Shown here: positions 1 through 14,853 of the stretch, one piece after another | How the letters are laid out: each line of letters opens with the position of its first letter | How positions within the stretch are numbered: position 1 is the stretch's first letter | Source of the DNA: a virus | DNA: 14,853 bases | Reading direction: 5' to 3' (one strand) | UHGV virus genome: UHGV-0073227 | The notes under the pieces: model-generated | What the model was told of the DNA's origin: nothing | Database searches by the model: none | The model's input: the letters and a program-made list of their open reading frames with translations, nothing else | Made by a program: the position numbers and the translations under genes

Positions 1-49
1 TTATGTTAACGAAAGGATTGTACAGTAAAGCGCATTTGTTAACGAATCA

Positions 50-733
50 TTAAATGCCGAGTGGGAAAATATCATAGCCTTGTTCTTGCCAACTGGTGAG
101 TTGCTGTTGTTGGGCGGAGGTTCGATTTTCACCGCACCACACCAGCAATGTACGGCCTTCGAACAGTTCAGGGCGTAGTTGATTGAGCGAGTGGGCGAGG
201 ACATCAATGCGCCATCCTTGTTGACTGGCAATCCAGCCCTCCAGCCACAGACGGGTGGTATCGTGAATATTCCAGCCAACCACCAGCGCATCTTTACCCT
301 TTTTTTTACGTGCCGAAGCCAGACAGATGGCGATGTAGTTGATCAGTACGCCGTCGAGGATCGCCAGCAGCGCCTGGAGAGTCGGTTGTTGGCACTGAAG
401 CCGTCGACGCAGAGGAATAAACAAATGCGTGGTGAGCGTCTGGGCGGGGTAATCCTGACCGCGCTCTTTGATCCACGTTCGCAGGCTATGCAGATTGCCG
501 CTTTGCAAGTAAGTCAGTAATGTTTCTTGCTGATCGCGCCAGCCGTTCTGCACATCAACATTTTCATTACTGAGCAGCATTTTAACTTTGCTGACCTGCA
601 CGCCGTTGTCGATCCAGCGTTTGATCTCGCGGATCCGGTCAATATCGGCATCGTTGAACAGCCGATGACCGCCGTCTGTCCGTTGCGGTTTCAGCAATCC
701 GTAACGCCTCTGCCACGCGCGTAACGTGACAGG
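50..733 (-). pseudogene. mlrA: 3' portion of MerR-family regulator MlrA (YehV); 5' end displaced by prophage insertion
   Basis: Translation of ORF 50..697 matches MlrA from the MerR-type motif LLKPQRTDGGHRLFNDADIDRIREIKRWIDNG to the C-terminus (recalled from memory). Upstream in frame the sequence still reads PVTLRAWQRRYG (to about 733), then diverges and hits a stop at 767-769 with no ATG, so the native N-terminal HTH and start codon are missing. Confidence 0.85.
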
Positions 734-771
734 GATTAAGGGTAAACTAACTGATTTTACAAGTTTTTATT
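698..771. other. Prophage-host junction (int-proximal att site) between the mlrA fragment and the integrase stop
   Basis: mlrA homology is lost around 733-740 and the integrase stop codon is at 772-774; the crossover must lie in this interval. The exact core cannot be defined without the other prophage end. Confidence 0.6.
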
Positions 772-2058
772 TTACCCCACTTTCTTATGGGGCATACATG
801 GGACACTTTCAGATAGTCTTTTGTTAAGGAGTTCTATCTGTTCGTGATTGTTGTCTTTCATCCATGCTCCGTAAACATTGAATACCATTTGTGCGTTTGT
901 GTGGCCCATCTGGCTTGCGATAAAACTAGGATTAGCTCCAGCGGCAAGTGACCAGCATGCATAAGTATGCCTGGATTGGTACGATTTTCTGTGTCTCAGA
1001 CCTGCGCGTTTTAAGATACTTGTCCATGACTCCCTGATGGAGTCAACTTTGTAGTGAGGTCCAGACAACTGCTGCTGTTTTATTACCTGAGGGCTAAAAA
1101 CAAAAGTACATTTATGCACAGCAGTTCTCCCATATTCCCTCTGCTTTACCTCTACAGAATGTTGCTTTCCAAGCATGGTCATTTCCGCCTGGCTTTTAAG
1201 AGCATCAATAGCTGGTTGAACCAGATGAATTGTCCTTCCGGTGCCAGCATCGGTTTTTGGTGGAGTGAATTCGCCAAGTTTTGTATAATTTCTACGGATG
1301 GTTATAGTCCTTGCTTTAAGGTCTATATCTTCCCATGCCAGCGATACCAACTCCCCGTGACGAATACCCGTGTATACAGCGAGAATCCACAGGTTTTTTG
1401 TTTGTTGATGACGGCAAGCCTCAATAAAACGAATAAATTCGTCACGGGTGAGAGGATCTGGTTTTACCTTGGACTTTTTTAAGGGAGCCAGACCGTTAAA
1501 TGGGTTTCCTGAGGTATAACCATTATCTGTTGCAAATTGAAACATTCCAGCTATGGTTGTCATATAGTAGTTTACCGTGACCACTGAGCGCCCTTTTATG
1601 GAAGAAGTCTTTCCATTAGAAAGCTTTTGGTAACCGGTCAACAAATCTCTCCTTACGAAAAGTAAATCCTCTTTTGTTATGGATGAAACCAGTTTTTTTT
1701 CACCTAACATTGGTAACATGTTTTTAATTACTGACTGGTAACGGTTAAGTGCATTCGCACAAATCTCAATTTTCTTAAGGTCCAACCATTTTTCCGAAAG
1801 TGCCTTAACGGTTATCTCTCTTTTTCCCAGACCAAAGTGTTTCAGGTTAGGGGAATTAGGGAACTGCGCGGCGTAGTCGAAACTCCCCATTCTGATTGCA
1901 AAACAAACTGAAGTGCGAAGCTCACCAGCGATCTTCCGGTTTTTGGCGGTGTCAGGAACACCGAGGTTTTCTCTGACACGTTTGCCATTATAGTGAAACC
2001 ATATACGGAGTGATCCTCCATGGTTTTCAACGCCTGTCGGGTATGATGCGTTACTCAT
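772..2058 (-). CDS. int: Phage tyrosine integrase (site-specific recombinase)
   Basis: 428-aa ORF with a C-terminal catalytic region typical of tyrosine recombinases (GIRHGELVSLAWEDID ... HRKSYQSRHTYACWSLAAGANPSFIASQMGHTNAQMVFNVYGAW, carrying the R..H..R..Y residues). ATG at 2056-2058 is preceded by GGAGG. It sits next to the att junction. Confidence 0.95.
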   Translation of the reverse strand: MSNASYPTGVENHGGSLRIWFHYNGKRVRENLGVPDTAKNRKIAGELRTSVCFAIRMGSFDYAAQFPNSPNLKHFGLGKREITVKALSEKWLDLKKIEICANALNRYQSVIKNMLPMLGEKKLVSSITKEDLLFVRRDLLTGYQKLSNGKTSSIKGRSVVTVNYYMTTIAGMFQFATDNGYTSGNPFNGLAPLKKSKVKPDPLTRDEFIRFIEACRHQQTKNLWILAVYTGIRHGELVSLAWEDIDLKARTITIRRNYTKLGEFTPPKTDAGTGRTIHLVQPAIDALKSQAEMTMLGKQHSVEVKQREYGRTAVHKCTFVFSPQVIKQQQLSGPHYKVDSIRESWTSILKRAGLRHRKSYQSRHTYACWSLAAGANPSFIASQMGHTNAQMVFNVYGAWMKDNNHEQIELLNKRLSESVPCMPHKKVG

Positions 2059-2091
2059 AAAACCTCCCAGACGTCCAGGAGCATTAACAGG

Positions 2092-2346
2092 TTAACCGGA
2101 ACTTGCATTTTTGGCACCTGGTTGTTTCTGGTTTTCGATCCATCGCATAATTTCTTCGATGTTGTACAGGCATTCACTGTAATGCCCCGGATCGCCTTCT
2201 ACAGCGTAATGGCGGTATTCTTTTCCCTGCATCCATGACTTTCTTCTGGCCCGCTCGATGGTGCCAGGCTTTAGCCCTGTTGATGCAATGAGGACTCTCT
2301 CCGTACACCATTTGCTGGGGGTTATCTGATAGATGATTGTCTGCAT
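2092..2346 (-). CDS. Excisionase-like small DNA-binding protein (putative Xis)
   Basis: 84-aa ORF immediately upstream of int on the same strand, which is the usual xis position. Basic and HTH-like; RBS GAGGT before the ATG at 2346. Functional call is from position and size. Confidence 0.6.
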   Translation of the reverse strand: MQTIIYQITPSKWCTERVLIASTGLKPGTIERARRKSWMQGKEYRHYAVEGDPGHYSECLYNIEEIMRWIENQKQPGAKNASSG

Positions 2347-2389
2347 GCCAACCTCATAAAACTTTCATCCACGGCAGTGGCACCACACT

Positions 2390-2506
2390 TCAAACATTCG
2401 CTTCACATCTTCTGTACAACACGGTGTTGTTTATGCAGCGAACAATTTTTACCGGGTAACCGGCACTGTCGGTATACAGTTGTCCCTGATTAATCAGAGC
2501 GAACAT
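2390..2506 (-). CDS. Candidate 38-aa small protein (MFALINQGQLYTDSAGYPVKIVRCINNTVLYRRCEANV)
   Basis: Internal ATG of the 79-aa track ORF, preceded by a strong AGGAG with 5-nt spacing. It starts after the stop of the upstream 127-aa gene (2538), avoiding the overlap the full 79-aa ORF would need. Confidence 0.3.
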   Translation of the reverse strand: MFALINQGQLYTDSAGYPVKIVRCINNTVLYRRCEANV

Positions 2507-2537
2507 TTTTTCTCCTGCTCTCTGAATAGTGAGAACT

Positions 2538-2921
2538 TCAGAGCCGTATGTTTGTAGCGGGTTCAATGCTGATAATTTCTGCTGAGATAAGCATCCCGGC
2601 AAGCCAGAGTTCCCCGGACAGGTCTTCATCCTGGCATATCAGTTCGCCAATATTAATGGTGGCCATGATATCCGTTTTCCCTGTGCGCTCATCCAGGACT
2701 TCTTCATAAGGCAGCGTTGCGTACAGGCTTTCAATAGCGCAATTGATAACATCCAGTCCGGTCAGATTGCCGCCGACAGTAACTTCGAATGTTTCGCGGT
2801 ATTCCCATAGTCCGAAAGTTAATCGAACGGTTTGTTTTGCCATGCGTCCGCACGACGTCAGATTCGGGTCATAGTTCATTATTTGCGGTTGAGTATTCTG
2901 GTTGTTCATCTGATTTTCCAT
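2538..2921 (-). CDS. Hypothetical protein (~127 aa) downstream of the SPFH gene
   Basis: ORF 2538..2984 in the track; the track's start is a GTG inside the SPFH C-terminus. The first ATGs after the SPFH stop are at 2921 and 2909, just after a CCCGGC-GGTTT-GCCGGG stem-loop (2925-2941). No strong RBS, so the start is uncertain. No recognisable family. Confidence 0.5.
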   Translation of the reverse strand: MENQMNNQNTQPQIMNYDPNLTSCGRMAKQTVRLTFGLWEYRETFEVTVGGNLTGLDVINCAIESLYATLPYEEVLDERTGKTDIMATINIGELICQDEDLSGELWLAGMLISAEIISIEPATNIRL

Positions 2922-2949
2922 TAACCCGGCGGTTTGCCGGGCGTGTAAG

Positions 2950-3777
2950 TTATTTAATCTGGATAAATGGTGTATTGGCACCACTGGTCATGTATTGCGG
3001 CAGTGTACCGTTCCACTTGTTGATGGCTTCCAGCTCCATGACGCCAGGGTTCTGGCGCAGAGCTTCACCGCGTAAACGAATAGCATCGGCCTCGGCCTGG
3101 GCTTTTGTGCGAATCGCATCTGCCTGTCCGGCAGCTTCCGCGCGCAACATGTTAGCTTCCGCTTCGCGCTGTTTTACTTCCTGTTCGCGTTGCAGGGTTT
3201 TCTGGTTCGCCGTGACTTTGGCATTAATGCTGTCGATAACGGTTGGCGGGTACTCCGGCTTACCCACATATGAGAGACTCATTACCTGAATACCTATGGG
3301 CGTCATTTCTGCCTGAATGTCTTTAAGAGCTGCATCCAGTAGTTCAGACTTCCCGCCGTCGATAAATTTGTCAGTGGTCATTTTGCTGGCCAGTCGATTG
3401 AGTGCGTCGGCGATCTTCTGGCGCAGGTCAGTGTCGGTAATGTCATCCACGCCTTTGCGGTAGGTCTGAAACACCGTGGTAACTTTGGATGGATCAACTT
3501 TGTAGGCAACACCGATGTGATAGCCGATGGTTGTGCCGTCACTCATCTGGAAGCTGAACGGCTCATCGTAGGTCTTCATTTGTTTGAAGGTTGGGAAGAT
3601 GTAAACTTCAGTATTCCAGCCAGTCCAGTAGCGACCAACACCGACCACCTCACCGACGCCTTTATCGTCGCCCGGTTTATTTACTTTGATGCCAACATTA
3701 CCGGGTTCAACGCGATCGCAGCCGACAAGGCCAATGATCGGCAGAACAATGGCTAAAGCAAAAATAATTTTTTTCAT
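2950..3777 (-). CDS. SPFH/band-7 (HflK/HflC/QmcA-like) domain lipoprotein
   Basis: 275-aa ORF. The N-terminus MKKIIFALAIVLPIIGLVGC is a signal peptide ending in an LVGC lipobox. The body has SPFH-type motifs (NVGIKVNKPG, GIQVMSLSYVGKPEYPPTVIDSI) followed by the Ala/Glu/Arg-rich coiled tail (QREAEANMLRAEAAGQADAIRTKAQAEADAIRLRGEA) typical of HflC/HflK-like proteins. RBS AAGGA, 6 nt before the ATG at 3775-3777. Confidence 0.85.
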   Translation of the reverse strand: MKKIIFALAIVLPIIGLVGCDRVEPGNVGIKVNKPGDDKGVGEVVGVGRYWTGWNTEVYIFPTFKQMKTYDEPFSFQMSDGTTIGYHIGVAYKVDPSKVTTVFQTYRKGVDDITDTDLRQKIADALNRLASKMTTDKFIDGGKSELLDAALKDIQAEMTPIGIQVMSLSYVGKPEYPPTVIDSINAKVTANQKTLQREQEVKQREAEANMLRAEAAGQADAIRTKAQAEADAIRLRGEALRQNPGVMELEAINKWNGTLPQYMTSGANTPFIQIK

Positions 3778-3962
3778 TTTTTATCCTTAGTGAAAGAAAG
3801 ACCCTTGTAAATGGCATAAATGCAGGGCGGGGTCAGAAACGCCAGTGCAAAGCCAGAAGTAACTGCTATCGTATCCTTCATGGATATAAGGAACGGAACG
3901 AGTAATCCGTAAATGCATGCGATAATTGCCAGTAAAATTACTATTGTGAAATACAGTCTCAT
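3774..3962 (-). CDS. Small two-pass membrane protein, translationally coupled to the SPFH gene
   Basis: 62-aa ORF with two hydrophobic segments (YFTIVILLAIIACIYGLLVPFLIS and AVTSGFALAFLTPPCIYAIY). Its TGA stop overlaps the SPFH ATG (ATGA overlap at 3774-3777). Weak RBS. Confidence 0.55.
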   Translation of the reverse strand: MRLYFTIVILLAIIACIYGLLVPFLISMKDTIAVTSGFALAFLTPPCIYAIYKGLSFTKDKK

Positions 3963-4114
3963 TGGTATGTGGTATCCCGATATTTTTAACTGACAGACAG
4001 CGCAATAAAGAGAATAATGATTTCTGTTATTGTCAGTACTGTAGCAAGGATTAAAAGCAGTTTTACTCTGCTTAATTCACGGTTGTTTTTCATATAAATG
4101 GTTAGTAAAAAACG

Positions 4115-4131
4115 GAAGAATTATATTCTTC
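4115..4131 (-). terminator. Perfect palindrome GAAGAAT-TAT-ATTCTTC, followed on the minus strand by a T-run; weak terminator or operator
   Basis: 7-bp perfect inverted arms with a 3-bp spacer, 16 nt downstream of the 190-aa gene stop. The minus-strand continuation is CGTTTTTTAC. The stem is AT-rich, so a protein-binding operator is equally plausible. Confidence 0.3.
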
Positions 4132-4146
4132 TTAATATTTAATGTG

Positions 4147-4719
4147 TCACTGGCCTTCTGGCATACCATGAGTATTCAGGTCGTTAATCATTTCATCCAG
4201 AAGGAGTTCAAGCCCTTCTCGCCCCATGTCTGAAACAATGAAACCTTTATCTGGGTATGTAATGAGCATTTTCTGATAAAGAAACAGCGCTCTACCCATT
4301 CCTTCTGCCTTGCCGTATTTTTGAATTAAATTCCATTCAATATACTGCTGTAAGGCAAACCGAATGGGGCCGGGATATATCGTCATAACCCCATGCTTCC
4401 CGTTATATATTACGGCGCGATCTGTTGTTCCGTGTTCGTTTGGGATATCAATAGTGCCATTCTTGTTTTCTTCTTCGTTGATGAATGTCGTCACGTACAA
4501 CCAGCGCCACTGGGCTACCTTCATCTCAACAGGGAGTTTACCCAGTAATCCTGCATTGTCGGCTTGTGCGAGGCATTGAAGGATTTGCAAACCTTTCACA
4601 TTAGGATGATCGAATTCACCTGCATCCAGACGGCGGATTGCGTCGTGATAATCAATAGTCATACTGCCAGTTCGTATACCTGTGGCTGTTGCTTCAGCCT
4701 GGAATTCAGCGTATTGCAT
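4147..4719 (-). CDS. Hypothetical protein (190 aa), no recognisable family
   Basis: ORF with an AGGAG RBS 8 nt upstream of the ATG at 4717-4719; the RBS lies inside the end of the upstream 60-aa ORF, whose stop is 5 nt before this ATG (tight coupling). The local sequence looks AT-richer than the flanking phage core. Confidence 0.8.
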   Translation of the reverse strand: MQYAEFQAEATATGIRTGSMTIDYHDAIRRLDAGEFDHPNVKGLQILQCLAQADNAGLLGKLPVEMKVAQWRWLYVTTFINEEENKNGTIDIPNEHGTTDRAVIYNGKHGVMTIYPGPIRFALQQYIEWNLIQKYGKAEGMGRALFLYQKMLITYPDKGFIVSDMGREGLELLLDEMINDLNTHGMPEGQ

Positions 4720-4724
4720 GATAT

Positions 4725-4907
4725 TTACTCCTCATCTTCATCTGCTGGTGCAATAACGTCATATCCTGCCTTTTCTGCAATAAACAGGAATGTTGAAAGA
4801 CTTCCTACAAGTTCATCGTCATGAACATGACGAATTAATATTACTTTCCCGTTTTTGATGGTCAGCAATACTCTGGTTTGCTCGTGTTCTGCTGTTTTCT
4901 GATGCAT
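4725..4907 (-). CDS. Hypothetical small acidic-tailed protein (60 aa), coupled to the 190-aa gene
   Basis: ORF starting at the ATG 4905-4907 with a GGGAG RBS. Ends in the acidic tail PADEDEE. Immediately followed by the 190-aa gene. Confidence 0.65.
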   Translation of the reverse strand: MHQKTAEHEQTRVLLTIKNGKVILIRHVHDDELVGSLSTFLFIAEKAGYDVIAPADEDEE

Positions 4908-4909
4908 TA

Positions 4910-5023
4910 TTATCTCCCATATGCTTTACGCAGAAACAAGCAGGCAATATGCATGTAATTTTTCCCGTGCTGTGCAATAAGGCAGGCTGTTTTGTGTGAT
5001 GCCTTATGTTTTATAAAGGTCAT
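4910..5023 (-). CDS. Candidate 37-aa basic leader peptide (MTFIKHKASHKTACLIAQHGKNYMHIACLFLRKAYGR)
   Basis: Not in the ORF track (too short). ATG at 5021-5023 with a strong GGAGG RBS 7 nt upstream; its TAA stop (4910-4912) lies 2 nt before the ATG of the 60-aa gene. Confidence 0.3.
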   Translation of the reverse strand: MTFIKHKASHKTACLIAQHGKNYMHIACLFLRKAYGR

Positions 5024-5104
5024 ATAAAACCTCCTGTGGATTAAGGGTGTGATAATCCCCGGCGATTAAGCCGTAATATATTATCCGGAGATGACTTGTT
5101 CTAT

Positions 5105-5305
5105 TTAACTGGTTAGTTCTTTTTCAGCAGCTGCTTCAGCATAGCAACGTGCAAATTCAAGAACTTCATCACCTGTTCTTTTTATTGCGTCGTTGTCTGA
5201 CATTTGTAATACAACAACTGCGCATAATAAATTATGGATATTGTTTGCAAAGGAATCCGGTGCCAGGCATAAGCCTTCATACTTATCATGGATATTGCCA
5301 GTCAT
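5105..5305 (-). CDS. Hypothetical small protein (66 aa)
   Basis: Internal ATG of the 80-aa track ORF with an AAGGAG RBS; the RBS sits immediately before the stop codon of the upstream tandem-HTH gene (5311-5313), with 5 nt from that stop to this ATG. Confidence 0.6.
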   Translation of the reverse strand: MTGNIHDKYEGLCLAPDSFANNIHNLLCAVVVLQMSDNDAIKRTGDEVLEFARCYAEAAAEKELTS

Positions 5306-5310
5306 TGTTG

Positions 5311-5982
5311 TTACTCCTTTGCTTCTGATTTGCCTGTTAACAACCACATCAGGTCACAATTAAGAGCACTGGCCAGTGGTACTATCTGATCAGCAGGAAC
5401 TTCACAGATGCCGCATTCCCAGTCGTTTATGGGGTCGCTATAGGTATTAATCATGCGGGCAAGATCAGCTTCCGTTAAGCCCAGTTTTTTACGTGCGCTT
5501 TTGATGCGTGCGCCAATACTTTCCACGTAGACTTCAGGCGCATTTACGCGAATAACAGACGCGCTATCTTTTTCATCCAGCAAAGAAAGCGGATCGCACC
5601 CAATGACGTTTGCCAGGGGGATAAGCATGCTGATGGTCGGTTCGAACTCTCCGCTCTCCCATTGCAGGATGATCTCTTCATCGAGATCAAGCAGTTTGGC
5701 AAGTTCGGTGGTCGTCAAGCCGCAGGCTTCACGTTGGGCACGGATTTTTCCAAAAAAGTGACCATGCGAAACCATAGCTTTTGCCTCACATAGTTTTTCT
5801 GCAAAAATTGATGCAGTTTCTTCTGTTTTTTGCAGGGAACGCATCAGGCATCTGATTGCATTATAAACCCTCTCACTTTCTGCTCCGTTTTCTGACATGT
5901 AGGAATAGATCATTCCAAGCAGCGAGCCGCTTTCTTGTATTTGTGCTGCAATTTCATCCATCACCTTAACTGCATGCTTCAT
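5311..5982 (-). CDS. Tandem helix-turn-helix (two XRE-type HTH domains) DNA-binding protein with an N-terminal helical domain
   Basis: ORF 5311..6018; the track's first codon is TTG, while the ATG at 5980-5982 has a perfect AGGAGG RBS. Two HTH_XRE-like segments (GKIRAQREACGLTTTELAKLLDLDEEIILQWESGE and GARIKSARKKLGLTEADLARMINTYSDPINDWECG). First gene downstream of the PL-like promoter. Confidence 0.8.
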   Translation of the reverse strand: MKHAVKVMDEIAAQIQESGSLLGMIYSYMSENGAESERVYNAIRCLMRSLQKTEETASIFAEKLCEAKAMVSHGHFFGKIRAQREACGLTTTELAKLLDLDEEIILQWESGEFEPTISMLIPLANVIGCDPLSLLDEKDSASVIRVNAPEVYVESIGARIKSARKKLGLTEADLARMINTYSDPINDWECGICEVPADQIVPLASALNCDLMWLLTGKSEAKE

Positions 5983-6007
5983 ATGAGCCTCCTGTTGTTT
6001 TAATTTT

Positions 6008-6047
6008 ACAATAGCCAAAGCGTTTGGTTATGTCAATCGCTATAGCT
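6008..6047 (-). promoter_or_regulatory. PL-like leftward promoter with overlapping operator
   Basis: On the minus strand: -35 TTGACA (plus 6031-6036), 17-bp spacer, -10 TATTGT (plus 6008-6013), about 20 nt upstream of the RBS and ATG at 5982. The 13-mer TCAATCGCTATAG (6033-6045) overlaps the -35 and recurs in the cI-cro intergenic region. A palindrome CCAAA-GCG-TTTGG (6015-6027) lies in the spacer. Confidence 0.5.
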
Positions 6048-6124
6048 ATGCATTTTGGGCAGCAAAGAACAGATTATGAGAGAAATGAGACGATACGTAG
6101 GGAGTTGAGATACAGGAAAGTAGA

Positions 6125-6145
6125 GCAGCTGCGCAATACAGCTGC
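6125..6145 (-). terminator. Stem-loop GCAGCTG-CGCAATA-CAGCTGC downstream of the cI stop; candidate cI terminator
   Basis: 7-bp perfect stem with a 7-nt loop, 14 nt past the cI stop. The minus-strand continuation UCUACUUUCCU is only moderately U-rich. Confidence 0.35.
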
Positions 6146-6158
6146 CGGTGATGTTGAC

Positions 6159-6863
6159 TTATCCGACCCTGTTATACTGGATTGACTGATGAATGAGAAC
6201 TTTCCCCATTATGAATAGATGTTCTTCAGCTGATTCACTTATAAACCATTCCTTGTAGGCCGGATTGTCTGATATAACAGCAAGTTGCATCCCTTGCATT
6301 TGCAGGCGTTTGATATGGAAGGTGTGCCCAAAAATAAAAATATAGATACCGTCAGTTTCAAAATTTCTGACGGATACGTCGACAAACACCTGATCTCCTG
6401 CACACAGAGTAGGAGCCATGCTGTCGCCATCAACTGTTATCATCTTTATGATATTTGCTGGCCTGCTACAGAACAGACGTCTTGCGGCGTCATGTGAAAA
6501 TTCTATAGCATGGACCGTTTCTGCAAAATCTGAAACAAGGAATGTTCCTGGTCCCGCGCTGGCAGCGATATCCAGGACTTCCACACGAAAAATATCCTTA
6601 TCATTTTCCAGCGGGGAATATGATTCCTGTGGTGTCGGATTGCAGGATGTGCTTTCTTCTGGGGTCATAGGACCAACACCGTACGATAGCCACTCGGGGC
6701 GCACGTTCAGGGTATTGGCTATCTCCACAACTTTCCTGGAGCCTGTGGCACCATTAACCAGTTTATTTACGCTCGATTGAGCCATGCCAACCTCTCTGGC
6801 CAGTTTTCCCTGCGAGTATCCGCGGATAGTCATAGCTAACTGTAGCCTGTCTGAAAAGCTCAT
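6159..6863 (-). CDS. Phage repressor, cI-like (N-terminal HTH_XRE plus C-terminal S24/LexA-type autopeptidase)
   Basis: ATG at 6861-6863 with an AAGGAGG RBS. N-terminal HTH (YSQGKLAREVGMAQSSVNKLVNG). C-terminal S24 motifs: an Ala-Gly site (AASAGPG), the Ser nucleophile in VDGDSMAPT, and Lys in HIKRL. Divergent from the Cro-like gene. Confidence 0.9.
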   Translation of the reverse strand: MSFSDRLQLAMTIRGYSQGKLAREVGMAQSSVNKLVNGATGSRKVVEIANTLNVRPEWLSYGVGPMTPEESTSCNPTPQESYSPLENDKDIFRVEVLDIAASAGPGTFLVSDFAETVHAIEFSHDAARRLFCSRPANIIKMITVDGDSMAPTLCAGDQVFVDVSVRNFETDGIYIFIFGHTFHIKRLQMQGMQLAVISDNPAYKEWFISESAEEHLFIMGKVLIHQSIQYNRVG

Positions 6864-6986
6864 AAGTCCTCCTTTTTCTGCCCTTTTAGTGTATCGCCTT
6901 AGCGATATATACACAAACCGCTTTTCCGTACATTGCAATCGCTTTAATCAATCGCTATAGTGAATGAAATCAGGTTGGAGGTCGAT
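6864..6986. promoter_or_regulatory. Immunity-switch intergenic region (OR-like operators with divergent PRM/PR promoters)
   Basis: Perfect palindrome TATCGC-CTTA-GCGATA (6892-6907). Two direct CAATCGCT repeats (6936-6943 and 6949-6956). Candidate PR: -35 TTGCAA (6933-6938), 16-bp spacer, -10 TATAGT (6955-6960), both overlapped by the repeats. The 13-mer TCAATCGCTATAG (6948-6960) is shared with the PL region. Confidence 0.6.
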
Positions 6987-7250
6987 ATGAAAAATGAAGG
7001 TATAGCCAAGGCTGTAGATATTGCGGGAAGCCAGATTGCTCTGGCTAGGCGTTGTGGTCGCGCGCAGTCAACAATTTGCGACTGGCTGAATGGGAAGAAA
7101 AAAATTTCTCCTGAATTTGTTCCGTCTCTGGTTAAGGCGGTCGATGGGAAAGTCCAGGCGTATGAATTTCGTCCTGATCTACCGGAGCTTTTCCCACACC
7201 CAAGTTTAGCGCACACAGAAGATGGAGTGTGCGAAGGAGATAAACAGTGA
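6987..7250 (+). CDS. Cro-like / YdaS-family small HTH regulator
   Basis: ATG at 6987 with a GGAGG RBS 5 nt upstream. The HTH segment (GSQIALARRCGRAQSTICDWLNG) resembles the YdaS/Cro family. Divergent from cI; its stop overlaps the next gene's GTG. Confidence 0.8.
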   Translation: MKNEGIAKAVDIAGSQIALARRCGRAQSTICDWLNGKKKISPEFVPSLVKAVDGKVQAYEFRPDLPELFPHPSLAHTEDGVCEGDKQ

Positions 7251-7954
7251 ATACAACAATTTTTACCGATAAAGCATCCATGACCAGTATTGAGATAGCT
7301 GAGCTGGTGGGAAGCAGACCAGATAGTGTTAAGAGAACTATTGAAACACTGGCTAAAAAGGGAATCATCCAATTTCCACAGTCTGTGGAAATTGAGAATA
7401 AACAATCACTTGGCCCTCGCCGATTTTCTAGCGCGTATGTATTCGAAGGTGAACGAGGCAAACGCGACAGCATCATTGTTGTCGCACAGCTTTGCCCTGA
7501 ATTCACCGCCTGCCTGGTAGATCGCTGGCGTGAACTGGAAAAACAAATCCGCAAACCAATGAGCCAGATCGAAATGGTTGCTGCAATGGCGCTTGAAGCT
7601 GTTCGCCAACAAAGACGTCTTGAGCAGGTGGAAGAGAAAGTCACCTACGTTACTGAAACCGTCGAGCGAATCAAAAGAGGCACCATACGCGATGGTTATG
7701 CAGGCTACCGTCAGCTGGTAGCGAAAACGGGTATGTCAGATGCGAAATGCCGCAATCTGGTGAACGCATATCAGATCCCTACCGACCCCCATGAGTTCAT
7801 GAGGCCGGATGGATTGTTGTCTCGTCGCGCAATTGTTGCTGTGGAACCGTTTATGGCTGCTTTTTATCGGGTTATGGAGGAAGCAGAACCGCGAGGGACT
7901 TGCTGGTATTACCCGAAAATGGGGGTATTTCAGGTTATTGGTTGGCAGAAATAA
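7247..7954 (+). CDS. Rha-family phage regulatory protein / antirepressor-like
   Basis: GTG start overlapping the cro stop (GTGA), preceded by a GAAGGAGA RBS. The N-terminal motif TSIEIAELVGSRPDSVKRTIETLAKKG is consistent with the Phage_pRha family, recalled from memory. Confidence 0.7.
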   Translation: MNTTIFTDKASMTSIEIAELVGSRPDSVKRTIETLAKKGIIQFPQSVEIENKQSLGPRRFSSAYVFEGERGKRDSIIVVAQLCPEFTACLVDRWRELEKQIRKPMSQIEMVAAMALEAVRQQRRLEQVEEKVTYVTETVERIKRGTIRDGYAGYRQLVAKTGMSDAKCRNLVNAYQIPTDPHEFMRPDGLLSRRAIVAVEPFMAAFYRVMEEAEPRGTCWYYPKMGVFQVIGWQK

Positions 7955-7958
7955 GAAA

Positions 7959-7979
7959 GGCCGGCAGAGAAAACCGGCC
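7959..7979 (+). terminator. Stem-loop GGCCGG-(9 nt)-CCGGCC immediately after the Rha-like gene stop
   Basis: 6-bp GC stem 5 nt after the TAA, followed by AGTCGGGTTTATCG (a weak T tract). Possible attenuator or weak terminator. Confidence 0.3.
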
Positions 7980-8006
7980 AGTCGGGTTTATCGTCGGAGA
8001 TATTAC

Positions 8007-8831
8007 GTGAAAAACAATATCAAAGTTTTCGATTTTAAATCAAGCACTGGTGAATTGTTGTCATCAGTTCGTAGTGTGGTCATTGATTCAACACCATGGT
8101 TTTTTGCCGTGGATATATGTAACGCGCTGGGGCTGACAAATACTGCTATCTCCCTTCAGTCCATCGATGATGAAGATAAAACCGAATATAAGGATTACTT
8201 AGGTTCGGGACGTAAGCCTTTGCTGGTCAATGAATCCGGGCTCTATGCGCTGATTATCAAAAGTCGAAAAAAACAGGCAAGACGTTTTAAACGGTGGATT
8301 ACATCGGAGGTAATTCCGTCAATTCGTAAAACGGGGAATTACAGTCTTACCACAATGACATCCCTACCAGATTTTAGCGATCCGGCTGCTGCTGCCCGTG
8401 CCTGGGCGGATGAATATGAGGCTAAAAACAGAGCAATTAGTTACGTTCATCGTCAGGCCCAATACATCGAACATCTGGAAAATTTATTCCAGCCTGGCAT
8501 GACACCGGTTCAGTTCTGCAAGCAACTTAATGGAGTAAATGTTCAGCGTATCACAGCATTTCTGGAGGCTCACAACTGGCTTTATGACGAGCGTCCTGAA
8601 TCGCGAAGCCCCGCATGGCGTGTAAAGGCATATGCCCGAGATCTGTATCTGACCGAACGTCACCACTATATCGATTCAGGTTATGAAGAAGGGTTTTATT
8701 CGTATACACCAGTTCTTCTCCAGAAAGGGGCGGTCTGGATTTATCGCCAGTATCTTAGAGGTGCATTACCCATGAAGAGAAACTGGAATGGCGAATTCAC
8801 CCACGATAAAGAACTGGCGGGTGCTGCATGA
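8007..8831 (+). CDS. Phage antirepressor with an N-terminal Bro-N domain and a C-terminal KilA-C/ANT-like region
   Basis: GTG at 8007 is the first in-frame start after the upstream stop, with a GGAGA RBS 6 nt upstream. Bro-N-like motif: VVIDSTPWFFAVDICNALGLTNTAISLQSIDDEDK ... ESGLYALIIKSRKKQARRFKRWITSEVIPSIRKTG. Confidence 0.8.
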   Translation: MKNNIKVFDFKSSTGELLSSVRSVVIDSTPWFFAVDICNALGLTNTAISLQSIDDEDKTEYKDYLGSGRKPLLVNESGLYALIIKSRKKQARRFKRWITSEVIPSIRKTGNYSLTTMTSLPDFSDPAAAARAWADEYEAKNRAISYVHRQAQYIEHLENLFQPGMTPVQFCKQLNGVNVQRITAFLEAHNWLYDERPESRSPAWRVKAYARDLYLTERHHYIDSGYEEGFYSYTPVLLQKGAVWIYRQYLRGALPMKRNWNGEFTHDKELAGAA

Positions 8832-9124
8832 TTGTTCTCCAAAATATTGATTCCTCAATTTCGGGACGTTACACTGTTCTGGCACCTTATAAAGCGGGTG
8901 CCGGGGGTCGCAGCCCGGAATTGCATACGGCGATATACGACGCGCCAGCGTCTTTTTTATCGTCCGCGCTCACGCACGCCAGAATTATGGTGGGCTGGGC
9001 AGGGGAGCCGAAAGGCTCGCCGGTTTCCGTATGCGCCGGTACTGCGAACCCTGTTCAGTCTGCCACCAGTGAGTTTCGCAGCTCCGGTGGTGGAAGTTAT
9101 CCATTGCATACGGAGGCTGCCATC

Positions 9125-9676
9125 ATGGCTACGATCCCAACCCTCACTCAACCTGAAATTGCCATCGTTGATGGTCAGGCTGTTACTTCATCCCTGGCTG
9201 TTGCCAACTTCTTCTCCAAACGTCATGACGATGTACTGAAAAAGATCCGCACGCTTGAATGTTCCGCATCATTCACTGCCCGCAATTTTTCGGTGAGTGA
9301 TTACACCGATTGCACAGGCCGCAAACTACATTGCTATCAAATAACCCGCGACGGCTTTGCGTTTCTTGCTATGGGTTTCACGGGTAAACGTGCTGCCCAG
9401 TTCAAAGAGGCATACATAAATGCCTTTAACCAGATGGAGAAGAGTTTATCAGGTGCCGATGCGTCTGATATGTCAGCTGTCGCACGAAACGCCAGAGGCG
9501 TATACCTGCATTTGCGTGAAATCCATCAAATCTGGACAAGCCAGCTTTATCCAATGCTTAAGGCTGTTGAATCTCCGCTGGCCAGCAAACTGTACGACCG
9601 TGTAGGTGATGCTGTTTTTGGTGCTGCACTTGTTGATTCCAGGCTGAATGGTTCTGACAAGGAGGTGCGTCCATGA
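9125..9676 (+). CDS. Second Rha-family phage regulatory protein / antirepressor-like
   Basis: ATG at 9125 with a GGAGG RBS (9112-9116). Rha-like N-terminus: AIVDGQAVTSSLAVANFFSKRHDDVLKKIRTL. The open frame also extends upstream to an ATG at 8828 that overlaps the Bro-N stop, so a 282-aa N-extended form is not excluded. Confidence 0.75.
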   Translation: MATIPTLTQPEIAIVDGQAVTSSLAVANFFSKRHDDVLKKIRTLECSASFTARNFSVSDYTDCTGRKLHCYQITRDGFAFLAMGFTGKRAAQFKEAYINAFNQMEKSLSGADASDMSAVARNARGVYLHLREIHQIWTSQLYPMLKAVESPLASKLYDRVGDAVFGAALVDSRLNGSDKEVRP

Positions 9677-9897
9677 TCCGCCACATCGTTAATTTCCTGT
9701 ATCACCGATACAACCATTGCCCCCGTGTGGGGCAGTGGTTCACCACCAGCAACGGACACGTTCTGCGGGTTTGCCTGGTCAATACAGAAAGCCAGAAGGT
9801 TGTCTGCCAGGTTCAGGGACGTACTCATACCCTGAGTTATCCGCTGGTGGCGTTTCAGTCCGGAAAAATGTTTAAGCGTCTGGGAGGTGCCGTATGA
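9673..9897 (+). CDS. Hypothetical small protein (74 aa)
   Basis: Strong AAGGAGG RBS 7 nt upstream; its ATG overlaps the Rha stop (ATGA) and its stop overlaps the ATG of the replication initiator. Cys/His-containing; no family recognised. Confidence 0.6.
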   Translation: MIRHIVNFLYHRYNHCPRVGQWFTTSNGHVLRVCLVNTESQKVVCQVQGRTHTLSYPLVAFQSGKMFKRLGGAV

Positions 9898-10805
9898 GTA
9901 GCAAAATCCTAGGTAATGTCTGGGATGCATGTGCAGCATATGGCATCAAAGGTGCAAAACTGATGATTATGGCGCGCTTGGCGGATTATTCGAATGATGA
10001 CGGGGTGTGCTACCCAGGTGTTGAAACCATATGCCGACAGCTTGGGTTGGGAGAAAGTACAGTCAGAACGGCAATCTCCGAACTGGAGGCTGATGGCTGG
10101 CTGACGCGTCAGTCACGCCGCAAAGGTAACCGTAATACGTCCAATCTTTATCATCTGAATGCTGATCGGCTTGAGCTGCTTGCCAGAACAGAGCGGGATA
10201 AGGTTGCAGAACTGAAACAGCAGCGCAGACTTTCAGGATTACGTGACCCTTCAGATTCTGAACCTTCAAAATCTGAACCGTCAGAATCTGTATGTTCAGG
10301 TGTGTTTGACCCTTCAGATTCTGGCAAAAATACGCGTTTGACCCTTCAGAATCTGACCCCAGATCCACAAGGTTTAAAACATGAACCACCAGTAAATTCA
10401 AAACATGAACCGCAAGATATTGGCGCATCCGCTGACGCGTCTGCACCAGCGCGTTCTGCCAGACAGGAATATTCACCGGAATTTGAACAGGCCTGGCAGG
10501 AATATCCCAAACGTGCTGGTGGTAATTCCAAGTCAGCAGCCTTCAAAGCCTGGAAAGCCCGAATCAGGGAAGGTGTGACACCCGAAACCATGCTCAACGG
10601 TGTGAAACGCTATGCCGCCTGGGTGCGTGTCTCTGGAAATACCGGTACCCAGTTCGTGAAGCAGGCGTCGACGTTCTTTGGACCCGATCGTCATTTCGAG
10701 GAATCCTGGCAACAGCCAGCAGCCCCCGGAGGTGGGCGGGGCAAAAGCCTCCCGATCTCGGGATTCAGTGAACAGGACTACGGCTCAACGAACTTCAACT
10801 GGTGA
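9894..10805 (+). CDS. Phage replication initiator (lambda O-like replisome organizer) with N-terminal winged-helix/HTH
   Basis: N-terminal HTH (ICRQLGLGESTVRTAISELEADGWLTRQ); a central repetitive low-complexity segment encoded by the iteron array; C-terminal conserved region (EFEQAWQEYPKRAGGNSKSAAFKAWKARIREGVTPE). Sits directly before the DnaC-like and DnaB-like genes. Confidence 0.8.
   Translation: MSSKILGNVWDACAAYGIKGAKLMIMARLADYSNDDGVCYPGVETICRQLGLGESTVRTAISELEADGWLTRQSRRKGNRNTSNLYHLNADRLELLARTERDKVAELKQQRRLSGLRDPSDSEPSKSEPSESVCSGVFDPSDSGKNTRLTLQNLTPDPQGLKHEPPVNSKHEPQDIGASADASAPARSARQEYSPEFEQAWQEYPKRAGGNSKSAAFKAWKARIREGVTPETMLNGVKRYAAWVRVSGNTGTQFVKQASTFFGPDRHFEESWQQPAAPGGGRGKSLPISGFSEQDYGSTNFNW
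10244..10355. repeat. Iteron array (candidate origin of replication) embedded in the initiator gene
   Basis: TGACCCTTCAGATTCTG at 10244-10260 and 10307-10323, the variant TGACCCTTCAGAATCTG at 10339-10355, and degenerate copies (CCTTCAAAATCTG, CCGTCAGAATCTG) between them. Followed by a twice-repeated AAACATGAACC (10377-10410). Confidence 0.7.
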
Positions 10806-10824
10806 TTTTGTGGGGAGGGTGAAA

Positions 10825-11715
10825 ATGACTAATTTCCTGAACAAACAACACATGCAACACGACAAAGCGCAGTTACTTAACCGCAAGGCAGACCTGGAAG
10901 AGGAACTGGCATTTGTCCGTGGCGGAAAGCGTCCGTGGCGCTGTGAGCATTGGGTGCAAAGCACTGAGACGGTGTCCTGCGGGAAACACGGAAAATACAC
11001 GCGCTATGTGCTGACGGGCCCGGATGTAAGGGGGAAAGCTGTCAAACGGGTGTCCGGTTGCCTGTCCTGCCTCAGTGAGGAGCTGGACTGCGTGTATGAC
11101 GAATTACGCGCTCTGAAGGTTCGTGAATTACTCGATCAGGCCGGTATTGCCCGCCGGTTCCAGGACTGTGAGTTTGAGAATTATCAGGCGGTGAATACTG
11201 ACGCACAGAAAAACCTTGAAGCCTGTCAGCGCTATGCCGCTTCTTGGAAGAAATGTCTCGCTGCAGGCACCAGCATGGTCATGATTGGCAATTGTGGTAC
11301 CGGTAAAAATCACCTGGCTGTATCAATGGCAAAAAATATTATTCGCCACCACCAGGCAACCATAGAAATCACGGATGTAATGCGGCTTACCCGTGCGGTG
11401 AAAAATACCTGGCGCCACAACTCTGAGCGCACTGACGATGAAGTGATTAATCATTTTGCATCGCTGGATCTGCTTATCATCGATGAGGTTGGTGTGCAGT
11501 TCGGTACGCCTGCGGAGATAACCATCCTGCAGGAAATCATAAATGCGCGTTACGAAAGCGTTTTACCGACAATTTTGATCAGCAACCTGACGTTTGAACA
11601 GCTTAAGGAATCCATTGGTGAACGGATTGTGGATCGCGTTACTGATGGTGGGCGTAACTGCCTGGTGTTTGGTTGGGAAAGCTACCGTGCGCATATCAGA
11701 GGTGTGGCAGCATGA
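10825..11715 (+). CDS. DnaC-like helicase loader (IstB-type AAA+ ATPase) with an N-terminal Cys/His cluster
   Basis: ATG at 10825 with a GGGGAGGG RBS. Walker A GNCGTGKNHLA and Walker B LLIIDEVG. N-terminal putative zinc-binding residues (RCEHW, SCGKHG, GCLSCL). Confidence 0.85.
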   Translation: MTNFLNKQHMQHDKAQLLNRKADLEEELAFVRGGKRPWRCEHWVQSTETVSCGKHGKYTRYVLTGPDVRGKAVKRVSGCLSCLSEELDCVYDELRALKVRELLDQAGIARRFQDCEFENYQAVNTDAQKNLEACQRYAASWKKCLAAGTSMVMIGNCGTGKNHLAVSMAKNIIRHHQATIEITDVMRLTRAVKNTWRHNSERTDDEVINHFASLDLLIIDEVGVQFGTPAEITILQEIINARYESVLPTILISNLTFEQLKESIGERIVDRVTDGGRNCLVFGWESYRAHIRGVAA

Positions 11716-13112
11716 CAAACCCGACAAATCCGGCGTGGCGTAATTATGACCTGGAAGGAGCTGTCATCGGTGCGTTTTTTCTGCGTGGGGCTGATCCGGA
11801 AGTGATGGATATTCTGGCCACATTGTCGGCGGACGTTTTTTCTGCACGACAGTACCGGGATATTTACGCGGGAATTTGCAGACAGGCCCGTGTATCCGGC
11901 GTCATTGACCCCGTACTGCTGTGCAATGAGATGCCGGAACTTGCCCCGGTGATTACCGACACCGGACGCAAAACCTGGGTGAAGTCTTCACTGGAGCACT
12001 ATGTCGCAGCGTTGCGGCGTAATGCCGCACTGCGCGATGCAGAAAAAACACTGACTGAAGCATTACAGAATTTACGTGATGCGTATACCTGTGAAGCAGC
12101 CGAGGATGCCCTGAAGGATGCGCAGAACATGATGGCCTCACTGTCGACCGGAAAGGGCGTCATTCAGCCGGTTCACATTGATGATGTCCTTCCGGAAGTG
12201 GTCGACCGTGTTGAATGCCGCAATCAGGGACTGGAGAAATCCAGAGCGCTGATGACCGGTATTGATGAACTGGACGCAAAAACGGGCGGTATGGAGCCAG
12301 GCGACCTGGTATTTATTGCGGCTCGTCCTTCGATGGGGAAAACCGAACTTGCGCTGGATATCATCGACAAGGTGACTGAGCAGGGGCATGGCGTGCTTCT
12401 GTTCACCATGGAGATGGCGAACATTCAGATTGGTGAACGTATGGTGTCTGCTGCCGGGGGAATGCCGGTATCCCGTCTTAAGTCTGTTGCCCGTTTTGAA
12501 GACGAAGACTGGGCGCGTTTCTCACAGGGCGTGGGACGAATAACGGGGCGTAATATCTGGATGGTGGACCAGGCAAACCTGACCATTGATGAGATATGTG
12601 CAACCACGAGGCACCACCGGATGAAACACCCGGAAACGGCGCTGGTGGTGGTCGATTACCTCGGTCTGATTAAAACCCGCAGCACGGGGCGTCACGACCT
12701 TGCTGTGGGGGAAATCTCAAAGGGACTTAAAAGCCTGGCAAAATCCGGCGGTTTTCCGCTGATTGCTCTGAGCCAGCTCTCCCGTGGCGTGGAATCCAGA
12801 CCCAATAAACGCCCCATGAACTCGGACCTGAAAAACTCAGGGGAAATAGAGGCGGATGCAGACATCATTCTGATGCTTTACAGGGATGAGGTGTACAACC
12901 CGGAGACACAGGCGAGAGGCATAGCTGAAATCAACATCACGAAACAGCGTAATGGCACGCTGGGTACCATTTACCGGCGTTTTCATAACGGGCATTTTCT
13001 GCCTGTGGACCAGGAGAGTGCCCGGGTTCTTTCCACTCCCATGACGCCGGGCAATCCGCGCAGATACAGCAATAACCGCATGTCGGGTAGTAAAACGGAG
13101 CGTTTATTTTGA
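11712..13112 (+). CDS. DnaB-family replicative helicase
   Basis: ATG overlaps the DnaC-like stop (ATGA). Walker A (ARPSMGKTELAL), Walker B-like (LVVVDYLGLI), and the C-terminal RecA-like region of DnaB-type helicases. 466 aa. Confidence 0.9.
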   Translation: MTNPTNPAWRNYDLEGAVIGAFFLRGADPEVMDILATLSADVFSARQYRDIYAGICRQARVSGVIDPVLLCNEMPELAPVITDTGRKTWVKSSLEHYVAALRRNAALRDAEKTLTEALQNLRDAYTCEAAEDALKDAQNMMASLSTGKGVIQPVHIDDVLPEVVDRVECRNQGLEKSRALMTGIDELDAKTGGMEPGDLVFIAARPSMGKTELALDIIDKVTEQGHGVLLFTMEMANIQIGERMVSAAGGMPVSRLKSVARFEDEDWARFSQGVGRITGRNIWMVDQANLTIDEICATTRHHRMKHPETALVVVDYLGLIKTRSTGRHDLAVGEISKGLKSLAKSGGFPLIALSQLSRGVESRPNKRPMNSDLKNSGEIEADADIILMLYRDEVYNPETQARGIAEINITKQRNGTLGTIYRRFHNGHFLPVDQESARVLSTPMTPGNPRRYSNNRMSGSKTERLF

Positions 13113-13363
13113 ACAACAGAACAACCACTGTTTCACCGGAACAACTTCGTCGGCAGGCGCAGGAGATGCTTCGTTGTGCTGAGATGGAAAAAACGAGCGT
13201 GGCAAAAGATACGCTCCGCAAGCAGCTTACTCCGGCGCTTCGTGATCTGCTGCAGGCAAAACACCGCACACAAAAGGCGGTGGATGAGCTGGTGGATTGC
13301 GTGGCGGAACTGGAAGGCCAGGTAAGCCAGTTTGAAACGCTGGTGAAGGAGTTTACTGCGTGA
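13109..13363 (+). CDS. Hypothetical small helical protein (84 aa)
   Basis: ORF beginning at a TTG that overlaps the DnaB stop, with AAACGGAG upstream. Charged, coiled-coil-like composition. Start codon uncertain. Confidence 0.45.
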   Translation: MNNRTTTVSPEQLRRQAQEMLRCAEMEKTSVAKDTLRKQLTPALRDLLQAKHRTQKAVDELVDCVAELEGQVSQFETLVKEFTA

Positions 13364-13415
13364 TGGCTGAATTTTTTTCTCCTGCGTTCATGCAATACCG
13401 TTCGCTGAGGTGACC

Positions 13416-14405
13416 GTGAGAGCACTGCTGACCCCTGAAATTGCCCCGCGTATGGGGATCGTCTTGTTCAGACCCGGTTCAGAGCTGATGCCCCTGTTTA
13501 TGCAGGGGCGTGTCCTGCTGGAGCCTGAGCCGGAACGTTATTCATCTTTTGCCAGTGGTGCCGTTCCGGCAGCATCACAACCGCTGGCGGATGATCCTGC
13601 CGTTCGGGCCGTGTTCCGCAATGAGGCAGTGATCCGTCGTGCTGGTGGCGTGGAATGCCTTGAGAGCTGGTTACTTCGTGAAAAAGGCTGCCAGTGGCCT
13701 CATTCCGGATGGCACAGCGAGAACATGACCACAATGCGACACGCGCCGGGCGCAATCCGTCTGTGCTGGCACTGCGATAACCTGCTTCGCGATCAGTTCA
13801 CGGAACGTCTGGAGTCAATGGCAACGGATAACTGTGCCCGCTGGGTGTTGTCCGTAGTCCGTCGTGATCTCGGTTTTGATGACAGTCACGTTGTGACAAT
13901 GCCTGAACTGTGCTGGTGGCTGGTTCGTAATGACCTGGCGGATGCCTTACCGGAAAGTGCAGCCCGTAAGGCCCTGAGATTACCGAAGCCTGTTTTGCCG
14001 TCTGTCACCCGGGAAAGTGACCTTGTGCCTTCGGTTCTTGCCACCAGCATCATCCAGGATAAGGCGAAAAAGGTGCTGGCGCTGAAAGTGGATCCGGAGT
14101 CGCCGGAGTCTTTTATGTTACGCCCCAAACGTCGTCGCTGGGTTAATGAAAAGTACACGCGCTGGGTTAAGACGCAGCCGTGTGCATGTTGTGGTAAGCC
14201 AGCCGACGATCCTCATCACCTGATTGGTCATGGTCAGGGTGGAATGGGTACAAAAGCGCATGACCTTTTTGTGTTGCCTTTGTGCAGAAAACACCATGAC
14301 GAACTGCATGCGGATACCGTGGCATTTGAAGAGAAGTATGGTTCCCAACTGGAGCTGATATTTCATTTTATCGATCGCGCACTGGCGATTGGTGTGCTGT
14401 CCTGA
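13416..14405 (+). CDS. DUF968-like prophage protein with a C-terminal HNH-like Cys/His motif
   Basis: About 330 aa. C-terminal PCACCGKPADDPHHLIGHGQGGMGTKAHDLFVLPLCRKHHDELH resembles an HNH zinc-binding nuclease motif. Family recalled from memory. Start is either GTG 13410/13416 or ATG 13452. Confidence 0.7.
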   Translation: MRALLTPEIAPRMGIVLFRPGSELMPLFMQGRVLLEPEPERYSSFASGAVPAASQPLADDPAVRAVFRNEAVIRRAGGVECLESWLLREKGCQWPHSGWHSENMTTMRHAPGAIRLCWHCDNLLRDQFTERLESMATDNCARWVLSVVRRDLGFDDSHVVTMPELCWWLVRNDLADALPESAARKALRLPKPVLPSVTRESDLVPSVLATSIIQDKAKKVLALKVDPESPESFMLRPKRRRWVNEKYTRWVKTQPCACCGKPADDPHHLIGHGQGGMGTKAHDLFVLPLCRKHHDELHADTVAFEEKYGSQLELIFHFIDRALAIGVLS

Positions 14406-14422
14406 TTTTGTGGAGAAAGTTG

Positions 14423-14803
14423 ATGCGTGATATTCAGATGGTTCTTGAACGCTGGGGGGCATGGGCGGCAAGTGGTAACACCGGGGTGGACTATTCTCCG
14501 ATCGCTGCCGGATTCAAAGGACTTTTACCATCTACCACTAAATCACGTCCGGCCTGCTGCGATGATGACGGACTTATCATTGAAAACTGTCTTGCTCGTC
14601 TGAAGCAGAAAAAACCTGAGGAGTATTCGCTTCTCATTGCTCATTATTTGTTGCGAATATCAAAAAGACAGATAGCCAGGACGAGAAAGAAAAGCGAAAA
14701 AGCAATACGAATTGAGATGCAGATAGCCGAAGGGTTTATTGACGGATGTTTGTCTGTGCTGGGGGTAAGACTGGAGATGGACGACTGGCTGCTAAAAAAG
14801 TAA
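14423..14803 (+). CDS. Putative late-gene antiterminator Q-like protein (QuuD-like small Q family)
   Basis: N-terminus MRDIQMVLERWGAWAA ... IAAGFKGL ... RPACCDDDG matches my recollection of the small Q-like antiterminators of E. coli lambdoid prophages. Its position after the replication module fits. ATG at 14423 with a GGAG RBS. Confidence 0.55.
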   Translation: MRDIQMVLERWGAWAASGNTGVDYSPIAAGFKGLLPSTTKSRPACCDDDGLIIENCLARLKQKKPEEYSLLIAHYLLRISKRQIARTRKKSEKAIRIEMQIAEGFIDGCLSVLGVRLEMDDWLLKK

Positions 14804-14853
14804 AAAATGATTAGTGCGGTCCGCAAAAAGTATGTCAGTATGTTAAGAGTGGT

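What the first reader, a model, noticed from the sequence alone, without database searches (positions are those of the whole stretch)
2390..4146. Prophage-encoded SPFH/band-7 lipoprotein operon in the slot normally occupied by recombination and cIII genes
Seen in sequence: a 62-aa two-TM protein whose stop overlaps the start of a 275-aa SPFH-domain lipoprotein (LVGC lipobox), followed by an unrecognised ~127-aa protein and a 38-aa ORF with a strong RBS, all leftward between the early-left genes and xis. Established knowledge: host SPFH proteins HflK/HflC complex with the FtsH protease, which degrades lambda CII and CIII and so sets the lysis-lysogeny decision. Inference: a phage-borne SPFH module could act on FtsH (a cIII-like role), work as an envelope superinfection-exclusion or abortive-infection device, or be an undescribed membrane defense system. 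I do not recognise it as a named system.
Basis: partly seen in the sequence, partly recalled or inferred. Interest (0 to 1): 0.7.

Follow-up and report, generated by a model that had tools for sequence, protein, structure and literature searches.

The report
Phage SPFH lipoprotein with two-helix partner
This E. coli prophage carries a widespread but unstudied two-gene membrane module, a periplasm-facing SPFH (band-7) lipoprotein plus a tiny two-helix partner, that is also found in lytic phages and in some bacterial chromosomes, so it is probably a general inner-membrane scaffold, not a lysogeny switch or a defence system.

Summary
The 62-aa two-helix protein (3774-3962, -) and the 275-aa SPFH lipoprotein (2950-3777, -) overlap by ATGA. 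They recur as an adjacent pair in lambdoid, P2-like and P1-like elements, in N4, and in T5-like, jumbo, Pseudomonas, Burkholderia and Stenotrophomonas phages. They also recur in 57 of 80 bacterial species loci, and in Dyella the locus is conserved and non-phage. The small protein defines an unnamed family with a conserved turn, P-x-L-[IV]-S-x-x-[SD]-[TD]. Its divergence tracks that of the SPFH protein (Mantel r 0.88). In 18 of the 150 best family representatives it is fused to the SPFH protein in one chain.

The model has the full cage-forming SPFH architecture (erlin, HflK/C, prohibitin, stomatin). The 127-aa protein is DUF5406, which is linked only within close E. coli relatives. The 38-aa ORF is what a 239-bp deletion left of a DUF4222 gene.

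I found no defence-system match and no functional study. My best reading is a periplasmic SPFH dome with a two-helix transmembrane partner, expressed early in lytic growth. Presence in virulent phages and host chromosomes argues against a cIII-like or defence-specific role. It is a new variant of a known kind, of moderate interest.

The parts
3774..3962 (-). Gene for the 62-aa two-helix inner-membrane partner. It belongs to an unnamed family (PHROG 1130, 'membrane protein'). Predicted topology is N-in/C-in, with a basic C-terminal tail.
   Evidence: ORF. Two hydrophobic segments. phrog_1130 at E 7e-23, with no Pfam, NCBIfam or PADLOC match. A homologue lies directly upstream of the SPFH gene in N4 (gp19), RCS47, PHA46, Pacha_bin_1, phiE125 (gp44), Piffle and a P2-like prophage. 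It is present in 79/80, 9/15 and 57/80 loci of the three sets.
3870..3896 (-). Codons for the conserved turn between the two helices (P23-F-L-I-S-M-K-D-T31). The family motif is P-x-L-[IV]-S-x-x-[SD]-[TD].
   Evidence: P23 is invariant in alignment A1. Over 85 distinct family members the counts are P 82, L 77, I/V 78, S 70, and a following G 71.
2950..3777 (-). Gene for the 275-aa SPFH/band-7 lipoprotein (PHROG 200, 'lipoprotein').
   Evidence: Band_7 at E 4e-30 and phrog_200 at E 3e-114. AlphaFold2 model with pLDDT 81.5: anchor helix, SPFH1 strands 19-94, SPFH2 96-175, a 65-residue helix 178-242, helix 244-254 and a flexible tail. Foldseek hits to erlin1/2, HflK/C, prohibitin, stomatin, flotillin, QmcA and major vault protein, E 6e-13 to 1e-7.
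3718..3777 (-). Signal peptide with lipobox L17-V-G-C20 (nt 3718-3729), followed by Asp at +2.
   Evidence: Sequence. The Cys is invariant in A2. A lipobox is present in most homologues from Proteobacteria, Leptospira and Bacteroidota.
3774..3788 (-). Translational coupling region: AAGGA (3784-3788) lies inside the end of the small gene, and its TGA stop overlaps the SPFH ATG (ATGA, 3774-3777).
   Evidence: Sequence. The same overlap or near-abutment (-20 to +18 nt) occurs in almost all homologous pairs; the T5-like phage R7, at 140 nt, is the clear exception.
2924..2942 (-). GC-rich hairpin just after the SPFH stop codon (7-bp stem, 5-nt loop, no U tract). It marks the 3' edge of the two-gene cassette.
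   Evidence: RNA fold -14.1 kcal/mol, z -2.8, 0 of 200 shuffles as stable. The terminator scan did not call it.
2538..2921 (-). DUF5406 gene (123-127 aa). It is a neighbour, not part of the conserved module.
   Evidence: PF17400 at 79.8 bits and phrog_3409. Present in 67/80 close loci, 0/80 diverse species loci and 1/15 phage genomes. No solved relative and no paper.
2390..2506 (-). Truncated DUF4222 gene (38 codons). It is a pseudogene remnant, not part of the module.
   Evidence: PF13973 match to profile positions 2-31 of 53. Full 80-aa versions occur in phiP27 and most relatives. 239-bp deletion with junction at 2408/2407. RefSeq marks it 'missing C-terminus'.

Best explanation
The functional unit is two genes, not four: the 62-aa two-helix inner-membrane protein and the SPFH lipoprotein, made together by translational coupling.

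Inferred architecture. The SPFH protein is exported, lipid-anchored to the periplasmic face of the inner membrane, and oligomerises into the ring or dome typical of SPFH proteins. The small protein is a hairpin with both ends in the cytoplasm and a conserved periplasmic turn that meets the membrane-proximal SPFH1 domain. It supplies the transmembrane part that a lipid anchor alone lacks. Together they fence off a patch of inner membrane.

Inferred role. The module is an ancient cellular membrane-scaffold cassette that phages of many kinds have picked up and place in early (pre-lysis) gene blocks. In this prophage it lies at the distal end of the leftward early operon, next to xis. I commit to this as its most likely effect during infection: it keeps the inner membrane of the infected cell organised and functional, or confines some inner-membrane client, until programmed lysis. 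I do not think it sets the lysis-lysogeny decision or excludes other phages.

What is shown and what is inferred. Shown: gene structure, family membership, fold, conserved pairing, fusions and distribution. Inferred: lipidation, topology, oligomeric cage, expression timing and physiological effect. The 0.55 below is a blend of these sub-estimates:
- About 0.85 that the pair is a co-functioning two-protein SPFH membrane module.
- About 0.5 for the dome-plus-transmembrane-partner architecture.
- About 0.35 for the general membrane-maintenance role.
For: Pairing:
- The ATGA overlap and internal RBS.
- The same small-protein family lies immediately upstream, on the same strand, in 79/80 close loci, 9/15 diverse phage genomes and 57/80 bacterial species loci, with one hit per locus.
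- No third gene is conserved with the pair.
- Divergence of the two proteins is correlated: Mantel r 0.88, p 0.001, 102 distinct pairs.

Fusions:
- 18 of the 150 best 50%-identity representatives hold both domains in one chain. 17 of these have the order 2TM, linker, third hydrophobic segment, SPFH, and at least 12 keep a recognisable lipobox.
- Further fusions are P0003, seen in two independent samples, and L124.
- This order fixes the topology: hairpin ends inside, SPFH outside.

Fold:
- The model has all elements of cage-forming SPFH proteins.
- Its best structural matches are the ring or cage subunits of erlin, HflK/C, prohibitin, stomatin, flotillin and QmcA-YbbJ.

Lipoprotein:
- The lipobox Cys is invariant.

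Distribution:
- 747 phage records, including virulent N4, T5-like, jumbo and Kayvirus phages.
- P2-like, lambdoid and P1-like elements.
- 535 of 5426 complete E. coli genomes.
- A syntenic non-phage locus in Dyella.

Position:
- The pair sits in early gene blocks: after the RNAP2 genes in N4, in the left early operon here and in phiP27, and between the cox-like gene and gene A in the P2-like prophage.
Against: - No experiment bears on this family. Lipidation, localisation, oligomerisation and contact between the two proteins are all inferred.
- The single-chain model of the natural fusion gave only low confidence (pLDDT 50-70) for the two-helix part and no usable contact information.
- Some homologues lack the partner: an E. 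coli/Shigella variant (L097, L098), a Bacteroidota subgroup, phiCbK and Panisse. Gram-positive and archaeal viruses use an N-terminal helix instead. So the partner is not obligatory for every SPFH of this clade.
- Correlated divergence partly reflects shared genome phylogeny.
- Early expression is read from gene position only. An own promoter active in the lysogen cannot be excluded, although the scan found none in the AT-rich spacer upstream.
- 'Membrane maintenance' is a broad claim that the data permit rather than demonstrate.
Confidence: 0.55

Rival explanations
1. HflK/C mimic acting on FtsH. The periplasmic SPFH dome captures the periplasmic domain of the host FtsH protease, or co-assembles with and disturbs HflK/C. 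This would change the turnover of CII/CIII or other FtsH substrates.
For: - HflK/C are among the best structural matches, including the FtsH-HflK/C complexes 7wi3 and 9cz2.
- They are the only solved proteins found by sequence, at E 1e-3, and the only NCBIfam hits.
- By its signal peptide the phage protein faces the periplasm, the same side as HflK/C (established knowledge for HflK/C).
- Several authors have voiced the idea for phage SPFH genes without testing it (PMC4936722; PMC8540360).
Against: - Scores against the HflK/HflC models are far below cut-off: 22.5 against 159.4, and 24.9 against 134.4.
- Erlin, prohibitin and stomatin match equally well.
- The pair is carried by virulent phages that make no lysogeny decision, and by Dyella chromosomes next to their own unrelated genes.
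- It has its own conserved, often fused partner. That points to a self-contained assembly more than to a hijacker of a host complex.
Confidence: 0.15
2. Envelope superinfection exclusion or abortive-infection device. The inner-membrane hairpin plus periplasmic lipoprotein blocks DNA entry of incoming phages (compare T4 Imm/Sp, T5 Llp, P22 SieA), or triggers membrane collapse on infection.
For: - Accessory position in the prophage, envelope location, lipoprotein nature and small membrane partner.
- PHROG files the small protein under 'moron, auxiliary metabolic gene and host takeover'.
- Neighbouring accessory genes in relatives include Ea22-like and Tad2-like genes.
- The listed precedents are from established knowledge and from papers listed.
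Against: - None of the proteins matches any PADLOC model.
- The family is conserved from E. coli to Leptospira and Bacteroidota, and its divergence is slow compared with the partner's. Exclusion proteins, by contrast, are typically narrow and fast-changing (my knowledge).
- The pair is a syntenic core locus in Dyella.
- It occurs in phages with very different entry machines.
- In the P2-like prophage it lies in the early operon, not at the known P2 defence hotspots (plus my knowledge of those hotspots).
Confidence: 0.15
3. Lysogenic-conversion or virulence factor. The prophage lipoprotein is made in the lysogen, reaches the surface or vesicles, and acts on the animal host.
For: - A prophage-borne HflK/C-like protein of Pasteurella multocida (PM0222) was reported to be secreted in outer-membrane vesicles, to activate TLR1/2 signalling and to contribute to virulence in mice (PMC9872710).
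- Many carriers here are Shiga-toxin-producing E. coli.
Against: - It is present in virulent phages of environmental and plant bacteria and in soil bacterial chromosomes.
- Asp at +2 predicts retention in the inner membrane of E. coli (the +2 sorting rule, established knowledge).
- I did not test whether PM0222 belongs to this subfamily.
Confidence: 0.05
4. Lysis-timing control. The small hairpin protein is holin- or antiholin-like, and the SPFH dome confines it.
For: - The small protein has the size, two-helix N-in/C-in layout and basic tail of class II holins (plus my knowledge).
- In Staphylococcus Kayviruses the SPFH gene (mbpS), preceded by a holin-like small membrane gene (mbpV), lies between the endolysin and the Tgl lytic enzyme. 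The authors suggested it helps Tgl export (PMC7150955).
Against: - In this prophage, phiP27, N4, the P2-like and the P1-like elements the pair is far from the lysis cassette.
- There is no match to holin families.
- A chromosomal core copy in Dyella is hard to reconcile with a lysis function.
Confidence: 0.08

Closest known systems
SPFH-NfeD operons (E. coli QmcA-YbbJ, PDB 8z5g; B. subtilis FloT/FloA with NfeD proteins; Pyrococcus stomatin PH1511-PH1510)
   Same: An SPFH scaffold gene is paired in one operon with a gene for a small membrane protein. The two products are thought to assemble together. The fold of the SPFH subunit matches (QmcA at E 1e-7).
   Different: - The partner here is only 62 aa: two helices and a short turn. 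It has no NfeD/OB-fold domain and no Pfam match.
- The SPFH protein is lipid-anchored and predicted to face the periplasm.
- The published surveys I consulted describe conserved operons only with NfeD. They do not mention phages or lipoproteins (PMC2636767).
HflK/HflC-FtsH complex of E. coli
   Same: A periplasm-facing SPFH cage on the inner membrane. It is the best sequence-level relative among solved structures and a top fold match.
   Different: - There is one SPFH gene here, not a K/C pair.
- Scores are far below the HflK/HflC model cut-offs.
- The anchor is a lipid plus a separate hairpin protein instead of an N-terminal helix.
- There is no evidence for FtsH binding.
Phage N4 gp19-gp20 and PHROG families 1130 + 200
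   Same: The same two families in the same order, with overlapping stop and start. gp20 is 61% identical to the window protein, and gp19 is 37% identical to the 62-aa protein. These are true homologues.
   Different: N4 is a virulent podovirus, and its pair sits among early/middle genes after the RNA polymerase II genes. Neither N4 gene has a described function in the literature I could search.
Eukaryotic and organellar SPFH cages (erlin1/2, prohibitin, stomatin, flotillin)
   Same: The same domain order, and they are the best structural matches, at E about 1e-12.
   Different: Only 14-18% identity, different anchors and different compartments. Similarity is at the superfamily level only.
Staphylococcus Kayvirus MbpV-MbpS
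   Same: A small single-helix membrane protein gene directly precedes an SPFH gene in a virulent phage.
   Different: About 26% identity. The anchor is an N-terminal helix, not a lipobox. The small protein is not in the two-helix family. The pair sits inside the lysis region.

Membership tests
SPFH / band-7 superfamily (Pfam PF01145) | SPFH domain scoring above the curated threshold | tested here: met
   105.6 bits against a cut-off of 23.6, E 4e-30, residues 22-208.
SPFH / band-7 superfamily (Pfam PF01145) | Domain order of the cage-forming members: membrane anchor, SPFH1, SPFH2, long coiled-coil helix, short helix, C-terminal tail | tested here: met
   AlphaFold2 model elements. Full-length Foldseek matches to erlin, HflK/C, prohibitin and stomatin subunits.
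SPFH / band-7 superfamily (Pfam PF01145) | Assembly into a multimeric ring or dome on a membrane | not testable with these tools
   Only single chains can be modelled here. This needs multimer prediction or cryo-EM.
HflK / HflC (NCBIfam TIGR01933 / TIGR01932) | Score above the equivalog cut-off | tested here: not met
   HflC 24.9 bits against 134.4, and HflK 22.5 against 159.4.
HflK / HflC (NCBIfam TIGR01933 / TIGR01932) | Two paralogous SPFH genes side by side | tested here: not met
   There is a single SPFH gene in the window and in all related loci.
HflK / HflC (NCBIfam TIGR01933 / TIGR01932) | Binding and modulation of FtsH | not testable with these tools
   This needs pull-down or substrate half-life measurements.
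SPFH-NfeD operon | The partner carries an NfeD (OB-fold) domain | tested here: not met
   The 62-aa protein matches no Pfam family at E up to 0.1 and no NCBIfam model. It is too short to hold a soluble domain.
SPFH-NfeD operon | A small membrane-protein gene is adjacent and co-transcribed with the SPFH gene, and conserved across lineages | tested here: met
   Adjacent in 79/80, 9/15 and 57/80 loci. ATGA overlap. Fusions.
Bacterial lipoprotein | Signal peptide ending in a lipobox [LVI][ASTVI][GAS]C | tested here: met
   K2-K3, a hydrophobic core, then L-V-G-C20. The Cys is invariant in 11 diverse homologues, and a lipobox is seen in most relatives.
Bacterial lipoprotein | Lipidation and cleavage by Lgt/LspA, and membrane of residence | not testable with these tools
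   Asp at +2 predicts inner-membrane retention in E. coli (established +2 rule). Not measured.
Known anti-phage defence systems (PADLOC-DB 2.0) | A match of any component to a defence-system model | tested here: not met
   0 families for the 62-aa, SPFH, DUF5406, DUF4222-remnant, 35-aa, 190-aa and 60-aa proteins at E up to 0.1.
Lambda CIII-type FtsH inhibitor | Homology to CIII | tested here: not met
   The Pfam scan of all ORFs of the region returned no CIII family.
Class II holin / pinholin | Small two-helix protein encoded in the lysis cassette next to an endolysin, with homology to a holin family | tested here: not met
   The two-helix layout is present. But the gene lies in the early-left operon, and it matches only phrog_1130, 'membrane protein'.

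The most novel reading that the evidence does not exclude
The pair defines a so-far undescribed class of SPFH operon: a periplasmic lipoprotein dome plus a dedicated two-helix transmembrane partner, sometimes made as one precursor with an internal lipobox. Phages of all morphotypes deploy it early in infection to take control of a patch of inner membrane. For example, it could sequester FtsH or another host membrane protein, or shield the membrane from premature holin action or from pore-forming abortive-infection effectors. That would make it a general phage 'membrane takeover' device, and a compact genetic handle on what bacterial SPFH cages do.
Probability: 0.25. Interest if true: 0.7.

Novelty: new variant of a known kind. 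Interest (0 to 1): 0.45.

Why it matters
What SPFH proteins do in bacteria is still largely unknown outside HflK/C-FtsH. This is a minimal, self-contained two-gene version. It occurs in about 1.5% of sequenced phage records (747 of 50,697) and about 10% of complete E. coli genomes (535 of 5426), and it is present in easily manipulated phages (N4, lambdoid, P1-like).

If the two-helix protein is the transmembrane half of a periplasmic SPFH dome, the system offers a simple model for how such cages are anchored and what they enclose. It could also reveal a common early step in phage infection, the management of the host inner membrane.

At the practical level, several database names for this gene should be corrected: 'serine protease', 'transposase fusion protein' and 'high frequency of lysogenization C protein'. 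The small partner gene is often left unannotated.

Tried and rejected
- PADLOC scan of all proteins in the region: no defence match apart from generic HTH hits for the 235-aa regulator.
- Pfam and NCBIfam for the 62-aa protein: nothing.
- PDB sequence search for DUF5406: nothing at E up to 1. Paper search for DUF5406: 0 papers.
- First viral-contig scan with the single protein: returned only 97-100% identical loci. These were useful for DUF5406/DUF4222 linkage but not for diversity. Diversity came from annotated phage records and the species-level genome scan.
- A block alignment meant to give both halves of the natural fusion P0003 a deep alignment failed. MAFFT aligned distant small proteins onto the SPFH signal peptide (A4). 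I used a cleaner but shallow alignment (A5).
- The resulting model of the fusion shows three helices followed by SPFH, but with pLDDT 50-70 in the two-helix part. It says nothing reliable about contacts.
- Promoter and terminator scans: promoter-like sites were no more frequent than in shuffles, and none sits convincingly in front of the cassette. The hairpin after the SPFH gene lacks a U tract. So I cannot say whether the cassette is an autonomous 'moron'.
- Nine literature searches found annotations and speculation, but no experiment on this phage SPFH family.
- Considered and rejected: a four-gene operon as the unit; membership in HflK/HflC; protease activity, since no protease domain was found.
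Full report
**Where the window comes from**

The region is 99.4% identical to a prophage of E. coli MDP9-27 that is integrated next to mlrA (yehV). The gene order there runs leftward:
- repressor
- helix-turn-helix regulator
- three small or unknown genes
- a hypothetical 62-aa protein
- the SPFH protein
- DUF5406
- a DUF4222 pseudogene
- xis
- int

The early-left region is the same as in the Stx2e phage phiP27, whose SPFH protein is 98.5% identical.

**Checking the observation**

All four ORFs are present on the minus strand.

The 62-aa ORF (3774-3962) has two hydrophobic segments. Its TGA overlaps the ATG of the 275-aa ORF (2950-3777) in the sequence ATGA. An AAGGA lies 6 nt upstream of that ATG.

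The 275-aa protein matches Pfam Band_7 at 105.6 bits. It starts with a typical lipoprotein signal peptide ending in L-V-G-C20, with Asp at +2. The cysteine is invariant in eleven diverse phage homologues.

The '127-aa' protein is DUF5406. RefSeq starts it four codons later.

The 38-aa ORF has a strong AGGAG, but it is the front third of a DUF4222 gene. In phiP27 and most relatives the protein is 80 aa. A pairwise alignment shows a 239-bp deletion, with the junction at window 2408/2407. RefSeq flags it as a pseudogene.

**What the unit is**

Homologues of the SPFH protein occur in 747 of 50,697 phage records. They include Escherichia, Salmonella, Klebsiella, Erwinia, Pseudomonas, Burkholderia, Caulobacter, Staphylococcus, Enterococcus, Bacillus and Halorubrum viruses.

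I inspected fifteen diverse phage genomes. In nine of them, a small ORF of the same family as the 62-aa protein lies directly upstream on the same strand. Usually it overlaps or abuts the SPFH start. The nine are:
- phiP27
- N4 (gp19-gp20)
- the P1-like RCS47
- jumbo phage PHA46
- a T5-like Salmonella phage
- Pseudomonas phages Pacha_bin_1 and PaP4
- Burkholderia phiE125 (gp44-gp43)
- Stenotrophomonas Piffle

A P2-like E. coli prophage has the pair too.

A scan of one genome per bacterial species returned 80 loci, from Enterobacterales, Xanthomonadales, Pseudomonas, Sutterella, Leptospira, Caulobacterales, Bacteroidota and others. A profile built from the small proteins finds exactly one hit per locus. 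It lies immediately upstream of the SPFH gene in 57 of the 80.

The loci without the small gene fall into a few groups:
- a Bacteroidota subgroup
- a sphingomonad subgroup with an N-terminal helix instead of a lipobox
- one E. coli/Shigella variant
- fused forms

No other gene travels with the pair. DUF5406 accompanies it in 67 of 80 near-identical E. coli loci, in none of the 80 species loci, and in only one of fifteen phage genomes, phiP27. So the conserved module has two genes.

**The small protein family**

It has no Pfam, NCBIfam or PADLOC match. In PHROGs it is family 1130, 'membrane protein'. In the large protein collection every relative is 'hypothetical' or similar, apart from a few evident annotation artefacts.

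Across 85 distinct members, the end of helix 1, the turn and the start of helix 2 are conserved as P-x-L-[IV]-S-x-x-[SD]-[TD]-h-A-V-h-x-G. The counts are P 82, L 77, I/V 78, S 70 and G 71.

Divergence of the small protein and of its SPFH neighbour is strongly correlated: Mantel r 0.88, p 0.001, 102 distinct pairs. They are therefore inherited as a unit.

The strongest evidence for a joint function is gene fusion. I took the 150 best representatives, each standing for one 50%-identity cluster, from a search of 1.84 billion proteins. Eighteen of them hold the small-protein domain and the SPFH domain in one chain.

Seventeen of the fusions have this order: two helices, a basic linker, a third hydrophobic segment, then SPFH. 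At least twelve of them keep a recognisable lipobox in that third segment. One has the reverse order.

Two more fusions turned up independently:
- P0003, from a P1-like 94-kb contig and from a separate sequencing run.
- L124, from a metagenome-assembled genome.

The fused order fixes the topology. Both ends of the hairpin are cytoplasmic, the conserved turn is periplasmic, and the SPFH domain is outside. That is what the signal peptide of the separate protein predicts.

**Fold**

The AlphaFold2 model of the window protein has mean pLDDT 81.5. It shows an anchor helix, a beta-rich SPFH1 (19-94), an alpha/beta SPFH2 (96-175), a 65-residue helix (178-242), a short helix (244-254) and a low-confidence tail.

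Foldseek against the PDB returns full-length matches to the subunits of erlin1/2, HflK and HflC, prohibitin, stomatin, flotillin, QmcA (from the QmcA-YbbJ complex) and major vault protein. E-values run from 6e-13 to 1e-7, at 14-18% identity. All of these form rings or cages.

By sequence, only HflK (E 1e-3) and a prohibitin fragment are detectable among solved structures. The HflK/HflC family models score far below their cut-offs. The protein is therefore a member of the SPFH superfamily but not of the HflK/C family.

**Not only a phage gene**

In about a dozen Dyella and related species, the pair lies in a conserved chromosomal locus. It sits between a BlaI/BlaR1-like regulator-sensor pair and the ribonucleotide reductase genes nrdAB. 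Second copies in some of the same genomes sit in variable contexts; I read these as prophage-like from their unique flanks, many short ORFs and a DNA methylase/SNF2 gene, without scanning for phage hallmark genes. The module is thus a cellular gene pair that phages have acquired.

In E. coli it is common. 535 of 5426 complete genomes have a nucleotide-level match, and 198 of the matching places are on plasmids of about 92-100 kb.

**Literature**

Phage SPFH genes have been noted repeatedly:
- phiE125 annotation
- T4-like phages (PMC1524935)
- Bruynogheviruses (PMC8540360)
- a Pseudomonas satellite (PMC4936722)
- Kayvirus MbpS (PMC7150955)

The one experimental report concerns a prophage HflK/C-like protein of Pasteurella, described as a virulence factor (PMC9872710). 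I did not test whether it belongs to this subfamily.

The survey of prokaryotic SPFH subfamilies describes conserved operons only with NfeD. It calls subfamilies 6-12 undocumented and does not mention phages or lipoproteins (PMC2636767). I found no description of the two-helix partner family. The library searched does not cover most subscription journals, so absence there is not proof.

**How it most likely works**

Translational coupling, co-divergence and frequent fusion say that the two proteins act together, probably in fixed proportion.

A lipid-anchored SPFH protein has no transmembrane segment of its own. In HflK/C and other SPFH cages, the N-terminal helices form the membrane-embedded rim (established from the solved complexes listed). 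I therefore infer that the two-helix protein supplies that rim and the lipoprotein supplies the periplasmic dome. The conserved periplasmic turn would be the contact point with SPFH1.

On timing, the pair always sits among early or accessory genes rather than structural or lysis genes in the Gram-negative phages I examined. This suggests expression before lysis, but no transcript data were available.

On the effect, the pair is present in virulent phages of every tail type and is a core gene in some bacteria. That fits a general membrane-organising or membrane-protecting role better than a lysogeny switch or an exclusion device. I put about 0.35 on that reading. FtsH capture gets 0.15, exclusion or defence 0.15, lysis-timing control 0.08 and a virulence factor 0.05. 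The rest is unassigned.

**Verdict**

Its specific proposals are weakened, and the proposed four-gene unit is not supported.

The gene itself is already widely annotated. What appears new is the conserved, often fused, two-helix partner and the breadth of the pair across phages and bacteria. I rate this a new variant of a known kind, with moderate interest.

Noticed in passing
window 3986-4093 (-): A 35-aa ORF with a single hydrophobic helix lies in the AT-rich (30% GC) spacer just upstream of the 62-aa gene. It keeps its length and hydrophobic core in 51 related loci, with 15 protein variants. It is absent outside the close E. coli/phiP27 group and has no obvious Shine-Dalgarno sequence.
   Followed up: partly
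window 2407/2408; L003 5371-5609: A 239-bp deletion relative to phiP27 removes the C-terminal two-thirds of the DUF4222 gene and the start of a following 48-aa ORF. The truncated form recurs in a subset of related prophages, in at least 14 of 81 loci.
   Followed up: yes
window 1-2058: The prophage integrase (772-2058) abuts mlrA (yehV) at about 50-736, which is a classical integration site of Stx-converting phages. The window therefore starts in host DNA, and attL lies between about 700 and 770.
   Followed up: partly
L003 4001-4828 (phiP27 L05); P0081, P0089, P0121; L094 2450-3274: Misleading names have spread for this family without any supporting domain: 'putative serine protease' (from phiP27), 'transposase fusion protein' (Pseudomonas PaP4 group) and 'high frequency of lysogenization C protein'. 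The small partner gene is unannotated in phiP27 and RCS47.
   Followed up: yes
P0265-P0408; L124 4743-5957: The fused forms keep a lipobox cysteine after the third hydrophobic segment. The precursor could therefore be lipidated and cut by signal peptidase II into a three-helix fragment and a mature lipoprotein. An internal lipobox in a polytopic precursor would be unusual.
   Followed up: no
L123 2075-9963 and other Dyella loci: In Dyella the pair is a syntenic chromosomal locus flanked by BlaI/BlaR1-like genes (Penicillinase_R, Peptidase_M56) and nrdAB. Some species have a second copy in a variable context that looks prophage-like (for example L125).
   Followed up: partly
L090 2495-4887 (phiCbK): The phiCbK SPFH lipoprotein gene lies two genes from an RtcB-like RNA ligase gene. 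A 2026 paper places the P. aeruginosa SPFH protein PaFlo8 inside the rtcA/rtcB/rtcR locus. This may be coincidence.
   Followed up: no
L177 4729-5304: In the P1-like contig that carries the fused SPFH gene, a Tad2-like gene (a family of anti-Thoeris proteins) lies about 700 nt downstream. This points to an accessory, counter-defence neighbourhood.
   Followed up: no
window 5105-6018 (-): An 80-aa ORF (5105-5347; RefSeq aa) overlaps the 3' end of a 235-aa protein with two helix-turn-helix domains (5311-6018). That protein matches PHROG 'CII-like regulator' and lies on the leftward strand next to the repressor gene. No N-like antiterminator was recognised in the left operon.
   Followed up: no
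window 2924-2942 (-): A stable GC-rich hairpin (-14.1 kcal/mol) sits between the SPFH stop and the DUF5406 start. It has no U tract, so its role (transcript end, RNA stabiliser or recombination scar) is open. The SPFH gene is also richer in GC (50.5%) than its neighbours (30-47%).
   Followed up: partly

Follow-up and report, generated by a model that had tools for sequence, protein, structure and literature searches.

The whole 14,853-nucleotide stretch of viral DNA analysed here (the window) carries, at the head of its early-left operon, what appears to be a conserved two-gene early module of N-less lambdoid prophages in Escherichia, Salmonella and Citrobacter. As read from sequence, the first gene of this near-universal pair encodes a modular regulator, in which a fast-evolving, immunity-linked helical hairpin is joined to one to three XRE-type helix-turn-helix (HTH) domains common to different immunity types, and the second encodes a free-standing hairpin, in the window a protein of 66 aa. 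Our preferred reading, which we hold tentatively and as possible rather than probable, is that the first protein would be a regulator of the early phase whose activity a hairpin paralogue modulates, in the manner of SinR and SinI, and whose target is other than the cI operators.

The gene pair and its promoter

The regulator is the first gene after the cI-like gene in 81/81 loci, 68-176 nt downstream, a position it also holds in Salmonella. A free hairpin gene, of one of three types (66, 63 or 121 aa), is present on the same strand in 80 of the 81, anywhere from a few-nucleotide overlap to about 300 nt past the regulator, and Salmonella loci have arrays of such genes. The pair is kept in related prophages, some of them Shiga-toxin carriers, among which are converting phages from E. 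coli O145 and strains related to it. Its setting in the window is as follows.

5105..5305, minus strand: free-standing helical-hairpin protein, 66 aa (translation), paralogue of type B-E regulator N-termini
5311..5982, minus strand: regulator open reading frame, 223 aa (translation), first pL gene
5314..5319, minus strand: ribosome-binding site (RBS) AAGGAG of the 66-aa gene, abutting the regulator stop
5993-5988, minus strand: RBS AGGAGG of the regulator, 5 nt ahead of the ATG
About 6001, minus strand: pL transcript start, read from the sequence, giving a leader of about 19 nt
6008..6036, minus strand: pL promoter, TTGACA-17-TATTGT, strong, 10 of 12 consensus positions matched
6011..6024, unstranded: candidate weak second OL site ATAGCCAAAGCGTT, 4 mismatches by eye, overlapping the pL -10
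6036..6049, unstranded: OL operator ATCGCTATAGCTAT, 1 mismatch to the 14-bp palindrome, holding most of the 13-mer and overlapping the pL -35
6124..6146, minus strand: hairpin with a 9-bp stem directly after the cI stop, -15 kcal/mol, z-score -2.6
6159..6863, minus strand: repressor of cI type, 234 aa (Pfam HTH_3 and Peptidase_S24)
6893..6964, unstranded: OR region, with operators at 6893-6906 and 6951-6964, a half-site copy at 6938-6951, and pR inside
6933..6961, plus strand (running from 6933 to 6961): pR promoter, TTGCAA-17-TATAGT (promoter scan)
6987..7250, plus strand: Cro-like protein, 87 aa, YdaS family (Pfam)

This layout bears out the plan proposed in the initial annotation. The first gene after pL does encode a 223-aa two-HTH protein with an N-terminal helical domain (open reading frame, two Pfam matches and AlphaFold2), and a 66-aa reading frame does follow 5 nt on, its RBS (5319-5314) just ahead of the upstream stop; with the regulator TAA at 5313-5311 and the next ATG at 5305, the 66-aa gene reads as translationally coupled to the regulator. 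The 13-mer that had been noted both over pL and at OR, TCAATCGCTATAG, is present in exactly two copies, at 6033-6045 and 6948-6960, and nowhere else in the window, the first overlapping the pL -35 and the second the pR -10. Part of it is included in a 14-bp palindrome, ATCGCTATAGCGAT, common to pL and pR, for which a scan allowing up to three mismatches gave five matches against 0.44 expected, a count reached by 0 of 200 shuffles. Three of the five lie at OL/OR (6036-6049, 6893-6906 and 6951-6964); the site at 6011..6024, read by eye and falling below the three-mismatch scan, is a putative one.

Since pL and pR share this palindromic operator, cI almost certainly represses the regulator/66-aa pair through it, as Cro probably does too, and as the first pL unit under a cI/Cro operator the pair is expected to be shut down in a lysogen and expressed immediately upon induction or infection. 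The hairpin at 6124..6146 is a candidate for a weak terminator between pRM transcripts and the pL operon, and no intrinsic terminator was found on the minus strand in 4000-6000, the part of the pL operon scanned. The view that the first gene is not an N-like antiterminator also stands. Like lambda N, it is the first gene of a cI-repressed leftward early operon, and N lies in the exchangeable immunity region of some lambdoid phages; unlike N, it encodes an acidic hairpin and HTH protein (pI 4.76 for the whole regulator) with no arginine-rich RNA-binding motif, the Rfam search found no nut- or put-like or other RNA element near pL, and the 19-nt leader has no room for nutL.

An immunity-linked hairpin joined to shared HTH domains

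Within the regulator, Pfam HTH_3 (PF01381) matches two stretches, aa 80-131 and about 157-220, with 59.3 bits against a cutoff of 23. The AlphaFold2 model begins with a hairpin (helices 2-32 and 37-70) and then places HTH1 at 75-134 and HTH2 at 156-216, with disorder in the linker between them (136-152); from this the gene divides into four parts.

5761..5982, minus strand: N-terminal helical hairpin, type A, codons 1-74 (AlphaFold2), specific to the immunity cassette
5578..5760, minus strand: HTH1, XRE/HTH_3, aa 75-135 (Pfam and AlphaFold2), acidic
5524..5577, minus strand: linker between the HTH domains, aa 136-153, disordered (residues 136-152 have pLDDT below 50)
5311..5523, minus strand: HTH2, aa 154-223 and the stop codon, nearest among solved structures to the DNA-binding domains of 434 repressor and P22 c2

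The boundaries of the immunity cassette enclose the hairpin, OL, cI, OR and cro. On the left, homology to other immunity types starts at nt 245-247 of the regulator gene (about 5736-5738 in the window), so placing this edge as a cut through the gene that appears to fall exactly at the domain junction; the right edge is at about 7233, near the end of the cro-like gene. Outside the cassette, the HTH segment is 80-97% identical at the DNA level in prophages of at least nine other immunity types, with nearly identical recognition helices, and the OL/pL regions of these prophages are unrelated to that of the window. Because the same HTH DNA is found beside unrelated OL/pL regions, we infer that the HTH domains cannot be reading the 13-mer or the cI operators. 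Two earlier proposals are thereby narrowed. Repression by cI or autoregulation had both been considered, and control by cI through the shared operator is retained while autoregulation through the 13-mer is not, the HTHs spanning unrelated operators; the pair had further been called an unusual regulator, which holds for a regulator-type protein with a partner in the slot of lambda N and fails for a second repressor on the cI operators.

The hairpin itself follows the cI allele. Across 10 hairpin types the correspondence is one-to-one, even for cI alleles that are 88-93% identical, and it extends to Salmonella, where a cI 66% identical accompanies a type-A hairpin. Together with cassette boundaries that enclose exactly the hairpin and its regulatory neighbours, and with the precedent of small proteins that inactivate cI without proteolysis in other phages (PMC10432266), this argues for an immunity-specific switch in which the hairpin would recognise its cognate cI or Cro, for example as an early anti-repressor or commitment factor, and the free hairpins would be decoys or target the repressors of other prophages. 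We consider such a switch unlikely. Physical linkage alone explains the association, because only immunity-specific DNA lies between hairpin and cI, leaving no homology for recombination, and because their dS values are equal (1.6 and 1.55, against 0.39 in the HTH segment). An anti-repressor, moreover, needs no fused HTH domains, an extra one is not required beside a Cro-like protein and a cI that carries an S24 autocleavage domain, and the 66-aa protein is near-identical beside three different cI types. Positive selection on the hairpin is not shown: its dN/dS of 0.24-0.28, about 7-fold above that of cI, is below 1 and dS is saturated.

Fold, charge and relatives of the HTH domains

Each HTH has the five-helix fold of the 434 repressor and P22 c2. 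Foldseek matches to P22 c2 and 434 repressor/Cro have target-normalised TM-scores of 0.8-0.93, rmsd of 0.8-2.0 and 31-41% identity, and the sequence match to the 434 repressor/P22 c2 class has an E-value of 1.5e-6. Unlike these repressors, the regulator has two HTHs per chain, no S24 or C-terminal dimerisation domain and, in the E. coli allele, acidic contacts. HTH1 has a pI of 4.35 and a net charge of -6, and HTH2 a pI of 4.82 and a net charge of -3; the 434 base-contact residues Q28/Q29/S30/Q33 are replaced by E/E/I/Q in HTH1 (hand alignment on the W-E-x-G motif) and by S/D/P/D in HTH2 (alignment). With acidic domains and replaced contact residues, canonical DNA binding by the E. coli HTH domains is uncertain.

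The same features suggest that the HTHs could have lost DNA binding and that the protein could be an early adaptor for host or phage proteins, its fused and free hairpins acting as interaction modules. XRE-type HTH domains mediate protein contacts in RodZ and MBF1, the best solved sequence match of HTH1 is an MBF-like protein, and a search for a conserved candidate operator for the shared HTHs found none. An adaptor of this kind nevertheless seems rather unlikely, given that the HTH domains of the Salmonella orthologue are basic (pI 9.2-9.9), that the fold is that of a canonical repressor DNA-binding domain, that the basic first helix RIKSARKK is kept in HTH2, and that duplication of the HTH to two or three copies is typical of extending a DNA site. 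Among candidate HTH operators, the dyads TTTGCA-N8-TGCAAA and TAAATG-N5-CATTTA were discarded as coding sequence of the hairpin genes, and CCGTAATATATTA, a motif that lies at 5071-5083 and again near 4400, proved to be conserved in one half and only in 66-aa-type loci.

Existing annotation points elsewhere, to a CII/CIII-like pair in which the regulator would activate the repressor-establishment and integrase promoters and the small protein would shield it as a proteolysis decoy. The regulator matches PHROG families 4739 and 4836 (E 1.8e-52 and 7.5e-52), the latter labelled 'CII-like regulator', one phage record names a homologue 'putative CII repressor', no recognisable cII or cIII is seen among the products scanned or in the annotation of a near-identical prophage, and the regulator's own N-terminal domain, as a free copy, could plausibly serve as a decoy. 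These labels, however, are annotation transfers rather than experiments, neither protein had a Phage_CII or CIII family among its matches in all of Pfam (E <= 0.1), the neighbourhoods of cI and int yielded no candidate activator site, and the gene is in the pL and not the pR operon, all of which leaves a CII/CIII-like role quite improbable.

The Wolbachia prophage WO protein Wmk is likewise a prophage protein with two XRE HTHs, and its family NCBIfam NF047948 matches at 41 bits, which is far below the family cutoff of 300; Wmk shows no homology to the N-terminal hairpin and comes from an unrelated host and genomic setting. When species-representative genome contigs were searched with a profile of the regulator alignment, the matches were all generic XRE proteins of unrelated phyla, with no true relative among them, and literature searches found no study of the regulator's protein family.

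The hairpin domain and the 66-aa partner

The 66-aa protein, a member of phrog_4587 (E 5.8e-36), is acidic and soluble, and its gene evolves under purifying selection (dN/dS 0.08-0.27). Its predicted structure is itself a hairpin, with pLDDT >90 in the core, for which a Foldseek search of the PDB returned generic helical hairpins and nothing significant. It is 48-50% identical over 44 aa to type-B regulator N-termini (E 6e-9), hhalign relates its family to type B-E N-termini with a probability of 96.9% (E 2e-10), and positions 24-69 of the phrog_4836 profile, which was built from regulators, match it as well. Against the regulator of the window, BLASTP with the 66-aa protein found nothing, and the type-A hairpin reached probabilities of 0.2-0.3% in hhalign comparisons with the small-protein family and with the other N-terminal types. 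By these comparisons the window's own type-A hairpin and its 66-aa partner are not demonstrably homologous, homology being found only for types B-E, and structure models predict both to be hairpins. Two hairpin classes, type A and types B-E, occupy the same position with undetectable mutual sequence similarity, which fits a generic role such as oligomerisation. The initial annotation had overlooked both the homology between partner and N-terminal domain and the place of the N-terminal domain in the immunity cassette.

An exhaustive HMMER search of 1.84 billion proteins for the hairpin domain gave 64 clusters at E <= 0.001. The free proteins among the matches are short, about 30-121 aa, and some have additional N-terminal sequence that belongs to no known family; the other matches are longer, and in 10/10 of the longer proteins checked the hairpin is followed by one to three XRE HTHs and no other domain. 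The hairpin would therefore constitute a domain family without earlier description, seen in free or, for longer proteins as checked, HTH-fused contexts only. Each free-hairpin type occurs with four to seven N-terminal types and does not co-vary with them, which argues against a specific cognate pair.

A toxin-antitoxin or superinfection exclusion system, with the HTH protein as antitoxin or regulator and the 66-aa protein as effector, is highly improbable, and with it falls the earlier suggestion of a two-gene exclusion module: XRE HTH proteins are common antitoxins, there are weak sub-threshold NCBIfam and PADLOC matches to HTH antitoxin/regulator families and the module is in a variable slot beside cI, but every such match is to a generic HTH below the family cutoff, the 66-aa protein matches nothing in Pfam, NCBIfam or PADLOC, toxin and defence families included, and is a soluble hairpin homologous to a regulator-family domain, the fixed first-gene position in all immunity types is unlike that of a movable accessory gene, and the only recognised promoter carries a cI operator, so that no expression of the pair is expected in the lysogen, the state in which exclusion must act.

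Discussion

Two-helix hairpins of about 60 residues, for example Rop or the helical hooks of SinR/SinI, normally pair into a four-helix bundle. In the preferred reading, the N-terminal hairpin would be an oligomerisation or partner-binding module, and the HTH domains would act on a target common to all these phages, other than the cI operators. The free hairpin would modulate the regulator via hairpin-hairpin association, and may time or limit its activity early after derepression; the same logic is seen where SinI antagonises SinR and where Id proteins poison bHLH factors. Several observations count against this model: the lack of detectable homology between the type-A hairpin and the 66-aa partner, by which like-with-like pairing is weakened here, the independence of free-hairpin type from N-terminal type, the acidic E. 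coli HTH domains with their replaced contact residues, and the failure to find a conserved candidate operator for the regulator.

The likeness to SinR/SinI and SlrR/SlrA of Bacillus subtilis lies in an XRE HTH regulator with a two-helix domain and an adjacent small protein consisting only of two helices. SinI heterodimerises with SinR and so inactivates it. Unlike SinR, in which the helical domain is C-terminal, the regulator has its helical domain at the N-terminus and a duplicated HTH, and unlike the Sin genes the small gene is downstream, translationally coupled and in a prophage pL operon. By sequence, the partner homology just discussed is also undetected for type A, and there is no homology to the Sin proteins outside the generic HTH. 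The Sin fold matches 1b0n and 3qq6 are among the Foldseek matches, similarity to SinR being that of a generic HTH only.

A phage XRE-type transcription factor (TF) beside a gene whose small product belongs to no known family is also the make-up of the TF-smORF induction modules, which feed the lysis-lysogeny switch (Silpe et al. 2023, PMC10432266). Those genes are divergent, the TF activates the smORF, the phages are linear and plasmid-like, and cI is inactivated by small proteins that have no relation to the TF, whereas here the genes are co-directional, 5 nt apart and behind a promoter repressed by cI, and the small protein is paralogous to a domain of the TF family.

These results also suggest that the 'atypical two-HTH CI' of Stx phage surveys could be this regulator instead; no accession was found in the supplements of PMC8951638 for its 'Clade VIII CI'. 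A bolder and improbable extension would make the hairpin a fourth, protein-level specificity element of the immunity cassette beside cI, Cro and the operators, with free hairpins acting in trans as dominant-negatives or decoys on heteroimmune prophages of the same cell, through either their near-identical-HTH regulators or their repressors. If true, there would be hairpin-based cross-talk or warfare between prophages in polylysogenic Shiga-toxin-producing E. coli (STEC), driving the rapid divergence of the N-terminal hairpin. The pair would be the first two genes switched on when this N-less E. coli prophage, some of whose relatives are Stx-converting, wakes, and SinI/SinR-like antagonism offers a hypothesis for the immediate-early step of induction, which ultimately controls toxin release.

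Operon layout and control by cI

The window shares 98% identity with a lambdoid prophage adjoining yecE/yecN in E. coli, and its two-gene feature, a tandem-HTH regulator followed by a 66-aa gene, is real. The xis gene, the early-left genes and this pair lie on the minus strand, and the Rha/BRO/Ash-type genes, the replication genes and Q on the plus strand, around the following features.

772-2058, minus strand, int
5105-5305, minus strand, 66-aa protein
5311-5982, minus strand, 223-aa regulator
6036-6008, minus strand, pL
6036-6049, palindrome copy in OL, over the pL −35
6159-6863, minus strand, cI-type repressor (HTH_3 plus Peptidase_S24), after the two-gene pair
6893-6906 and 6951-6964, palindrome copies in OR
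6933-6961, plus strand, pR
6987-7250, plus strand, YdaS-type Cro

The features given in the initial annotation all hold: the 223-aa gene is preceded by a good RBS and matches HTH_3 twice, the 66-aa ORF begins 5 nt past the regulator stop, which its AAGGAG RBS abuts, and transcription would start from a pL-like promoter (TTGACA-17-TATTGT); this promoter and pR are the two best-placed sigma-70 matches. The 13-mer reported as common to pL and OR is found in exact copies at 6033-6045 and 6948-6960 only, and forms part of a 14-bp palindrome, ATCGCTATAGCGAT, which with up to three mismatches has five matches against 0.44 expected, a number reached in none of 200 shuffles. Copies lie over the pR −10, over the pL −35 and just upstream of the cI RBS, the expected pRM site. 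This is the classical cI/Cro operator arrangement, and from it repression of the regulator and 66-aa gene by cI, as originally proposed, can safely be inferred. The sequence coding for HTH2, some 600 bp away from OL, contains a further operator-like 14-mer, GTCGCTATAGGTAT (5434-5447), which has three mismatches to the palindrome and agrees with the OL copy at 12 of 13 positions; the match is probably due to chance, though it could be a distal operator. Directly past the cI stop, a 9-bp stem hairpin with a U-poor tail (6124-6146, minus strand; −15 kcal/mol, z-score −2.6) is only a weak terminator candidate, so some read-through from pRM into the regulator operon is possible in lysogens.

The pL leader is about 19 nt long, gives no Rfam match and has no nutL/N-type arrangement, in agreement with the earlier view that no N-like antiterminator is present. 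The regulator is not an N-type antiterminator, a CII/CIII protein or a recognisable toxin-antitoxin or defence system. Elsewhere in the early-left operon (2950-3777, minus strand, and neighbours) the near-identical prophage's annotation places an SPFH-domain protein and a DUF5406 protein. A basic 37-aa ORF, MTFIKHKASHKTACLIAQHGKNYMHIACLFLRKAYGR (4910-5023, minus strand), with an AGGAGG RBS and a stop codon 2 nt ahead of the next ATG, separates the 66-aa gene from a 60-aa gene; Stx phage records annotate it as hypothetical. On the pR side, Rfam matches to isrK (8882-8958, plus strand, 57 bits) and C4 antisense RNA (8983-9070, plus strand, 80 bits) both fall within the 5' part of a 282-aa 'Rha family' ORF (8828-9676), the start of which may be wrongly called; the region looks like the P1/P7 immI-type c4-ant antirepressor control.

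A hairpin domain, fused and free

The regulator belongs to the XRE/HTH_3 superfamily, and its AlphaFold2 model (pLDDT 74) comprises a long two-helix hairpin (residues 2-70) followed by HTH1 and HTH2, which a disordered linker of 18 residues joins. The regulator falls in PHROGs 4739 and 4836 and the 66-aa protein in PHROG 4587, families without a tested function. The tandem-HTH body is conserved across E. coli prophages that bear at least five unrelated-looking N-terminal domains, which we class as hairpin types, the window's own being type A.

The 66-aa protein has no match in Pfam, NCBIfam or PADLOC, and matches the N-terminal part of the PHROG 4836 profile, a family built from regulators. 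Over 44 residues it shares 48-50% identity with the N-terminal domain of type B (E 6e-9), and the small-protein profile aligns with that of the type B-E N-termini (hhalign probability 96.9%, E 2e-10), an ungapped alignment of 11 sequences sharing the pattern F-x-G-L ... N-I-x-x-L-x-x-A ... Y-A. Its predicted structure is likewise a helix-loop-helix hairpin (core pLDDT >90), and its gene evolves under purifying selection (dN/dS 0.08-0.27). Type A shows no detectable sequence similarity to types B-E, though in the same slot, and the window's hairpin none to its own 66-aa partner. Searched exhaustively by HMMER with the free-hairpin profile, 1.84 billion representative proteins yielded only 64 clusters, mostly short proteins (about 30-121 aa) in which the hairpin stands free; the longer matches checked (10/10) had an N-terminal hairpin followed by XRE HTH domains only. 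The hairpin is therefore an undescribed domain with just two contexts seen, confined, so far as a source is given, to Escherichia, Salmonella and Citrobacter.

In 81 loci (80 fetched viral contigs and the window) the regulator is without exception the first gene, reading in the same direction as a cI-like gene and 68-176 nt downstream of it. It has one HTH (139-172 aa; HTH1 fused to the tail of HTH2), two (213-243 aa) or, in Salmonella, three. All but one carry a free hairpin gene (66-, 63- or 121-aa type), which starts between a few-nt overlap and about 300 nt downstream of the regulator stop; its type does not co-vary with the N-terminal type. Salmonella loci have two to four in tandem. In two of these (L147, 4738-5927; L148, 4001-5831) a regulator of two or three HTHs precedes an array of hairpin-family genes, among them 66-, 68-, 69- and 132-aa hairpin-like proteins (the 68-aa by profile search, the others by eye) and a 185-aa protein that begins with a hairpin and, judged by eye, has another at the C-terminus. 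Of 5426 complete E. coli genomes, 97 carry the tandem form, in at most two copies each; Stx1a, Stx2a and Stx2d converting phages have it as well.

The hairpin lies within an exchangeable immunity cassette

Across ten hairpin types, cI allele and N-terminal hairpin correspond one-to-one, even among three cI alleles 88-93% identical, and the linkage extends to Salmonella, where a type A hairpin accompanies a cI of 66% identity. Compared with every other type, the window's DNA becomes homologous abruptly at regulator nt 245-247 (window 5736-5738), the first HTH1 codons, and on the other side homology returns at the cro/Rha junction, about 7233. Both are sharp mosaic boundaries that recur in comparisons with ten other immunity types, and the left one splits the regulator gene where the hairpin meets HTH1. 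They thus delimit an exchangeable cassette, hairpin-OL/pL-cI-OR/pR-cro, of roughly 5738-7233. Synonymous divergence of the hairpin (dS 1.6) equals that of cI (1.55), against 0.39 for the HTH part; dN/dS is 0.24-0.28 for the hairpin and 0.03-0.04 for cI.

Among the ten types the OL/pL regions show no relationship and each has its own repeats, whereas the HTH recognition helices are nearly identical. This excludes the tandem-HTH protein as a second reader of the 13-mer; on the same evidence, the suggestions in the initial annotation that it acts there as a second repressor or autoregulates through this motif are not supported. No candidate operator for the regulator was found. An AT-rich near-palindrome, CCGT(T/A)ATATATTA(C)GG, occurs in two copies 671 bp apart, within a 190-aa gene (4400-4416) and in the gap past the 66-aa gene (5070-5088); just one half is kept in related loci.

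A possible hairpin-modulated regulator

cI-controlled immediate-early expression, a modular hairpin-HTH protein and an adjacent free hairpin paralogue are the firm elements of this system. Two-helix hairpins that stand alone, as in Rop or the hooks of SinR/SinI, normally associate to form four-helix bundles. By this analogy the N-terminal hairpin would serve as an oligomerisation or partner module, the regulator would act on a target common to these phages, and the free hairpin would modulate it by hairpin association, following the logic of SinI/SinR or Id/bHLH. The occurrence of two dissimilar hairpin classes (A versus B-E) in one slot fits such a generic role. We propose this SinI/SinR-like early regulator tentatively, because the type A hairpin and its partner lack detectable homology, free and N-terminal types do not co-vary, and the operator search gave no candidate. 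The E. coli HTH domains are moreover unusually acidic (5311-5760; pI 4.35 for HTH1, 4.82 for HTH2, 4.76 for the whole protein), with acidic residues at the canonical 434-type base-contact positions, although those of the Salmonella orthologue P0098 are basic (pI 9.2-9.9).

Among the alternatives, the hairpin might bind its cognate cI or Cro in an immunity-specific interaction. The one-to-one linkage is what this would predict, but falls short of proof of functional coupling, as we attribute it to position: hairpin and cI have no homologous DNA between them in which recombination could occur. The two proteins might instead be a CII/CIII-like pair; no N, cII or cIII homologue was found among the products scanned or in the near-identical prophage's annotation. 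A third reading is an adaptor without DNA binding, on which the acidic E. coli and basic Salmonella domains bear in opposite directions. An exclusion module, also raised initially, or a toxin-antitoxin module is unsupported, given an acidic soluble partner related to the regulator's own domain, the cI operator on the only promoter recognised for the pair, and its fixed, non-accessory position.

We found no paper on this regulator/hairpin family. In a survey of regulatory regions from Stx phages (PMC8951638), an 'atypical CI' ('Clade VIII CI') is described that carries two HTH_3 domains and lacks a peptidase; it may be this tandem-HTH regulator rather than a repressor. TF-smORF modules (Silpe et al., PMC10432266) likewise combine a transcription factor and a small protein. 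They differ in orientation and regulation, and in that the small protein has no relationship to the transcription factor. SinR/SinI would be the system most alike in working, although sequence and domain order place the pair outside it. The two-gene pair is a variant of an already known regulatory kind, and the hypothesis on its action is directly testable.

Follow-up and report, generated by a model that had tools for sequence, protein, structure and literature searches.

An antisense-RNA immunity module of the P1/P4/Gifsy-1 type is probably embedded in the open reading frame of a Rha-like prophage gene

The question raised by this locus is what a GC-rich leader (positions 8832-9124) does in front of a Rha-like gene of the virus genome UHGV-0073227. 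The stretch of DNA that was analysed, called the window here, is 14,853 nucleotides long. An earlier note had described a three-part sequence arrangement in the leader, and had proposed a translational attenuator or riboswitch-like leader, protein-binding sites, or a low-complexity N-terminal extension of the Rha-like protein. Two coding features frame the question:

8828-9676, + strand: long open reading frame of 282 aa that spans the leader and continues as the Rha-like gene; its start codon and the Bro-N stop codon overlap in ATGA (8828-8831), and the frame is the counterpart of P4 eta.
9125-9676, + strand: Rha-family regulator or antirepressor-like gene, 183 aa from this ATG (Pfam Phage_pRha).

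Direct reading of the sequence confirmed both copies of ATTGCATACGG (8920-8930 and 9103-9113), the inverted 8-mer CCGTATGC between the two 11-mers (9027-9034), both hairpins and the Shine-Dalgarno sequence GGAGG (9112-9116) that had been described, and the ATGs at 9125 and 8828 share one reading frame. Each flanking copy is complementary to the middle element, which could, as had been claimed, pair with either of them. Counted on both strands, the 14.8-kb window has three occurrences of the 8-mer core GCATACGG, all inside 191 bp, in comparison to an expectation of 0.33 per window; a count of three was reached in 1 of 200 shuffles. The 11-mer ATTGCATACGG itself occurs twice in the window. The G+C content over 8850-9150 is 0.57-0.63, as compared to about 0.44-0.50 in the flanks. 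A tRNA/tmRNA scan gave no match. With a probability of roughly 85%, we consider the region to be an antisense-RNA immunity module of the P1/P4/Gifsy-1 type that is embedded in an open reading frame.

Based on an Rfam search, which had been proposed in the earlier note, two families were detected above their curated thresholds. The first, isrK (RF01394, with the family title isrK Hfq-binding RNA), scored 57.0 bits against a gathering score of 50 and matched model positions 1-77 of 77. The second, C4 antisense RNA (RF01695, a family in which the P4 CI RNA is included), scored 80.4 bits against a gathering score of 45 and matched model positions 1-87 of 87. Both full-length matches lie on the same strand, 24 nt apart. 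They were the only families found in 8700-9300, where riboswitch and other leader families gave no match at E<=1; isrK and C4 thus stand where a riboswitch-like leader had been suggested. The RNA features are the following:

8847-8875, + strand: putative sigma-70 promoter of the IsrK-like RNA (-35 TTGATT at 8847-8852, 17-nt spacer, -10 TACACT at 8870-8875).
8882-8958, + strand: IsrK-like small RNA (a1b1 or P4 seqA element; Rfam RF01394 isrK).
8882-8901, + strand: hairpin 1 of the isrK fold.
8901-8918, + strand: hairpin 2 of the isrK fold, which is the CCGGG-N8-CCCGG hairpin noticed earlier.
8939-8952, + strand: intrinsic terminator of the IsrK-like RNA, followed by six U residues (terminator scan).
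8983-9070, + strand: C4/CI-type antisense RNA (Rfam RF01695).
8987-8989, + strand: conserved AUG at the 5' edge of C4 (Rfam consensus uuuuAuGG), in frame with 8828 and 9125.
8988-9004 with 9049-9065, + strand: closing stem of C4, 17 bp, which encloses two hairpins.
9005-9018, + strand: C4 hairpin 1 with a GAAA loop, which is the GAGCC-GAAA-GGCTC hairpin noticed earlier.
9019-9040, + strand: C4 hairpin 2, the 12-nt loop of which (9024-9035) carries the b' element.
9066-9068, + strand: CCA directly 3' of the C4 closing stem.

The IsrK-like RNA has the three hairpins of the isrK fold, the last of them being the intrinsic terminator. Homologues of the C4-type RNA were collected with a C4-core pattern search that returned 120 viral contigs, a sample that is not unbiased, the pattern being of fixed length and fixing hairpin 2 and part of its loop. 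In the 87 distinct homologues 98.3% of the cells in the C4 fold were paired, with hairpin 2 fixed by the search pattern. The fold is backed by strong compensatory change: 354 two-sided changes were counted in these homologues, in comparison to 103 +/- 8 in shuffled data and at most 70 with slid partners, and 13 pairs showed two-sided changes. In P1 and P4 the processing of C4 and CI is done by RNase P, and the CCA at 9066-9068 is the sole sequence hint that the C4-type RNA may be excised by this enzyme here.

The three 8-mers of the earlier note are b1, b' and b2 of P1/P7 c4, and correspond to seqA, seqB and seqC of the satellite P4. A second triple, which had been overlooked, consists of TCGCAG (8908-8913), CTGCGAA (9042-9048) and TTCGCAG (9075-9081). 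In RNA terms the two triples are arranged as follows:

8908-8913, + strand: a1, TCGCAG, the complementary partner of a', in the hairpin 2 loop of the IsrK-like RNA.
8920-8930, + strand: b1, ATTGCATACGG, in the single-stranded linker 5' of the terminator; its core GCATACGG (8923-8930) is complementary to b'.
9024-9035, + strand: b', UUUCCGUAUGCG, the 12-nt loop of C4 hairpin 2; holds CCGTATGC (9027-9034).
9042-9048, + strand: a', CUGCGAA, in the single-stranded C4 junction.
9075-9081, + strand: a2, UUCGCAG, the downstream target of a'.
9103-9118, + strand: b2 and Shine-Dalgarno sequence; ATTGCATACGG at 9103-9113, and the pairing with b' (9106-9118) covers GGAGG (9112-9116).

Both triples co-vary across about 120 related phage loci, and the check by covariation that had been proposed in the earlier note was thus positive. 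For b' and b1, cognate matches of at least 8 nt were found in 32 of the 51 distinct loops (63%), as compared to 26 of 2550 non-cognate combinations; for b' and b2 the corresponding numbers were 41 of 51 (80%) and 69 of 2550, so that the non-cognate rate was 1-3%. All 25 distinct a' types had a cognate a2 match of at least 6 nt, located at +83 to +90 from the C4 AUG, and 21 of the 25 had a cognate a1 match of the same minimum length about 80 nt 5' of this AUG. Non-cognate matches of at least 7 nt for the a element stayed below 1%. The position of b2 was +115 to +123 from the C4 AUG in all modules, with (G)GAGG and an ATG (+138) next on the 3' side. The context at +138 is GGAGGCTGCCATCATGGCTAC in most modules, P4 among them. 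The ATG at 9125 would be the regulated start codon of the module.

The best E. coli match, L001 (97% identity over 4 kb), is the same as the window as far as IsrK hairpin 1 and resumes this identity at the Shine-Dalgarno sequence. Between these points a cassette of about 210 bp has been swapped as a unit, with all six a and b sites differing in concert. This concerted change argues for RNA-RNA pairing and against protein-binding sites. Specificity would reside in the variable halves of a' and b', so that no cross-reaction is expected between modules whose loops differ.

When the leader was folded as a whole (8882-9140), the minimum-energy structure had -123.3 kcal/mol (z = -5.5). A 13-bp helix between 9022-9034 and 9106-9118 pairs the middle element with the downstream copy and buries GGAGG, and a' (9042-9048) is paired with a2 (9075-9081). 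These cis pairings in the unprocessed leader displace the canonical closing stem of C4. The duplex energy of b' with b2 (-21.6 kcal/mol) was stronger than that of b' with b1 (-13.8 kcal/mol), both being calculated from short segments; duplexes of the complete C4 with its targets were dropped, because the whole RNA gets unfolded in such a calculation and the energies are uninformative. The sequestration of the ribosome-binding site that had been suggested is thus found in the predicted structure, and its effect on translation would follow by analogy with the known systems.

The putative promoter sits within the long open reading frame and ends 6 nt 5' of the start of the IsrK-like RNA. A consensus promoter scan over 8600-9300 returned no promoter, the candidate scoring 8 of 12 with a scan threshold of 9. 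We keep the candidate as a putative promoter because its position is conserved and because there is a precedent in Gifsy-1, and not from the scan: the hexamers TTGnnn and TAnnnT keep their positions in divergent modules, PisrK of Gifsy-1 is the counterpart of 8847-8875, and in P4 the promoter PLE likewise lies inside a long open reading frame. A literature search on EHEC and Stx phages gave no relevant expression data for this RNA.

By analogy with P1, P4 and Gifsy-1, the module is most likely what silences the antirepressor-like gene of the Rha family in lysogens. For processing, action in trans, polarity through Rho and the sign of the effect of IsrK, the model follows P1/P7, P4 and Gifsy-1. 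Transcription from the promoter inside the long frame would begin at about 8882, and most transcripts would end at the terminator (8939-8958), giving a 77-nt IsrK-like RNA that exposes both a1 (loop of a hairpin) and b1 (single-stranded linker). RNA that reads through would hold the C4-type RNA (8983-9070), which may be cut out by RNase P and accumulate. Its b' loop and a' junction could then pair with b2 and a2 just 3', in cis or in trans. The complementarity of b' and b2 is seen in the sequence and in its covariation, and since their helix covers GGAGG, ribosomes would be kept from starting at 9125. The untranslated RNA would probably be terminated by Rho, as in P1 icd-ant and P4 timm. The upstream sites a1 and b1 could be rival targets for C4, either aiding early termination, as P4 seqA does, or titrating C4 so that the gene is switched on, as IsrK does for anrP in Gifsy-1. 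On transcripts of the early operon that come from upstream, ribosomes ending the Bro-N gene may restart at the overlapping ATG at 8828. If P4 eta is a guide, in-frame translation through the module should open up the terminator, the fold of C4 and the pairing at a2 and b2, and give a long protein that is insensitive to immunity.

Selection acts to keep the frame through the module open. Between -105 and +138 there were 21, 119 and 143 stop trinucleotides in frames 0, 1 and 2, and in the hypervariable b' segments the numbers were 0, 24 and 7. Among 59 modules distinct in a' and b', the frame was open upstream and fused to the downstream gene in 50, and in 23 of these fused modules an upstream start overlapped the stop of the preceding gene. 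The other nine had stops on both sides and a short open reading frame of 28-47 codons, and mixed layouts numbered 0. The spacing from the IsrK start to the C4 AUG was 102, 105, 114, 135 or 144 nt, with one exception of 115. In the window the frame provides nested in-frame forms of 282, 229 and 183 aa, starting at 8828, 8987 and 9125, and RefSeq calls the long form, also in the 97%-identical L001.

The N-terminal part of the long form was matched by the Pfam family Phage_ASH (PF10554) at aa 15-110 of the 282-aa frame (62.4 bits against a gathering score of 26, E 6e-17), and Phage_pRha was matched at aa 120-205; for the gene from 9125 the E-value of Phage_pRha was 2e-30. The Rha-like protein was assigned to PHROG families of transcriptional regulators and anti-repressors. 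The Phage_ASH match coincides exactly with the RNA region, and the Ash domain has been described as a domain of unknown function in the regulatory regions of Stx phages (PMC8951638). The Ash model also matches the obsolete "cI gene product" open reading frame of P4 (8168-8584), and Rfam places C4 at 8420-8507 of P4, inside this frame, and isrK at 8615-8692. Because the model matches a P4 frame that contains the C4/CI RNA, the "Ash domain" is a conceptual translation of the RNA module. Ash has also been equated with P4 epsilon (usage in PMC8628076); this identification was rejected, as epsilon matches PF25738 and PF10554 matches the frame over the CI RNA. Of the open frame with a low-complexity extension that had been anticipated, the open frame was retained, and is kept in most relatives, and the low complexity gave way to the Pfam Ash region.

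Other readings of the locus were weighed against an immunity module. The best of them, which we regard as possible although clearly second to repression by C4, is positive control of the Gifsy-1 type: the short IsrK-like RNA would open the read-through mRNA in trans, translation would start at 8987 in place of 9125, and repression by C4 would be secondary. In Gifsy-1, IsrK raises the translation of anrP more than 100-fold and the AUG of orf45 is needed for this (PMC4825925). The window has an equivalent AUG at 8987, in frame with the Rha gene, and its Rha protein is 62% identical to a Salmonella phage protein behind the same type of module. However, a strong GGAGG lies 5' of 9125 and is overlapped by b2 in most modules, whereas nothing comparable was seen by eye 5' of 8987. 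From AUG 8987 the frame can be read for 229 codons, up to 9676, without meeting a stop, and an orf45-like frame of this kind cannot be coupled through termination and reinitiation in the way reported for Gifsy-1. Positive control is in any case a variant of the favoured explanation and not an exclusive rival.

A more far-reaching proposal, to which we give slightly less credence and which remains speculative, is that three nested proteins are made, with a functional, RNA-shaped "Ash" peptide altering the Rha regulator, and that the two freely reassorting specificity sites (at least 49 b' and 25 a' variants), exchanged as 210-bp cassettes, form a combinatorial code. If this were true, the silencing or awakening of antirepressors between co-resident prophages and satellites would be governed by this code.

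A purely cis-acting attenuator or riboswitch-like leader, in which the middle 8-mer flips between the two copies with neither an RNA processed to act in trans nor an immunity function independent of a ligand, appears improbable. It agrees with the pairing of b' with b2 and of a' with a2 in the fold of the full leader, and two alternative cis structures of the read-through RNA have been demonstrated in Gifsy-1. Against it speak the lack of riboswitch and leader families at E<=1, the placement of the middle element in a full-length C4 fold that is supported by covariation, the action of the P1/P7 and P4 homologues in trans as processed RNAs, and the trans-acting short IsrK of Gifsy-1. The cis attenuator put forward in the earlier note is therefore not upheld, since its middle element sits in the loop of a C4/CI-family RNA that acts in trans in P1, P7 and P4.

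We find it very hard to maintain that the region is coding only, with "Ash" as the N-terminal domain of a 282-aa Rha/Ash regulator and no role for RNA. The E-value of Phage_ASH, the RefSeq call, the open frame and the changes of the spacer in multiples of three are all in line with such a protein. Yet the Pfam model matches the old P4 "cI protein" frame that holds the C4/CI RNA, and the compensatory stem changes and the covarying loop and target triples go beyond what a protein domain explains. In addition, a passage in PMC12197685 that cites PMC4825925 has the nucleotides of orf45 conserved and its amino acids variable. The data fit a dual use, as RNA and as a frame kept open, and not coding alone. 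Least credible of all is the idea that the three 8-mers are operators for a DNA-binding protein, for although 8-11-mers that recur close to a promoter and to the start of a gene may serve as operators and regulator genes lie around, the middle copy stays the reverse complement of its partners across 51 loop variants while the flanking copies remain repeats in direct orientation, the second triple independently shows the same behaviour, the sites fall in loops or single-stranded parts of conserved RNA folds, and dozens of unrelated site sequences would each require a matching protein.

The surroundings of the antisense-RNA module are those of an early region in a lambdoid prophage that resembles Stx phages. 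The gene order is a CI-like repressor (6159-6938, - strand), a Cro-like gene, a Rha/Ant-like gene, a Bro-N/Ant-like gene, the RNA module with the Rha-like gene, and replication genes. A 309-bp query of the region retrieved 216 phage records, mostly of Stx-converting phages. The module probably controls an antirepressor-like gene adjoining cI/cro, and prophage induction could therefore be influenced, as IsrK does in Gifsy-1. About 300 bp that are present in RefSeq as the N terminus of a "Rha family transcriptional regulator" or as an "ash family protein" thus carry two regulatory RNAs. The value of the finding is mainly corrective; its interest lies chiefly in the annotation (the Ash domain and the missing ncRNA features) and in the variety of specificity cassettes. 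The principle is known from P1/P7 (1990), P4 (1990s) and Gifsy-1 (2016) and would not surprise a specialist; the locus is probably a real but ordinary prophage switch.

Among known systems, sar/ant of P22 resembles the locus in that a small phage RNA blocks the translation of an antirepressor by pairing with its start region. Unlike the window module, sar is a cis-antisense RNA from the opposite strand, has no C4 fold or duplicated targets and is unrelated in sequence.

The isrK-orf45(STnc1160)-anrP locus of Gifsy-1 is closer. Like the window, it has an IsrK-family RNA, a C4-like RNA and an antirepressor-like gene 3' of them. The isrK promoter and the leaky terminator of Gifsy-1 have a putative promoter and an intrinsic terminator as their counterparts in the window, and in Gifsy-1 the C4-like RNA is a stable RNA carried by the read-through mRNA. 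In both loci an AUG lies at about +107 from the IsrK start, and AUG 8987 takes the place of the first orf45 AUG (A107). Pairing in Gifsy-1 has been proven by compensatory mutations of isrK G28/G31 with C162/C159 (PMC4825925), which by position corresponds to the pairing of a1 with a'. The 45-codon frame of Gifsy-1 stops before anrP and is translationally coupled to it, whereas the frame in the window is open up to 8828 and reads into the Rha gene, and a short frame of about 45 codons ending at the antirepressor start was not found in the window.

The immI region of P1/P7 (a1 b1, c4 with a' and b', a2 b2, icd, ant) shares with the window a C4-family RNA with two exposed antisense segments, as well as duplicate target pairs up- and downstream, the downstream pair lying over a ribosome-binding site. 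In P1/P7 the controlled gene is also of the antirepressor type, and the loop sequence sets the immunity specificity. There, c4 blocks the ribosome-binding site of ant and determines heteroimmunity (PMC12197685). The P1-like phage D6 has the pair of isrK and C4 as well, upstream of icd-ant, and so does a Salmonella phage. The Rha protein resembles D6 Ant weakly (E 1e-4 over 34 aa). Between c4 and ant, P1-like phages carry icd as a small frame of its own, whereas the window module has no separate short open reading frame of the icd or orf45 type; its target Shine-Dalgarno sequence is that of the Rha-like gene itself, and the module lies inside a continuous frame. Control also differs between the systems in direction and level, being a translation block with Rho in P1, termination in P4 and activation by IsrK in Gifsy-1.

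P4 has the same two Rfam families in the same order as the window, with isrK over seqA and C4 over CI, and the loop is again complementary to one upstream and one downstream site. The downstream site adjoins GGAGGCTGCCATCATGGCTAC and the ATG at +138, the same offset as that of 9125 in the window. The P4 frame from the C4 AUG has 111 codons, so the ATG at +138 gives a frame of 65 codons, which we take to be kil; P4 Kil was reportedly given as 65 aa by Forti et al. in 1999. One long frame runs through the module in both elements, with a start that is coupled to the upstream gene in P4 and overlaps the upstream stop in the window, and with the promoter, a putative one in the window, inside; the Pfam Ash model matches in both. 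The nested layout of P4 is thus present in the window, with one frame (8828-9676), a start overlapping the Bro-N stop and the nested in-frame ATG at 9125. The two differ in that P4 is a satellite and the window module lies among early genes of a lambdoid prophage of the Stx-phage kind, in that the downstream frame has 65 codons in P4 and encodes a 183-aa Rha-family regulator in the window, and in that seqA of P4 lies 84 nt further upstream than its counterpart. The eta gene of P4 has been described as a member of the Bro network with a constitutive promoter, seqA and CI inside it and with coupling to the gene upstream; termination is averted when eta is translated, and Kil is its truncated form (PMC10111431). 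Relatives of CI and seqA inside Bro-network genes have been detected in that study with the Rfam models C4 and isrK. As it has already been published that C4 and isrK occur together and that they are equivalent to CI and seqA (PMC10111431, PMC7313666, PMC4825925), the window provides an uncharacterised example of a known module.

We found that a cassette of ~210 bp had been swapped as one unit between the window and the E. coli prophage record L001, in prophage regions sharing 97% identity overall.

Cassette exchanged between the window and L001
Window, about 8905-9115: exchanged cassette
L001, about 2406-2620: exchanged cassette

The cassette comprises the upstream targets a1 and b1, the terminator, the C4 stems, the exposed segments a' and b', and the downstream targets a2 and b2. 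Its conserved flanks are the promoter with IsrK hairpin 1 and, at the opposite end, GGAGGCTGCCATCATGGCTAC. The cassette of L001 was similar to that of Salmonella phage L125.

Judging from the aligned sequences, the specificity sites a' and b' reassort. In alignment A1 16 of the 49 b' loops were combined with more than one a', and the b' of the window (CCGUAUGC) occurred alongside three different a' sequences.

Examples of reassortment
Window: module
L002 (near-identical E. coli prophage), 3332-3420: module
L038 (viral contig), 9708-9796: module

Complete modules were also detected in tandem arrays, with a short gene after each copy.

Tandem modules
L038: three copies
L007, L020, L021, L091 and L110: two copies each, 653-659 nt apart
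L002: 848 nt apart
L117: 869 nt apart

The specificity loops differed between the copies within L002 and within L038, and thus a single phage can carry several immunity specificities.

The 59 distinct modules of viral contigs L004-L123 fell into two clean classes, with no intermediates seen among them. The fused modules lie within a continuous ORF joined to the downstream gene, and in the intergenic ones C4 is overlain by a short ORF 28-47 codons long; the proportions of the two classes (50/59 and 9/59, respectively) are biased by the search pattern.

The RefSeq annotation of L001 and L002 holds no ncRNA feature for isrK or C4, and the entire RNA region is taken up by CDSs, each called a 'Rha family transcriptional regulator' or an 'ash family protein'. 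The Pfam family PF10554 ('Phage_ASH') is the translation product of isrK/seqA and C4/CI DNA, and in P4 it matched the old 'cI protein' ORF.

CDSs and PF10554-related DNA over the RNA region
L001, 2329-3180: RefSeq CDS
L002, 2329-3180 and 3177-3836: RefSeq CDSs
Window, 8870-9157: PF10554-related DNA, isrK and C4
L003 (P4, NC_001609), 8168-8584, minus strand: old 'cI protein' ORF, PF10554 match

P4 epsilon is matched by PF25738, not PF10554; one paper has PF10554 as the epsilon marker (PMC8628076). In Rha proteins of Stx phages, the Ash domain has been described as functionally unknown (PMC8951638).

Downstream of cro, the window carries three consecutive antirepressor-type genes (Rha, Bro-N, Rha). 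The mechanically listed Rha-like ORF (7247-7954) and Bro-N ORF (7809-8831) overlap by 146 nt, and the RefSeq homologue of Bro-N (275 aa) has a later start, equivalent to about 8007 in the window. Three candidate start codons are nested in frame at 8828, 8987 and 9125, giving 282, 229 and 183 aa, respectively. The positional counterpart of 8987 is the orf45 AUG in Gifsy-1, and that of 9125 is the P4 start that presumably belongs to kil.
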